Of a DNA stretch of 64,000 nt, positions 1 to 64,000 are shown in pieces. The notes beneath the pieces are model-generated. The model saw only the letters and a program-made list of their open reading frames with translations. It had not been told where the DNA came from and ran no database searches. A program made the position numbers and the translations under genes. Numbering within the stretch: position 1 is the first letter of the stretch; every line of letters begins with the position of its first letter. The stretch comes from a phage. The stretch is from assembly GCA_012365435.1 (NCBI GenBank), contig GCA_012365435.1_4518.1. The stretch is one strand, 5' to 3'.

Positions 1-28
1 AAAAAAAAAGGGAGACGTTGTCTCCCTT
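1..28 (-). terminator. Intrinsic-terminator-like hairpin (GGGAGAC-loop-GTCTCCC) followed by a U-run on the - strand
   Basis: Perfect 7-bp stem at 10..28 with nine A on + strand (U-run on - strand) immediately downstream of ORF 36..401. Confidence 0.5.
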
Positions 29-35
29 TAGGGGT

Positions 36-401
36 TTATTTACGGAATGAAAGGAATGCTGGTGCTCGGAACGGAGTATCATCTTTAGAGTATTTAACTA
101 ATACGACCATTGGTACCTCTGTTTCTAAATGACCTGTCAGTACACCGATAAAAATTTGATCAGTGTGTTCAGGGTCACGAAAGTTTTTAAGAGGTTCCAT
201 AGCAATATGGAATGCACCTGGGAATACTCGATTCAATTCGTCAATCACAGCTTCGTTAAAAACATCATCTGCCGGGATAACATCTTCAACTACTAGTTCT
301 TGACCATTAAAGCGAAGCATAGATTTCATAACGTTTTCCTCATGTTGTTGATGGGATGATAGTATCACACATCCATGTGCTTGTAAACTATCCTTGAACA
401 A
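36..401 (-). CDS. Hypothetical protein, 121 aa
   Basis: ORF downstream of alt on same strand, followed by terminator hairpin; no recognisable motif. Confidence 0.45.
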   Translation of the reverse strand: MFKDSLQAHGCVILSSHQQHEENVMKSMLRFNGQELVVEDVIPADDVFNEAVIDELNRVFPGAFHIAMEPLKNFRDPEHTDQIFIGVLTGHLETEVPMVVLVKYSKDDTPFRAPAFLSFRK

Positions 402-2475
402 ATTTAAACGGAACCGATTCTAAATCCATTAAAGATGCTAACAATTTCAAACCTTTAGGTGCACTAGTTTTTTCTACAAATGAGGAGAACGATACCGGCT
501 CATCCGATTCGATTTCACCCGTCATAGCAACCACCTCGCCTGTTTCCATGAGAACATCACCATCATAAATGACGGCTTCATCCAACTGGTCTGAGGACAT
601 GACTTCAGCTTGAATAAATTTAAGGTTGGATTCTAAACCTGCACCGGTGTCAGATGACGCATCTGTAATTTTATTTATCTGCAAGAGAATGCCTCTAGGC
701 AAAATAATTTCTTGCTCATTAGGGTGATTACTCAACTGTCCTGGATAAATCACGTTAACTTTATGGGCGCCATCGATAGCCCATCCAACGTTAACACGGA
801 TTTGTTCTGGTGCATGCATAGCTGTTCTTACTTGACTAGGAGAAATAGTAACACCTTCGTCATTATTGTCAATGTTAAGCTCTTTGCGAACTTCTTCAGG
901 AGCAAGTCCAAGGGCAACGTTCTCTTTAAACCCACCGAAAATAATAGGAGCTAGTGAAGTGGAAACATAGTTTCTGAAGTAGAATACCTTATTTTTAACC
1001 ATTGCTTCGTAAATAGGCATTCTGATAGACTGAGCTCTATATAACGTTAGTCCTTCAGGTAAACGGTCTCCATTTAAAAACGCCGAATCAAGACCATCAA
1101 TAGCGCGTTTAACTTCATCTTCATCCGCAACATCGTAAAAATCTGGTTTATAACGACCTAACAACATATTATTGATATCGGTATACGCAGAAGAGGCATA
1201 TTCACGAATAGCTCGTTTTTCAGCAACAGAGTATTGTTTAGGGTCCCGATTCATTGTTATATTAAAGGTGCCTCTAGCCGATTCTCGTGCATAAGTATAC
1301 ATCACATTAGACAAGAACGCTGATTTACGTTGTTTCCAAGTTCTTTCAGATACTTCAGCTAAAACATCGTCAGGCAGTTGGAAATTATCACGTCTAAAAT
1401 CTTCAAACCATTCGTCTCTAATAGAGTCTGCAATTTCGTTTGCAGCTTCAACAAAAGCGGCTAATGCTTTAACAGATGTTGTTTTTTCAGTTTTAATTTT
1501 CTTAGCAAACTTTTCTAAAGTCGGCTTAATAACACTACCATAAGAAACTTCATCAGCAAATTTAAAGGATTCATCAATACGATTATAAATCTTATTTTCG
1601 ATATCAGCAACTAAAGTGCCTTTTGCTGTGGACGATGCTTGGGCTAGTACAATTTCATATGCTTCAGGAAGTAATTCGGCTGTAGCTGGGCCACTAACTT
1701 CTTTAGCAGAATTTTCATATTTCTGGAATAACTCACCTTCTTGGCGGTCAGCTTCTAAAGATTGACTTGCTGCAATAGCACGACGAGAAATTTTAGTACG
1801 AGCAATAACAGGCTTATCTTTACGTTTTTCTTCTACAGCAGCAATAGAACCAGCAATAGCCGTTTCTTTGGTGACCTTTTCACCAGTCTTTTTACTCACA
1901 TAAACTTCGCCAACATCAGAATCTACTTTCGTGTACAACTCTGTGTTAATGTTAGGGATGCCTTTAATATCTTCAATGTTGGCATTTTTACGAACCATCA
2001 TCACATAGGTGTGTTTACCTGTGAATTGATACATTGCCGACAATACTTTAAAACGACCACCAGTTTTAGTAGAAACTAAACGAGCAAGAAGAGTTTGAAG
2101 CTGCTGTCCACGTCCTTTCAATTTCTTGGTAGGGAATCGGAACAGAACTGCATCCATACGAAGAGCTTTAACCTGTTCATACACTGTGTTGAAAATGGTG
2201 TTGATTGCATCAATAGGAGCAGGACCAAGGCCATTTTTCAATTCAGCGAGATTACCCTTTTCAGACAGACTCATAATAACGACATGAGCGTATTTGTCGC
2301 CAAGTTTAACTTGTTTTACAGCGTCGCCTTCGGAAAGGTAAGAGAATAAACGAACTACGATGTTTGTATCGATATCACCAATTTTCCAGACTTGTGGAAC
2401 TTTAGCTTTAGGGTTCAAATTGACGACAGGAAGACTGCCTTCAGATTCAAACACTTCATTTAATTGTTCAGACAT
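388..2475 (-). CDS. alt: Alt-like ADP-ribosyltransferase (virion-injected), 695 aa
   Basis: Size close to T4 Alt (682 aa), position adjacent to DNA ligase as in T4; assignment by synteny and recalled similarity. Confidence 0.7.
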   Translation of the reverse strand: MSEQLNEVFESEGSLPVVNLNPKAKVPQVWKIGDIDTNIVVRLFSYLSEGDAVKQVKLGDKYAHVVIMSLSEKGNLAELKNGLGPAPIDAINTIFNTVYEQVKALRMDAVLFRFPTKKLKGRGQQLQTLLARLVSTKTGGRFKVLSAMYQFTGKHTYVMMVRKNANIEDIKGIPNINTELYTKVDSDVGEVYVSKKTGEKVTKETAIAGSIAAVEEKRKDKPVIARTKISRRAIAASQSLEADRQEGELFQKYENSAKEVSGPATAELLPEAYEIVLAQASSTAKGTLVADIENKIYNRIDESFKFADEVSYGSVIKPTLEKFAKKIKTEKTTSVKALAAFVEAANEIADSIRDEWFEDFRRDNFQLPDDVLAEVSERTWKQRKSAFLSNVMYTYARESARGTFNITMNRDPKQYSVAEKRAIREYASSAYTDINNMLLGRYKPDFYDVADEDEVKRAIDGLDSAFLNGDRLPEGLTLYRAQSIRMPIYEAMVKNKVFYFRNYVSTSLAPIIFGGFKENVALGLAPEEVRKELNIDNNDEGVTISPSQVRTAMHAPEQIRVNVGWAIDGAHKVNVIYPGQLSNHPNEQEIILPRGILLQINKITDASSDTGAGLESNLKFIQAEVMSSDQLDEAVIYDGDVLMETGEVVAMTGEIESDEPVSFSSFVEKTSAPKGLKLLASLMDLESVPFKFVQG

Positions 2476-2508
2476 AGTGTTTTCCTTTTAGTAATAATTT
2501 ATATTTAT

Positions 2509-2529
2509 GCCAAAAAGAGCCCGAAGGCT
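2509..2529 (-). terminator. Tetraloop hairpin (AGAGCC-UUCG-GGCUCU on - strand) followed by U-run
   Basis: Inverted repeat agagcccgaaggctct with A5 on + strand upstream. Confidence 0.45.
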
Positions 2530-2530
2530 C

Positions 2531-2740
2531 TTAATCCACAATCGGGAGCAAAGTACGATAAACTTCAAAATTAGGGCCTTTTTCGTACTTATCAAAATTG
2601 TCCATAAAAATATGATAGGAATCGTTATTAGGAAAATCTAATATAATCTGAGAACAAGAGGTGGAAACATCTCCACCATCCTTCTTAGCTACAATAACTG
2701 TTTCTAAATAAGCTTTCATTATAAACCTGTCTGGGACCAC
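2531..2740 (-). CDS. Hypothetical small protein (69 aa; true start may be the internal Met at MKAYLET)
   Basis: ORF between ligase and alt; overlaps ligase 3' end by 22 nt if the long start is used. Confidence 0.4.
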   Translation of the reverse strand: MVPDRFIMKAYLETVIVAKKDGGDVSTSCSQIILDFPNNDSYHIFMDNFDKYEKGPNFEVYRTLLPIVD

Positions 2741-4212
2741 GGTCCAAATACGTCTTCAAATGAATCCGCTTCTGTTTTATCAAAACGGAACCCTTTAATA
2801 ATTGGAAGGAAAATACCTACAGTACCTTCACGGCCTTTAGAATGAACCCAACCATTACATTCGCAATCAGCAATACGTCCAATCAATTTACCTTCATGAG
2901 CTTCAGCCATTAATCGTTCACGGTCTAAATCATGACGCTCATCTAAAGGAATAAGAACCTTTACACCATCAACTGTTTTATGAGTTGTATCTTTAAACCC
3001 TGAACCACAATCGGTTGTAATACGACGACAACGTGATACGAGTTCGACACCACCTAATTTGTTAGGGTCTTTAGAGTGTTCATAGTATCCTACAACTTCT
3101 AAAGCGATATCAATAACTTCTTTAAATTTAATTAGGTTCTTAGAGCGTTTGTTTTCCCAGTATGAATCACGGTTTTTAAGGATAATACCTTCAAGACCTT
3201 GGTCAACATATTTTTTATAAACCACTTTAGCTTCGTCAAGATTACGAACTAACTGATTTTCAATTGGCTCAATTCGCTTAAAGCCTTCAGCCATATTTTC
3301 AAGAGCAGCAAAACGAACATCGTATTTCTGACCTTTAATTTTGCCATCAGAGTAGACTTCATCTAAAGGAACATAGTCCCAGGCTTGAAGAACCATACCT
3401 TCCGCTTCTTTAGGAGAAATAGTCCCTTGAAGAGATTTATTTGCTAAACCATTTGAAGTGCTACGGTCTGCAACTTGTACTTCTTCGGATTCTTCATTAT
3501 CGCCAAATAAGAACGACAGGTCATTTCCTGAGCTCACAGCCTTTTTAATATCAAATGAATGATAAACTAATTCACCGTCGATTAAAACCCCATTAGGGTG
3601 TCTTTCACGAGCTTCTTTAGTCATTTCCATTAGTTCATCTGCTAATAGAGTAAGACCATGGTATTCGTTACCGGCACGAGAAAAGAATTGAACGCCATCA
3701 TCGCGAACTTCAGCGAAACAACGAGCACCATCTGCCTTTAATTGGGCAAATGCAGGCCATTTAATATTTTTAGTAATCAATTTCTCATCATATGCAGATG
3801 CTAACATCTGTGGCTGCAATTGAATAAGTCCAGGCCACACCTTATTCGCGATAGACACTGAAGCACCTACTTCAAGGTCTCGCATCATTACACGACGAAG
3901 GACTTCTACATCATCAGGTTTACCGTCAGCGATATAACCCATGAGCTCTTTAATTGCAGCATTACCAGTGAGTTTACGAGTGGCTAATGTGAACTCAATA
4001 AAATCCAACATGTCATCTAATTCAAGAAGACCATACGCTTGAGACCTTTCACCTGGTCCTGGCCATTTCTTAATATAATACTGGATACCACGTGCATATG
4101 TTAAACGATACACACGTTCAAGTAATTTGTTGTCCTTATTTTTCTTAAGGATTTCTTGTTTTGTTTTAGTAGAACCGATCGCAGCTATTTGGTTTAAAAT
4201 ATCTAAAATCAT
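2719..4212 (-). CDS. 30: ATP-dependent DNA ligase, 497 aa
   Basis: KxDG adenylation motif (KADGARCF), length and overall match to T4 gp30. Confidence 0.95.
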   Translation of the reverse strand: MILDILNQIAAIGSTKTKQEILKKNKDNKLLERVYRLTYARGIQYYIKKWPGPGERSQAYGLLELDDMLDFIEFTLATRKLTGNAAIKELMGYIADGKPDDVEVLRRVMMRDLEVGASVSIANKVWPGLIQLQPQMLASAYDEKLITKNIKWPAFAQLKADGARCFAEVRDDGVQFFSRAGNEYHGLTLLADELMEMTKEARERHPNGVLIDGELVYHSFDIKKAVSSGNDLSFLFGDNEESEEVQVADRSTSNGLANKSLQGTISPKEAEGMVLQAWDYVPLDEVYSDGKIKGQKYDVRFAALENMAEGFKRIEPIENQLVRNLDEAKVVYKKYVDQGLEGIILKNRDSYWENKRSKNLIKFKEVIDIALEVVGYYEHSKDPNKLGGVELVSRCRRITTDCGSGFKDTTHKTVDGVKVLIPLDERHDLDRERLMAEAHEGKLIGRIADCECNGWVHSKGREGTVGIFLPIIKGFRFDKTEADSFEDVFGPWSQTGL

Positions 4213-4478
4213 TTGATGTCCTCGATTTTGGTTACGGTTCTATTATAAGCCACTTCATCTAGAAGCGATTTAAGCGTTTTCTGATAGGTGGTAATCCATT
4301 TACCAAGCCCTTCAACGTAATATTCTGAAATGTAGATGAACCCTTGTTCAACACACTCTTTAAATATTTCTGCGTCTTTTACTGAACGAAACAATGGCCA
4401 GTCTCGAAAGAACATGTTAACATGGCCGTAGTCACGTGTGGTGTTTTTGCCATCTGTAATATCATGAACTACAAACAT
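4209..4478 (-). CDS. Hypothetical protein, 89 aa (30.1 position)
   Basis: ORF with ATGA overlap to ligase start. Confidence 0.5.
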   Translation of the reverse strand: MFVVHDITDGKNTTRDYGHVNMFFRDWPLFRSVKDAEIFKECVEQGFIYISEYYVEGLGKWITTYQKTLKSLLDEVAYNRTVTKIEDIK

Positions 4479-4487
4479 AATTGACCC

Positions 4488-5312
4488 TTAACAATTTATA
4501 GACCAAGTCCATTTAGACGAATCTAAAGGAAAGTTTTGAATCGTCCACCACGGCTGCATATCAGTTGGTCCTGGGGTTCGCCAGGTATATGGAGTACGTG
4601 TTGTCGAGGGGCCACCAATTTGATTAGGCCATGCACCTGGACTTGTTGCACCAGATTCTTTAAGTAAATCCGCCAATCGTTTTAAAAGGTCTTCACGATC
4701 TGAATCTGAATTATGCTTGGGTGGAACCAAACGAGATTCAATATCATCCCATGTGTGTACACGTTGTGCAGTGCGAGGAATATCATCACGTTCACCACGA
4801 GCCAACCAATAAATCGGTACATTAAGAATTTCTGCCGCATGGTCACAGTGATGAGCTAAATCGTCAACGTAACAAATCACGTTATATTTTGTTTTAGCTA
4901 GTTCGAATAATTGTTCCTTTGAAGAATCATGACCACACATCATTACTTCAGAAAAGGCGCCTGGGAACAAAGCATTCAAATTAAATTGTCTATTCAATCG
5001 AGCATCAATTGAATCACCTAGCGCCGTCACGGCTACAAAATTATAGTCTTCTTTTAGTTTATTGATAACTCGAAGAGCATCCGAATAAGGCGCTAAGTAA
5101 CGAATAAAATCAGAGCGATTATATTTTTCTATTAATTGTTTACCGAGGTTATCATCGGTATTGAATAGTTTACCAGGAGAAATAAATTTTTCGTCCTGAA
5201 TCATTTTTAAAATATGTTCTAATGGAAGATTATATTTTTGGGCAAAATAAGGAAGTCCAGATTGCCAGCTTAAACATACACCATCAATATCAGTCAAAAT
5301 AGTAGGCTTCAT
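4488..5312 (-). CDS. HAD-superfamily hydrolase-like protein with low-complexity P/W/T-rich C-terminal tail, 274 aa
   Basis: N-terminal DIDGV (HAD motif I), later VDD (motif IV); last ~80 aa compositionally unusual. Confidence 0.6.
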   Translation of the reverse strand: MKPTILTDIDGVCLSWQSGLPYFAQKYNLPLEHILKMIQDEKFISPGKLFNTDDNLGKQLIEKYNRSDFIRYLAPYSDALRVINKLKEDYNFVAVTALGDSIDARLNRQFNLNALFPGAFSEVMMCGHDSSKEQLFELAKTKYNVICYVDDLAHHCDHAAEILNVPIYWLARGERDDIPRTAQRVHTWDDIESRLVPPKHNSDSDREDLLKRLADLLKESGATSPGAWPNQIGGPSTTRTPYTWRTPGPTDMQPWWTIQNFPLDSSKWTWSINC

Positions 5313-5776
5313 AAAGAGTCTCTTAATAGGTTTAACACATCAATAAATTCAGCTTCGGTTAATATTGTATCATCTTTTGTTAGGTGGCTGGCCATGCTGT
5401 GCTTCAAAATTTTTCCTTTCGAAGCCTGTAATGCATCACGAAACCCCTTGTTTTGGATCGCGGCTTCAAAATATGCATTTGTGTATAATTCTTTCCACGC
5501 TTCAGAGTATCTTGAAAATGGAACTCCTAACCAGAAGAGTGTCCCATGGTCCTGAGCTCTTGCATAAGACCTTCCAGCTTGCTGTGCGGCCAGTCCTGAC
5601 AGCCCAAATATACGTCTTTGTTGTTCAACATTTTTCACCTTACATCCTTGGAGAAATCCTTCAAGACCTCCGAATTGAATACCATCCATAACGAAAGGCC
5701 ACTGGGCAAAATTACTTAATGCACATGACGGCCATCTAAAATTGCTTCTAATCTCTAACTCAGACATCTTTAACAC
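5309..5776 (-). CDS. NADAR (YbiA/DUF1768) domain protein, 155 aa
   Basis: LSNFAQWPF..DG..F...E.FLQ..K matches the YbiA/NADAR signature FSNFAAWP..DG..W...EHYFQAQK; stop/start overlap with HAD ORF. Confidence 0.65.
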   Translation of the reverse strand: MLKMSELEIRSNFRWPSCALSNFAQWPFVMDGIQFGGLEGFLQGCKVKNVEQQRRIFGLSGLAAQQAGRSYARAQDHGTLFWLGVPFSRYSEAWKELYTNAYFEAAIQNKGFRDALQASKGKILKHSMASHLTKDDTILTEAEFIDVLNLLRDSL

Positions 5777-5972
5777 TTATAATTTCAACATCAGCCCAAT
5801 GACCATAAGCCGGTAGACGGTCTTTGATAGATAATCCACCGTCATATTTCAGCATTTTAATTGTTTTAGTATATGGTTCAACTTTTCGGGCCCATGGGCT
5901 TACATCAGTCACACGATACGTAACTTCAACCATTTCTGTACCTAACAATTTCTGGATTAATTTATTCAACAT
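5760..5972 (-). CDS. Hypothetical protein, 70 aa
   Basis: ORF in early cluster, same strand. Confidence 0.4.
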   Translation of the reverse strand: MLNKLIQKLLGTEMVEVTYRVTDVSPWARKVEPYTKTIKMLKYDGGLSIKDRLPAYGHWADVEIISVKDV

Positions 5973-6159
5973 GTTTCAACCCTTTAATAGGAGATAACTC
6001 TTTACCCATACGTATGTCAGAAGTCCAATCAACCCATTGAACAGCATACGCTTCATTGATAATTCCAGCGGCGGTTTTAAATTCAGGGAGAACTTTAAAA
6101 ATCACCCCAGGAATTCCAACACCTTTTAATTGGACTGTTTGTGCTATTAAAAATTTCAT
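5962..6159 (-). CDS. Hypothetical protein, 65 aa
   Basis: ORF preceded by early-promoter-like element at 6180..6215. Confidence 0.4.
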   Translation of the reverse strand: MKFLIAQTVQLKGVGIPGVIFKVLPEFKTAAGIINEAYAVQWVDWTSDIRMGKELSPIKGLKHVE

Positions 6160-6213
6160 ATTTTTCCACTTACTAAAGAAATCATTATACTCTAATCCGT
6201 CCTTGGATGTAAA

Positions 6214-6828
6214 CTACTTAATGAAATTAATTTCTACCGGATGAACAATAGGTTGAGCAGTGATATATTGAGTAACTGCTTTCATGACTAGAGCTTCAGA
6301 ACCAGGATTTTTCTCAACGAATTCACGTGCTTGGTTATGAGCTTCAAGTTCACTTAGTAAACCACTTCTTTGACATCCACGGTCTTGAGTACCCTGTTCA
6401 GATAAAAAGGCGACGATGTATTTTTCATCGTCATACGGTTTAGGCAGTTGAGCAAATGTTCCTTTACTTCCAAAAGGAGAGTTATGACACCACATCACAC
6501 CGTGAGGAGTTTCAACCTTGGTATATTCGTGTGGACCATTTTTCTTAGTTTCTTGTTGTGAAACTTCATGGACCTTATGGTTATGACATTCAATAAAATG
6601 CTCATCTAAATCAGTCGAGAATATTAAAGTAAAACAATTACTGAATTTACCAACACCTGCCTGATAAATTTTACCTTCAGAAGTTCTAATTTCACAAACC
6701 GAGCCGGCATCAGTAACTTCTAAAACTTCAAAAGGCTCAATAAGGTCATATGAGAACATGTTTTTAAGGCGTGGAGTAATATCCCCATTTTTAAAATTCA
6801 TTTTATAAAAAGTATTAACTTTAAACAT
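6214..6828 (-). CDS. Hypothetical protein, 204 aa
   Basis: ORF with upstream hairpin plus aggaaattATG start context. Confidence 0.55.
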   Translation of the reverse strand: MFKVNTFYKMNFKNGDITPRLKNMFSYDLIEPFEVLEVTDAGSVCEIRTSEGKIYQAGVGKFSNCFTLIFSTDLDEHFIECHNHKVHEVSQQETKKNGPHEYTKVETPHGVMWCHNSPFGSKGTFAQLPKPYDDEKYIVAFLSEQGTQDRGCQRSGLLSELEAHNQAREFVEKNPGSEALVMKAVTQYITAQPIVHPVEINFIK

Positions 6829-6863
6829 AATTTCCTCAATGGGAGCCGAAGCTCCCAGTTAAA

Positions 6864-7229
6864 TTAGATATCAAATTCGTTAAGAACTACATCAAAGATT
6901 GCTTCGAGATGTTCAGGTTTAGCTCGGTTACTCAGGATATGACGAATCCAAGTTTTAACCAGAAGTTTACGATTAACACCATTCCAGCAAGGATGAGTAC
7001 CTAAATCACGCTGACGGAAATCATCATCTAATGCAATTTTAAAATTTGAACCTTCCATCGTGATTGAAACCGTGATACCATTTTCAAATCGCATATAAAC
7101 GTAATTAGGAGTCATGCACTGTTCGATTTCACAAACTGTACCGTTTTCGTGTTTCCATAAGCAAATAACTTCAGAAGAACCAGCAATACCGTTAGAAACA
7201 TATTTGCGTTCGAAGTTGATGTAGTTCAT
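6864..7229 (-). CDS. Hypothetical protein, 121 aa
   Basis: ORF downstream of PeSL-like promoter at 7261..7299. Confidence 0.5.
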   Translation of the reverse strand: MNYINFERKYVSNGIAGSSEVICLWKHENGTVCEIEQCMTPNYVYMRFENGITVSITMEGSNFKIALDDDFRQRDLGTHPCWNGVNRKLLVKTWIRHILSNRAKPEHLEAIFDVVLNEFDI

Positions 7230-7260
7230 TTTATTCTCCAGATGTTTAAGTTGTTTATTG

Positions 7261-7299
7261 GTACAGGTCTATAATAACATAACCTGTACCAAAGTAAAC
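7261..7299 (-). promoter_or_regulatory. Early promoter with inverted repeat (PeSL-like)
   Basis: - strand GTTTAC, 17-nt spacer, TATTAT; -10 sits inside inverted repeat gtacaggt/acctgtac. Confidence 0.55.
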
Positions 7300-7303
7300 T
7301 GTT

Positions 7304-7672
7304 TTATGCAACTTTAATCCAATTGTCTAAATTTAAAACACCTTTGGCTTTCATTTTTTCGATCAGGTTATCTGCTGTAATGCGTCCATTTTGATACCAT
7401 GTAACATCTTCAGAGTAACCAGTTTCTTCGTCAACATATGTTTCTGAACGAATTTTACCGGTAATAATAGTTTTTAATTCGTACGTGTCACCTGTGAAAA
7501 AGTTTGCTAACACAATTTTCCAAGAGAAATCATCAGAAGGACCTTCAGGGGTCATACAACTTACGATCTCAAATTGCTCTTTGTATAACATCCACTGGAA
7601 TTCTTTAATTTCGATAGCTTTATAACCATCGTGGTCTTTACATTTGATGTATGAGTTCAGATTGATTTTCAT
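7304..7672 (-). CDS. Hypothetical protein, 122 aa
   Basis: ORF downstream of PeSL-like promoter at 7705..7743. Confidence 0.5.
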   Translation of the reverse strand: MKINLNSYIKCKDHDGYKAIEIKEFQWMLYKEQFEIVSCMTPEGPSDDFSWKIVLANFFTGDTYELKTIITGKIRSETYVDEETGYSEDVTWYQNGRITADNLIEKMKAKGVLNLDNWIKVA

Positions 7673-7704
7673 TTTGTTCTCCAGGTTGTTTTATTGATTA
7701 GGTG

Positions 7705-7743
7705 GTACAAGTCTATAGTAACACATCCTACAGGAGAGTAAAC
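7705..7743 (-). promoter_or_regulatory. Early promoter (PeSL-like)
   Basis: - strand GTTTAC, 17 nt, TACTAT. Confidence 0.5.
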
Positions 7744-7783
7744 ATCTTTTTAAACTTTTTTTGCCCTAAACGCACAAAAGGGA

Positions 7784-7801
7784 GACCGAAGTCTCCCTAA
7801 A
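7784..7801 (-). terminator. UUCG-tetraloop hairpin terminator
   Basis: gggagaccgaagtctccc; on - strand followed by UUUUGUGCGUUU. Confidence 0.55.
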
Positions 7802-7802
7802 A

Positions 7803-7982
7803 TTATGCAACAACCTTTCCAAAACGAGAAGCATCATCTCGAAGAACTGCACGTGCTCTGCGCATGATCTTCTCAACTGTTTGATTAATACGAGAGTTCG
7901 ACCCACGCTTGTATCCAGCGCGTTTAGAGGTACCATCAACTTTCTTTTCAACTGCTTTCTTTGCTTTAGCTTGTTTTGCCAT
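7803..7982 (-). CDS. Small highly basic protein, 59 aa (MAKQAKAKKAVEKK...)
   Basis: ORF below the 60-aa cutoff of the supplied track; SD-like aagaga upstream, terminator hairpin directly downstream; conflicts with listed ORF 7766..7951 in another frame. Confidence 0.5.
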   Translation of the reverse strand: MAKQAKAKKAVEKKVDGTSKRAGYKRGSNSRINQTVEKIMRRARAVLRDDASRFGKVVA

Positions 7983-7994
7983 TATAAATTCTCT

Positions 7995-8222
7995 TTAAAT
8001 GAAAATGCAGGACTTATTGACATTGCCTGCGCAAGCCCTCAAGGGGAACATAGGTTTTGGGTATTTAACGACAGGATAACCATAAACCTCGTCATCATAC
8101 CACCAAGACTTACACAGATAACACTTTTCTGACGCATGATAGTAACATTCAAGAGGTACACCGTAAAATTGTCGGGGCGGTACTTCTAAAACATACCGAT
8201 TCGCAAATCGATAATCAGACAA
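7995..8222 (-). CDS. Hypothetical Cys-rich protein, 75 aa
   Basis: ORF only; several Cys and Tyr/Trp. Confidence 0.35.
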   Translation of the reverse strand: MSDYRFANRYVLEVPPRQFYGVPLECYYHASEKCYLCKSWWYDDEVYGYPVVKYPKPMFPLRACAGNVNKSCIFI

Positions 8223-8244
8223 TTCGACGGCTCCTCGATTTAAC

Positions 8245-8493
8245 TTACTTCAGGGTAATAACAAAATGACGAACTGCTTTGCGTGCTGCAGAAGCCAGAG
8301 GCTTAGCATATTTCAATTCATCTTTAGCTTCCAGTTCAGAAGCCAGAGTAGCCTGAGCAGGATTCAGATGTTTGAAATATCGCAGGATTTCCAGTGCTTC
8401 GGCTTCAACATCAATTGACGCACCGTAGTTTTCGTGACCGTTATTCCATGCGTTTCGTTGCAGTTCAAGAGCGTGTTGTAATTGTTTAATCAT
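8245..8493 (-). CDS. rIII: Lysis inhibition accessory protein rIII, 82 aa
   Basis: Length and sequence match to T4 rIII, located just downstream of gene 31. Confidence 0.85.
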   Translation of the reverse strand: MIKQLQHALELQRNAWNNGHENYGASIDVEAEALEILRYFKHLNPAQATLASELEAKDELKYAKPLASAARKAVRHFVITLK

Positions 8494-8609
8494 TTTAAAT
8501 TCTCAATTCGAGATAATATTTAGTAGCCACGTTCGTCTGAATTTCACCTTCTTTCGACAAGTCTCTCAGTTGTAGGCTACCGCTTAGAAGAGTGTTCTCT
8601 TCATATAGT

Positions 8610-8617
8610 TATTTATA
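8610..8617 (-). promoter_or_regulatory. Possible late promoter (TATAAATA) upstream of rIII
   Basis: Exact TATAAATA on - strand at the 3' end of gene 31. Confidence 0.35.
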
Positions 8618-8950
8618 TCACTTATAAAGACACGGAATAGCTTTATAGTGGCATGTTACGAATTTCTGTTTAATTTCTTTAGGTTGTTTAAGTCCCAAAG
8701 CCACAAATGGATGTGGAACATTTCGAATTTGTCCAACTGGTAGTGGAGTCAAATCACCGACTTCAACAAAACCTTCAGGAACATCAGGACCTACAGAATG
8801 AACTACACATAGTTCAGGAACTTCACCTTGAATACGTTTACCAATCACAAGTCCTGATTCGGTAACTTCTTCATCACCTGCTTGAGCGGGTTCAGAAACC
8901 AGAATGACATATTCACCAACAGCACGAATTGGGAGTTGTACTTCAGACAT
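8618..8950 (-). CDS. 31: Co-chaperonin gp31 (GroES analogue), 110 aa
   Basis: Near-identical in length and sequence to T4 gp31. Confidence 0.9.
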
Positions 8951-9007
8951 CTTATTTCCTTGTTGTTTGACGATAGATTAATAATACCATACTATTCGTA
9001 AAGCATA

Positions 9008-9316
9008 TTACATAAGAAGCAAACGTTCTACCGGAGTACCATCAACCGAAATTACTTTATCAAGGCGGAAAGAACGCCACTGACCTAACTTGGTATCGAA
9101 TGCTCGAACTAATTCACGAGGTTCAGAACGAACTTCTGTTGCCGGATTGTTATTTTCGTATTTGACTTCAAGTTCATCACGGGAGGCAAACATCGTACGA
9201 ACATCGCCGTTAGCCTTTTCAAATACAACACAATGAACGCCTACAGACAGAATAGTTTTAATACGTTCACGAAGAACCATAGTTTCTTGTTCAGTTAAAA
9301 TCATATTATTCACCAC
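9008..9316 (-). CDS. Hypothetical protein, 102 aa
   Basis: ORF between cd and gene 31. Confidence 0.5.
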   Translation of the reverse strand: MVNNMILTEQETMVLRERIKTILSVGVHCVVFEKANGDVRTMFASRDELEVKYENNNPATEVRSEPRELVRAFDTKLGQWRSFRLDKVISVDGTPVERLLLM

Positions 9317-9887
9317 AAAAGTTTCGGATTTGTTCCCAATTCAGAGAACGAAGATTATTACGAGAGTACTGAATTACTTCAATACCGGCTTGTTTAAGAA
9401 TGTCTGCCCAATTTTCAGGAGATCGGTCATATAATTCTGCATATACAACCTTTTTAATACCTGACTGTGTAATAGCTTTAGTGCAATCAGGACATGGAGA
9501 AAGCGTCGTATATAACGTAGCACCTTCAATAGAATTACCTTTACGAGCGGCAAACAAAATTGCGTTCAATTCTGCATGGATTTCATTATTAGCAGACCAT
9601 GCACTATGAGCAGCTCGGTGTTCTTTAGCCAAAACAAAATTATCGGCCCGTCCAAATGCTGTAGTGCCTTCTTTATGTCCAGCAATGATGACTGGGATTG
9701 GTTTATTCTTCAACCAACCATTTTCAGATGCATGTTCGCAACAGTTAACGCCACCTGCGGGTGAACCATTATATCCAGTAGAGATAATGCGCCCATCTTT
9801 TTCAATGACGGCGCCAACTTTCCATGAACAACACTTTGATTCTTGAGAAATCAGATATGCAATCTGAAGGTATGTGCTAGCTTTCAT
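9306..9887 (-). CDS. cd: dCMP deaminase, 193 aa
   Basis: HAE...PC..C zinc-binding cytidine/dCMP deaminase motifs (HAELNAI, CPDC); same length as T4 Cd. Confidence 0.92.
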   Translation of the reverse strand: MKASTYLQIAYLISQESKCCSWKVGAVIEKDGRIISTGYNGSPAGGVNCCEHASENGWLKNKPIPVIIAGHKEGTTAFGRADNFVLAKEHRAAHSAWSANNEIHAELNAILFAARKGNSIEGATLYTTLSPCPDCTKAITQSGIKKVVYAELYDRSPENWADILKQAGIEVIQYSRNNLRSLNWEQIRNFCGE

Positions 9888-10879
9888 TATTGAACCTTAT
9901 TAATATAAGTTAACAGCTCTTTAGTTTGTTCCCAACTGATGCACGCATCGGTAACGGAAACGCCATAGGACATATTATCAGAAATTTTTTGATTTCCTTC
10001 ATGTAGGAACGATTCTATCATAATTCCTTTGACCAAATCATTAGCTGCTAAATTTTTACCAATACCAATTTGATTGCTATAATGCCCATCAGCGTTTGCA
10101 TGGCTACAGTCAACCATTACATAATGATTCAGACCTACTGCCCTTGCTTTGTTAGAAGCTTCTTGAATATCAGAAGAATGATAGTTCGGGCCGTTGGTCC
10201 CGCCACGCAATACGATATGCGTATTCTGATTACCTTCAGCTTCAACAATGCCTACAGTACCATCGACGTCCATACCCATATACCGATGAGGCCAGGCGGC
10301 ACTATACATCGCGTCTGTAGCTACTTTAATAGAACCATTGGTTGCGTTCTTGAAGCCTACGCACATCGGTAGACCTGAAGCAATTTCACGATGTGTCTGA
10401 CTTTCAGTCGTACGGGCGCCAATAGCAACCCATGAGAAAATACCAGAAAGATACTTAATCGTGAATGGGTCTAATACTTCAGTTGCTAATGGAAGTCCCA
10501 TACGTAGAAGTTTACGACACAATGTTCGTGCAACTATAAGACCGTGGTTCATATCAAAACTTCCGTCAAGATATGGATCATTTACAAGACCTTTCCAACC
10601 TACGGTAGTTCGAGGCTTTTCAAAATAAACGCGCATCACTAACAGAACATTAGGAAGACGAGTTTGAAGTTCAGCCAGACGTTTGCCGTATTCAACAGCA
10701 GCAATAGGGTCATGAATTGAACAAGGACCTACAACAATAAGTTTGCGTGGGTCTTCACCGTTCATAATCGAATTAACTTGTTCGCGATGAGAAGCCACTT
10801 GTGATGCGTAAGCTTCCGACAAAGGAATAATCTCAGCCAGTTCTTTTGGAGAAATAAGTTTTCTGATGACAGGTAACAT
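9887..10879 (-). CDS. 3-deoxy-D-arabino-heptulosonate-7-phosphate (DAHP) synthase, class I (AroG-like), 330 aa
   Basis: GPCSIHDP, MRVYFEKPRTTVGWKGL and AIGARTTESQ.HRE.ASGL blocks nearly identical to E. coli AroG. Confidence 0.85.
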   Translation of the reverse strand: MLPVIRKLISPKELAEIIPLSEAYASQVASHREQVNSIMNGEDPRKLIVVGPCSIHDPIAAVEYGKRLAELQTRLPNVLLVMRVYFEKPRTTVGWKGLVNDPYLDGSFDMNHGLIVARTLCRKLLRMGLPLATEVLDPFTIKYLSGIFSWVAIGARTTESQTHREIASGLPMCVGFKNATNGSIKVATDAMYSAAWPHRYMGMDVDGTVGIVEAEGNQNTHIVLRGGTNGPNYHSSDIQEASNKARAVGLNHYVMVDCSHANADGHYSNQIGIGKNLAANDLVKGIMIESFLHEGNQKISDNMSYGVSVTDACISWEQTKELLTYINKVQ

Positions 10880-10999
10880 AACAATCCTTAGGAGATATAA
10901 ACAGATTCTGATTCAACAATACCTTTAACCGGATTAGATAGGCTAAGTTGGTAGTGCTCAGATTTATGACCATTCTCGATAGTAATGAGATAGCTCTCA

Positions 11000-11236
11000 T
11001 TATAGTGTTCCATATACTCGAGTTGCTTCAACAAGACCATCACTGCCTAATTTAAGATTAGTAATTTGGTCACCATCTTTAGGATTAACGATTATGAGAA
11101 AAGAACGTGGAGATTCTTGAATAACTCGTAATGTTGCATCTTGGAAACGTTCAGACACTTTATTGATGAGTGCTTGAGCAAATTCTTTTACTTTAATCTG
11201 AAATTCGTGTACTGTGATTGGGTTTTCACTTAGCAT
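11000..11236 (-). CDS. Hypothetical protein, 78 aa
   Basis: ORF downstream of PeSL-like promoter. Confidence 0.45.
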   Translation of the reverse strand: MLSENPITVHEFQIKVKEFAQALINKVSERFQDATLRVIQESPRSFLIIVNPKDGDQITNLKLGSDGLVEATRVYGTL

Positions 11237-11262
11237 TTCTATTTCCTCATTTGTTGGTAGAG

Positions 11263-11294
11263 TTATAGTATCACAACTCCACCATGTTGTAAAC
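11263..11294 (-). promoter_or_regulatory. Early promoter (PeSL-like)
   Basis: - strand GTTTAC, spacer, CTATAA. Confidence 0.45.
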
Positions 11295-11296
11295 CA

Positions 11297-11572
11297 TTAA
11301 ATTGCTTTGCATTCAATTTTTTGTGTACTGAAATTGATATCACATTGGATAACTAAATCGCCGTCAAGATCAAATACCACTATGACGTGTGCAGACCCAG
11401 GGAGAAGAGTAATAGCAATAGAATCTACTTGGTCTGGGAGCAAAGCATTGAGTACATGAGTTAGTTGAGCATGAACTCTGAGTTCGGCCGCATTATCAAG
11501 CACTTCAAACATATTATTAGCAATAATCTGACTGAAGACTACCTTTACAATTTCAGAATAAGTTGGGAACAT
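11297..11572 (-). CDS. Hypothetical protein, 91 aa
   Basis: ORF. Confidence 0.45.
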   Translation of the reverse strand: MFPTYSEIVKVVFSQIIANNMFEVLDNAAELRVHAQLTHVLNALLPDQVDSIAITLLPGSAHVIVVFDLDGDLVIQCDINFSTQKIECKAI

Positions 11573-11579
11573 AATTACC

Positions 11580-11804
11580 TCAGTGTACAGTATTTACTTT
11601 AACTCGAACAACAAATCGCTCGGTCGGTTCACCTACAGGAACAAACTCTACATGATATTCGCCTTTGTAACGAGTATTCAGATCATTACGAATTCCTGCG
11701 AGTTTGTTGATTAATGTAGGACTCATATTAAGTCCCACTAGTTTACGAAGCATTTTGTATGCTTCATCTTCGATTTCATGATGTTTATCGTACATAGTTT
11801 TCAT
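11580..11804 (-). CDS. Hypothetical protein, 74 aa
   Basis: ORF. Confidence 0.45.
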   Translation of the reverse strand: MKTMYDKHHEIEDEAYKMLRKLVGLNMSPTLINKLAGIRNDLNTRYKGEYHVEFVPVGEPTERFVVRVKVNTVH

Positions 11805-11975
11805 TTAACCATTCAATTGCCTGGTCGACGTTATCAAATATACCACCGTCCAAACGTTCTTCATGCTCATAGTCCAGCACATCAATACCGAACTGTCCAT
11901 TTACTAAAGGCCAGGCTACAAACAAATATTCTTTATGCTGTTCGATGGCCTCAATCACTTCATATAATCGTTTCA

Positions 11976-11976
<1 letters not shown>
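11785..11976 (-). CDS. Hypothetical protein, 63 aa
   Basis: ORF with ATGA-type overlap to pseT stop. Confidence 0.4.
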
Positions 11977-13062
<1,086 letters not shown>

Positions 13063-13063
<1 letters not shown>

Positions 13064-13362
13064 TATTTTATTCCTAAGAAAATTTCAAGAATACGAATGT
13101 TATGCTCGCGCCGGTCTTTATTAATTTCAGCAACGTTTTTATTAATTGACGTACTTCTAACGTTTGAAGAAATAAATTTAATCATATGACTTTTGAGTTG
13201 TTGCAAATCCAACCCTTTTTCTTTAGCAGCTTTACGAAGAGCTTTACCTGCTTCATCTAGTGCCTTTGCTGCATCTTTGTCATAATTGCCAAGTGACATT
13301 CCACGACAGATATCAATATACTCATCAGACCGTTTGATGTAATTCTCTAGTAATGTTTTCAT
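13063..13362 (-). CDS. Hypothetical protein, 99 aa
   Basis: ORF downstream of promoter 13385..13420. Confidence 0.45.
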
Positions 13363-13384
13363 TTAGATTTCCTCAATTATCCAT

Positions 13385-13420
13385 AGGAGCATTATACTCT
13401 GCTCCTGAGAGTTTGTAAAC
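13385..13420 (-). promoter_or_regulatory. Early promoter (PeSL-like)
   Basis: - strand GTTTACA, 18 nt, TATAAT; -10 lies within inverted repeat aggagca/tgctcct. Confidence 0.55.
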
Positions 13421-13644
13421 TATTTTACTAAAGATTCAATATACTCGTGAAGAGCTTTAGTCGCTACTGCCCACTTATTCTGATATTCATTTTTCAGATT
13501 AGCACGAGACTGAACTAACAATCGGTCATTAGTCGGAGGCAAAGATTCTAATCGTTGAATCTGGCGCCCATAAATCATAGCCGCCATTTCAGATTCATAG
13601 ATAAGCCCTTTAATGTATTCATGCTGTTCTTTAGTCATTGGCAT
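13420..13644 (-). CDS. Hypothetical protein, 74 aa
   Basis: ORF. Confidence 0.45.
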   Translation of the reverse strand: MPMTKEQHEYIKGLIYESEMAAMIYGRQIQRLESLPPTNDRLLVQSRANLKNEYQNKWAVATKALHEYIESLVK

Positions 13645-13925
13645 TTTTCCTCTTTTAAACCACTACGATAATAACATATCATAGTCTTCTGGTCATGTAC
13701 ATATCTTTTTACGTCGTTTAACCAGATACGAAATTCTTGAGAGTCTTCAAATGGCATTCCAACCCACGGATTACCATCAATAACCTTTACTTGCCATTTC
13801 TGGTTATATTCAACAATAGATTCAGGCCATGGCGGATGTAAAGTTTCTTTAGGGCTTAAGGGCACATCCTGGGCACATCCAGCCAAAATGCCAATAGATA
13901 ATACAACTGCGGTTAATTTAATCAT
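13635..13925 (-). CDS. Outer-membrane spanin (lipoprotein; pseT.2/Rz1 equivalent), 96 aa
   Basis: Signal peptide with lipobox LAGC; position matches T4 pseT.2, which is the T4 Rz1 equivalent. Confidence 0.65.
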   Translation of the reverse strand: MIKLTAVVLSIGILAGCAQDVPLSPKETLHPPWPESIVEYNQKWQVKVIDGNPWVGMPFEDSQEFRIWLNDVKRYVHDQKTMICYYRSGLKEEKCQ

Positions 13926-14278
13926 TCTGAGAGCTTCCTGAGGTCTTCTGCAAAGGAATCGAAGGACCTGTTGATTTGTTTTTCGACCAATCCTGGCTTA
14001 CTTGCCACCACGTTCTTCTTCTTCGAATCCTGACGGAGCTTTTCATTTTCAGCCTTAAGTTGGTCAACTAAAACACGATTCTTATATGTCATTTCTTCTA
14101 TAGACTGATATTGAATCTTGAAGTCGTCTAATACTTTAGCATTGTTTTTAGCAGTCTCTTTAACAGAAGCCAATTCAGTATTCAGCGAATCGACTCTATG
14201 GTTCAGAAATGCTATTGTTACAGTAGCAACAACTGCAAAAGCTGCCACTACAATATATGATGCATTTACTTTAAGCAT
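13922..14278 (-). CDS. Inner-membrane spanin (pseT.3/Rz equivalent), 118 aa
   Basis: N-terminal transmembrane helix then coiled-coil-like charged region; ATGA overlap with the lipoprotein ORF. Confidence 0.65.
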   Translation of the reverse strand: MLKVNASYIVVAAFAVVATVTIAFLNHRVDSLNTELASVKETAKNNAKVLDDFKIQYQSIEEMTYKNRVLVDQLKAENEKLRQDSKKKNVVASKPGLVEKQINRSFDSFAEDLRKLSE

Positions 14279-14766
14279 GTTTGAATAATCTCAATGATTT
14301 CGTCTCGGGATAATCCATTGATAAGAACTGTTTTAGGCCCATCAGTTTGGATTTTGTATGATTCAAACAATACACACAACTCTTCTGCTGTATGATACGG
14401 ACTTGAAATTCCGAGGCGGTTGAATTTGTCGGTAAGAGGGTCGCAAATAATGTAGAATTTTATACCTGCGATATGTACGTTTGGTTGACTAATATTAACG
14501 AAAACATTAGCGTCATATTTAGTCAAATTGTTTTGAAGAAATTCTACCATGGCATTAACTGCTTCCGGCATCGCTTCGCGTTTCTCTTCAGCGTATCGGG
14601 TGGAATATTCCTTTTGCTTTAACTTCTTTTTAGCATTTTTCGCTAGAGTAGTACGAAGGTCCGTAAGATAACCAACTGGACGTCCTTTCTTAAAGACTCG
14701 GATTCCGTCAGTTGTGTCTCCAAAAGCGGTTACGACCATATCATTAGTAATCAATTGCATATTCAT
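14266..14766 (-). CDS. alc: Alc-like protein (inhibitor of host transcription), 166 aa
   Basis: Length (T4 Alc 167 aa) and position between the spanins and rnlA. Confidence 0.6.
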   Translation of the reverse strand: MNMQLITNDMVVTAFGDTTDGIRVFKKGRPVGYLTDLRTTLAKNAKKKLKQKEYSTRYAEEKREAMPEAVNAMVEFLQNNLTKYDANVFVNISQPNVHIAGIKFYIICDPLTDKFNRLGISSPYHTAEELCVLFESYKIQTDGPKTVLINGLSRDEIIEIIQTCLK

Positions 14767-14794
14767 AATTTTCTCCTCGTGTTATTGATAAAAG

Positions 14795-14826
14795 CCATAG
14801 TAACACCTTCCTTGGTGTTTGTAAAC
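14795..14826 (-). promoter_or_regulatory. Early promoter
   Basis: - strand GTTTAC, 18 nt, TACTAT upstream of alc. Confidence 0.5.
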
Positions 14827-14828
14827 CA

Positions 14829-15962
<1,134 letters not shown>

Positions 15963-15977
15963 TCAGTTAGTTTTTTT

Positions 15978-16009
15978 AAATTGTACCACAATCCTTGTGG
16001 TATGTAAAC
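15978..16009 (-). promoter_or_regulatory. Early promoter
   Basis: - strand GTTTACA, 18 nt, TACAAT, with flanking inverted repeat ccacaa/ttgtgg. Confidence 0.5.
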
Positions 16010-16419
16010 TACTTTTTCTTATGTTGGATATTCCAAGGCGGGTTGAACTTTTTGATAAAAAGCGGTTCTTCAAGGTCCATTGTTGCGATGGTCATTGAAC
16101 CAAGTTCGTTGGTGACTGAAAGGTCAAAACATTGGCGGGCCCAGAATTCAACCTTTTTGCCTTGCATTAAGGCATCCAAAATCATAAGTGATTTTCTTGA
16201 ATCTGAAGTCTGGTCTTTTCGATTTATGGCTGTTCGATAATAGTTAATGCGTTTCTTTAAATTCTTGGTTTTACCAATATACACAAGTTCGTCATCTATA
16301 GCAATAGCGTATATGACATTTTTCTTATTAGGGACATCAACTGTTTTAATTGTTGCATCTTCTAATAGCTCCAATTCTGTATATTTAATAAAGGAATATT
16401 CGGCGGCAATATCTTTCAT
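16009..16419 (-). CDS. denA: Endonuclease II (GIY-YIG family), 136 aa
   Basis: Same length as T4 DenA; GIY-YIG-like IYAIAI...VYIGKT motif; position between rnlA and nrdB. Confidence 0.85.
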   Translation of the reverse strand: MKDIAAEYSFIKYTELELLEDATIKTVDVPNKKNVIYAIAIDDELVYIGKTKNLKKRINYYRTAINRKDQTSDSRKSLMILDALMQGKKVEFWARQCFDLSVTNELGSMTIATMDLEEPLFIKKFNPPWNIQHKKK

Positions 16420-16427
16420 AATAAAGT

Positions 16428-16441
16428 GGGACCGAAGTCCC
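16428..16441 (-). terminator. Tetraloop hairpin between nrdB and denA
   Basis: gggaccgaagtccc. Confidence 0.35.
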
Positions 16442-16445
16442 GTCC

Positions 16446-17624
16446 TTAGAAATATTTTTTGAACGAATTGATTACATTTTGGTCTACATCATTATCAATT
16501 TGTGCGACAAGATAAGAACTGATTTCAACTTCCTGAGGAGCTGCTTGAACTAAATCTGAGTTCAGATATTCACGAATCCAAGGATACGGATGCTTGGTCG
16601 GAGCATCAGTGATTGGGCATGGCAAACCGCACTGTTTCATACGAGACACAGTCAAGTAATCAACAAAAGCACACATACTCTGCGTATTGATACCTGGACA
16701 TGTACCATCTTTAAAGAGGTGTGCAGCCCATTCCTTCTCTTGACTATTTACTTCCATAAAGATATCTACTGCTTCTTGCTCACACTCTTTAGCAATTTGA
16801 ACCCATTCATCCCCATCAACACCAAGTTGGAGTTGTCGAATAATGTACTGAGTGCCTTTAAGGTGGAGTTGTTCGTCACGAGCGATAAACTTCATAATCT
16901 TTGCATTACCTTCCATGATTTCCATGTTCTTATGGAAGTTGAAAGTACATGCAAATGATACGTAAAAACGAATAGCTTCTAAGGCGTTAATAACGTGTAA
17001 GCAGAGATAAAGAGACTTCATTAATGCACGTTTACATTCTTCCACATGCATAAGACTATTTGAATATGCATCCAAATCATATTCATTTTCGGAAAAACAT
17101 TTAAAAATTTCTTTAGCATTTTCCCATTCACGTGTTTTAACTAGAACATCATCGTAATATTTACCTATTGATTCAGCTCGTTTCATGATTGCTTCGTCTA
17201 ATACAATCTCATCAAATACCTTCGATGGATCAGTATAAAGATTTCGCATGATATGAGTATATGAACGAGAGTGAATGGTTTCACTGAATGTCCATGTAGC
17301 AACCCATGTATCTAATGAAGGGTCGGAAAGCAATGCCATAAGTACCGCAGATGGTGCCCTGCCTTGGATAGAATCCAATAATGATTGATACTTAAGGTTG
17401 TTCGTAAAGATGTTCTGTTGGAACTGTGGAAGCTTATTGAACTGCGCAGAGTCCAACATCAAGTTTACCTCTTCAGGGCGCCAAAAAAACGACAATTGCT
17501 TTTCAATAAGCTCTTCAAAAACTTTATGGCGTTGAATATCGTAACGCGCAAGGCCAAGACCGGAACCAAAGAACATTGGTTCATTCAAAACATCAACTTT
17601 TTGGGTATTAAAAACTGTACTCAT
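16446..17624 (-). CDS. nrdB: Ribonucleotide reductase small subunit (class Ia), 392 aa, uninterrupted
   Basis: Di-iron/tyrosyl radical protein features, length near T4 NrdB; no intron. Confidence 0.93.
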   Translation of the reverse strand: MSTVFNTQKVDVLNEPMFFGSGLGLARYDIQRHKVFEELIEKQLSFFWRPEEVNLMLDSAQFNKLPQFQQNIFTNNLKYQSLLDSIQGRAPSAVLMALLSDPSLDTWVATWTFSETIHSRSYTHIMRNLYTDPSKVFDEIVLDEAIMKRAESIGKYYDDVLVKTREWENAKEIFKCFSENEYDLDAYSNSLMHVEECKRALMKSLYLCLHVINALEAIRFYVSFACTFNFHKNMEIMEGNAKIMKFIARDEQLHLKGTQYIIRQLQLGVDGDEWVQIAKECEQEAVDIFMEVNSQEKEWAAHLFKDGTCPGINTQSMCAFVDYLTVSRMKQCGLPCPITDAPTKHPYPWIREYLNSDLVQAAPQEVEISSYLVAQIDNDVDQNVINSFKKYF

Positions 17625-17674
17625 TATATTCTCTCAATAGTGACTCATCCATGAGTCAATTATAAACAAAATTC

Positions 17675-19930
17675 TTAAAGCTTACAAGCGGAGCAATCTT
17701 CAGCTTTAGGCGTTTCTAACTCATAGTCATCTGTACCAGAACCATCTCGAGTGTTATGATAGTAAAGGTTCTTACCACCAAAGTACCAGAAGTAAAGCAA
17801 GTCATCAAGCATTACAGACATTGGCACTTTGCCTTTCTCAAAGACTGAAGGGTCGTAGTATGTATTAGCAGAAGCAGATTGGCACACCCATTTTAACATG
17901 ATAACAACTTGTGTCAGATAAGGCTTATTACCTTTCTTAGCGAGTTTCCACGCATAGTCATAAAGACCCATGTTGTGTTCAATATTAGGAACAACCTGTC
18001 GGAAGTTGCCTTCTTTAGATTCTTTAATACTTACAGGTCCACGAGGTGGCTCTATACCGTTTGTGCTATTTGAGACTTGACTGCTTGATTCGCATGGCAT
18101 GAGAGCACTAAGTGTGCTGTTACGAATTCCATGTTCTTTGAGTTCAGCTCGAAGTTCTTCCCAGTCACAGACGTAGTTCGGGGCTGCGATTTGGTCAATC
18201 TTTTTATTGTACCAGTCGATAGGTAATTCGCCTCTAGACCATTTAGTGTCTGAATAATACTCACAAGGTCCTTTTTCTTTGGCGAGTTTGATTGAAGCTT
18301 TGATAAGGCCATATTGCAATCTCTCAAACAATTCATGAGTCAAATCGTTAGCGTCTTCATATGAAGCAAAGTTAGAAGCTAACCATGCGGCATAGTTCGT
18401 CACACCAACACCGAGATTTCGACGCTTTTTAGCTTTTAAAGCTTCTGGAACAGGATAATCTTGATAGTCTAACAAGTTATCAAGTGCACGTACTTGTACT
18501 TCGGCCAGTTCATTAATTTTATCTTGGTCTTGCCAATCAAATTTATCTAATACAAAAGCAGATAACGTACATAAACCAATTTCAGCATCAGGACCATTCA
18601 CATCATTAGTTGGAATAGCGATTTCACAACATAAGTTACTCTGACGAATTGGAGCTTTTTCACGAATAAACGGAGTGTAGTTATTCGTGTTATCAACAAA
18701 CTGTGGATAAATTCGAGCAGTACCAGAACGTTCAGTCATGAACAATTCAAAGAGTTCTAATGCTTTGATTCTTTTCTTTCTGATTGTTGGGTCTTTTTCA
18801 GCTTTCTCATAAAGCTCACGGAATTTATCTTGATCTTCAAAGAACGAGTAATATAGTTCGCCTGACATTTCGTGAGGGCTAAATAAAGTAATATAATCAT
18901 TTTTACCAAGGCGTTCCATCATGAGGTCATTAATCTGAATTCCGTAGTCCATATGTCGAATACGGTTTTCATCCACGCCTTTGTTATTTTTCAGGACTAA
19001 CAGGTTCTCTACTTCTAAATGCCACATAGGATAATACGCTGTAGCAGCACCACCACGAATACCACCCTGAGAACAAGATTTTACTGCGGTTTGGAAATGT
19101 TTCCAGAATGGAATAACACCGGTGTGTCGTACTTCACCCATACCAATCTTAGAACCTTCTGCACGAAGCATACCAACGTTGATACCGATACCAGCTCGTT
19201 TAGAAATATATTCAATAATTGATGCTGAAGTTTTGTTAATAGATTTTAACGAATCACCGGCTTCAATAACTACACAACTAGAGAACTGGCGAGTTGGAGT
19301 ACGAGCACCTGCCATAATTGGGGTTGGCAATGAAACTTGATGAGTAGAAACGGCATCATAAAAACGAATAATATGTTTCAAACGGTCATGAGTTTCGTCT
19401 TGATGTAAGGCCATGCCAATAGCCATGATAGCAAACTGTGGAGTTTCATAAATCTTCCCAGTTGTTTTATCTTTAACTAGATATTTTTCTTTAAGCTGCA
19501 TAGCACCAGCATAAGTCAGGTCAAAGTCTCGTTCATGTTTAATCTGTGAATCGAGATAAATGATTTCTTCTGCTGAATATTGAGACAACAGCTCAGGGTC
19601 GTATTTGCCTTCATTAACACAATAAGAAATATGGTCGATAAAAGCAGGCGGTTCAAACTGCCCATACACATCTTTACGAAGTGCAAACATTAATCCTTTA
19701 GCGGCAACATATTGATAGTCAGGTTCTTCGACAGAAATCAAGTTAGCTGCAACTTTAATACAAATCTTCTGGATATCTTTGGTACTCATCCCATCAACCA
19801 GATGAGTCTTAATTTCTTCATACAATTCGTATGGGTCGATTTGTGTTCCTTCACACTGCCAAGTTAAGACTTGAATAATTTTCTGTGCATCAAAATTTTG
19901 GGATACACCACTGCTCTTAGTTACTTGCAT
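17675..19930 (-). CDS. nrdA: Ribonucleotide reductase large subunit (class Ia), 751 aa
   Basis: Length, C-terminal Cys pair, match to T4 NrdA. Confidence 0.95.
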   Translation of the reverse strand: MQVTKSSGVSQNFDAQKIIQVLTWQCEGTQIDPYELYEEIKTHLVDGMSTKDIQKICIKVAANLISVEEPDYQYVAAKGLMFALRKDVYGQFEPPAFIDHISYCVNEGKYDPELLSQYSAEEIIYLDSQIKHERDFDLTYAGAMQLKEKYLVKDKTTGKIYETPQFAIMAIGMALHQDETHDRLKHIIRFYDAVSTHQVSLPTPIMAGARTPTRQFSSCVVIEAGDSLKSINKTSASIIEYISKRAGIGINVGMLRAEGSKIGMGEVRHTGVIPFWKHFQTAVKSCSQGGIRGGAATAYYPMWHLEVENLLVLKNNKGVDENRIRHMDYGIQINDLMMERLGKNDYITLFSPHEMSGELYYSFFEDQDKFRELYEKAEKDPTIRKKRIKALELFELFMTERSGTARIYPQFVDNTNNYTPFIREKAPIRQSNLCCEIAIPTNDVNGPDAEIGLCTLSAFVLDKFDWQDQDKINELAEVQVRALDNLLDYQDYPVPEALKAKKRRNLGVGVTNYAAWLASNFASYEDANDLTHELFERLQYGLIKASIKLAKEKGPCEYYSDTKWSRGELPIDWYNKKIDQIAAPNYVCDWEELRAELKEHGIRNSTLSALMPCESSSQVSNSTNGIEPPRGPVSIKESKEGNFRQVVPNIEHNMGLYDYAWKLAKKGNKPYLTQVVIMLKWVCQSASANTYYDPSVFEKGKVPMSVMLDDLLYFWYFGGKNLYYHNTRDGSGTDDYELETPKAEDCSACKL

Positions 19931-19989
19931 ATATTCCTCAGTATAGGTTGATAGACATTACTCCAAACGGGATAGTATTTATCCCGTTA

Positions 19990-20017
19990 ATTTATTATAC
20001 ACTTTTAAACTGAAGCG
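19990..20017 (-). promoter_or_regulatory. Possible MotA-dependent middle promoter upstream of nrdA
   Basis: - strand AACGCTTCA (near MotA box TGCTTtA) 11-12 nt upstream of TATAAT. Confidence 0.3.
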
Positions 20018-20272
20018 TTAATTATCCTCAGCAATAATTTCTTCATATTCTTTAGGAGTCAAGACTGTAATATCGAAATAAACCAGAGGTTCTTTTTCCA
20101 TACCGAATCCACCACAGAATTCACGATATTCATAAATTCGTTCATGTGAATGGCAAATGAATCGTTCACCTTTAACTGTGATTTCACTATTCGGTGAAGG
20201 GATATCCAGTTCACTTGGATTTTTCATTTCAAAAATTGTGGTGCCATATGAATTAATAAAACGTAAAATCAT
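20018..20272 (-). CDS. Hypothetical protein, 84 aa
   Basis: ORF between td and nrdA. Confidence 0.5.
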   Translation of the reverse strand: MILRFINSYGTTIFEMKNPSELDIPSPNSEITVKGERFICHSHERIYEYREFCGGFGMEKEPLVYFDITVLTPKEYEEIIAEDN

Positions 20273-20273
20273 T

Positions 20274-20585
20274 TTATACCGCCATTTTAGCTTTGATAGC
20301 TGGGTGTGATTCGTAATTTTTAAGAATAAAGTCTTTAGGACGAAGTTTTAATACATATTCGATTTGTTCTTCGGTTGTTAGATGCCTAAATTTGTATGGT
20401 AATCCGTTAATAACTAATTCACACAGTTCTTTAGGCTCACGACGTAAAACTTCTTTGCATTGCTCTACGTGGTTGCTGTAGATATGCGTGTTGCCGCCTG
20501 AGAATACTAAATCACCCGGGATAAGATTACACATCTTAGCTACAATATGAGTCAAGGCAGCGTACGAGGCAATGTTGAACGGTAG
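20274..20585 (-). CDS. td: Thymidylate synthase, exon 2 (103 codons plus stop)
   Basis: Translation LPFNIASYA... continues TS after exon 1; the ATG at 20586..20588 is the 3' end of the intron, as in T4. Confidence 0.9.
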   Translation of the reverse strand, partial: LPFNIASYAALTHIVAKMCNLIPGDLVFSGGNTHIYSNHVEQCKEVLRREPKELCELVINGLPYKFRHLTTEEQIEYVLKLRPKDFILKNYESHPAIKAKMAV

Positions 20586-21601
20586 CATTATGTTCAGATA
20601 AGGTCGTTAATCTTATCCCGGAATTATATCCAGCTGCATGTCACCATGCAGAGCAGACTATATCTCCAACTTGTTAAAGCAAGTTGTCTATCGTTTCGAG
20701 TCACTTGACCCTACTCCCTAAAGGGATAGTCGTTAGGCATTTATGTAGAACCAATTCCACTTATCAGATTTTACACGGTAAGTAACTAATCCTGATGAAA
20801 TTTCAAAATGTCTAGCCGCATCGGCTGCACATTCAAAAATAATCCCATCGCATGAAATCTTTTTGATGTTAGCTGGCTTTTTGCCTTTCATCTTTTCAGA
20901 TAGTTTAGTTTTAGTTTTTTCTGAATGTTTGTGATTAAAGAACGGGTTATTTTCACCTGAACGTTTTCGGCACTTTCCACAAGTATCAGCCGAAGATGGT
21001 ATGCGAACACCGCATTTACAAAACTTGTGGTTTTCTGGATTCCATCGGCCATTTTTACTTCCGTGTTTACCATAAAGAGCTTTCCGACCATCAGGACCAA
21101 GCTTAAGCATCTTAGCTTTAACAGTTTCAGCTCGTTTCTTAGCAATTTCTTCTTTTAATGGATGATTTGAAAGCACATCGCCAAAAGACGCATCAGCAAT
21201 ATTATATCCATTAATTTTAGAATTTAGCTCTTTAATCCAAAAATTTTCTCGTTCAATAATCAAATCTTTCTCATATGGAATTTCTTCCAGTACAGAGCAT
21301 TCAAAAACATTACCATGTTTATTAAAAGACCTTTGAAATTTTATAGAAGAGTGAACACCGTTTTCAAGGTCTTTAAAATGTCTCTTCCATCTTTTCTCAA
21401 AATCTTTAGCACTTCCAACATACACTTTACCGTTTAAAGTGTTTTTAATCTGATAAATTCCGCTTTTCATAAACACCTCTTTTTATATAGAAGTATTTAT
21501 TAAAGGGTAGTCCTACAATTTAGCACGGGATTGTCTACTAGAGAGGTCCCCCGTTTAGATAGATTACAAGTATAAGTCACCTTATACCTAGGCCTAAATT
21601 A
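20586..21601 (-). mobile_element. Group I self-splicing intron in td (1016 nt)
   Basis: 5' intron sequence TAATTTAGGCCT.GGTATAAGGTGACTTATACTTGTAATCTATCTAAACGGGG matches the T4 td intron start; exon junction restores a 286-aa TS; contains I-TevI ORF. Confidence 0.9.
20733..21470 (-). CDS. GIY-YIG homing endonuclease I-TevI, 245 aa
   Basis: MKSGIYQIKNTLNGKVYVGSAKDFEKRWKRH GIY-YIG N-terminus and C-terminal zinc finger/DNA-binding region; near-identical to T4 I-TevI. Confidence 0.92.
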   Translation of the reverse strand: MKSGIYQIKNTLNGKVYVGSAKDFEKRWKRHFKDLENGVHSSIKFQRSFNKHGNVFECSVLEEIPYEKDLIIERENFWIKELNSKINGYNIADASFGDVLSNHPLKEEIAKKRAETVKAKMLKLGPDGRKALYGKHGSKNGRWNPENHKFCKCGVRIPSSADTCGKCRKRSGENNPFFNHKHSEKTKTKLSEKMKGKKPANIKKISCDGIIFECAADAARHFEISSGLVTYRVKSDKWNWFYINA

Positions 21602-22985
<1,384 letters not shown>

Positions 22986-23050
22986 TTTATTCTCCGTTGC
23001 TTCATTTGTTTTGACAGGGTAATGGTATCACACCATTACCCTGTTGTATA

Positions 23051-23413
23051 CTATTTTATTCCAAAAATTTCTTTAATTTCTGCAATCACATCTCGAGCAT
23101 TTTCCGTAGTCACTTCAAAGATGAGTGATTGTTTAGAAATAGACTCTGGAGATACCTCGATGAAGTGTTTAAACTCATCATCATAAAGCTCAAAATATGA
23201 ACCTGGCTTACCATCAAAACCGAATTCAGTACCGTCTCGCATAGTTACACGGGTTACACATTTATCATCATCATAATCTGTGTTCATGTCTTTTACAACA
23301 AAACTAGGACCATGAAGCTCAATCAAAGCCAGCATATCGGCGTTTTGTGGGCATTCATTGGCGAAGATAGCTTTACATTCTGGATTGATGATATAAGTTT
23401 TTCCAATTTTCAT
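23051..23413 (-). CDS. Hypothetical protein, 120 aa (paralogue of 23475..23861)
   Basis: Shares IGK.YIINP...FANEC...HGPSFVV...VTRVTM.DGTE...YFE.Y..EFK.F.EV with neighbour. Confidence 0.55.
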   Translation of the reverse strand: MKIGKTYIINPECKAIFANECPQNADMLALIELHGPSFVVKDMNTDYDDDKCVTRVTMRDGTEFGFDGKPGSYFELYDDEFKHFIEVSPESISKQSLIFEVTTENARDVIAEIKEIFGIK

Positions 23414-23436
23414 TTTGATTTCCTCTCATTTGTTTT

Positions 23437-23475
23437 GATAGGGCTACTATAACATAGCCCTATCTTGTTATAAAC
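23437..23475 (-). promoter_or_regulatory. Early promoter (PeSL-like)
   Basis: - strand GTTTATA, 17 nt, TATAGT within inverted repeat gatagggcta/tagccctatc. Confidence 0.45.
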
Positions 23476-23861
23476 TACTTTTTAAAAGTTTTTTGCAAAA
23501 GTTCGATGATTTCGTCGACGTTGGTTTCATCTACGATACAATGGATTTTTGTTACACCTAAAGTTATACCTTCGTTAGTAGATTGAGGCTTTTCTAAAGT
23601 TACCTCAGTAAAGTATTTGAATTCTTCAGAGTAAATCTCAAAATACGTCTCAAGTGGGCCACCAGCCATGTATTCAGTGCCGTCTTCCATAGTTACACGT
23701 ACCACACAGTCACCAGCACAATCATTACTTTCCATTTCATCTACAACAAAACTAGGTCCGTGCTTCTCTATTAAATTTAGCATCATTACATTGCAACGGC
23801 ACTCGTTAGCAAAGTCGTCTTTAAATAAAGGGTTAATGATATAAGATTTTCCGATTTCCAT
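23475..23861 (-). CDS. Hypothetical protein, 128 aa (paralogue of 23051..23413)
   Basis: See paralogue; preceded by promoter 23888..23919. Confidence 0.55.
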   Translation of the reverse strand: MEIGKSYIINPLFKDDFANECRCNVMMLNLIEKHGPSFVVDEMESNDCAGDCVVRVTMEDGTEYMAGGPLETYFEIYSEEFKYFTEVTLEKPQSTNEGITLGVTKIHCIVDETNVDEIIELLQKTFKK

Positions 23862-23887
23862 TTTGATTTCCTCATGTTGTTGATATG

Positions 23888-23919
23888 ACTATACTAACAC
23901 ATCCAGGGAAGAAGTAAAC
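23888..23919 (-). promoter_or_regulatory. Early promoter
   Basis: - strand GTTTAC, 17 nt, TAGTAT. Confidence 0.45.
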
Positions 23920-23950
23920 AACTTTTTCGGCAATTTACAGATACTCAAAA

Positions 23951-23968
23951 GGGAGACCGAAGTCTCCC
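23951..23968 (-). terminator. UUCG-tetraloop terminator downstream of gene 32
   Basis: gggagaccgaagtctccc; on - strand followed by UUUUGAGUAU. Confidence 0.6.
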
Positions 23969-23974
23969 GATTTA

Positions 23975-24877
23975 TTATAGACCAGCTAACAGGTCATCGA
24001 GGTCGCCGTCATCAGAAGATGAGGTAGAGCTCATGAAGTCATCTTCTGTTTTTGCAGAACCAAAGGCTTCCATGTCTTTATCAAAATCGTCGAGGTCAGA
24101 AGCAACTTTATCTGCAACAGAAGCTGCGGCAGCTGCTGCACCACCAAGAGCGGCAGTACCAAGAACCTTAGCGAAAGATTCATTTAATTTTTCAAAGGAT
24201 TTGAACTGGTCTTTAGCCGTCAAAGTAGTAAGGTCTACCATCTGGTCATATAGTTCTTTCTGGAATGCTTCGTCATTAATACGAGGAATTTCAGATTGAC
24301 CCAAGAATTTAGATTCGTCGTAGTTGCTAAAACCAGAAACCTGCTTAGCTTTCAGAACGAAGTTGGCACCTTCAAACGGGCAAGTAACATCAACTGGAGT
24401 TTCACCCATTTCGGTATCAACAGCAATCATTGCATTGATTTTGTCCCAAATCTTTTTACCGAAACGATATTTAAATACTTTACCTTCGTTATCTGGAGCT
24501 TGAGGGTCTTTAACAACCAGAATATTAGCCCAATAAGAAGTTTTACGTTTCAGTTGAGAATATTCAGTTTTGTTGGTATTGTACAGGTCATTTTTAATAA
24601 TGTACTGACATACAGGACAAGAGTCGTAATCACCATGTGTAGAAGAGCAATTTTCAATATACCATTTACCATTTTTCTTGAAACCGTGGTTAACAAGAAT
24701 TGCAAATGGTAGTGCGTCATCAGTTTTTGCTGGCAGGAAACGAATTACCGCTTGACCATTACCTGATGCATCTAGCTTCAGCTTCCATTCGCCTTTATCT
24801 TCTGAAGAGAAACCTTTGTTACCGTTCAGTTTAGCCATTTGAGCAGCGAGGTCAGCAGTAGATTTACGTTTAAACAT
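23975..24877 (-). CDS. 32: Single-stranded DNA-binding protein gp32, 300 aa
   Basis: Close match to T4 gp32 including acidic C-terminal tail. Confidence 0.95.
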
Positions 24878-24993
24878 TATATTTACCTTTATTTAGATTA
24901 TTTAATTTATTTACAGTTGGTTGCTACGACACTTATACCTCGTAGCTGGTATGATTTATTTATAAAGTAATTTTAACACACAAGAAATAAAGC
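24878..24993 (-). promoter_or_regulatory. Gene 32 leader: late promoter TATAAATA (24957..24964) plus AU-rich leader with candidate structure (autoregulatory translational operator)
   Basis: Exact TATAAATA on - strand; leader contains CUACGA...UCGUAG stem and a long A/U-rich unstructured run before the AUG, as described for T4 gene 32. Confidence 0.5.
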
Positions 24994-25647
24994 TTAATAC
25001 TTACATGATTTGATTGTTTCTATGAACAATTTCTTAGCAGCATTTCCATCGATTTGAAGTATTTTTCGATATGCCTTTAATTTGGTAGAATAATTTTGCC
25101 AGACTAAATTGTCAGTAAGTTCGTCATGCTTATCTATAATATTCAAGAATGAATCCAACAACAAGAAGGTTTCAAATGAAATTATATTGCTTTGTAGCAA
25201 TTTGAATATGTAGCTCGACTGAACGTTGTTATTATAATCAAATATCTCTTGAAGCGCACTAACTTCAACTTTCTTACTGAAATAGTAGATGTTACGTACG
25301 TCTTCGGCAAACGTCTCTTTAGCTTGTTTGAGTCGTCCAATATATTCCCTATAGAAAACTAATGCATCAGCGTCTGATATCTCACCAATCCATGCATCTT
25401 GGTTAGCAACTAAGTTACTGATGAATATCAAGGTGAGTTCCTTTAACTTATATTTCTCTGCTAGTTTCTCAAAGAAATATTTATCTCGGCGTTTTTGATA
25501 CGCATTATCCGAAACACGCATGCACCAGTTATATTTGATTACGTCATACCGACCATTAAAATGTTGTTTGCACATCAAGTATAGTTTGTATACCGATTTT
25601 CCGTTAATATAACGTTCTCCATCAGGAGGCATGCGTATTTTAATCAT
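24994..25647 (-). CDS. 59: Helicase loader gp59, 217 aa
   Basis: Same length and strong match to T4 gp59. Confidence 0.9.
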   Translation of the reverse strand: MIKIRMPPDGERYINGKSVYKLYLMCKQHFNGRYDVIKYNWCMRVSDNAYQKRRDKYFFEKLAEKYKLKELTLIFISNLVANQDAWIGEISDADALVFYREYIGRLKQAKETFAEDVRNIYYFSKKVEVSALQEIFDYNNNVQSSYIFKLLQSNIISFETFLLLDSFLNIIDKHDELTDNLVWQNYSTKLKAYRKILQIDGNAAKKLFIETIKSCKY

Positions 25648-25982
25648 AATAAGAAATCTAACGTATTAGTTTTTTCACCACGAGCAACTGATGGGCGAAG
25701 CATGTTTTCGTCAATTGCTTCGCTTGTAATTTTTTCAACAATTCCTGTAGGAATAAATTTAGCAAATTGTGTTTCTGGAATAGAATTTTCTTCCAAGAAA
25801 GCAGTTGTTGCTTCTAAATAAGACATACCAAATTGTTCAACCATAGATTCGATAATGAATCCGTTTTCTTGACGGTCAAGCAATTTAGCGATATCATCTT
25901 TATCATGTTTTACCGCTAATTCTTGTTCAGATAAACCGGCCTCATCAACCGGTTTAATATCACTTAGTGAAAACTGTGTCAT
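25644..25982 (-). CDS. 33: Late transcription co-activator gp33, 112 aa
   Basis: Same length and close match to T4 gp33. Confidence 0.9.
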   Translation of the reverse strand: MTQFSLSDIKPVDEAGLSEQELAVKHDKDDIAKLLDRQENGFIIESMVEQFGMSYLEATTAFLEENSIPETQFAKFIPTGIVEKITSEAIDENMLRPSVARGEKTNTLDFLL

Positions 25983-26229
25983 AAAGCTCGACTACCTCTT
26001 CGTTTTCAGCTTCAAATTGGTCACGAGCATCTTTATGATAAAGAGCTAACAAACGATTAAACATTTTTCCATCGACACCAAGCTCTTCTTTAGCACGAGT
26101 ACGAATGTCTTTAATCAGTTCATTATAACCAGAAATTTTAAGTTTGTTATCGGAAGCTTCCTTGACTAGTTTAGCCAGTTCTTCACCATGCACATCTTGA
26201 TTAAATTCAACTGCTTCTTTCTTAGCCAT
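25960..26229 (-). CDS. dsbA: dsDNA-binding protein DsbA, 89 aa (start at MAKKEAVEF)
   Basis: Position and length as T4 dsbA; ORF extends 6 codons further upstream. Confidence 0.75.
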   Translation of the reverse strand: MAKKEAVEFNQDVHGEELAKLVKEASDNKLKISGYNELIKDIRTRAKEELGVDGKMFNRLLALYHKDARDQFEAENEEVVELYDTVFTK

Positions 26230-26236
26230 GTTTACC

Positions 26237-27154
26237 TCAGAATTCATTAATTACACTTGTTAATTTAGAAAGACCAGATTTTACAAAGTATGAATAAATC
26301 TTGCCTTTAGGTTGTTGTTTATATGAGTTATAATACTCTATAATGGTTGAAGCAATATTATCAGGGATATAATCAAAATCAATGAGAACCAAATTTTCTT
26401 GATACCGTTTATATTCTTCTGCACTTAATAATACTTCAGCTTGAGAACGGTCATTAGCAATGGCTTCAATAATCGTTGTTTTCATGCTTGGAGTTCGTTC
26501 GCCATCAACTCTGGTAAACCAGAAGTCGCCACGAACTCGAACAGATGCAACACCATCCTTACGGTCACCTTTAAGAATTTTAGTCATGCAATCAATTTCA
26601 GCAGAACCGTTCTTAATTTTAACCCATTTTTTCTGTGGTGGCGACCACTGTTTAACGTTAGGATATTTGTGTAATTGTGTAAAGTCACCATCTGATGCAA
26701 CAATACATACCTTATGACCAGCTAATGACAAATATTTAGTTAATACACCGATATGGTCATCCGCTTCATACTTGTCAATATCCATTACAACGTATGGCAT
26801 GTATTTCTTAATCTCATCAACAACTTGATGGAGTGCAGTAAAATATCCTTCCCAATCCCACTTTGAAGCTTCACGATCGGTTTTGCGATTTTTCTTGTAA
26901 TAGTAAGCAAAGTCACGTCGCCAATAACCTGAAGTAGCATTATCCATACACAATACAAATTTTGTATAGCCTTGCTTACGGAACATCACTACGTTTTTAC
27001 GAATTGAATTCAATATTACATGGCGAACCATTGGAACAGTAATTTTATCGCCATCTTCAAAGTTGTTTAATGCGGCTGCCAACGCAATGTTACTAAAGTC
27101 GGCAAGTGCAATACCTTCTTTGTAATCTTCATCCAACATCATTTCTAAATCCAT
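26237..27154 (-). CDS. rnh: RNase H (5'-3' exonuclease/flap endonuclease), 305 aa
   Basis: Same length as T4 Rnh, good match. Confidence 0.92.
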   Translation of the reverse strand: MDLEMMLDEDYKEGIALADFSNIALAAALNNFEDGDKITVPMVRHVILNSIRKNVVMFRKQGYTKFVLCMDNATSGYWRRDFAYYYKKNRKTDREASKWDWEGYFTALHQVVDEIKKYMPYVVMDIDKYEADDHIGVLTKYLSLAGHKVCIVASDGDFTQLHKYPNVKQWSPPQKKWVKIKNGSAEIDCMTKILKGDRKDGVASVRVRGDFWFTRVDGERTPSMKTTIIEAIANDRSQAEVLLSAEEYKRYQENLVLIDFDYIPDNIASTIIEYYNSYKQQPKGKIYSYFVKSGLSKLTSVINEF

Positions 27155-27186
27155 ATGAACCTCTTGTTCAGTTAGTCAACTTGTCT

Positions 27187-27216
27187 ATAGTAACACACTC
27201 ATTTGAAAGCGTAAAC
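27187..27216 (-). promoter_or_regulatory. Early promoter for rnh
   Basis: - strand GTTTAC, 18 nt, TACTAT. Confidence 0.5.
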
Positions 27217-27219
27217 TGG

Positions 27220-27227
27220 TATAAATA
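27220..27227 (+). promoter_or_regulatory. Late promoter (TATAAATA) for gene 34
   Basis: Exact T4 late-promoter octamer about 30 nt upstream of gene 34 ATG. Confidence 0.75.
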
Positions 27228-27257
27228 AGTATTATTGAAACAATAAAGGAAAAACGA

Positions 27258-30200
27258 ATGGCCGACATCAAACGTAAGTTCAGAGCCGAAGACGGTCTGG
27301 ACGCCGGTGGCGACAAGATTGTTAACGTAGCATTAGCCGACCGTACAGTAGGTACTGATGGCGTAAACGTTGACTTCCTGGTACAAGAAAACACCGTTCA
27401 AGTATATGATTCTACGCGTGGATACAACAAAGGATTTGTTGTTCTTTATGACAACCGTTTATATCAAGCAATAAATGATATCGTGTCTCCTTCCGGGGCA
27501 TTTAACCTTTTACAATGGCGTGCAGTTCGTACTGATGCACAATGGATAACTGTCGCTTCTGGGACTTATCAACTTTCTTCAGGTGAATCTATTTCGGTTA
27601 ACACTGGTGCCGGCAATGATATGGTTTTCACGTTGCCGAATACGCCGGTTGATGGCGATACTGTTGTTTTGGCTGATATTGGCGGAAGAACCGGGACAGT
27701 TAAAGTACAGATTAACGCGTCTGTGCAGAGTATTTTAAACTTTAGAGGTGAACAGGTTCGTACAGTTTTAATGACGCGTCCGCGTTCACAACTATTGTTT
27801 GTGTTTAGTAATCGTTTGTGGCAGATGTATATTATCGATTATGGTAAAGAATCAATCACTGTTACACCTGCGACACCATATCAAGCACAAGCAAATGATT
27901 TTATCGTTCGTCGTTTTACTAGTGCAGCACCAATCAACATTACACTTCCACGTAATGCTAACAACGGTGATATAATCCACCTAGTTGATTTAGATAAATT
28001 AAACCCACTGTATCATACAATTGTTAAAACATTTGATGATACAACGTCTATTGGTGAAGTCGGGACTCATATTGCTGAAGGCAGAAATGACTCTGACGCG
28101 TTTTTTGTTTTTGATGCTGCAAATAGTTTATGGCGTATATGGGAAGGCGACCAGAAATCGCGTCTTCGTATTATCCGTGCGGATTCAAATATTCGTCCAA
28201 ATGAAGAAGTTCTTATCTTTGGCACAAATAACGCTACAACCGGAACTATTAATCTTACGCTGCCTACCGGAATTTTGAGTGGTGACACTGTTAAAATTTC
28301 AATGAACTACATGCGTAAAGGCCAAACAGTAAAAATTAAAGCTGCCGAAGGTGATACAATTGCTTCCACTGTTGCATTGCTTCAGTTCCCTAAACGTTCT
28401 GAATATCCACCTGATGCTCAATGGGTCTCTGTTACTGAACTAGAATTCAATGGCACTACTTCATATGTTCCTGTATTAGAATTAGCGTATATCGAAGACA
28501 CCGTTGCTGGTACACGTTATTGGGTTGTTCAACAAAACGTCCCAACCGTAGAACGTGTTGATGCTGGAACTGATGCTACACGAGCTCGTTTAGGTGTTAT
28601 TGCGCTTGCTACTCAAGCGCAAGCAAATGTTGATTTAGAGAATACTCCAGCTAAAGAAGTGGCTATTACTCCTGAAACGTTGGCAAATCGTACAGCAACT
28701 GAAGCTCGACGTGGTATCGCTAAAATTGCTACAACAGCACAAGTTAACCAGAATTCCACAGCAACATTTGTGGACGATACTATTGTTACGCCTAAAAAAC
28801 TAAATGAGCGTACAGCAACTGAAACTCGCCGTGGTCTTGCTGAAATTGCTACTCAGGCCGAAACCGATGCCGGTCTTGATGACACAACGATTATTACACC
28901 TAAGAAATTGCAGGCACGTCAGGGTTCTGAAACACTATCTGGTATAGTTAAATATGTATCAACTACTTCTGCTACTCCTGCTGAAACTCGTGGGACCGCA
29001 GGCACTAACGTTTATAATAAAACCGTAAATAATTTAACTATTTCTCCTAAAGCCCTTGACCAATATAAAGCAACTTATGCTCAACAAGGTGCAGTAATTT
29101 TAGCTGTCGATAGTGAAGTAATTGCTGGCCAATCTCAAGCAGGTTATTCTCATGCTGTAGTAACTCCTGAAACACTACATAAGAAAACTTCTACTGATGG
29201 ACGTATTGGTTTAATTGAAATTGCTACGCAAGCAGAAACTAATGCTGGGACTGATTATACACGTGCAGTAACGCCTAAGACGTTAAATGATAGGAGAGCG
29301 ACGGAAGGATTATCCGGCATAGCCGAACTTGCTACGCAAGTTGAATTTGATACTGGAACTGATGATACTCGTATCTCGACTCCACTGAAAATTAAAACTC
29401 ATTTTGATTCTTCTGACCGTACCAGTGTTAATTCTGATTCCGGACTTATTGAAGAAGGAACCTTGTGGAACCATTATACTCTTGATATTTCTAAAGCAAA
29501 TGAAACACAACGTGGTACACTTCGCGTAGCGACCCAGGCAGAATCTAATGCAGGAACTTTAGATGATGTTCTTATTACTCCTAAAAAGCTTTTAGGGACT
29601 AAGTCCACTGAAACGTCTGAAGGCGTAATTAAGGTTGCTACTCGGGCTGAAACTGTAACAGGAACTTCTGCTAATACTGCTGTATCGCCTAAGAATTTAA
29701 AATGGATTGTCCAGAATGAACCAACATGGGCTGCTACTACAGCAATTCGCGGATTCGTTAAAACTTCATCTGGTTCAATTACATTCGTTGGCAACGATAC
29801 TCAAGGTAGTACCCAGGACCTGAATCTTTACGAGAAAAATAGTTATGCTATTTCTCCATATGAATTAAACCGTGTATTAGCAAATTATTTGCCATTAAAA
29901 GCAAAAGCTGCTGACGCAAATTTATTGGATGGTCTAGATTCATCTCAGTTCATTCGTAGGGATATTGCACAGACGGTTAATGGTTCTTTAAGTCTTACTA
30001 AACAAACTAACCTGAGTGCCCCTCTTGTATCAACTAGTACTGCTACGTTTGGTGGTTCGGTATCTGCCAATAGTACATTAACTATTTCTAATACTGGAAC
30101 GGCAACTCGTCTGATTTTTGAGAAAGGACCTCAAACTGGAACTAACCCAGCGCAGACGATGAGTATCAGAGTTTGGGGAAATGAATTTGGTGGTGGTTCA

Positions 30201-31133
30201 GATACAACACGTTCTACTGTATTTGAAGTTGGTGATGAAACGTCTAATCATTTTTATTCTCAACGTAATAAAGATGGGAATATAGCGTTTAGCATTAATG
30301 GTACTGTAATGCCAATAAACATTAATGCTTCCGGTTTGATGAATGTTAATGGCGTTGCAACATTTGGTCGTTCAGTCACAGCCAATGGTGAATTCATTAG
30401 CAAGTCTGCAAATGCTTTCAGAGCAATTAGCGGTGATTACGGATTCTTTATTCGTAATGATGCTGCTAATACCTATTTTATGCTTACTGCATCCGGTGAT
30501 CAGACCGGTGGATTTAATGGATTACGTCCTTTGGCTATTAATAATGCATCTGGCCAAGTAACGATTGGTGAAGGCTTAATCATTGCCAAAGGTGCTACTA
30601 TAAATTCAGGCGGTTTAACTGTTAACTCGAGAATTCGTTCTCAGGGTTCTAAAACATCTGATTTATATACCCGGGCGCCAACATCTGATACCGTAGGATT
30701 CTGGTCAATTGATATTAACGATTCAGCCACTTATAACCAGTTCCCAGGTTATTTTAAAATGGTTGAAAAAACTAATGAAGTGACTGGGCTTCCATACTTA
30801 GAACGTGGCGAAGAAGTTAAATCTCCTGGTACACTGACTCAGTTTGGTAACACACTTGATTCACTTTACCAAGATTGGATTACTTATCCAACAACCCCAG
30901 AAGCACGTACAACCCGTTGGACTCGTACATGGCAGAAAACTAAAAATTCTTGGTCAAGTTTTGTTCAAGTATTTGATGGGGGTAACCCTCCTCAACCTTC
31001 TGATATTGGTGCTTTACCTTCTGATAATGCAACAATCGGAAACTTGACAATAAGGGATTTCTTAAGGATTGGTAATGTCCGCATTATTCCAGACCCTGTG
31101 AATAAATCTGTTAAATTCGAGTGGATTGAATAA
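27258..31133 (+). CDS. 34: Long tail fibre proximal subunit gp34, 1291 aa
   Basis: N-terminus MADIKRKFRAEDGLDAGGDKIVNVALADR matches T4 gp34; internal repeated tail-fibre motifs. Confidence 0.95.
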   Translation: MADIKRKFRAEDGLDAGGDKIVNVALADRTVGTDGVNVDFLVQENTVQVYDSTRGYNKGFVVLYDNRLYQAINDIVSPSGAFNLLQWRAVRTDAQWITVASGTYQLSSGESISVNTGAGNDMVFTLPNTPVDGDTVVLADIGGRTGTVKVQINASVQSILNFRGEQVRTVLMTRPRSQLLFVFSNRLWQMYIIDYGKESITVTPATPYQAQANDFIVRRFTSAAPINITLPRNANNGDIIHLVDLDKLNPLYHTIVKTFDDTTSIGEVGTHIAEGRNDSDAFFVFDAANSLWRIWEGDQKSRLRIIRADSNIRPNEEVLIFGTNNATTGTINLTLPTGILSGDTVKISMNYMRKGQTVKIKAAEGDTIASTVALLQFPKRSEYPPDAQWVSVTELEFNGTTSYVPVLELAYIEDTVAGTRYWVVQQNVPTVERVDAGTDATRARLGVIALATQAQANVDLENTPAKEVAITPETLANRTATEARRGIAKIATTAQVNQNSTATFVDDTIVTPKKLNERTATETRRGLAEIATQAETDAGLDDTTIITPKKLQARQGSETLSGIVKYVSTTSATPAETRGTAGTNVYNKTVNNLTISPKALDQYKATYAQQGAVILAVDSEVIAGQSQAGYSHAVVTPETLHKKTSTDGRIGLIEIATQAETNAGTDYTRAVTPKTLNDRRATEGLSGIAELATQVEFDTGTDDTRISTPLKIKTHFDSSDRTSVNSDSGLIEEGTLWNHYTLDISKANETQRGTLRVATQAESNAGTLDDVLITPKKLLGTKSTETSEGVIKVATRAETVTGTSANTAVSPKNLKWIVQNEPTWAATTAIRGFVKTSSGSITFVGNDTQGSTQDLNLYEKNSYAISPYELNRVLANYLPLKAKAADANLLDGLDSSQFIRRDIAQTVNGSLSLTKQTNLSAPLVSTSTATFGGSVSANSTLTISNTGTATRLIFEKGPQTGTNPAQTMSIRVWGNEFGGGSDTTRSTVFEVGDETSNHFYSQRNKDGNIAFSINGTVMPININASGLMNVNGVATFGRSVTANGEFISKSANAFRAISGDYGFFIRNDAANTYFMLTASGDQTGGFNGLRPLAINNASGQVTIGEGLIIAKGATINSGGLTVNSRIRSQGSKTSDLYTRAPTSDTVGFWSIDINDSATYNQFPGYFKMVEKTNEVTGLPYLERGEEVKSPGTLTQFGNTLDSLYQDWITYPTTPEARTTRWTRTWQKTKNSWSSFVQVFDGGNPPQPSDIGALPSDNATIGNLTIRDFLRIGNVRIIPDPVNKSVKFEWIE

Positions 31134-31141
31134 GAGGTATT

Positions 31142-32269
31142 ATGGAAAAATTTATGGCTAAGTTTGGACAAGGATACGTCCAAACGCCATTTTTATCGGA
31201 AAGCAATTCAGTACGATTTAAATTAAGCATAGCGGGCTCTTGCCCGCTATCAACATCTCCTGCTTATATTAAGTTCCAGGATAATCCACTTGGGTCCCAG
31301 GTTTTTTCCGTTGGATTAAACGTTCGTGTAATAAATCCTACAACAGGTGCAGTAGTTGAATCTAAGTCATATAATTTCTCTACTGAAAACGACGCCACGT
31401 CAAGTGCATTTGTTACTTTCATGGACACATATGCTTCAAATTTTATATTTGCTCTTGTTACTAATGCTAAAACAAACTTTCCACCTGAAGTTCTTGCATG
31501 GTTTACTAAAGCTGGGAGTTCTGCTATTCCATTAGCTCAACAAGTTTTAAATATAGTGGACATTTCTTATTCTGCATTTTATATTTCTGGTAAGAACGCT
31601 ATAGCATTAGAACATATTAAGTATAGTAATAAGAAAACTTCAACCAACTATAGTACACCACTTGATGTTGTGTACGACACGATCGATGATATTGGTGCTA
31701 CCGGCTTCCCTAGTCGTACGTACGAATCGACAGACACATTTTTATCTGCTGTTGGAGGTACTAATAATGAAATTAAAAGGATGCCTACAACGTCCATTAT
31801 TACACCTCTCGCTGGGTATAAATTGAAGCCTGGAGATTTCCTTTATATGAAATTCCAACTAATGGCCGATGCTGATTTGTTAGCACAAGGGACGACACGA
31901 CTTTCTATTCGTTTCTTTAAATCTCCTTCTACTTCACCTATTTCATTTAAGGATACAAACTTTGATGGGGCTGCAGGTGAATGGAAGATATATGAAGACT
32001 ATATAGAAATTCCTGCTGGTGCTGACGGGTTCACGATTTATTGTTATCGTACAGCTCCAGTCGGGCAAGGTGGATTAAGAAACGTTATATTCACTGAAGT
32101 ATCATGTAATGGAAGCGTTTCAAAACCTGCCGAGTTTGGTATAAACGGTATTCGTGTAAATTATGTTTCAGAATCTTTAAGTACCCCAGACATAATGACA
32201 CTACCTACTCAATCTTCAACTGATACTGGTAAGGTATTTGGACAAGAATTTAAAGAAGAATCAGAATAA
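31142..32269 (+). CDS. 35: Long tail fibre hinge protein gp35, 375 aa
   Basis: Position and length (T4 gp35 372 aa). Confidence 0.85.
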   Translation: MEKFMAKFGQGYVQTPFLSESNSVRFKLSIAGSCPLSTSPAYIKFQDNPLGSQVFSVGLNVRVINPTTGAVVESKSYNFSTENDATSSAFVTFMDTYASNFIFALVTNAKTNFPPEVLAWFTKAGSSAIPLAQQVLNIVDISYSAFYISGKNAIALEHIKYSNKKTSTNYSTPLDVVYDTIDDIGATGFPSRTYESTDTFLSAVGGTNNEIKRMPTTSIITPLAGYKLKPGDFLYMKFQLMADADLLAQGTTRLSIRFFKSPSTSPISFKDTNFDGAAGEWKIYEDYIEIPAGADGFTIYCYRTAPVGQGGLRNVIFTEVSCNGSVSKPAEFGINGIRVNYVSESLSTPDIMTLPTQSSTDTGKVFGQEFKEESE

Positions 32270-32274
32270 ATTTA

Positions 32275-32299
32275 GGGAGACTTCGGTCTCCCATTTTTG
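32275..32299 (+). terminator. UUCG-tetraloop terminator after gene 35
   Basis: gggagacttcggtctccc followed by atttttgt. Confidence 0.55.
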
Positions 32300-32307
32300 T
32301 ATAAATA
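32300..32307 (+). promoter_or_regulatory. Late promoter (TATAAATA) for gene 36
   Basis: Exact octamer about 25 nt upstream of gene 36 ATG. Confidence 0.7.
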
Positions 32308-32331
32308 TGGTATACATATAAGGAGACAACT

Positions 32332-32997
32332 ATGGCCGATTTAAAAGCTGGTAGTACAACTGGCGGTGCCGTTATATGGCATCAAGGTAATTTCCCTTTA
32401 ATGCCAGCAGGTGATGACGTCCTGTATAAAACGTTTAAACTCTATTCAGAATATAATAAACCACAAGCGGCTGATAACGATTTCGTTTCTAAAGCTAATG
32501 GTGGTACGTATGCCGCTCGAGTAACATTTAATAATGGTGTGCAAGTACCTTATGCCGTAAATAACACAAATCAAAGTGGTATTTATCCTGGCAATGGCGA
32601 TGCTGCTACTTTTGATACAGCAAATATTGATATTGTTTCATGGTATGGCATTGGTTTTAAATCATCACAAGGATCTGCAGGTAGAACTGTTGTTGTTAAC
32701 ACTCGTACTGGTGATATCAGCACTAAAGGTGGTATTTATGCAACTGGTCCTGTCCGTTCTAACGCTACTGCTCCGGTTGCAGCAAATGATCTCACAAGAA
32801 AAGATTATGTTGATGGACGAATAAATATTGTTACGGATAACGCAAATTCCCGTGTATTGCGTAAAGGCGATACCATGACTGGTACTTTAACAGCACCAAA
32901 CTTTTTCTCACAGAATCCGGCGTCTGAGGCTAATCATGTTCCTCGTTTCGACCAGATTGTAATTAAAGATTCTGTTCAAGATTTCGGCTATTATTAA
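32332..32997 (+). CDS. 36: Long tail fibre distal connector gp36, 221 aa
   Basis: Same length as T4 gp36, position. Confidence 0.88.
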
Positions 32998-33005
32998 GAG
33001 GACTT

Positions 33006-36000
33006 ATGGCTACATTAAAACAGATACAATTTAAAAGAAGCAAAGTAGCAGGAGTTAATCCTACTGCAGCACAATTAGCCGAAGGCGAATTAGCGATAAA
33101 CTTAAAAGATCGAACTCTTTTTACTAAAGATGACCTCGGTAATATTATTAGCCTAGGCTTTGCTAAGGGTGGGGATATTAACGGTAATGTAACTCAAAAC
33201 GGCGATTATACACAAACTGGAAAATTTAATTTAATTGGTCCGCAAATTGTAGCAAGCGGTGGATATATTGAGTTTAATTATCGTACGACTGGAAGCGGCT
33301 CGTGGTCTGGTCAACACGCTGCAAAAGCTCCAATTTTTGTAGATTTGAGCTCCGCTACTTCTACATCTGAATATAATCCTATAATTAAACAACGCTTTAA
33401 AGATGGAACTTTTTCATTAGGTACTTTAGTTTCTGAAGGTTCATTAAAATTCCATTACATTAATGAGGCAGGTGAATCTAAATATTGGACATTTGCGCGC
33501 TCAGGTAATTTTCAAGTTGATTCTGGTAATTTATTAGTATCTGGTGGGTATTTAGTCGCTCAGAATAATATTGAAACAAGAACAGGTTCTTTGATTGGTC
33601 CACAGGTTATTACTAAAAATATCAACTTGAGCTCTAAATCTTGGGCTACTAACACTGATATAGCTTATGACGTTGTTTCATTACCGACTTGGCAGTATAC
33701 TCCAACCGAAACGGATTTGGATACTAATGGTATAAACTACCTTCGTAAATTCCGCGGACATGTTTCTTCTGCTATTTTCCATGAAGTTGCTGATGCTCGT
33801 TCAGGTAAACCACAGAATATTTCGTATTGGACGGGACGTAATGCCGAAGTTTATCAATGGTCTTATACCACAGATGGGCGTATGTCTGTTGCTAATTCGA
33901 TAGGTATAGGTCTTGCTGATGTTGGTGACCAAGGACGTTATCCATTGGTTTCGTTTGGTAAAGGTATTGCAATTGGTGACAATGATACTGGTATTAAATG
34001 GGTTCGTGACGGTGTTATTGATTTGATTGCTAATGGTATTTCGTCCGGCACAATAATCAGTAATGGTATTAATAGTACAAAGAAATTGATGGTCGGTTAT
34101 AGTCGAGATTCTGGTTCTACTTGGGATTACCCAAATAACAACCAAGCAATGTTTACTGCGCGTACCGATGTTGATGGTAATAATAACGGCGATGGACAGA
34201 CTCATATCGGTTATAGCAGCAATGCCAAGATGTATCACTATTTCCGCGGTACAGGTCGTATGTCCGTTAGTATGGGCGATGGACTTCTTGTTGAGCCTGG
34301 CATTTTAGATATTAAAACCGGTTCTAATAGCGTTGCTATTAGAGCAGACGGAACAATTAACTCCACCCAACGTATTTCAATGCGTACGGGCTTGTTTTTA
34401 AATGGTGATGATAATACCAATGCTTTGTCATTTAAAGCGCCTACAGGTGTTGACGGGACAAAAACCATTACCTGGGATGCAGGTACTCGTAATGGTCAGA
34501 ATAAAAATACTGTAACCATTAAAGCATGGGGTAACTCATTTAACGCTGAAAAGGGCAATAGAGAAACTGTATTTGAAGTATCAGATTCACAAGGTTATTA
34601 TTTTTATGCTCAACGTACCAACCCGGCTTCTGGTGAAACAGTAGGTCCGGTTAACTTTAAATTTAACGGAACTGTCGAAACAGGCAATATCATAGGCCTT
34701 GGTAATATAAGTGCCTCCGGTACAGGTTCTTTTGGTGGCAATGTTACTATGTCTAACGGTTTGTTTGTCCAAGGTGGTTCTTCTATTACTGGACAAGTTA
34801 AAATTGGTGGAACAGCTGATGCATTAAGAATTTGGAATGCTGAATATGGCGCAATTTTCCGTCGTTCAGAAAGTAATCTTTATATTATCCCGACTCTTAA
34901 AGATGCTGGAGAATCAGGCGGTATAAGTAATCTTAGACCATTGATAATAGAACTGAACACTGGCACAGTTAAAATGTCGCATGATGTTCATTTAGGAGAT
35001 TCTGGATCTGGTACAGGATTATTACAAGTAAGTAATAGTCTTAAAACTATTAAAATGATATGTCCAGTAACTATTAATGAACGTAATGCAGCGCTTACTC
35101 TAGATTCTCCTTCATCTTCTTCTGCTAATTATTTACAGGGTTCTAAAGCTGGAACTAGATCGTGGTATGTTGGTCTCGGTGGCTCTGGAAATGATTTATC
35201 AGTTTATAGTCAATCTTATGGACATGGTCTTGTTATAAGCGATAATTTCGTGTCAATTAGTAAACCTCTTAAAGTTGGAAATGCACAACTAGGAACTGAC
35301 GGTAATATTACTGGTGGTTCTGGTAATTTTGCCAACTTAAATAGTACAATTGAATCACTTAAAACTGATATTGTCTCAAGTTATCCAATTGGTGCTCCGA
35401 TTCCTTGGCCTACTGATACACCTCCTGAAGGTTATGCCATAATGGAAGGTCAAACATTTGATGTCGACTTGTATCCTAAGTTAGCTGCAGTGTATCCTTC
35501 CGGCGCTCTGCCTGATATGCGTGGTCAAACTATCAAGGGTAAACCATCTGGGCGTGCTGTATTAAGTACAGAAGCAGACGGTGTTAAGTCACATAGCCAT
35601 AGTGCAAGTGCATCAAGCACAGATTTGGGTACTAAGACCACTTCTAGTTTTGATTACGGTAGCAAAACGACTTCAAGCTTTGATTATGGTACTAAAACCA
35701 GTAATACTACTGGTAACCATAGCCATACAGTGAGTGGTACTACGAGTACGGCAGGTAATCATAATCACAGAGACGGCCGTCGATTTAACCCCAGTATTTT
35801 TAAAGATACTTATCAATATGGTTATACAAGCTCAGGTCAAAATACCTGGGGTGTACAAGGCTCAGTAGGTATGTCTATGGGGTGGTTAGCTAATACCAGT
35901 ACAGATGGTAATCATAGCCATACTTGGTCAGGAACCACGAGTACTACAGGTAACCATGCTCATACAGTAGGTATTGGCGCCCATGCTCATACAGTGGGTA

Positions 36001-36125
36001 TTGGTGCTCATTCCCATACTGTTGCAATTGGTTCCCATGGACACACAATAACTGTAAATGCCACAGGAAATACAGAAAACACAGTTAAAAACGTTGCTTT
36101 TAACTATATCGTTCGTTTAGCATAA
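33006..36125 (+). CDS. 37: Long tail fibre distal subunit / receptor-binding protein gp37, 1039 aa
   Basis: Position, length, C-terminal His-X-His repeats ([21 protein letters not shown]) typical of the T4 gp37 tip. Confidence 0.95.
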
Positions 36126-36130
36126 GGAGA

Positions 36131-36149
36131 AGGGACTTCTGTCCCTTTT
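36131..36149 (+). promoter_or_regulatory. Hairpin between SD-like ggag and the gene 38 AUG (split ribosome-binding site)
   Basis: gggacttctgtccc stem-loop followed by tttttataatATG; only SD-like sequence lies 5' of the hairpin. Confidence 0.45.
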
Positions 36150-36155
36150 TATAAT

Positions 36156-36707
36156 ATGAAACTCTATCACTATTATTTTGACACTAAAGAATTTTACAAA
36201 GAAGAAAATTATAAACCATTAAAAGGCGTAGGATTTCCGGCTCATTCAACACCAAAAAAACCTTTAGTCCCTAAAGAAGGCTATGCTGTTATATTTGACG
36301 AACGCGAGCAAGAATGGGTATATGTTGAAGACCATCGTGGAAAAACAGTATGGACTTATGATAAGCAAAAAATTGTTATTGACACTCCAGGTGCTCTTCA
36401 AAATGTTACTACAGAAGAACCTGGCGAATTTGACATTTGGACCGGCGACGGGTGGAAGGAAGATGAAGCATATAAACGCGTAGTTCAACGTGATAAGAAA
36501 ATTCATGAACTCTATAAATTATTCAGTGTTTTAAGTTCTCTTATTGACGCAGAGGTTGCTAATAGAGAAGAAAAACGAAAATTTAAAGAGCTCAAAAAAT
36601 TCTTTGCCCTTTTAGAAAAACATGAACATCTTGGCGGTGAATTCCCTAAATTCCCTGACCTTGAAAACAAATCTATTGTCAAAGCGATTATAAATATCTT
36701 TAAGTAA
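36156..36707 (+). CDS. 38: Tail fibre assembly chaperone gp38 (T4 type), 183 aa
   Basis: Same length and N-terminus MKLYHYYFDTKEFYKEENYKP as T4 gp38. Confidence 0.9.
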   Translation: MKLYHYYFDTKEFYKEENYKPLKGVGFPAHSTPKKPLVPKEGYAVIFDEREQEWVYVEDHRGKTVWTYDKQKIVIDTPGALQNVTTEEPGEFDIWTGDGWKEDEAYKRVVQRDKKIHELYKLFSVLSSLIDAEVANREEKRKFKELKKFFALLEKHEHLGGEFPKFPDLENKSIVKAIINIFK

Positions 36708-36716
36708 GGAGGTATT

Positions 36717-37376
36717 ATGGCAACACCAAAAGTATCATTTTCGCCTAGTGATATTCTATTTGGGTTGCTAGATCGTATTTTCAAAGATAACGCTACTGGA
36801 AAGGTTTTAATGTCTCGAGTAGCGGTAATTATTCTTTTGTTCCTAATGGCACTAATATGGTACAAAGGAAGTATTTTGCTGGATTATTATGTAAGAGCTA
36901 AGTATGATACTTATACTGAAATAATCCAAAAAGAACGAGCTTTACGTTTTGAATCTGCGGCTCTAGAACAACTGCAAATAGTTCATATCTCATCTGGTGC
37001 AGATTTTAGTGCTGTGTATTCTTTCAGACCTAAAAACTTAAATTATTTTGTCGACCTTATAGCTTATGAAGGCAAACTACCTAGCACAATTTCTGAAAAG
37101 TCCCTTGGCGGATTCCCAGTGGATAAAACGGCCGATGAATATATAATTCATTTAAGTGGCCGTCATTTCTCGTCTAAATCAGAATTTGCATTTTTGCCTA
37201 CAAAATCTAAAACTGCCGAACTTTCTTATATGTATAGTTGTCCATACTTTAATTTGGATAACATCTATGCTGGAACTGTGACGATGTATTGGTATAAGGG
37301 GAATAATATACTTGAGGAAGATCGCTTAGCGGCTATATGCAACCAAGCGGTCCGAATACTAGGAAGGGCTAAATAA
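36717..37376 (+). CDS. t: Holin t, 219 aa
   Basis: Close match to T4 holin, single TMD near N-terminus. Confidence 0.93.
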   Translation: MATPKVSFSPSDILFGLLDRIFKDNATGKVLMSRVAVIILLFLMALIWYKGSILLDYYVRAKYDTYTEIIQKERALRFESAALEQLQIVHISSGADFSAVYSFRPKNLNYFVDLIAYEGKLPSTISEKSLGGFPVDKTADEYIIHLSGRHFSSKSEFAFLPTKSKTAELSYMYSCPYFNLDNIYAGTVTMYWYKGNNILEEDRLAAICNQAVRILGRAK

Positions 37377-37649
37377 TTAGTTGTTAGAATACATCGCTAA
37401 ATGACGATAAATATTTTCAAAACCTTCATTGAATTCACTAATCAGTGTTTTCTTTTCTTCGGCAGTTAAATTTGTAATTAGTTTTCTAAAAGAATTCTGA
37501 TTTAGCTGCCGACCATCTTTTTTAATTCCAATCTCATTCAAGAATCCGATGAAACTTGCTCGGTCTTCAACAATATCTTCCCTAGAGAATTTAATCAAAA
37601 TAGAAGCAATAGTAATAATTTCACGTACGATTTCAATGTCTTTATTCAT
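37377..37649 (-). CDS. asiA: Anti-sigma-70 factor AsiA, 90 aa
   Basis: Same length, close match to T4 AsiA. Confidence 0.92.
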   Translation of the reverse strand: MNKDIEIVREIITIASILIKFSREDIVEDRASFIGFLNEIGIKKDGRQLNQNSFRKLITNLTAEEKKTLISEFNEGFENIYRHLAMYSNN

Positions 37650-37695
37650 AACGTTTTATTCATTCCACTTAATTGATAGGAGTATAGTACCATTA

Positions 37696-37911
37696 TCAGT
37701 GTTGATTGTAAACGGCTTTTTCTACGCTTTTAACGTAATCAATGTAGTCTTCCTGTTCATACGAGTGTAAGACCAAGAATTGAACTAATAGTTCATTATA
37801 GACTAAAGCCTCACGCTCACGTTCGGCCTCTACTACGTTCTGAAGATTATGACTCATATCGTTCCTTATAACTATCAATATAGTCCTGTATGTCGAAAAA
37901 CGACATTTCAT
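37696..37911 (-). CDS. Hypothetical protein, 71 aa
   Basis: ORF. Confidence 0.4.
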   Translation of the reverse strand: MKCRFSTYRTILIVIRNDMSHNLQNVVEAEREREALVYNELLVQFLVLHSYEQEDYIDYVKSVEKAVYNQH

Positions 37912-38146
37912 ATTCTAGGGCGTTAAGAGCCCGTTCTTCAGTATAGTCAGAACCAAAGACGATAGTGATTTCACCAGGCTTCATATGATTGAAATCGACA
38001 CTAAAAGGAATACGAGAACATACTTCGTCTGCCATATCTACGATAACACTACGACACACTTCTCGGTTAACCTGATAAAGCTCTGCAAGTTCTTCACATC
38101 GAATAACAAGTTCAGTGGCAGGATTTTCTTTGATTTTAGTAAGCAT
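37847..38146 (-). CDS. Hypothetical acidic protein, 99 aa (Arn position)
   Basis: ORF in asiA-motA interval; acidic composition; identity with Arn not verifiable here. Confidence 0.4.
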   Translation of the reverse strand: MLTKIKENPATELVIRCEELAELYQVNREVCRSVIVDMADEVCSRIPFSVDFNHMKPGEITIVFGSDYTEERALNALEYEMSFFDIQDYIDSYKERYES

Positions 38147-38220
38147 AGTCTTTACCCTTATGTTTTTGTTTACGTTTAGATTGAAGTTCTGATTTCTTTT
38201 TGTCCTTATGGACGGAAGCC

Positions 38221-38448
38221 TTATTGAAATCGTGTTTTGCTACAAGATTGTTCATAATGATTTATAACCTCATTTAAACATTTGTCTGTGAAAGAAAACT
38301 TTTTAGCCACAGAACATTCGATAATGTGCTCTTTCAAATCTTTAGAGTCAGTATAACCCATCTCAGTAATAAAGTGGCGAATTAAAGCTTTATTCTTATC
38401 ATTAACAGAATTAAAATAATCTGCTTTAGAATCAATTATTCTCATCAT
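38221..38448 (-). CDS. Hypothetical protein, 75 aa
   Basis: ORF. Confidence 0.45.
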   Translation of the reverse strand: MMRIIDSKADYFNSVNDKNKALIRHFITEMGYTDSKDLKEHIIECSVAKKFSFTDKCLNEVINHYEQSCSKTRFQ

Positions 38449-38713
38449 CTAATTTCCTTAATTGATACTGCAACGAGCTAATAATTTCTTCGTTCATTTT
38501 AATATACATGTCGCGCAAGAAAGGTTTTAACCCATCACGAATAATTGCTAACGTATCACCTTTACATAAATTAACCAAATAAGGATGGTCTAAAGCATCC
38601 CAACCAGGCTGATTAGCATACATACCATAATTTTCTTCCATCATAGCATTCAGGCGTTTGATATGATTAATGTTGGCTTCAATAGCATCAATCTGGAGTT
38701 GTTTAAGATTCAT
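38432..38713 (-). CDS. Hypothetical protein, 93 aa
   Basis: ORF. Confidence 0.45.
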   Translation of the reverse strand: MNLKQLQIDAIEANINHIKRLNAMMEENYGMYANQPGWDALDHPYLVNLCKGDTLAIIRDGLKPFLRDMYIKMNEEIISSLQYQLRKLDDENN

Positions 38714-39174
38714 TAGTAAAGGTCCTCAGAGTAAAGTTCTTTTTCATTACCACCACGTTCAATACGTACTTGTCCAGCGTAAGTTGCAATAATCATTGCT
38801 TCTTCACGTGTCCAATAATTACTATATTGGTCAATAAACCCTTGGTCATCATCACAAACTTGTTGAGTAACTAATTGAGGTTTAACTACATCTAAAACTT
38901 CTGCCATATCTTTAGAATAATGACGAGCACCTGGAATAATAAGAGTTCGTCCATCTTTTAATTTAAACCGGTTGGCTGCGCAGACAATTCGTCGTTGATA
39001 CTTTTGGTTTTCATCCCAATACAGAGTCTGCCAACAGATTTCAGGAACTTCATCTAAAACATTTTGTTCTGTATATTCACCACCGTAAGAAGCTAATTTA
39101 GCAGCCAGACTTTCCGGAGTCTCACGCGACAAAGCTTTATCTAACAGAGCTAAACGTTCTTTAAAAGTTTTCAT
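38713..39174 (-). CDS. Hypothetical protein, 153 aa
   Basis: ORF with stop/start overlap to neighbours. Confidence 0.5.
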
Positions 39175-39500
39175 TTAAACCATTCCTTAATACGTTGCCA
39201 AATAGATTTTTGTGCTTGTTTATTTACACCAATCGAACGAATAACCGGTTGTGACTGCTGATATTCTTTATAATCTTCTTTATAGATTTCGTAAGCTGCA
39301 TCAACAAATGAACTGATCGCTGCCATAAAGTTTTTACGAAGACCAAATGGCGCGTCATTATTTTCACGAATAACCGTATATTGGCCTGCTTTAATCTTTA
39401 CAATTGTCCCTAAATAAGCCCCGTGATACCAAATATCCCATCCTTCCTGAGTAGGTTCTGCACATTTACGAAGTTCGTTAATAATATTCAGCTTATTCAT
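39171..39500 (-). CDS. Hypothetical protein, 109 aa
   Basis: ORF. Confidence 0.5.
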
Positions 39501-39510
39501 TATGTATTCC

Positions 39511-40143
39511 TCACAGTACGTTAGTTACAAGGGTAATGATTTCTTTAGACACATTAGGGAAGTCGATGTAAGTATATTTACCACCGATCTTAATCTTAAC
39601 ATCATTTTCAAGAGAAGTAAACAGCTTTGATTCAGTTTCTGACATGTTGTATGCAAAGATTCTAAGAGAACCATCTCGACGAATTTCAATTTGGCGAATG
39701 CCTAGAACTCGTTTAGCGAATCGAACTTCTAAGTTACTACGGTTTTCACCAATTTCTTTAACTTCAACTTTATCTTTAATATTTTCAAAAACAAAGTTTG
39801 CTAATTCATGCATTTCAGGAGTAACTCCACGTGCTTTTCTGGTGTTACGTTTCTGAAGAAGTTCTGGAGCATTTTCTTGAGCAAATAGGTCTGCAGCTTT
39901 TTGGATAATATCCATTGCTTCGCCTGTTGCTACAAGTCCATCACCGGATTTTTCGACTAAACCTTTCTTAATCAATACACCAATGTTAGAGTTAACAACC
40001 GATGCATTGTATTCTGCTTCCAGAGCTTCACGGACATTGGCAGCAGTGGTGAAGTTGTTCTTAATGATATAAACCATTATTGCAGCAGTTTTTTCATTCA
40101 GAGCGTTTTCAGAAGCTTTGATGATGTAAGTAACTTTAGACAT
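39511..40143 (-). CDS. motA: Middle transcription activator MotA, 211 aa (start at MSKVTYIIK)
   Basis: Strong match to T4 MotA from the internal Met; listed ORF has a 20-codon upstream extension. Confidence 0.88.
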   Translation of the reverse strand: MSKVTYIIKASENALNEKTAAIMVYIIKNNFTTAANVREALEAEYNASVVNSNIGVLIKKGLVEKSGDGLVATGEAMDIIQKAADLFAQENAPELLQKRNTRKARGVTPEMHELANFVFENIKDKVEVKEIGENRSNLEVRFAKRVLGIRQIEIRRDGSLRIFAYNMSETESKLFTSLENDVKIKIGGKYTYIDFPNVSKEIITLVTNVL

Positions 40144-40174
40144 TTTATTTCTCCAATTTGGTTGTTTTGTTTTG

Positions 40175-40211
40175 ATAGGTCTATAATATCGTGTTTGAAG
40201 CAAAAGTAAAC
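40175..40211 (-). promoter_or_regulatory. Early promoter for motA
   Basis: - strand GTTTAC, 17 nt, TATTAT. Confidence 0.5.
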
Positions 40212-40220
40212 TGTTTTTGT

Positions 40221-40255
40221 GAGAAAAAAATGCACAAAAGGGAGCTTCGGCTCCC
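40221..40255 (-). terminator. Hairpin plus U-run terminator downstream of gene 52
   Basis: gggagcttcggctccc with A-run on + strand (U-run on - strand). Confidence 0.55.
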
Positions 40256-40331
40256 TAATCATGTTTGTCCAACCAATACAGCCAAATCACTAGTGCAGCT
40301 ATTGCACCGAGAAATCCTAAGGCTAGGGCAC

Positions 40332-41657
40332 TCAAAGTGCCTCCAAGTCTTTAGTGTACTCTGTCACAACATCAGTAGACTTCCAATACTCATTTTCTTC
40401 TTTCTTAGCTTTAGCTTCTTCTGCTAGTTTACGTGCTTCGTCGGAAGTGATATGGAAGATGTTAAGACCCACCAGTTTATCGACATGTTCTTTGTACATT
40501 TCGATTTGTGCTAGCTCTTCAGTCAAAGCTTTACGAGTCTTGCCCTGAATCACGATTTCACCGTTGATAACTTTTTTGATGAAGTGTGCCTTAGCAAAAG
40601 CCAGTTTAAATGCTTTTTCAGATTCAAGGATTTTGTTGTCAATACGTTTCTGAACGTAAGTCTTACGGACTTCAACAAAATCTTTGATTAAGTCTACTAC
40701 ATTATCGTAGACCGCTAATTTACCCTTTTCATTAATCACTGTGATGTTTTGTGAACGACGTTCGATGAGACTAAAATCTTTCATGATTTTTTCATGACGT
40801 AGCTCTTCGTCATCTGGAAGCGAGTACTCTTTACGGAACTTCACCTTAAACCCAAAGCCGTGTTCACCACAATCATCTTCCCATGAGATTAGACCTTTGT
40901 CTTCCAACGGGTCAAGAACTTTACTCACATACGTTTCACGGTCGAATTTATATGGGATTTCAGTTATCTGCATTTGAGTACGAGATGTGAACTTGTATGT
41001 TCCGTGAATCTCATAACGCCCATCAACTTCATGCACTTCACCACGGAATTCCGGGAATTCAACTTTTGGCTTAATGACATTTTTACCTTGAAGAGCTTGT
41101 AATACAGCCTTTTTGACCGATTTAAAACTATGAGGCAGAATATTTGTTGCGTAACCGGTTGCAATACCAGAGACGCCATTCAAAAGAACTGTCGGAATAA
41201 TAGGAAGATAGAATTTTGGTGGAACGTGTTCTTTATCTTCATGAGCTGGAGCATATTCAGTATCTTTATATACGTTATAGAAATTTTTACTTACACGAGC
41301 AAAAATATAACGAGATGCTGCAGCTTTTTGGACTGTTCTAGAACCAAAGTTGCCTTGGCCATCTAACAGTGGATAGTTGTTGTTCCATGTGTTAGCCATC
41401 AATGCACCTGCATCTTGTGCAGAAGATTCACCATGGTGATAACCTAAATCTGCAACACCGCCTGCAATTGACGCAAGTTTATGAAATTTTTCTTTATTAC
41501 CACGAGCCAAATCTAACGCACGATGGACCACAAAACGTTGAACCGGCTTAAATCCATCAATCATGTTTGGGATTGCACGGTTTTCAACGGTGTACATCGC
41601 ATATGCTAAGGCTTCGTTATCAATAATACTTTTTAGATTACGAGAATTCAATTGCAT
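40332..41657 (-). CDS. 52: DNA topoisomerase II medium subunit gp52, 441 aa
   Basis: Close match to T4 gp52. Confidence 0.93.
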   Translation of the reverse strand: MQLNSRNLKSIIDNEALAYAMYTVENRAIPNMIDGFKPVQRFVVHRALDLARGNKEKFHKLASIAGGVADLGYHHGESSAQDAGALMANTWNNNYPLLDGQGNFGSRTVQKAAASRYIFARVSKNFYNVYKDTEYAPAHEDKEHVPPKFYLPIIPTVLLNGVSGIATGYATNILPHSFKSVKKAVLQALQGKNVIKPKVEFPEFRGEVHEVDGRYEIHGTYKFTSRTQMQITEIPYKFDRETYVSKVLDPLEDKGLISWEDDCGEHGFGFKVKFRKEYSLPDDEELRHEKIMKDFSLIERRSQNITVINEKGKLAVYDNVVDLIKDFVEVRKTYVQKRIDNKILESEKAFKLAFAKAHFIKKVINGEIVIQGKTRKALTEELAQIEMYKEHVDKLVGLNIFHITSDEARKLAEEAKAKKEENEYWKSTDVVTEYTKDLEAL

Positions 41658-41661
41658 ATTT

Positions 41662-41802
41662 TCACCATATTAATGAACGAATATCCATTATAACATCTGA
41701 AATGAAAAGCACTACTTGGATTAGTCCAAACATCACACCGTAGTACAGAACCGTAAGCAACAGCAGGAGCCCGAAGGCTCCTGCTAAGATTTTCTTAATC
41801 AT
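41662..41802 (-). CDS. Small hydrophobic protein, 46 aa
   Basis: Sub-cutoff ORF with TAATG stop/start overlap to the upstream small ORF. Confidence 0.35.
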   Translation of the reverse strand: MIKKILAGAFGLLLLLTVLYYGVMFGLIQVVLFISDVIMDIRSLIW

Positions 41803-41948
41803 TACTCGCCTTTTAACACGTTAAGAAGAGCTAAGACCGCTAAGGTACCTTGTGATACCGCCTGTTGAAATACTGTTGTTTCGCCTGTAACTAAAGTGTT
41901 AACGAATAAAAACGACCAACACAGCAATGCAATAATCCATGCTACCAT
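41802..41948 (-). CDS. Small membrane protein, 48 aa (possible ac homologue)
   Basis: Sub-cutoff ORF MVAWIIALLCWSFLF...; position between 52 and ndd where T4 has ac and stp. Confidence 0.35.
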   Translation of the reverse strand: MVAWIIALLCWSFLFVNTLVTGETTVFQQAVSQGTLAVLALLNVLKGE

Positions 41949-42000
41949 TTTAATTACCTCAAAAATAAATTAAAGGCCTAACTTAATAGGCCTGTATAAA

Positions 42001-42447
42001 TTAGTAACTCTGCAGAATAAATTTGAAATTATCGGCCAGAAGACGGTTCATTTCAGTGAGTGTTTGATATTCTGATGTATGGTTGCGAGTGAACGCTAGA
42101 GCCAATTGTCCTTTACCATAACCAGTGGTCAGAGGTTTCATGTTCTTAGCTGAAACAAAGATTACATCATATTCAATATTATTAGTGCCCATGGTACGGG
42201 CGAGTTGTGAACGGCCTTGACGAATGTGAGAAAGAATTGCATCCAACCCTTGTTTAGAACGTTGACGTCCTACAAAGAATCGTGCTGCTACTTGTCGCCA
42301 GTCAGATGAACCTTTAACGAAGAAGTAAAAACCTTCACGAGAACGAAACTCTTTAGAAACTTCAGAACCGTATTCGCCATTACGAACTACTGCAACAACT
42401 TCACCGCCAACTGCCAGAAGGTCTTTACGAGTTAAATATTTGGACAT
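42001..42447 (-). CDS. ndd: Nucleoid disruption protein Ndd, 148 aa
   Basis: Match to T4 Ndd ([23 protein letters not shown] blocks). Confidence 0.88.
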
Positions 42448-42484
42448 GCTAATTTCCTCAATTGATTAATGTTTTTGTAATCCA

Positions 42485-42520
42485 TGAGAGCATTATACTC
42501 TGCTCTCAAGAGTTTGTACA
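42485..42520 (-). promoter_or_regulatory. Early promoter for ndd
   Basis: - strand TTGTACAAA, spacer, TATAAT within inverted repeat agagca/tgctct. Confidence 0.45.
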
Positions 42521-42523
42521 ATT

Positions 42524-42724
42524 TTATTCGGCTATATCAGAACGTTCAAAAAGCTCTTCAACAGTTAAACATTCAGTGTCATCTTCAATAAAGAATCGAG
42601 TCCAACACGTTGGGGCGATACAGTTATGAGTTTGTCCGGCGATAGAAGCTACACGAATAAGCTGCTGGCCGTTATTCAGAACAAATTTTTCACCAATTTC
42701 AACATCTTTAAAAAGCTTAGCCAT
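42524..42724 (-). CDS. Hypothetical protein, 66 aa
   Basis: ORF. Confidence 0.45.
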   Translation of the reverse strand: MAKLFKDVEIGEKFVLNNGQQLIRVASIAGQTHNCIAPTCWTRFFIEDDTECLTVEELFERSDIAE

Positions 42725-42974
42725 TTTGTGTTCCTCATGTTTCAGTAGGACTACTATACCATAATCCTACCGTGTTGTAAACAATTAAATTACATTAAAA
42801 TATGTTAAAGCCAACCATGTTCCAGTGAACGAACATGCAATGTAAAAACCAGTATCACAAATTGTTTTTAGTACAATAAGAAGTGCATTTTTCATAAGTA
42901 CCTCAACACAATTGAAAATATTATACAAATCATTGGGATACTAAGCAACCATATTCCTATCCACATTTTAGAGC

Positions 42975-43238
42975 TCATATCTCAACTTCCGCGAGTTCCA
43001 TATATCCTTTGTTGATAACCTCTTTAAGGTCTTTAGAAAGAATAACATTAAAATGGTCGTTCATATGCCCGTTAACCAGACGAGTTATTTCGGCTTCAGA
43101 TGACATATAAGGCACGTCCGAGTCCCAATGAGATAGACCTAAATGAGTATAAATCATCCCTTCGTCATCTGCAGTGTTGTACATTGAAACAAACTCACCA
43201 GTCACTTTATGTTTTGCGTAGAAAAATTTAAATTTCAT
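42975..43238 (-). CDS. Hypothetical protein, 87 aa
   Basis: ORF downstream of promoter 43255..43294. Confidence 0.45.
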   Translation of the reverse strand: MKFKFFYAKHKVTGEFVSMYNTADDEGMIYTHLGLSHWDSDVPYMSSEAEITRLVNGHMNDHFNVILSKDLKEVINKGYMELAEVEI

Positions 43239-43254
43239 GATGTTATCCTCTTTT

Positions 43255-43294
43255 AGATAGGACTACTATATCATAGTCCTACTTAGTTGTAAAC
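43255..43294 (-). promoter_or_regulatory. Early promoter (PeSL-like)
   Basis: - strand GTTTAC, spacer, TATAGTAG within inverted repeat. Confidence 0.45.
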
Positions 43295-43306
43295 ACTTTT
43301 ATGAAA

Positions 43307-43864
43307 TTAAAGATGAAGATACCACCCGTTGTAGTTGCTCTTGCGGACGATTTTCTTTAGGTCTTCATGGTCTCCAACGAACTTTATAGAATAAGAGAAG
43401 ACGTCAGGTGAGGTTTCTTTGACATTCAATATAATAATACAGTCAGCGACTCGATGATTAAGGAAGGGCCCTATATTGATTCCATTACCACCCGGATAAT
43501 CACCACTGTATCCTGTGGTAACCGAAATCCATTTCGAATCCATCTGATGGGTCTTTACTTCTACGCGTAGACCACAGTACTTAGGATGAGCTAAAACGTC
43601 CCATGCATACGTGTACGGGTCTTCTACGTCTTCATTACCTTTATTAACATATCCGTCTAGCCAATTTGCTACTACATACTCTGCAAAGACTGCAACCTTA
43701 CAACGTCGAACAACGTCTTCTTTTATTTGACCTGGATCTTGTTTCAACGAGTACCGAGCAGTATCAGCGATCTTAACCTTCATTTCGCTAGTCAAAAACT
43801 CATTCGACAGGATAAATGTCGGAAGATTCTTCAGCCTCAACAGTCCCAAGTTCGTCTTTACCAT
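43307..43864 (-). CDS. denB: Endonuclease IV-like protein, 185 aa from internal Met (MVKTNLG)
   Basis: Position between ndd and rIIB and length equal to T4 DenB when started at the internal Met; assignment by synteny. Confidence 0.5.
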   Translation of the reverse strand: MVKTNLGLLRLKNLPTFILSNEFLTSEMKVKIADTARYSLKQDPGQIKEDVVRRCKVAVFAEYVVANWLDGYVNKGNEDVEDPYTYAWDVLAHPKYCGLRVEVKTHQMDSKWISVTTGYSGDYPGGNGINIGPFLNHRVADCIIILNVKETSPDVFSYSIKFVGDHEDLKKIVRKSNYNGWYLHL

Positions 43865-44087
43865 AGATACCTCTGATGTGTAGTTCGCCAAAATAAATGC
43901 GGTCTCCTTCTTCAAGATATTCTGCATCTACAGGCGGGATTTCAATAACAACTTCGTCGCATTCTAACCAGCCGTAATGTGCATCGCCAGGATGTTTTAC
44001 CAATTTAGCACAATAGACTGATTTACACTTATGATGACCACGAAGATTAGCAATTTTGGATTCTGATACGTCAAATGGATGAATCAT
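43800..44087 (-). CDS. Hypothetical protein, 95 aa
   Basis: ORF overlapping denB 5' end in another frame. Confidence 0.4.
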   Translation of the reverse strand: MIHPFDVSESKIANLRGHHKCKSVYCAKLVKHPGDAHYGWLECDEVVIEIPPVDAEYLEEGDRIYFGELHIRGIYGKDELGTVEAEESSDIYPVE

Positions 44088-44107
44088 AATTACCCCTAAA
44101 GAAAAAA

Positions 44108-44123
44108 GGGGACCGAAGTCCCC
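44108..44123 (-). terminator. Tetraloop hairpin terminator downstream of rIIB
   Basis: ggggaccgaagtcccc with A6 on + strand. Confidence 0.5.
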
Positions 44124-44128
44124 AATTA

Positions 44129-45076
44129 TTATTCTGCAAATAATTCAGTAACGTCTGAAATTACTTCATAACGACAAGTACGCATCTTAGCATCACCGTA
44201 GTCAACCGGGATGGATACAACATCACGTGGATGAACTTTAACTTTCACAACTTTATCTGAGCTTGAACCAAAGTGGCGAATATAAGATTTAGCACAAACG
44301 TGGAGACCGCGAGAACAGGTTTGAGTATCATCGTCGTTAACTCGAGTACGAGGCATTGAAACAACTTTACCTGGGGAGTTATCAAATGTACCACTATAGC
44401 AGTCTAAATAGTCCTTACGAACTACTTTCCACGCATAGAAATGACCATCTTCAGTGATTTCAATATCGTTTGCAACCAAGAAGTCGAATAAACGTTGTAC
44501 AGCTTTTTCGCTCGGGTTTTCTAACAGGTTTTCAAGGAACGGCAGGTAGAATTTAAAGTCTTCGCCTTTTTCCATGGAATCAATAATACGGTTAACCAGC
44601 CCTGAACGAATCTCTATACCTTGATAAAATAAACTACCACCTTCAATAGTAACATTACCGTCAACAAACTTACTAATAGCTTTCTTGATGTTAATAAGTT
44701 CGACAGCTTTACTAAGGTTTCCTGCGACCAGATTAGCTTTAATTTCTTCAAAATTTGCATGACTTGATGGGGTCGCATTGTATGCTACGCGTCCTTCAAT
44801 GATTGAAATAAATTTAGATGACGCGTTCCATACGATTTCTGGACGATGACCTGTAATAATAGGTTCATCATTTTCTGGAACTTCTTCGATTACATAAGAG
44901 GCATCGTTTGCTTCAGGGACAACGCCTTCAGCTTTAAAATTCTTAACAATCTTACGAAGAGTATCTGTTGAAATGTCGAAGTAATCGGCAATTTCTTTAC
45001 GAGTCCATTTGCCTGATTCAACCAGGCCGTAAGCTTCTAACTGTTCTTCTTGGGACAAGCATTTGATATTGTACAT
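44129..45076 (-). CDS. rIIB: rIIB protein, 315 aa
   Basis: Strong match to T4 rIIB, especially C-terminal half. Confidence 0.93.
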   Translation of the reverse strand: MYNIKCLSQEEQLEAYGLVESGKWTRKEIADYFDISTDTLRKIVKNFKAEGVVPEANDASYVIEEVPENDEPIITGHRPEIVWNASSKFISIIEGRVAYNATPSSHANFEEIKANLVAGNLSKAVELINIKKAISKFVDGNVTIEGGSLFYQGIEIRSGLVNRIIDSMEKGEDFKFYLPFLENLLENPSEKAVQRLFDFLVANDIEITEDGHFYAWKVVRKDYLDCYSGTFDNSPGKVVSMPRTRVNDDDTQTCSRGLHVCAKSYIRHFGSSSDKVVKVKVHPRDVVSIPVDYGDAKMRTCRYEVISDVTELFAE

Positions 45077-45085
45077 AATGTTTCC

Positions 45086-47299
45086 TTATTTGGCCGCTTC
45101 CACGGCCTTCATGAATTTAACGATTTGAGCGACCTGTTCTTTGGAAAGAGTACCACGTCGTCCCATGTATTCTGACACAATATGATAATTGGTTTCAAAT
45201 TCAATAACCATTTTATCATCATTATCGTAAGCATTATCTTTAAGCTTATCGAAAATTTTAGCACACAATTCTAACTTCCTGTTCAGGTCTGTATTAGTAG
45301 CACCTGCGAATCGATTCCATCCCCAGCGATTATTTACTGTTGAGAGTTTTGCAAAGTCTTTACTGATTTCTTTGTTCTTAGAGCTAAAATATTTACTAAG
45401 GAAATTAAGCTCTTCATTACGAGTAATATGATTCAAATAAGGCTGTGCTCTACGACTTGGTGATACATACTCATCATAATCTACTTTATCGATTAGCATA
45501 ATATAGTCATTAATTGATTTTTCAAACAAACATTCTACTTCACCGAGTTTACGAACTTTCTTAGCAATCTGTGGACGAACTACAGTGAACTCTTTAATAC
45601 CTGACAAATCAGCAATACGAGTCAAGAAATTAGAGTCATAGTTCAACCAACCTTTATCTGCGTCAAGACATTCAGCGTTAGAACGATTACGAATTACAGC
45701 ATAACCTTGAATCTCATCAGCTTTACTGGCCGGAATAAAAAGGTCTTCTGATACCCAAACATCTTTTTCGTTCTTGAAGAAACGATGGGCACTCGGTGAT
45801 TTAGGACGAGGCTGCGATGAACGTTCTTTAACTTCAATCCACGGTTTAACCAATGCAAGAATTTCAGAGGTCTTATAAAATTTAAGGCTATCACCAGCGA
45901 AAATAACCTTTAATCGTTCCAGAAGTTTCATTGCAACTTCATCTTCCGGGTTAATGAATAATACGCTACTACCATATCCGGAAGGAACCTTATCAACGAG
46001 TGTTGATGCATCTGTGGAAGTCAAAGCATCGTTCAGAGCACGCATCATTGGTACGCGTCCTTTCACATCATCAATAACAATATCAATATGCTTACGACCA
46101 ATACCTAGCAGGCTATTAATTGAAATAGTTGAAGACGAGCTTCCGCTTTCACGAATACGACGAAGTCGTGGGTCTGAAACGATATCATATACAACACCAA
46201 GGTTGCACCATTCTGGTCCCATTTTAAAACGTTTGTACAACTCAGAATAAGTTAGTTGTTCTTTAGAATATTTCAGTGATTCAATATTAGAACCGGCTTT
46301 TTCCATGTATTTACGAGCAGAGTAACCAAGAGAATCGATTTCACGGAATACATGACGTGGATATTCACAATCAATCCATTTCTTAGAATCTTCAGCAAAT
46401 AATTTTGCATCAATTTCTGCAACGCGTTTATGGATATTTGCTACTGTACGTTTATCAAATGACAATGCTTCACGAGACGGGGCTACATCTAGTTCACCCA
46501 TAGGGAATTTAATATAAGCTGTAGTGCATCGCGTCATCATCCATGTTTGTTCTTTAATAACACTTCCGATTGGATATACAATACCACCATAAACAGCCAT
46601 GATATTACCACGTTCACCCCATGGAGCTTCCTTGGCCAAATATACATCGTCAAATTCAGGAAAGTATTTAATATCTTTAACACCGCGAACTTCTGCAATA
46701 TCACCTAGAGGACGCATAACATATGCAATTTCAGATGCGAACTTTTCAAAATCTTCTGGGTTAACAGGCACAACTACTTCAACGCCGGTACGGTCATCAG
46801 GGCCCATCTTATCTACAAAGGTTGGCTTAATCTGTGGACCGCTGTCATCTTGGTAGATTACGTAACCACGAACTTCACCATTGTGATAAGACGTAAGGTT
46901 AAACGTATCGGTATATGCTAGTGGAGCTTTAGAGCCGAGTCCGAATCCACCAATGAAATCGTTACTCGATGTTTTAGTTGAAGCAAAATATGAGTTATAG
47001 ATTCCTGGCTCTTCGTCATTACCTCGAATGGTGAAATCACTCATACCAGGACCAAAGTCTCGAACTACAAAACGTGGGTCTAAACGACCTGGAGCCTGAA
47101 CAATAAACTTATCAGTGCAACCATTAAGAATTTGCCCATCGATACAGTTTGTGATTAATTCACGTACACAAGCCAGTTCTTTGTTTGTATAAAGGTCATT
47201 AGACAAAATCTTATAAACTTTGCTATTGCCTTGAATAGTGAATGCTGTGCTCTTACCGCCTGAACCAATAATCGTTTCTTTAGCCGTTTCAATAATCAT
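45086..47299 (-). CDS. rIIA: rIIA protein, 737 aa
   Basis: Length and position directly upstream of rIIB. Confidence 0.9.
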   Translation of the reverse strand: MIIETAKETIIGSGGKSTAFTIQGNSKVYKILSNDLYTNKELACVRELITNCIDGQILNGCTDKFIVQAPGRLDPRFVVRDFGPGMSDFTIRGNDEEPGIYNSYFASTKTSSNDFIGGFGLGSKAPLAYTDTFNLTSYHNGEVRGYVIYQDDSGPQIKPTFVDKMGPDDRTGVEVVVPVNPEDFEKFASEIAYVMRPLGDIAEVRGVKDIKYFPEFDDVYLAKEAPWGERGNIMAVYGGIVYPIGSVIKEQTWMMTRCTTAYIKFPMGELDVAPSREALSFDKRTVANIHKRVAEIDAKLFAEDSKKWIDCEYPRHVFREIDSLGYSARKYMEKAGSNIESLKYSKEQLTYSELYKRFKMGPEWCNLGVVYDIVSDPRLRRIRESGSSSSTISINSLLGIGRKHIDIVIDDVKGRVPMMRALNDALTSTDASTLVDKVPSGYGSSVLFINPEDEVAMKLLERLKVIFAGDSLKFYKTSEILALVKPWIEVKERSSQPRPKSPSAHRFFKNEKDVWVSEDLFIPASKADEIQGYAVIRNRSNAECLDADKGWLNYDSNFLTRIADLSGIKEFTVVRPQIAKKVRKLGEVECLFEKSINDYIMLIDKVDYDEYVSPSRRAQPYLNHITRNEELNFLSKYFSSKNKEISKDFAKLSTVNNRWGWNRFAGATNTDLNRKLELCAKIFDKLKDNAYDNDDKMVIEFETNYHIVSEYMGRRGTLSKEQVAQIVKFMKAVEAAK

Positions 47300-47311
47300 A
47301 TTTTTCTCTCA

Positions 47312-47512
47312 TCACAAGTTACGTTTAAAAATTTCTGCTACTTCAAGAAGTTCTTCTTTAGTAGCTGTATCGGTTTGTATTTTATATCGAATTTCTTTAA
47401 AGCGTTCTTTAAAGGACTCTGCTGACTCGATATCAAAAAATCTTTGGATAAGCCGGAATTCCCGGAGCACTGCTTTATCAAAAAGTTCCAAGTCCACGTT
47501 ATACATTCTCAT
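47312..47512 (-). CDS. Hypothetical protein, 66 aa (rIIA.1 position)
   Basis: ORF. Confidence 0.5.
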   Translation of the reverse strand: MRMYNVDLELFDKAVLREFRLIQRFFDIESAESFKERFKEIRYKIQTDTATKEELLEVAEIFKRNL

Positions 47513-47604
47513 AATATTCTCTTCAGTAGATTCCTAGAGCACTATTACTAAAGACCATATAATTTATCATCTTATGTGTAATAGTGCCTCAGGCTATTCA
47601 GGAT

Positions 47605-48705
47605 TTACGCTGTGAAGATTTTATCCCACATCGCAACAACTGCATCTCGATTATACTTCTTCCATACTGCTTCAGCACGTTTAACTCGAGCTTCGTATGT
47701 GTCAGTGAATTCTAATACAGCTTTTGTGTAAAGCGCAACTACTTCTTTCTTAGGAGTAGAGGAATCAATTTCTACACGCACAGTATCTGGGTCGTATTCG
47801 AATGTAGCATGAGGATAATCCTTAAAAACTAACTGGATTACAGGGACACCTTTAGAGATGGCTTCAATAGAACTATTCTCTACCGTGCCTGTGTCAGGAC
47901 ACGTATTAATAAGTGCTTTAGCTGTTTTAAGACGTTCCATGATTTCACTGTGTGGAGCATCAATAATAACAGGATATTTAGCTGGTGGTGCCCATTTGCT
48001 TGGACAATAACCAATACCATTTTCGCCTAGTGCTTTAATTGCTTCAAGAGCAACATCAGTGCGACGCATCTTAGTGTCATAACGTTGAGCACTAATAATC
48101 AAATCAGTTGCCGGGAGAACTTCTGGCTTTTCAGACAAACAAATAACCGGGTAGTCATCAGGTTCAAATAATGGATTTTCACGCCAGTAGTCATAATCAA
48201 TTTTGTCAGTAAGAGCTGAAGTCATATGACAATATTTACGTTCAAATTCACGGAATGCTTTAGTAGGAGCATAGCTCTTCCCACCGTTCTTGTGAATCTG
48301 GATAGTCTGATCCCAAATTTGAACAATACCACGAGACACCGGTTCAAACGGCGTAGCCATAAAATTCTTATGAACTTTAGAGAGTCCAGCATCTTTAATT
48401 GCTTGGACAGTTAGTTTAGTCGGTTCCATAGTAACAACAAAATCGTATTCATGGATGCCGGCTAGTTCAACAATCTTACGAGCCATAGTATAACTCATAC
48501 CTAGACTGAATTTAGTCAGATGACCAACAGGATGATGATTAACCTTCCAATCACCAAATGTGTCATTATCAAAACCGATATAATCAATATCGGCACCGAT
48601 AGAAACTAAATATTTCAACACATTTAAATGTACTGCTTCAAGACCACCTTGTACACGTTCTGGGTTAAATGGGACCGCACGAGATGGGATAAACATAACT
48701 TTCAT
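47605..48705 (-). CDS. GT-B-like glycosyltransferase, candidate DNA (hydroxymethylcytosine) arabinosyl/glycosyltransferase, 366 aa
   Basis: N-terminal MKVMFIP...GGLEAVHLNVLKYL and C-terminal TGTVENSSIEAISKGVPVI resemble GT-B (GT1/GT4-like) motifs; occupies the rIIA.1-39 interval where RB69 is recalled to carry its putative arabinosyltransferase. Confidence 0.55.
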   Translation of the reverse strand: MKVMFIPSRAVPFNPERVQGGLEAVHLNVLKYLVSIGADIDYIGFDNDTFGDWKVNHHPVGHLTKFSLGMSYTMARKIVELAGIHEYDFVVTMEPTKLTVQAIKDAGLSKVHKNFMATPFEPVSRGIVQIWDQTIQIHKNGGKSYAPTKAFREFERKYCHMTSALTDKIDYDYWRENPLFEPDDYPVICLSEKPEVLPATDLIISAQRYDTKMRRTDVALEAIKALGENGIGYCPSKWAPPAKYPVIIDAPHSEIMERLKTAKALINTCPDTGTVENSSIEAISKGVPVIQLVFKDYPHATFEYDPDTVRVEIDSSTPKKEVVALYTKAVLEFTDTYEARVKRAEAVWKKYNRDAVVAMWDKIFTA

Positions 48706-48732
48706 AATTAAGCCTTATTAAAATTAAAATGA

Positions 48733-48748
48733 AGCTCCTGAAGGAGCT
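48733..48748 (-). terminator. Hairpin downstream of gene 39
   Basis: agctcctgaaggagct followed on - strand by U-rich run. Confidence 0.4.
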
Positions 48749-48763
48749 TAGGACATCTATCAA

Positions 48764-50584
48764 TTAACCAAGCATCCAGTCTTTACGGAGTTCAGGGTCG
48801 TTACCCATGAGCATTTCAAATAGTTCTTTCCAATTTTCAGGAAGTTTAACTACGTCGTACACAGGGTTTTGAATCATTTCTTTATATTCATCCCGCTGAA
48901 GTGAGCCCAATCCCTTGATGTATCGAATACTATGCTTAGGCAGTGTATCTTTAACTTCTTCATACTCAGCTACAGTATAAAACCATTTTTGAGTTTTGCC
49001 AATTTGTGCAATAATTACGGGTGTTTTAACAAAGCGAATACGTCCTTGTTCAAACAATTCAGGCCAATTACTAAAGAAAGCAAGCAAAGCCGGATAGATA
49101 CTTCCAAGACCGTCGTGATCTGCATCAGTCATAATTGCAATATTACGATAGTTTGTATTCTCTGCCTTTTCACCAAGAATAAGACCTGTGATAGCACAGA
49201 TATCGAATAACTCTTTGTTCTTCATCATATCAGCATATGACATACCCCAGCTATTCATCACCTTACCACGTAATGGGAATCCACCGTGTAGTTCACGGTC
49301 ACGAACATCAATGAGATAACCAATTGCCGAATCACCTTCTGTTAAGAACAATGTCGTATCTGCATCTTTACCACATTGGTTAGCTTTAATATGCTTATGA
49401 ACCTTAGCTTTAGTTGCCTTTTTAGCTGCTTTAGTTTCTGCAGCCTTTTCTGCCGCCAATTTACGAGCTAATGCTGCTTCAACAATAGGCATAATCAAGG
49501 CTTCATTTTTAAGAAGTGCCTGAGCAATTTTCTTAGCATCTAATTGGATATGATTACGAATATCACCATACGTTGACGTTAAACGTTCTTTAGTCTGAGA
49601 ATCAAAACGCATGTTGCTCATGTCTCTAATAAACATCAACATTGTGAGACATTCTTTAACACGAGCTTTAGTGACTTCAATACCCTTATATTTCTTTTTA
49701 ATACCCGGCAAAAGATGTTCGCAGATATCGTCCATTACACATTCAACATGATGTCCACCATTTTTAGTATGGATGTTATTCACATAAGTTAAATGACGGA
49801 AGCCATCTGGTGATGTTGTGAATGCTATAGAGACTTTATCATTTTCTTGAATGATGTTATCTTCGCCAAATTGTTTAGCAAATCGTTTAAAATTACCATC
49901 GACCTTTTTACCATTAAATGTGAACTTGATATCAGGATAAACGACTGCCAATGTTTGAAGTCGGTCTAAAGTAATATCTAAATAAATTTGAGATAAATTA
50001 TGCTCTTCAAATGAAGAGAAATCAGGAGTGAAGATTACTTTAGTGCCTTTACCTTTAGATTTCTTAGAAGACCATGATTTGTTTTCCATTCCGTTTGAAC
50101 AGTTAACAGTGATTTCATTTTCGCCATCTGACGTGATGCCTGTAAACAACGTAGAGAAGATATTAGTTAAACTACTCCCGACGCCGTTCATACCACCAGT
50201 CTTGCGTTCAGAATCATCACCAAAGTTACCACCGGCCTTTGGAATAGTCCAGGCTGCTACAGGACCAGGAATTTGTTCACCCGTTTGGTCGGTAACTAAA
50301 CCTTGAGGAATACCACGTCCGTTATCTTCCACCGAAACTTGATTATTTTTAATTTGCACATCAATTTTATTTGCAAACTTAAATGATGTACGAATAGCTT
50401 CATCAACCGAGTTGTCAATAATCTCATCGATTAATTTAACCAGACCAGGAACATATTCAACTTGTTGATATTTACCAAACAAAAAACGCTCGTGGGCTTC
50501 TTTAGCAGAAGAACCAATATACATGCCACTACGTTTCTTAATATGTTCTACATCTGACAGTACCTTAATTTCATTTTTAATCAT
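48764..50584 (-). CDS. 39: DNA topoisomerase II large (ATPase) subunit, unsplit gene 39 (39 and 60 as one ORF), 606 aa
   Basis: GHKL ATPase N-terminus and continuous C-terminal region; no separate gene 60 or bypass element. Confidence 0.9.
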   Translation of the reverse strand: MIKNEIKVLSDVEHIKKRSGMYIGSSAKEAHERFLFGKYQQVEYVPGLVKLIDEIIDNSVDEAIRTSFKFANKIDVQIKNNQVSVEDNGRGIPQGLVTDQTGEQIPGPVAAWTIPKAGGNFGDDSERKTGGMNGVGSSLTNIFSTLFTGITSDGENEITVNCSNGMENKSWSSKKSKGKGTKVIFTPDFSSFEEHNLSQIYLDITLDRLQTLAVVYPDIKFTFNGKKVDGNFKRFAKQFGEDNIIQENDKVSIAFTTSPDGFRHLTYVNNIHTKNGGHHVECVMDDICEHLLPGIKKKYKGIEVTKARVKECLTMLMFIRDMSNMRFDSQTKERLTSTYGDIRNHIQLDAKKIAQALLKNEALIMPIVEAALARKLAAEKAAETKAAKKATKAKVHKHIKANQCGKDADTTLFLTEGDSAIGYLIDVRDRELHGGFPLRGKVMNSWGMSYADMMKNKELFDICAITGLILGEKAENTNYRNIAIMTDADHDGLGSIYPALLAFFSNWPELFEQGRIRFVKTPVIIAQIGKTQKWFYTVAEYEEVKDTLPKHSIRYIKGLGSLQRDEYKEMIQNPVYDVVKLPENWKELFEMLMGNDPELRKDWMLG

Positions 50585-50635
50585 GTTGTCTCCTCGTTAT
50601 GAAGGTATTCTATCATCCGAAATCTAAAGCAAAAA

Positions 50636-50647
50636 GGGCCGAAGCCC
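50636..50647 (-). terminator. Short GC hairpin with U-run
   Basis: gggccgaagccc with A5 upstream on + strand. Confidence 0.35.
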
Positions 50648-51073
50648 TTATTTAAATTTAATTTTCTGAAGTGCATCAATTGCAGCCAAACGCCCTTGTT
50701 CACTTTTAACTGTAATGACCACATCACCTGATACGATCACCGAGCCGTCAACAAATTCTATAGAGCCTTTTTTGAAATCGACAGCTGTATCTTGTTCCTG
50801 AACTTCTTCAAAGAATTTAAATTCTGCACCATAAAGCAGAATATCACCTTGCATACTATGAATAGTTCGGCCATAATCGCCTACGGCTTCTACAGCAATA
50901 ACCGAAACACCGTAACCAATCATCTCTTCCACAATAAAATCTTTGGACAATAAAGTAGTATGCAGATTAGTATTAAGACGTTTACCAGTCGTATTAAGAA
51001 TTCTCAAGAAATTATCTTCTTGACCTTTGATAATACGATATTTCTTACCAACTTCAAAACCTTTAAAAGCCAT
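50648..51073 (-). CDS. Hypothetical protein, 141 aa
   Basis: ORF. Confidence 0.5.
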   Translation of the reverse strand: MAFKGFEVGKKYRIIKGQEDNFLRILNTTGKRLNTNLHTTLLSKDFIVEEMIGYGVSVIAVEAVGDYGRTIHSMQGDILLYGAEFKFFEEVQEQDTAVDFKKGSIEFVDGSVIVSGDVVITVKSEQGRLAAIDALQKIKFK

Positions 51074-51075
51074 AA

Positions 51076-51255
51076 TTAACCCTTTTTAAGTAAGTCGTAA
51101 AAACCACCGTTCACATGTTTAGGAGCAGAAACCCGACGAGTAGACAGACGATGACATTCAGGGCAAACATCGTTTTCTCGTTCAGAAATCCTTTTAATTT
51201 TTTCATATTCATGACCACAATCTTCAGATTGGCATTTATAGTCGTATAACGGCAT
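51076..51255 (-). CDS. FmdB-like zinc-ribbon protein, 59 aa
   Basis: Sub-cutoff ORF MPLYDYKCQSEDCGHEYE...CPECH with two CxxC pairs. Confidence 0.5.
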   Translation of the reverse strand: MPLYDYKCQSEDCGHEYEKIKRISERENDVCPECHRLSTRRVSAPKHVNGGFYDLLKKG

Positions 51256-51257
51256 TA

Positions 51258-51686
51258 TTATTCCTTAAAATGTGCTTTCAACATTTGATACAAAGACCAT
51301 GCCTGGTCGTTATTTTTGATAGTAATCTTCATCACCGGAAATTCAGACAATTCATCAAGTTCTCCAGAGTCTTGCTCTTCAGACGCTTGATATGGATTTC
51401 CAACTTCGTCAAAGAACTCTGCTTCATTCGTGGAGAGCCAGATAAAGTTTTCATCAAGGATATCACCGCCTGTTGCGTATCCAACCATGCCAGTAGATGT
51501 CACAATTTTAGTAGGACGACCAAGATGGTCAACATCTAATACTTTAAATGGTTCCATGCCAAGACGTCGTGCATAAATCCCATTATCAGTGTGGTCTTTA
51601 ATAAACTCTTCTTGGGCACGTTTATCTTTAAATTGGTACCATGAGTTAACGCGGAATTTATTAGCCATTAGTAAGTTTCCTTCCAA
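51258..51686 (-). CDS. Hypothetical protein, 142 aa
   Basis: ORF. Confidence 0.5.
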
Positions 51687-51940
51687 TAAGTTGTACCGTT
51701 TTCAGTGATTTCACGGAAGATACCATAGATAGGCATTTCATCGCCAAGTTTTTCGTAAACGTAAACCACTTCGGTGTAGCATAAAAATTCGGTCCAGTTT
51801 TTCTGTACAACAACTAAATCAGGATTAAACAGAACATCTTCAAACTCATCGATGTTTGAATCAGTAGTTACGTTTTTAATGATTTGACGTTTCATAATAT
51901 TCTCCTCTTGTTTTGATAGGTCTATAGTATCATAGACCAT
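51668..51940 (-). CDS. Hypothetical protein, 90 aa
   Basis: ORF. Confidence 0.45.
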
Positions 51941-51952
51941 AGTTGTTGTACA

Positions 51953-52477
51953 TCATTTTAGCAAAATAAAATCAACTTGTTCTGCCAATGAACGTCTAAA
52001 CATTAATTGACAACTTCCGAGGATGAAATCAGGTGCTTCATAGACCGCGATGTAGTATCCTTTAGCTTTCAAGAGTTCAACATCTACCTGGTCATCAAAC
52101 CATGCATAAACCGCATCAACACTTTCAAATCCAAAATAGAACCCTTGAGCCCAATCTTCACTCAATTCAAATGTGTGCTCAATTCTATAGTATCTTAAGA
52201 TATTTTGTTCAAGGAGTTTGTCTTCATTTACTGTAGGACGATTAGGGACATTATAGTTGTCGCCGTGATGGTAGAAGTTACCTGAGAGTATTCCATGTTT
52301 ATCAAGGAACTCCCATGTTTCTTCAGAGTTGTCGGTGCCCGACCAACCGTACGGCGAGCGAGGTTCTTTATTCCAAGAGGTTTCCCAAATTCTGACGGCT
52401 TTACCGTCTTCGATAGCAATTCCCGGTAATGATTCACGTTGAGTACAAAAACTACGTTCTACGCGGTAAACTAACAT
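51953..52477 (-). CDS. Hypothetical protein, 174 aa
   Basis: ORF. Confidence 0.5.
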   Translation of the reverse strand: MLVYRVERSFCTQRESLPGIAIEDGKAVRIWETSWNKEPRSPYGWSGTDNSEETWEFLDKHGILSGNFYHHGDNYNVPNRPTVNEDKLLEQNILRYYRIEHTFELSEDWAQGFYFGFESVDAVYAWFDDQVDVELLKAKGYYIAVYEAPDFILGSCQLMFRRSLAEQVDFILLK

Positions 52478-52536
52478 ATTATTCTCCTCTGGTTGATATG
52501 GTTATAATATCAAAACCGGAGGAGAAGTAAACAACT

Positions 52537-52956
52537 TTATGCGAAAGCAGCTGGGCTATATTTTTTGATTTGGAATTCAGGAACTACCATGAACTGACCA
52601 GCGAAAACAATGTTATAAAGCTTAACACCATCTTCTACCCAACGGTCGCTAATAAATCCGGCGATTTGCTTAGTTTTCCATGGCGTTCCATCAGTTGCCG
52701 CAGCAATAGTGAATTCATGGTCTTTTTCAACAGAAACTGATCTGCATAGTCCCCATTTGAACGCTTTTTCTTCTGGTTCAATGAATTGACTTTTAACGTA
52801 ACCAATGTTACCATCGGCGTCACGAACTTTAACTTCGTTACGTCCAAAAACTGGATCACTCACAGAAAGAACTTCAACCAACTTCCCGGCAACTTTAGAG
52901 CGAGAAGCAACAGATACATATACGTAATCACCTGTAGAGAGATTTACAATATTCAT
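52537..52956 (-). CDS. Hypothetical protein, 139 aa (member 1 of tandem paralogue trio)
   Basis: Shares C-terminal GFISDRWVEDGVKLYNIVFAGQF.VVP motif with the next two ORFs. Confidence 0.55.
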   Translation of the reverse strand: MNIVNLSTGDYVYVSVASRSKVAGKLVEVLSVSDPVFGRNEVKVRDADGNIGYVKSQFIEPEEKAFKWGLCRSVSVEKDHEFTIAAATDGTPWKTKQIAGFISDRWVEDGVKLYNIVFAGQFMVVPEFQIKKYSPAAFA

Positions 52957-52965
52957 AATAATTCC

Positions 52966-53421
52966 TTAAGCTTTACGAGGAGACACATAGCGAGTGATTT
53001 CAGATTCTTTAACAACTCGGAAGTCACCTAAGAATACGATATTGTATAACTTTTCACCATCTTCAACCCATTGGTCACTAATGAAGCCGCACATAGTATC
53101 AGTTTTGCTTGGATAACCGTATTCATCGATGAAGTCAAATTCTTTATCAGTCTGGAATTCAACACCTTTACACAAGGCCCATTTGAACTGTACATTAGGT
53201 TCAGTAGAAGCAAAATGAGCACTCACATGAGTTTCCAAGAATTTAGGACTTACGTAAGCGTACTGAGTTTCAGTTTTTCCGGAACTAGGAATGATTCGAA
53301 CTTTAACTTCTTTAACACGTCCAGTACCATTAGTACGAAGTCCGACAACTTCAACCAGACGACCTGCAGCTTTAGAACGAGATGCAGATGATACACGCTT
53401 AATTTCACCAATAGTAATCAT
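52966..53421 (-). CDS. Hypothetical protein, 151 aa (member 2 of tandem paralogue trio)
   Basis: GFISDQWVEDGEKLYNIVFLGDFRVV. Confidence 0.55.
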   Translation of the reverse strand: MITIGEIKRVSSASRSKAAGRLVEVVGLRTNGTGRVKEVKVRIIPSSGKTETQYAYVSPKFLETHVSAHFASTEPNVQFKWALCKGVEFQTDKEFDFIDEYGYPSKTDTMCGFISDQWVEDGEKLYNIVFLGDFRVVKESEITRYVSPRKA

Positions 53422-53485
53422 AATTTCTCTCTCTCTTTGTTTAAGTTGAATTCATTATACTCCATCCGTCCTTGGATGTACAACA

Positions 53486-54022
53486 TTAATTAAGGATATT
53501 AACCACAGCACTACGTGGAACTACACTAAAATCACCTGCATGAACAACGTTCAGAAGTTCAACACCGTCTTCAATCCATTGGTCAGTTACCCATCCATTT
53601 ACTGGACCAGCGAATGGGCGTCGAATTGAAACATATTTACACAACAAATCAGTAGGCTCAATAGGCTTAATCAGAGTACCGTACATACAAGTGATATCCA
53701 TATCAATACAGATATCTTTAACGGGTTCTACTTCTTCAATCAACAGTTCAAAGTCGGTGCTTGGAAGGGCGGTAGTAGAAATTGTACCATATGAATTTTT
53801 AATTTCTAAGAATAACCAAGGGCCTTCAACTTGTTTGATGAAGTTAACAATAGTGAAACTATTACCTTGAGTGGCACCTAAAATTTCACAAAACTTTTCA
53901 TAAGCTCGCACTGAAGCACCGTACCAGTTGATTTGTTTTTCATCTTTCAGGATGTAAGTAGCCGTGGTATTGATATTCATAATGTTTTCCCGTTTGGTTA
54001 AGATAGAAAGATTATACTCCAA
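53486..54022 (-). CDS. Hypothetical protein, 178 aa (member 3 of tandem paralogue trio)
   Basis: GWVTDQWIEDGVELLNVVHAGDFSVVP. Confidence 0.55.
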   Translation of the reverse strand: MEYNLSILTKRENIMNINTTATYILKDEKQINWYGASVRAYEKFCEILGATQGNSFTIVNFIKQVEGPWLFLEIKNSYGTISTTALPSTDFELLIEEVEPVKDICIDMDITCMYGTLIKPIEPTDLLCKYVSIRRPFAGPVNGWVTDQWIEDGVELLNVVHAGDFSVVPRSAVVNILN

Positions 54023-54040
54023 CCATCCTTGGTTGTAAAC
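54005..54040 (-). promoter_or_regulatory. Early promoter (PeSL-like)
   Basis: - strand GTTTACA, spacer, TATAAT. Confidence 0.45.
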
Positions 54041-54045
54041 TGTTT

Positions 54046-54723
54046 TTATCGCTGTTTTACACTTAACGGGTCAGGATTCTCAGGGACATCTTCAAGGCCA
54101 AGCGCGTACCGCTGAGCATATTTTAACATCAAAATATCTTTAGCACAATCATGAATACTATCATGGGCAACGAATCCTTTTAGCGTACCCATCGGTAATG
54201 GACACATACTTAATCCTCGTGTCAACGAGTAAGCTTCGATTGCCGTACGAATATCGCGTTGAGCCCAGAATTTAACCGGTTCTAATTTATCGGTATCAAT
54301 ATCTGGTTCAAGAACACCTTCATCACGATAGAGATCACGAATCAAATCGACCAAGATCGGGAAGTCAAAGCTCATACCACGGCACCACATCTGTGATTTC
54401 CATTGGTCAACTTTATTAGCTCGGCAATAATCTAAAAAGATTTTAATGCCTTCAAGCGTAGTGACATCGTCTTCAGACGGGGCCAAGTTTTTACGTGCTT
54501 CTGCTGACTGTTCTTTCCACCATTTCATAGTGGATTTAGCAAAAACTCGCTTCCCTTTCTGAGAAGCTAAATTAAATTTAATTCGCTTACCTCGTTGAAC
54601 AAGTTCTTCAAATGATTCAACAACTTCAGGGTCGGAATTATATGCAATAACCGCAAGGTCAATAACAGCCGCTTTTGATGTATTGCCGAATGTTTCAAAA
54701 TCTATAATAACATCAGTGCTCAT
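54046..54723 (-). CDS. dexA: Exonuclease A (DnaQ-like 3'-5' exonuclease), 225 aa
   Basis: DFETFG exo I motif at N-terminus; length and position as T4 DexA. Confidence 0.88.
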   Translation of the reverse strand: MSTDVIIDFETFGNTSKAAVIDLAVIAYNSDPEVVESFEELVQRGKRIKFNLASQKGKRVFAKSTMKWWKEQSAEARKNLAPSEDDVTTLEGIKIFLDYCRANKVDQWKSQMWCRGMSFDFPILVDLIRDLYRDEGVLEPDIDTDKLEPVKFWAQRDIRTAIEAYSLTRGLSMCPLPMGTLKGFVAHDSIHDCAKDILMLKYAQRYALGLEDVPENPDPLSVKQR

Positions 54724-54732
54724 AATTTTCTC

Positions 54733-56046
54733 TCAAATAAAATGGACGTCAAAACGACCACGAGTTGTGCCGACATACAATAACTGTTTAGCTAATTCTG
54801 AATCAGCATAATGGATACACGGTGTATAAACAAAAGCCGTGTCAACAGACATACCCTGGGCCTTATGGAAGGTTGATACTGGTAGTGCCTTCACCTTAGT
54901 GAACATACGTTTAGCATCCCAGAATTCGCTCCATGGAGCTTTACCACCTTTATTCCAGAATTTGTATGTTTCTGCAGTCTTAGCCAAAAACAAATTGAAT
55001 TTATAAAGCTCTTCTTCAGAAGAAATAACCTTTATATCCTCGCGGACGTATTCTTCATCATCGCCATATGTTTCTACTGTAAGATTCCAGTATCGTATCA
55101 TATATTCGCCTGAAACACCACGTGCTTTAACGAATGTAGACGTTTCTACAGCGTCTCGAATACGAACGAACTGCCCGTTATTGAAAAGCATTTCGGTCAT
55201 ATTTTTGCCATCTAGCTTATATGTCTTGGTAAACGGCTCTTGTAGAACAATGACTTCGTCTTTAATAAATGGTTTTTCTGTTTCAAGAAGTTTTCGGCGA
55301 ATAATTGAATTCAACTTATCTACTGACTTATTTGTGAATGCCATCATTCGATTTTCGAAAAGGTCTTCAGGAGTTTTAACGACATTAAAATAGTTCATCA
55401 TATACGATTTAAGGTCTGTATATCCATGAACACCATGCCCATCAACTACTTTATCATAAATCCATTTGCCATTACGAATATCAGTCGCAACATCAATAAT
55501 TGGTGCATTGCTACGTTTAACTTCTGTAAGGTTGCATTGCACGAAGTCTTTGTGAGTGAAGAAAGGACTTAGATACGCAGTTGATTCGCCTGGGTCTACC
55601 GGTCGAATCTGACATCGGTCACCAATTCCAATTACTGTGCACCATTTAGGGATACTATCTAACATTATTTTAAACAGAGAACGGTCACACATTGACGCTT
55701 CATCAAATAATAGTACACGACACAAGGCTAAGTCGGGGACCTTTTTCTGTTCAAACAATACATTTTCTTCGTATGTAGTTGGGTTGATTTTAAGAATGCT
55801 ATGAATAGTCGATGCTTCTTGACCTGCAAGTTTGCTTAGAACCTTTTTAGCAGCATGTGTAGGGGCTGCTAAAATAATACCTGATTCTCCAGAAGAAATA
55901 AGAGCTTCAACAATAAATCTAGTAAGGGTTGTTTTACCTGTACCAGCAGGCCCATTAATAGTTACGTGATGTTTCTTTTCTTTAATAGCTTTCATAACAA
56001 CGTTGAAGGCGTTTTTCTGGCCTTCAGTCAAATCATCAAATGTCAT
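54733..56046 (-). CDS. dda: Dda DNA helicase (SF1B), 437 aa
   Basis: Walker A GPAGTGKTT; near-identical to T4 Dda. Confidence 0.95.
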   Translation of the reverse strand: MTFDDLTEGQKNAFNVVMKAIKEKKHHVTINGPAGTGKTTLTRFIVEALISSGESGIILAAPTHAAKKVLSKLAGQEASTIHSILKINPTTYEENVLFEQKKVPDLALCRVLLFDEASMCDRSLFKIMLDSIPKWCTVIGIGDRCQIRPVDPGESTAYLSPFFTHKDFVQCNLTEVKRSNAPIIDVATDIRNGKWIYDKVVDGHGVHGYTDLKSYMMNYFNVVKTPEDLFENRMMAFTNKSVDKLNSIIRRKLLETEKPFIKDEVIVLQEPFTKTYKLDGKNMTEMLFNNGQFVRIRDAVETSTFVKARGVSGEYMIRYWNLTVETYGDDEEYVREDIKVISSEEELYKFNLFLAKTAETYKFWNKGGKAPWSEFWDAKRMFTKVKALPVSTFHKAQGMSVDTAFVYTPCIHYADSELAKQLLYVGTTRGRFDVHFI

Positions 56047-56354
56047 CGTAAAGTCCCTGCAATTGGAATACTAACAATACGGCCTGTGTCCAGGATTCGT
56101 TGATATAATCTTTGCGTCTCCGCATCTAGTTTAACGTGTTTCATTTCAAGCTTATTAAACCAGAACTTACGCGGAGTTTCGACCATTCTTAGAACTCCCA
56201 TTTTTAAATCTGTTTTATACTGTGTTTTCAAAGTATCAAAAACTTTATCTGCAATATCCTTTCTAAAAAATACTGCAGGACGATGCTCATCAAGTGGAAC
56301 CGGGACAGTAAATCCTTCCATATCTCGATAAACTATTGCATATACATAAACCAT
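56043..56354 (-). CDS. Hypothetical protein, 103 aa (dda.1 position)
   Basis: ORF with ATGA overlap. Confidence 0.55.
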   Translation of the reverse strand: MVYVYAIVYRDMEGFTVPVPLDEHRPAVFFRKDIADKVFDTLKTQYKTDLKMGVLRMVETPRKFWFNKLEMKHVKLDAETQRLYQRILDTGRIVSIPIAGTLR

Positions 56355-56356
56355 AA

Positions 56357-57103
56357 TTAACCTTTAATCAGTTGGAATAATGATGCGCTAAGTGGTAGGC
56401 CACGTTTCAATTTTAATTTACCAATGAAACCAATCTTTTCAAAACGTTGCAGACCTTGGATAACTTTATCATATGTATCGAAAAGCGATTCAGCGTCAGT
56501 TAATTTAGTTTTAGTTTTCCAGTCAGAGCCTTTAAGAAGAACGTTGAGTTTAGTAAGTTCATGGCCTTCTGCTTGATGTGAGCCATTAATGCGTGCTTTC
56601 AAAGCAACAATTCTAAGTTTAGATTCGTTAGATAAAGGTTGATTTTTCATCATGTTCGCCATATGCTTAACACGATTTTCACGTTTTGCTCGGATTTTTA
56701 AAATAGTATCATAAACCTTTTTAATTTGGGCCCATTTCTTCTCGTCGAGATTAAGTTTCTCTACTTTACGGGCAGAAGGATTAGCAATACGTCTTGCAAC
56801 AGTGTCACGTTTCTCAATAAGTTCTTCTAGTGTTAAATCAGAACGAGCCGTGTTATATTTTTTCTTAACTGGGATAACATTACCTTTAATGTAGCCTATA
56901 TCGTTATTAAAACGTTCTAAGGATAATTTCTCACCTTCAACAGAGTTATTAAAAGATTCACCTGAGTAAGCGCAGACCTTTTGATCAAGAATGTTTTTAA
57001 GGTAATTAAAGTCTAAGTTAAAATCCTTAGAGCGTCTCTTCGCAGAAGCTCTGGTGTGGTCAAGACGACGATTGATTTTGTTAATTTTATTATTTGATAA
57101 CAT
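56357..57103 (-). CDS. srd: Srd-like protein, 248 aa
   Basis: Position between dda.1 and modA and size as in T4; assignment by synteny. Confidence 0.6.
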   Translation of the reverse strand: MLSNNKINKINRRLDHTRASAKRRSKDFNLDFNYLKNILDQKVCAYSGESFNNSVEGEKLSLERFNNDIGYIKGNVIPVKKKYNTARSDLTLEELIEKRDTVARRIANPSARKVEKLNLDEKKWAQIKKVYDTILKIRAKRENRVKHMANMMKNQPLSNESKLRIVALKARINGSHQAEGHELTKLNVLLKGSDWKTKTKLTDAESLFDTYDKVIQGLQRFEKIGFIGKLKLKRGLPLSASLFQLIKG

Positions 57104-57256
57104 AATATTTTCCTCTGTCTTACGGACGTTAAGGTCATTTAGCTGATAAGCTTATAATATCATGCCCTCAGGTAGTGTACACTCTTTTTTCATAAAATGC
57201 TTTAATTTTTTATGTGTTATAATGGTTCTGAGTTCCATCCGGTTATTCTAATTCAG

Positions 57257-57865
57257 TCAGTAACTGACAATAGACAGATTCCAGATTGTATAACGTCCAT
57301 CTTGAATAATAGAATCTACACGCAGTGTAGTCCCTATAGGGAGCATAAATTCACATTCGTCAGATATAAGTCTAGCATTAGACCGTCTTGTCGCTTCAGG
57401 GAAAGCTCCATTGAACTCGCAAGATGGCGCAGCCAGAATCATATTAAGCATATGTTCACGGAAGTTGAAAGCAAATGGTGCATCTTTGATGCAGAACATA
57501 TTAAATGTTCCGTAAAAATTATACGAAGCAAAGTTACGTGCTACACCGAACACTGGGCTGAAGCTCATTACTCTGTCAAATTTAATAATACTACCAATGC
57601 CTTTATCATCAAGTGTGGCCATAGTTTTCTTAGAGATTCCACGATACATTGTCTCAGGAACAGAAGACGTCCAATTTCTACGAACGATTGAACTTAACTC
57701 CTGTTGGATGCTATCTGGCTTGTTTTCCATACACTGCCACAGTACACTTTGTTCAATGTCGCTGAATTGACTATCAATTTCGTACTGCAATACATCTTGA
57801 TATTCGGGGTTTTGAGCACGACGAACCATTTCTTCAATTTCACACTCGTTATACGGCATAAACAT
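57257..57865 (-). CDS. modA: ADP-ribosyltransferase ModA-like, 202 aa
   Basis: ART-like R (MYRG), S-x-S and E-x-E (DECEF) elements; position as T4 modA. Confidence 0.7.
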   Translation of the reverse strand: MFMPYNECEIEEMVRRAQNPEYQDVLQYEIDSQFSDIEQSVLWQCMENKPDSIQQELSSIVRRNWTSSVPETMYRGISKKTMATLDDKGIGSIIKFDRVMSFSPVFGVARNFASYNFYGTFNMFCIKDAPFAFNFREHMLNMILAAPSCEFNGAFPEATRRSNARLISDECEFMLPIGTTLRVDSIIQDGRYTIWNLSIVSY

Positions 57866-57922
57866 TTAGGTTTCTCCTGTGGTTGATAAAAGTATAATAT
57901 CATCATCGGAAGAGTTTGTACA

Positions 57923-58504
57923 CTAAAAATTCAACATTTTCAAATGAATGATTTTGTATAACCGAGATAAAGGGTCATATTCTAAGTCTTCAATTTCCAC
58001 AATCTCAAATCTAGAGATACCTGAGACCATGTATTCTTGTTCAGATTCAATCATATCTAGGACGTCAACACGCGTTTCTTCCATAACATGCTTAGGATTC
58101 TTTCCAGCGAGTATAATGTTAACCATGTTTTGGTAGTAATCAAAAATGAATGGAGCATTTCGAAGACTAAGAATAGTGTACGTTTGATATTCCCATCTCC
58201 CAGAGAATTGACGAGCTGTACTGAAATCAGTTGTGAATGATGTCACGCGTCCAGGAGACCAATGGCATCCAACAGAAAGAAGGGAAAGACGTTCTACTTC
58301 TTCTGGAGTTACACCACGGTAGAGTTCTACTGGTACTGTAGAAGTCATATGCTTACGGACAAGATGGTCTAATTCATAGTGGAAATCTGGGTCTTCCTTA
58401 GAATCAGTGCAAGCCCAGAGAATGTTTTGTTCTTGGCGGGTGAATTTGCTATCAATCAGATTTGTTAGGTATTCGCGTTCTTGAAGTTCAGATTGACATG
58501 TCAT
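57923..58504 (-). CDS. modB: ADP-ribosyltransferase ModB-like, 193 aa
   Basis: Paralogue of modA (LYRG, ESEQEY); position as T4 modB. Confidence 0.7.
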   Translation of the reverse strand: MTCQSELQEREYLTNLIDSKFTRQEQNILWACTDSKEDPDFHYELDHLVRKHMTSTVPVELYRGVTPEEVERLSLLSVGCHWSPGRVTSFTTDFSTARQFSGRWEYQTYTILSLRNAPFIFDYYQNMVNIILAGKNPKHVMEETRVDVLDMIESEQEYMVSGISRFEIVEIEDLEYDPLSRLYKIIHLKMLNF

Positions 58505-58529
58505 GATAGACCTCCATTTAAAGATAAGC

Positions 58530-58560
58530 CTATCATAACACGAGAGGAGGGAATGTAAAC
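58530..58560 (-). promoter_or_regulatory. Early promoter for modB
   Basis: - strand GTTTACA, 17 nt, TATGAT. Confidence 0.45.
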
Positions 58561-58720
58561 TACTTTTTAAGCTTTCCTACTAAAGGACCATCAGGACCGG
58601 GTTGTTCTAACATGAATAAGGATGCTTTAAAAAGCAATGTCAACCCTTTCACCATTCGGTACCATGTCTCAAAGTCTTTTTCCTTGATTTCTAGTAAGAA
58701 TTTCTCTTTAAATTTCTCTT

Positions 58721-58909
58721 TCATTTCCAAGGACTCCATGGTGGAGGGTCGTCATAATAAGATGCAAGGTCTTTCAGGGCTTCAACAGGTAAACTAAAGC
58801 CGTGTCGTTGTATAATACTATCTAGTTCATCAACAAGTTCACTACGATGCACTTTAGGAGCCTCAACTTCAGGCTCGTCAAACATACTCATAAGGTCCAT
58901 ATTATTCAC
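58721..58909 (-). CDS. Hypothetical acidic protein, 62 aa
   Basis: ORF. Confidence 0.4.
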   Translation of the reverse strand: MNNMDLMSMFDEPEVEAPKVHRSELVDELDSIIQRHGFSLPVEALKDLASYYDDPPPWSPWK

Positions 58910-59366
58910 CGAGATAAAAACTAACAGGTTCAGAGAATGTTTCTAGCGCTACACCTTTTGTCTTAAAAAATTTCCAAATAGCTCGTTGCAAATGGGTTAA
59001 ATCTGCTAATGATGTAATAAAGTATTTTTTGGCAAAATACGTATGGTCTCGCTTTTCAAACAGGTCTAAACGCTTTTCAGGATTCACATAAACAGCATTT
59101 TCCGTGGATTCATAACCTAAGTCCTTTATGCCTTCTTCAAGACTAAACGGAGAATTTTTAGAACGAGTAATAGCTCCAACTCGCTCTACACGAATTTTGT
59201 AACCTTTAGGAATCTGCAATTTGCAGAATTCTTCTACGATATATTGCGGATTATTTAGACTTTTGTTAATGAGAATAGCTATTTCTAGTGGAGTCTTATC
59301 TTCCACTGGTATATGTTTAAATGACTTGGCTTCAAGCAAATACATTTTAAATAGCATAGCATCCAT
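58902..59366 (-). CDS. Hypothetical protein, 154 aa (mrh position)
   Basis: ORF; T4 has mrh (161 aa) here. Confidence 0.5.
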   Translation of the reverse strand: MDAMLFKMYLLEAKSFKHIPVEDKTPLEIAILINKSLNNPQYIVEEFCKLQIPKGYKIRVERVGAITRSKNSPFSLEEGIKDLGYESTENAVYVNPEKRLDLFEKRDHTYFAKKYFITSLADLTHLQRAIWKFFKTKGVALETFSEPVSFYLGE

Positions 59367-59572
59367 TATAATTTCCTCGATGGTTCACCCATATAAAGTT
59401 TTACAATACGTTCGCCTTCATCTTCGACGAGCTTTTCTTCATGTTTCTGGAATTCTTTAGCCATATTCTCTTCGAGAACATCCAGCCAATCTTCTGGACC
59501 GACACCATCGTCCCAGCTTTTAAACCATTTAACTATCTTGTTCATTCGCAGCTCCCTGAGCTTGAACCACAA
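59366..59572 (-). CDS. Hypothetical protein, 68 aa
   Basis: ORF. Confidence 0.45.
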   Translation of the reverse strand: MWFKLRELRMNKIVKWFKSWDDGVGPEDWLDVLEENMAKEFQKHEEKLVEDEGERIVKLYMGEPSRKL

Positions 59573-59790
59573 TCAGAATAACTTGACCCAGAATCACCAG
59601 GCCAAGACGATACGTATGAATGATTATAACTTGAAGAGCTTGAAGCATTAACCTGTTTTGTTTTTGGACGAATAACTTCTTCCATCATTCCGTCACCAAT
59701 ATATTCCCAACTTTTTTCATGTGTATCAGGAATAGGCATCATACCTTCGCCTGGTTTAACAGCAAAAAACTTCTTCAGCATCGTAAGCAT
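59542..59790 (-). CDS. Hypothetical Ser-rich protein, about 82 aa from internal Met
   Basis: ORF; SD-like gaggaa before the internal ATG; overlaps upstream ORF. Confidence 0.4.
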   Translation of the reverse strand: MLTMLKKFFAVKPGEGMMPIPDTHEKSWEYIGDGMMEEVIRPKTKQVNASSSSSYNHSYVSSWPGDSGSSYSDCGSSSGSCE

Positions 59791-59983
59791 TAATTGTTCC
59801 TCGAACAAAACGAACACCACCATCATCCCAACGGATTTCGGCATTAAATTTGACGTCTTCACCATCCATCATGAATGAGTGTACGACTACATCATCGTAA
59901 TATCCAAGACCGTATTTCAACGAAACTTCTTGAGCAATCAAAGCACCTAATGTGTTATTAGGTTTAATCCAACGATTTAACAT
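59756..59983 (-). CDS. Hypothetical protein, 75 aa from internal Met (MLNRWIKP)
   Basis: aggaga SD 6 nt before the internal ATG; the longer listed start would lie inside the promoter element. Confidence 0.45.
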   Translation of the reverse strand: MLNRWIKPNNTLGALIAQEVSLKYGLGYYDDVVVHSFMMDGEDVKFNAEIRWDDGGVRFVRGTINAYDAEEVFCC

Positions 59984-60009
59984 ATTGTTCTCCTCTTGAG
60001 TAAGTAAGA

Positions 60010-60041
60010 ATATCTTAACACAGTTTTTAGTGGTTGTAAAC
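60010..60041 (-). promoter_or_regulatory. Early promoter
   Basis: - strand GTTTACA, 17 nt, TAAGAT. Confidence 0.4.
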
Positions 60042-60055
60042 TGTAGAAACAAAAA

Positions 60056-60077
60056 AGGAATCCCGAAGGATTCCTTA
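60056..60077 (-). terminator. Hairpin terminator downstream of soc
   Basis: aggaatcccgaaggattcct with A-run on + strand. Confidence 0.5.
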
Positions 60078-60083
60078 AATTAT

Positions 60084-60320
60084 TTAACCACTTACTGGTG
60101 TAGGGGTAAACATTGCAGCGTTCTTAGTTTTCCAGTCAGCTGCATCAGAAACTACAGTAGAATAAGCTGCCTTTTCTGATGGAAAGATTTGGTAATGAGA
60201 ATCTGCAATCCGATGTTCGTTTGAATAAATCTCAAACGGCACAGAAACTTCCATACCTTTAACTTCTTTACCTTCACCAGCAGGATGCGTAAAGGTTTTG
60301 ATGTTTACATAACCACCCAT
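60084..60320 (-). CDS. soc: Small outer capsid protein Soc, 78 aa
   Basis: GYVNIKTF...HYQ.FPSEKAAYSTV matches T4 Soc. Confidence 0.9.
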   Translation of the reverse strand: MGGYVNIKTFTHPAGEGKEVKGMEVSVPFEIYSNEHRIADSHYQIFPSEKAAYSTVVSDAADWKTKNAAMFTPTPVSG

Positions 60321-60322
60321 AA

Positions 60323-60661
60323 TTAACTCCTTTGTTGTTTAATTACAGGTGTATTTATAATGAATTTCTTCGGGACAATAAAATATCCGAATTTAGCTAA
60401 TATAACAACACCACCGTTAATTATTACCGGAGAATAATCATCTGGAGTATTAAATTTCCAGTGGAGTCTAGTATTATATCCATCAGAGCCGAATGCTTTA
60501 TTAGCCGGTCTCCCGGCTTTTTGCCATGCATAAAAATCAAGTTTCATTTGCAACCCAATCAACCATATGTAGATGGTCTGATAATTGACTAACATGCTGA
60601 AGCTGATTAGACAGGAGTTTACAAATAAGCTCACTGTTATCATTTTTAAATAGTTGGTCAA
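60323..60661 (-). CDS. Hypothetical protein (112-aa ORF; true extent uncertain)
   Basis: ORF overlaps the soc late promoter; a shorter internal start is possible. Confidence 0.3.
   Translation of the reverse strand: MTNYLKMITVSLFVNSCLISFSMLVNYQTIYIWLIGLQMKLDFYAWQKAGRPANKAFGSDGYNTRLHWKFNTPDDYSPVIINGGVVILAKFGYFIVPKKFIINTPVIKQQRS
60353..60360 (-). promoter_or_regulatory. Late promoter (TATAAATA) for soc
   Basis: Exact octamer on - strand about 30 nt upstream of soc ATG. Confidence 0.7.
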
Positions 60662-60709
60662 TACGTTTCTTATGAGCTTTCTTAAGCTGACGTTTATTTA
60701 AACGAGCCA

Positions 60710-61246
60710 TTAATAACCTCGGTCTTGACGAGCAAAGTTTTCAGCATTCTTCAGATAATACAGTTTAAAGATTTCTTCAGCCGAAAGACCTATACCTTGG
60801 AACATATTCAGAACGAAATGGAGAATATCAATCATTTCAAACTTAATTTCCAGTTGGTCTTCAGGAGTCAGTTCATCGATACGACGATTTCGATATTCAG
60901 CATGTTGTGCTTTCCAAGGTTTCCATACAGCAGATGCATCTTTTTCACCATTGCTCATACCACCAAGTGAAGTCAGCAGTTCACGGAATTCATCATCAAT
61001 ATAATCTTTCTGATTACGCAGCCAATCAACAACATCACCGGCAGTAGCCAATTCATCAGGATGTTTGTTATGTTCAGGCTTGTCATTAGCCAGACGAACC
61101 TGTAAAGATTTCTGCATATCAAGCATTACCTGCAGTGGGTCTTTATCTTCGTGAATCAGAGCATTAAAATAAGCTTCTTCTGCTTTATCAACACCAGAAA
61201 TAAGTTGTGAACATTCATTAAAGTGCGCCATTATTTTTCCTTTCAA
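60710..61246 (-). CDS. 56: dCTP pyrophosphatase (dCTPase/dUTPase) gp56, 178 aa
   Basis: Close match to T4 gp56. Confidence 0.92.
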   Translation of the reverse strand: MKGKIMAHFNECSQLISGVDKAEEAYFNALIHEDKDPLQVMLDMQKSLQVRLANDKPEHNKHPDELATAGDVVDWLRNQKDYIDDEFRELLTSLGGMSNGEKDASAVWKPWKAQHAEYRNRRIDELTPEDQLEIKFEMIDILHFVLNMFQGIGLSAEEIFKLYYLKNAENFARQDRGY

Positions 61247-61320
61247 TTCAGTAATAAGTGAGTTAATTCTAACATTAATTTTATAAAGCGTAATAAATAA
61301 TAGGTAACTAAGGAGATATT

Positions 61321-61518
61321 ATGTTTAAACTTCCATCGTTAATCAACGCTATTAAAGGCAATAAAAAGAAAACTGCTATCGCTGCAATAGTTGTAGGTGG
61401 CATTATTTCATGGAACTTCGGGATTGCACCATTGTTAGTTGCCCATGGTATTATAGTTCCTTCTGTTCCATTGGATACTGTAGTTGATTTGGCCTTTGCT
61501 ATTATAGGGCTTGTTTAA
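61321..61518 (+). CDS. Small hydrophobic protein, 65 aa, on opposite strand to neighbours
   Basis: ORF with aggagatattATG SD; two predicted hydrophobic segments. Confidence 0.4.
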   Translation: MFKLPSLINAIKGNKKKTAIAAIVVGGIISWNFGIAPLLVAHGIIVPSVPLDTVVDLAFAIIGLV

Positions 61519-62537
61519 ATCTTCGAATAACGAGATAATCTCATTTTAGCATGCAACCCACTTGAAATATTCTGTTTCATATATTCTAAAATTTCTTGTG
61601 GTGTTGCATTTTCTTTCATTACCATATCATTCACATCCTTTGAACTCCATGGAGCTCGGTCCCAGAACATGACACGTTCGCCTGCATCAACTAATCGCTT
61701 CATGCGAGCTATAGTATCCGGATGCCTAGGTTCATTATCCATTACCCATACCCGACGTTCTTTAAATGGTACCACATCCAAATCTATCGAGCCGCCTGTA
61801 ATAGCGATTGCATTGGGTATGAATAAACTATCAATAGGGCCTTCCATTACCCAGACGTCCCCTTCCTTAACACGTTCAACACCATAAATTTTTGTTGCAG
61901 ACTCAAACGCTTTAATAGTGATATATTTCTGAGGAGCATCTTTACGAAGTGCACGTCCTTGGAATGACTCGGCCTTCCCGTCTTTATTAAAAATAGGAAT
62001 CACTAAACGTGGTTCGGGAATCTCTTTCTTATACGTACCAGGTTGAATCTTGTTGACCAATTTGGGCCATTCTAATGTGAACCATAATCTGTTCCATGAT
62101 TCTTTAGGAATACACCGAGACTTAACATATTTCACAATAGGATGCTCTTCAGGCAGCTTGTCTAGACGAGAACAAGACGGCAAAGAATTTATAGTCTTTT
62201 TCTCTGGCTCTGGCTTAGCTTCAGGAACCTTTTCAATCTTTGGTTCCATTCTAGCTTTTTCTTTACGAACTTCCATTAGATATTCGCGATAAAGCTCTTC
62301 ATCATACTCTTTTAAGTATCCAGAAATTGTATTGTGGTATTGACAGTTATAGCAATGCACATTACCTGGAGTACCACCGTAATACCATCCGCGGGCTTTC
62401 ATTGCATCTGTCTGAGAGTCGCCACAAACTGGACATCGAAATGTTAATTTAAATGTGCTTGAATTATTGATTTGTCTAAAACGAGGTAGGTGAGAAAACG
62501 CACGATAAGCAAATTCATTATCTATCCATTCAGCCAT
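61515..62537 (-). CDS. 61: DNA primase gp61, 340 aa
   Basis: Zinc ribbon CPVCGDS...CYNC and TOPRIM region; close match to T4 gp61. Confidence 0.95.
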   Translation of the reverse strand: MAEWIDNEFAYRAFSHLPRFRQINNSSTFKLTFRCPVCGDSQTDAMKARGWYYGGTPGNVHCYNCQYHNTISGYLKEYDEELYREYLMEVRKEKARMEPKIEKVPEAKPEPEKKTINSLPSCSRLDKLPEEHPIVKYVKSRCIPKESWNRLWFTLEWPKLVNKIQPGTYKKEIPEPRLVIPIFNKDGKAESFQGRALRKDAPQKYITIKAFESATKIYGVERVKEGDVWVMEGPIDSLFIPNAIAITGGSIDLDVVPFKERRVWVMDNEPRHPDTIARMKRLVDAGERVMFWDRAPWSSKDVNDMVMKENATPQEILEYMKQNISSGLHAKMRLSRYSKI

Positions 62538-62576
62538 AGTATTCTCCAGAGGCCTTATTAATTTAAGGCCATCATA

Positions 62577-63071
62577 TCACAACTTATTAATATTTACTTT
62601 AATTCGCTTTCTTTTCTTGGAAGGAATTTGTTCTGGACCTTTATTTACGACTGCACCTGTAGTTGTTCCTGATGCAATAGCTTGAGGGCTGCCACCTGAA
62701 TCACCAGCAACCATATCCTCGAATAAAGGGAGTTCTTTAAATATTTCTTTCTGCTGTTCTTCTGTAATGTTATAGCGGGATGCTACAGCACTCCAGGCAG
62801 ACATCATTGAGGCCATTCCATTAAGACCCGGAACAGTGCTCATCATTCGCTTCATTGAACGAACTGAAGCATGAAAAGGTGTATAAGCCGCTTTCTCTTC
62901 AGGAGTGGAAGGACGTTTAAGAACACTTCCACGTTCGTCGATGATTTTGGCTTCGTACGCTTTCCATTCGGTAAAAGGTTTTTGCATTAGTCGAATAAAC
63001 TTATATGCGTAAACAGAATCTATTGCAGTGTTAATAATACCCATAGGTACCTCCTGAGTATATTTAATCAA
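62577..63071 (-). CDS. Hypothetical protein, 164 aa (61.1 position)
   Basis: ORF. Confidence 0.5.
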   Translation of the reverse strand: MIKYTQEVPMGIINTAIDSVYAYKFIRLMQKPFTEWKAYEAKIIDERGSVLKRPSTPEEKAAYTPFHASVRSMKRMMSTVPGLNGMASMMSAWSAVASRYNITEEQQKEIFKELPLFEDMVAGDSGGSPQAIASGTTTGAVVNKGPEQIPSKKRKRIKVNINKL

Positions 63072-63261
63072 TCACAAAGATCGCTTTATCACCGTTCGCA
63101 TCTGTGACTTCATATGTAGTGTCTTCATAGTGTGGAATATTCCAAATTACACCATCATTAGCTTTTACGCTAATATTGTATTGGTGTTTTGAAACAACTT
63201 CATAATCTTCAAAACTTGTAAAAACACTAATTTTAGAACCAGTGCAAATTGCAGTAGTCAT
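63064..63261 (-). CDS. Hypothetical protein, 65 aa
   Basis: ORF. Confidence 0.4.
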   Translation of the reverse strand: MTTAICTGSKISVFTSFEDYEVVSKHQYNISVKANDGVIWNIPHYEDTTYEVTDANGDKAIFVID

Positions 63262-63262
63262 T

Positions 63263-63922
63263 TTAACCTCGATTCATAAATGCATTAAATATTTGGTCAT
63301 CAACAGAAATTTCTAATTCGACTTCAATTGCTTCAACCTTTTCTTCAGGTGGTAATTCGTATCCACACACTACAATTTTTTCATCGATATCAAAATATAC
63401 AGAAGCAATACGATTAATGTTACTTTCAGTTAAGTCTAAATCAACATCAACATCTTTTTGACCTACACTTAAAGGATAACTAATACGAGTTATTTTATTA
63501 TCTTTAACAAAGAGTCCACCAACATACTCTGTACTACGTTTGAAGTTTACACGTTTCCGAATTGAAAGATATGATACATCTTTACCGTGAGCTCGGCTCA
63601 TAGGACATAATGAATAGCTAGAATAAGAGATGTCAAATCCTACACCTTCAATATGAGCCAACGTGTCATGAGTAAACCAATTATAATCATATGCCAAATC
63701 CATTAAATTATAATATGTGAAAGGCACTGGATTAACATCATATGTTGTACCTTTAAAATCTGCCCAGGCGACGATTTCGTTATCTTTAACAATTACAAAA
63801 ATTACACCAATATGATATCCGTTATTATTTTCATTCGGTGTTATATTATAACATTGTGCATTAGGAAATTTACCATATTTAAATGGCGCGTTTTTGTGCA
63901 TGTAATAAATCATATTATTCAC
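63263..63922 (-). CDS. Hypothetical protein, 219 aa
   Basis: ORF. Confidence 0.5.
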   Translation of the reverse strand: MNNMIYYMHKNAPFKYGKFPNAQCYNITPNENNNGYHIGVIFVIVKDNEIVAWADFKGTTYDVNPVPFTYYNLMDLAYDYNWFTHDTLAHIEGVGFDISYSSYSLCPMSRAHGKDVSYLSIRKRVNFKRSTEYVGGLFVKDNKITRISYPLSVGQKDVDVDLDLTESNINRIASVYFDIDEKIVVCGYELPPEEKVEAIEVELEISVDDQIFNAFMNRG

Positions 63923-64000
63923 CTGTGATTTCGGTTACGATATCTTTGTTATCGAAATTAGGGTCACAATACAAAACATAGTTGTACTGCATGATACCAC

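Follow-up and report, generated by a model that had tools for sequence, protein, structure and literature searches.

What is encoded by the 366-aa ORF that separates rIIA.1 from gene 39 in this phage, and which step of which pathway might its product carry out? A reading of the letters of the window (the whole 64,000-nucleotide stretch of DNA analysed) had proposed, without database searches, a GT-B-like glycosyltransferase encoded between rIIA.1 and an unsplit gene 39, at the position where RB69 carries ORF003c, a proposed arabinosyltransferase of 5-hydroxymethylcytosine (5-hmC). Together with a gp56 dCTPase in the window, this was taken to suggest a genome with hypermodified cytosines and a sugar other than the glucose of T4. 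The features that bear on these proposals are as follows.

44129-45076: rIIB, on the downstream side of the 366-aa ORF
45086-47299: rIIA (PHROG 612)
47312-47512, minus strand: rIIA.1, 66 aa, downstream neighbour of the 366-aa ORF (Pfam PF24210 T4_RIIA1, E 5.5e-30)
47605-48705, minus strand: the 366-aa ORF, likely a GT-B DNA arabinosyltransferase and by sequence the ortholog of RB69 ORF003c/gp3 (PHROG 8302, PDB 9iqz/9ir0)
48713-48716, minus strand: putative Shine-Dalgarno sequence AAGG, 7 nt upstream of the ATG at 48705, inferred from sequence
48732-48749, minus strand: hairpin in the gap between gene 39 and the glycosyltransferase (GT) gene, with a 7-bp stem and a 4-nt loop (AAGCTCC TTCA GGAGCTT), followed by CATTTTAATT
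48764-50584, minus strand: unsplit gene 39, topoisomerase II large subunit (T4 gp39 and gp60 fused), 606 aa (PHROG 543, E 1.5e-286)
60710-61231, minus strand: gp56 dCTPase/dUTPase homolog (69% identity to T4 gp56, tblastn E 7e-80)

The ORF opens with an ATG and comprises 366 codons and a stop, exactly where this sequence-only reading had placed it, with rIIB, rIIA and rIIA.1 downstream and gene 39 upstream. Gene 39 is indeed unsplit: in BLASTP, T4 gp39 matches its residues 1-474 (79% identity) and T4 gp60 its residues 473-604 (83%), all within the one 606-aa protein. T4 itself has genes 60, 60.1 and mobA at the rIIA.1-gene 39 junction, in agreement with the sequence-only reading on gene 60 and mobA. 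Comparison of the ORF with four orthologs yielded dN/dS values of 0.04-0.06, and it is thus a functional gene under strong purifying selection.

The hairpin lies within the 58-bp gap that runs from the stop of gene 39 to the start of the GT gene. GC-rich and with a T-rich tract behind it, it has the look of a terminator or of an element stabilizing RNA; the PhAPEC2 record has a 'terminator' annotated at the homologous spot. A hairpin scan around the ORF returned one site relative to 1.1 expected by chance, so that the hairpin is not significant on its own, and promoter and terminator scans of the same surroundings found nothing above shuffled controls. In Escherichia phage AV111 (OR352941.1, 3949-4746), gene 39 and the GT gene are separated by an inserted homing endonuclease gene. 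As T4 has mobA at the same junction, mobile endonucleases seem to settle here repeatedly. The gene 39-GT junction in the window is free of a homing endonuclease insert.

Over its final 25 kb (39001-64000), the window shares 96-97% identity with Mosigvirus genomes, among them moha, Bas47 (AlbertHofmann) and NicPhage, and phage NP is 96.1% identical over the same region. The gp56 homolog expected by the sequence-only reading is present, scoring 27.7 bits with Pfam dUTPase_2 against a cut-off of 22.9, and is syntenic with the 'dCTPase / dCDPase' of Bas47. The neighbourhood of gene 56 departs from that of T4 in that the gap of approximately 280 bp between the gp56 and gp61 homologs (61232-61514) is devoid of a dam methyltransferase gene; the Bas47 record has a small opposite-strand ORF annotated at the equivalent spot. 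No segF was found beside gene 56. Elsewhere in the window, two adjacent paralogous ORFs of 139 and 151 aa (52537-52956 and 52966-53421, both on the minus strand) share the motifs FKW.LC and GFISD.WVEDG.KLYNIVF, in the counterpart of the motB.1/motB.2 area of T4.

The identity of the 366-aa product was addressed through its relatives. Comparison with RB69 ORF003c and the T4 glucosyltransferases, a check proposed along with the original reading, gave 97.5% identity to RB69 ORF003c/gp3 (NP_861693.1). In BLASTP, the best E-values with T4 alpha-GT and beta-GT were 4.9 and 1.4, which amounts to no similarity, and the same holds for the other Mosigvirus GT (Bas47_0146, equivalent to RB69 gp46:47; E 3.0). 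The RB69 protein shares the length of 366 aa and likewise has rIIA.1 and an unsplit gene 39 as neighbours; the few substitutions that separate the two are conservative, and no functionally meaningful difference was detected. The order rIIA, rIIA.1, GT and unsplit gene 39 is common to the window, Bas47, HY126 and RB69 (2523-3620), which bears out the statement in the sequence-only reading that ORF003c occupies this position. PHROG 8302, described as 'unknown function', matches residues 1-366 of 366 (E 1.7e-221). Judged by sequence, the ORF is orthologous to both RB69 ORF003c/gp3 and the HY126 glycosyltransferase.

The HY126 protein is of particular value here. It has been crystallized in the apo form (PDB 9IQZ) and with UDP (9IR0), both released on 2025-07-16 as 'phage HY126 glycosyltransferase' (names per the Foldseek PDB library). 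The crystallized sequence is 97.8% identical to our ORF (E 1.6e-248), with eight of 366 residues differing (E16D, N56T, E176A, P182A, D183E, S191N, I231V and S315F, from the ORF to the PDB sequence), while the HY126 GenBank protein is 97.3% identical. At position 56, all six aligned sequences have N where HY126 has T; variation within the family is seen at the seven others. All eight differences also separate the ORF from the HY126 GenBank protein, and may thus be regarded as tolerated variation among orthologs. The GenBank entry for HY126 (PP658200.1, 3001-4101) has its own peculiarity, reading L288-G289 where PDB 9iqz and every other family member have an invariant P288-V289. The likely cause is a sequencing error in GenBank, or else a corrected expression construct in the PDB. 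Another irregular record is that of Shigella phage JK45 (MK962757.1, 2207-3212), in which 503 bp covering the 3' end of the GT gene are perfectly duplicated in tandem. GT residues 237-366 are thereby encoded a second time, without change, in an additional ORF of 136 aa; the repeat may have arisen very recently or stem from the assembly.

The product has the GT-B fold, with two Rossmann-like domains and a nucleotide-sugar site in the cleft between them, and the binding of UDP is known from the crystal structure of the 98%-identical HY126 protein. The GT-B character claimed from motifs was therefore sound at the level of the fold, whereas the motifs themselves are invisible to domain libraries: Pfam returned no family at E<=1, its models of the CAZy GT4 type (Glycos_transf_1 / Glyco_trans_4-like) included, and NCBIfam likewise returned none. 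A family profile searched against PDB sequences matched the phage ortholog 9iqz alone. The AlphaFold model, computed from a six-sequence alignment, has a low pLDDT of 59.9. This weakness follows from the shallowness of the alignment, as the protein database search yielded five clusters in all, and the model was used solely as a consistency check against the crystal structure. Foldseek superposed it on 9ir0 with a TM score of 0.71, and the remaining matches listed are all GT-B enzymes (for example BshA, PimA, MshA, SnogD and YjiC). The nearest structural relatives are mostly retaining enzymes of the GT4 family.

Residues G20, G21, R208, E276 and E281 are invariant throughout the alignment, which reaches as far as relatives 42% identical to the ORF. 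Thomas et al. (2018; PMC6024577) aligned G20, an arginine and E281 to phosphate- and ribose-binding residues of T4 alpha-GT; the arginine is numbered 207 in that study, and the invariant one is R208 here. In a check for an EX7E motif, E281 (within 'IEAISKGVPV') proved invariant. The residue eight positions upstream is G273, and the nearest invariant glutamate is E276, giving EX4E.

The chemistry in which such an enzyme may participate has been revised since its first description. Thomas et al. reported arabinose in RB69 DNA and suggested that ORF003c, as a GT-B arabinosyltransferase, attaches it to hmC. Using NMR and MS/MS, Lee et al. (2026; PMC13326640) described the RB69 modification as beta-D-Araf-(1->3)-alpha-D-Araf ether-linked to 5-hydroxy-2'-deoxycytidine, alongside a mono-arabinosyl form. 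The expectation of a hypermodified cytosine carrying a sugar other than glucose thus agrees with the arabinose pathway, but the acceptor base is 5-hydroxycytosine rather than 5-hmC (PMC13326640, PMC13390438). The associated expectation of a gene 42 has to be amended in the same sense, as the RB69 homolog (gp48) is a flavin-dependent 5-hydroxy-dCMP synthase (PMC13326640). The same account assigns the first transfer, as a proposal, to gp46:47, encoded in a cluster flanked by uvsX and the DNA polymerase gene; gp3 (RB69p003) is named 'beta-arabinosyltransferase 2', its step being likewise a proposal. The view of ORF003c-type proteins as 5-hmC arabinosyltransferases, repeated in the sequence-only reading, has accordingly given way to the proposed transfer of a second, beta-linked arabinose onto the first instead of glycosylation of the base. 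In phage NP, mono- and di-arabinosyl-dC occur in a 1:4 ratio (PMC13390438).

How much of this pathway does our phage carry? Searched by tblastn, the window contains two components, gp56 and the 366-aa ORF, and returned no gp42-type synthase, first GT, arabinose-5-phosphate isomerase, AfhE-like enzyme, a-gt or b-gt. In close relatives, the 5hodCMP synthase, first GT and UDP-arabinose genes lie just beyond the position equivalent to the end of the window; in Bas47, where uvsX and the DNA polymerase gene flank the cluster, the distance from that point is a few kb. By analogy with these relatives, we infer that the modification cluster is present in this phage as well.

We surveyed 50,697 phage records by tblastn for the distribution of the family. 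PHROG 8302 was found in 212 of them, comprising 156 Mosigvirus-type records (at least 95% identity, one copy each), 55 Acinetobacter phages (approximately 42% identity, two places per record) and a single Tegunavirus. In the Acinetobacter phage DLP3, the two places correspond to gp77 and gp76, which are adjacent, reside inside the modification cluster and are 42.6% and 41% identical to the ORF over its full length. The first GT encoded in the cluster is considerably more widespread, occurring in 349 records, including phages of Klebsiella, Serratia, Enterobacter, Proteus and Yersinia; these last carry no homolog of the 366-aa ORF family. The 212-record distribution is nested inside the 349-record distribution. 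Furthermore, the family copy number of zero, one or two parallels the mono-, di- and tri-arabinosylation reported for Thanatos, for RB69, NP and Bas46-47, and for DLP3, respectively. Nesting and copy number together mark the family as an accessory addition to a wider core pathway, supporting chain extension and arguing against attachment to the base.

On these grounds we consider it likely, with good confidence, that the ORF encodes an accessory DNA arabinosyltransferase of Mosigviruses, orthologous by sequence to RB69 gp3/ORF003c and the HY126 GT, which adds the second, beta-linked Araf. The sequence of events would begin with gp56, whose dCTPase activity would clear unmodified dCTP from the nucleotide pool. 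A thymidylate-synthase homolog would then make 5-hydroxy-dCMP, to be incorporated during replication, and phage enzymes would supply UDP-D-arabinofuranose; in HY126, AfhE and AfhF produce UDP-arabinose (PMC13326640). The cluster-encoded GT would place an alpha-Araf on the 5-hydroxyl of the base. Finally, the 366-aa product, as a UDP-binding GT-B enzyme, would add a second Araf through a beta-(1->3) linkage to the first arabinose on the DNA, giving di-arabinosyl-5-hydroxycytosine, and the bulkier sugar would confer stronger protection against DNA-targeting defences. The donor in this second step would be UDP-Araf. The product probably acts during or after replication, because its gene sits among T4-type early and middle genes. 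The assignment to the second step is most likely correct by analogy with the proposal for RB69 gp3, the extension activity of DLP3 gp76/gp77 and the phyletic nesting.

The strongest competitor to a role in chain extension has the 366-aa product as the primary transferase, placing the first arabinose directly onto the modified cytosine. Thomas et al. put ORF003c forward as 'the' arabinosyltransferase of the final step (PMC6024577), and the Bas47 ortholog is annotated 'putative hmC-arabinosyltransferase'. This reading is nonetheless unlikely. Firstly, the second GT, inside the biosynthetic cluster, is far more widespread (349 records, against 212), and there are phages with the cluster GT alone: Thanatos is mono-arabinosylated and has a single ara-GT, syntenic with gp46:47 (PMC13326640). 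Secondly, the copy number of the family tracks the count of extra arabinoses. Thirdly, the DLP3 paralogs extend DNA which is already arabinosylated, gp76 and gp77 jointly using UDP-Araf in vitro to attach a third arabinose to RB69 DNA, while none of the DLP3 GTs is active singly on 5hoC DNA (PMC13326640).

An acceptor other than DNA, be it host LPS, a lipid, a protein or a small molecule, might be suspected from the distance of approximately 20 kb between the gene and the modification cluster, and from the closest other structures, which act on small molecules or lipids (BshA, PimA, MshA and antibiotic GTs). We judge such a function very improbable, however, since the family is confined to phages which also carry the 5hoC/arabinose pathway, and its paralogs in Acinetobacter phages sit inside the cluster and act on DNA in vitro (PMC13326640). 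A T4-type DNA alpha-glucosyltransferase, as labelled in RefSeq NC_018855.1 (HX01) and several Acinetobacter phage records, has next to no likelihood, the label having been rejected for lack of BLASTP similarity to either T4 enzyme, and RB69 and NP DNA containing arabinose, not glucose, with RB69 lacking homologs of the T4 glucosyltransferases (PMC6024577, PMC13326640, PMC13390438).

Returning to the accessory arabinosyltransferase, comparison with better-known systems helps to place it. DLP3 gp76/gp77 (beta-arabinosyltransferases 2/3) belong to the same family but form tandem paralogs inside the cluster and lead to a tri-arabinosyl product, whereas the Mosigvirus gene is a single copy outside it. 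T4 alpha-GT (GT72) and beta-GT (GT63) resemble it in fold, in the use of a UDP-sugar, in acting post-replicatively on DNA and in an anti-restriction role. They differ in transferring glucose onto the hydroxymethyl group of 5-hmC, in genomic position and in the lack of pairwise similarity; a relation of the ORF003c family to the T4 enzymes has been reported at the profile level only (PMC6024577). The TAGT / beta-alpha-GT of T2 and T6, which makes gentiobiosyl-hmC, is an analogue in adding a second sugar onto the first on DNA cytosine (PMC13390438); by its description, it is set apart from the 366-aa product by protein family, sugar and linkage.

The stereochemistry of the proposed step is a further point. 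A beta product formed from the presumed UDP-alpha-D-Araf donor calls for an inverting mechanism, and as the linkages are alpha and then beta and a single donor is known, inversion must occur in one of the two GT4-like enzymes. Tentatively, the family might consist of beta-D-arabinofuranosyltransferases that invert in spite of a GT4-like scaffold, normally associated with retention, and that have as acceptor a sugar already situated on duplex DNA; we regard this as possible, if doubtful. Were it true, the family, to which Pfam and NCBIfam are blind, would in effect be new at the level of CAZy.

The consequences of arabinosylation for the phage have been documented in part. Arabinosylated 5-hydroxycytosine shields Mosigvirus DNA from type II restriction enzymes (PMC13326640), and protection from the DNA glycosylase Brig1 and from type I CRISPR-Cas has been reported. 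Deletion of the arabinosyltransferase Aat, possibly the counterpart of the 366-aa ORF, reportedly renders Bas46 sensitive to a defence system carried on a plasmid. GmrSD-type enzymes such as BrxU still cleave arabinosylated DNA (PMC13390438). Tri-arabinosylated DLP3 DNA resists MluCI and di-arabinosylated RB69 DNA does not (PMC13326640), and the number of arabinoses may thus alter which enzymes can cut the DNA.

The remark in the sequence-only reading that little is known of this enzyme class has been overtaken by the publication of the apo and UDP-bound crystal structures, the UDP-Araf pathway in HY126, the assays of the DLP3 paralogs and the effects on defence. Publications now cover the gene and its family, a crystal structure and the proposed function. 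Database annotation is, at present, inconsistent, with homologs labelled 'hypothetical protein', 'DNA alpha-glucosyltransferase' and 'putative hmC-arabinosyltransferase'. Neither enzymatic label fits the chemistry of arabinosyl-5-hydroxycytosine, and all three need correcting. For a Mosigvirus-type genome which carries this gene, di-arabinosyl-5-hydroxycytosine becomes predictable, and the gene may serve as an annotation marker. As arabinose protects against DNA-targeting enzymes, the gene is also relevant to the choice and engineering of phages for therapy.
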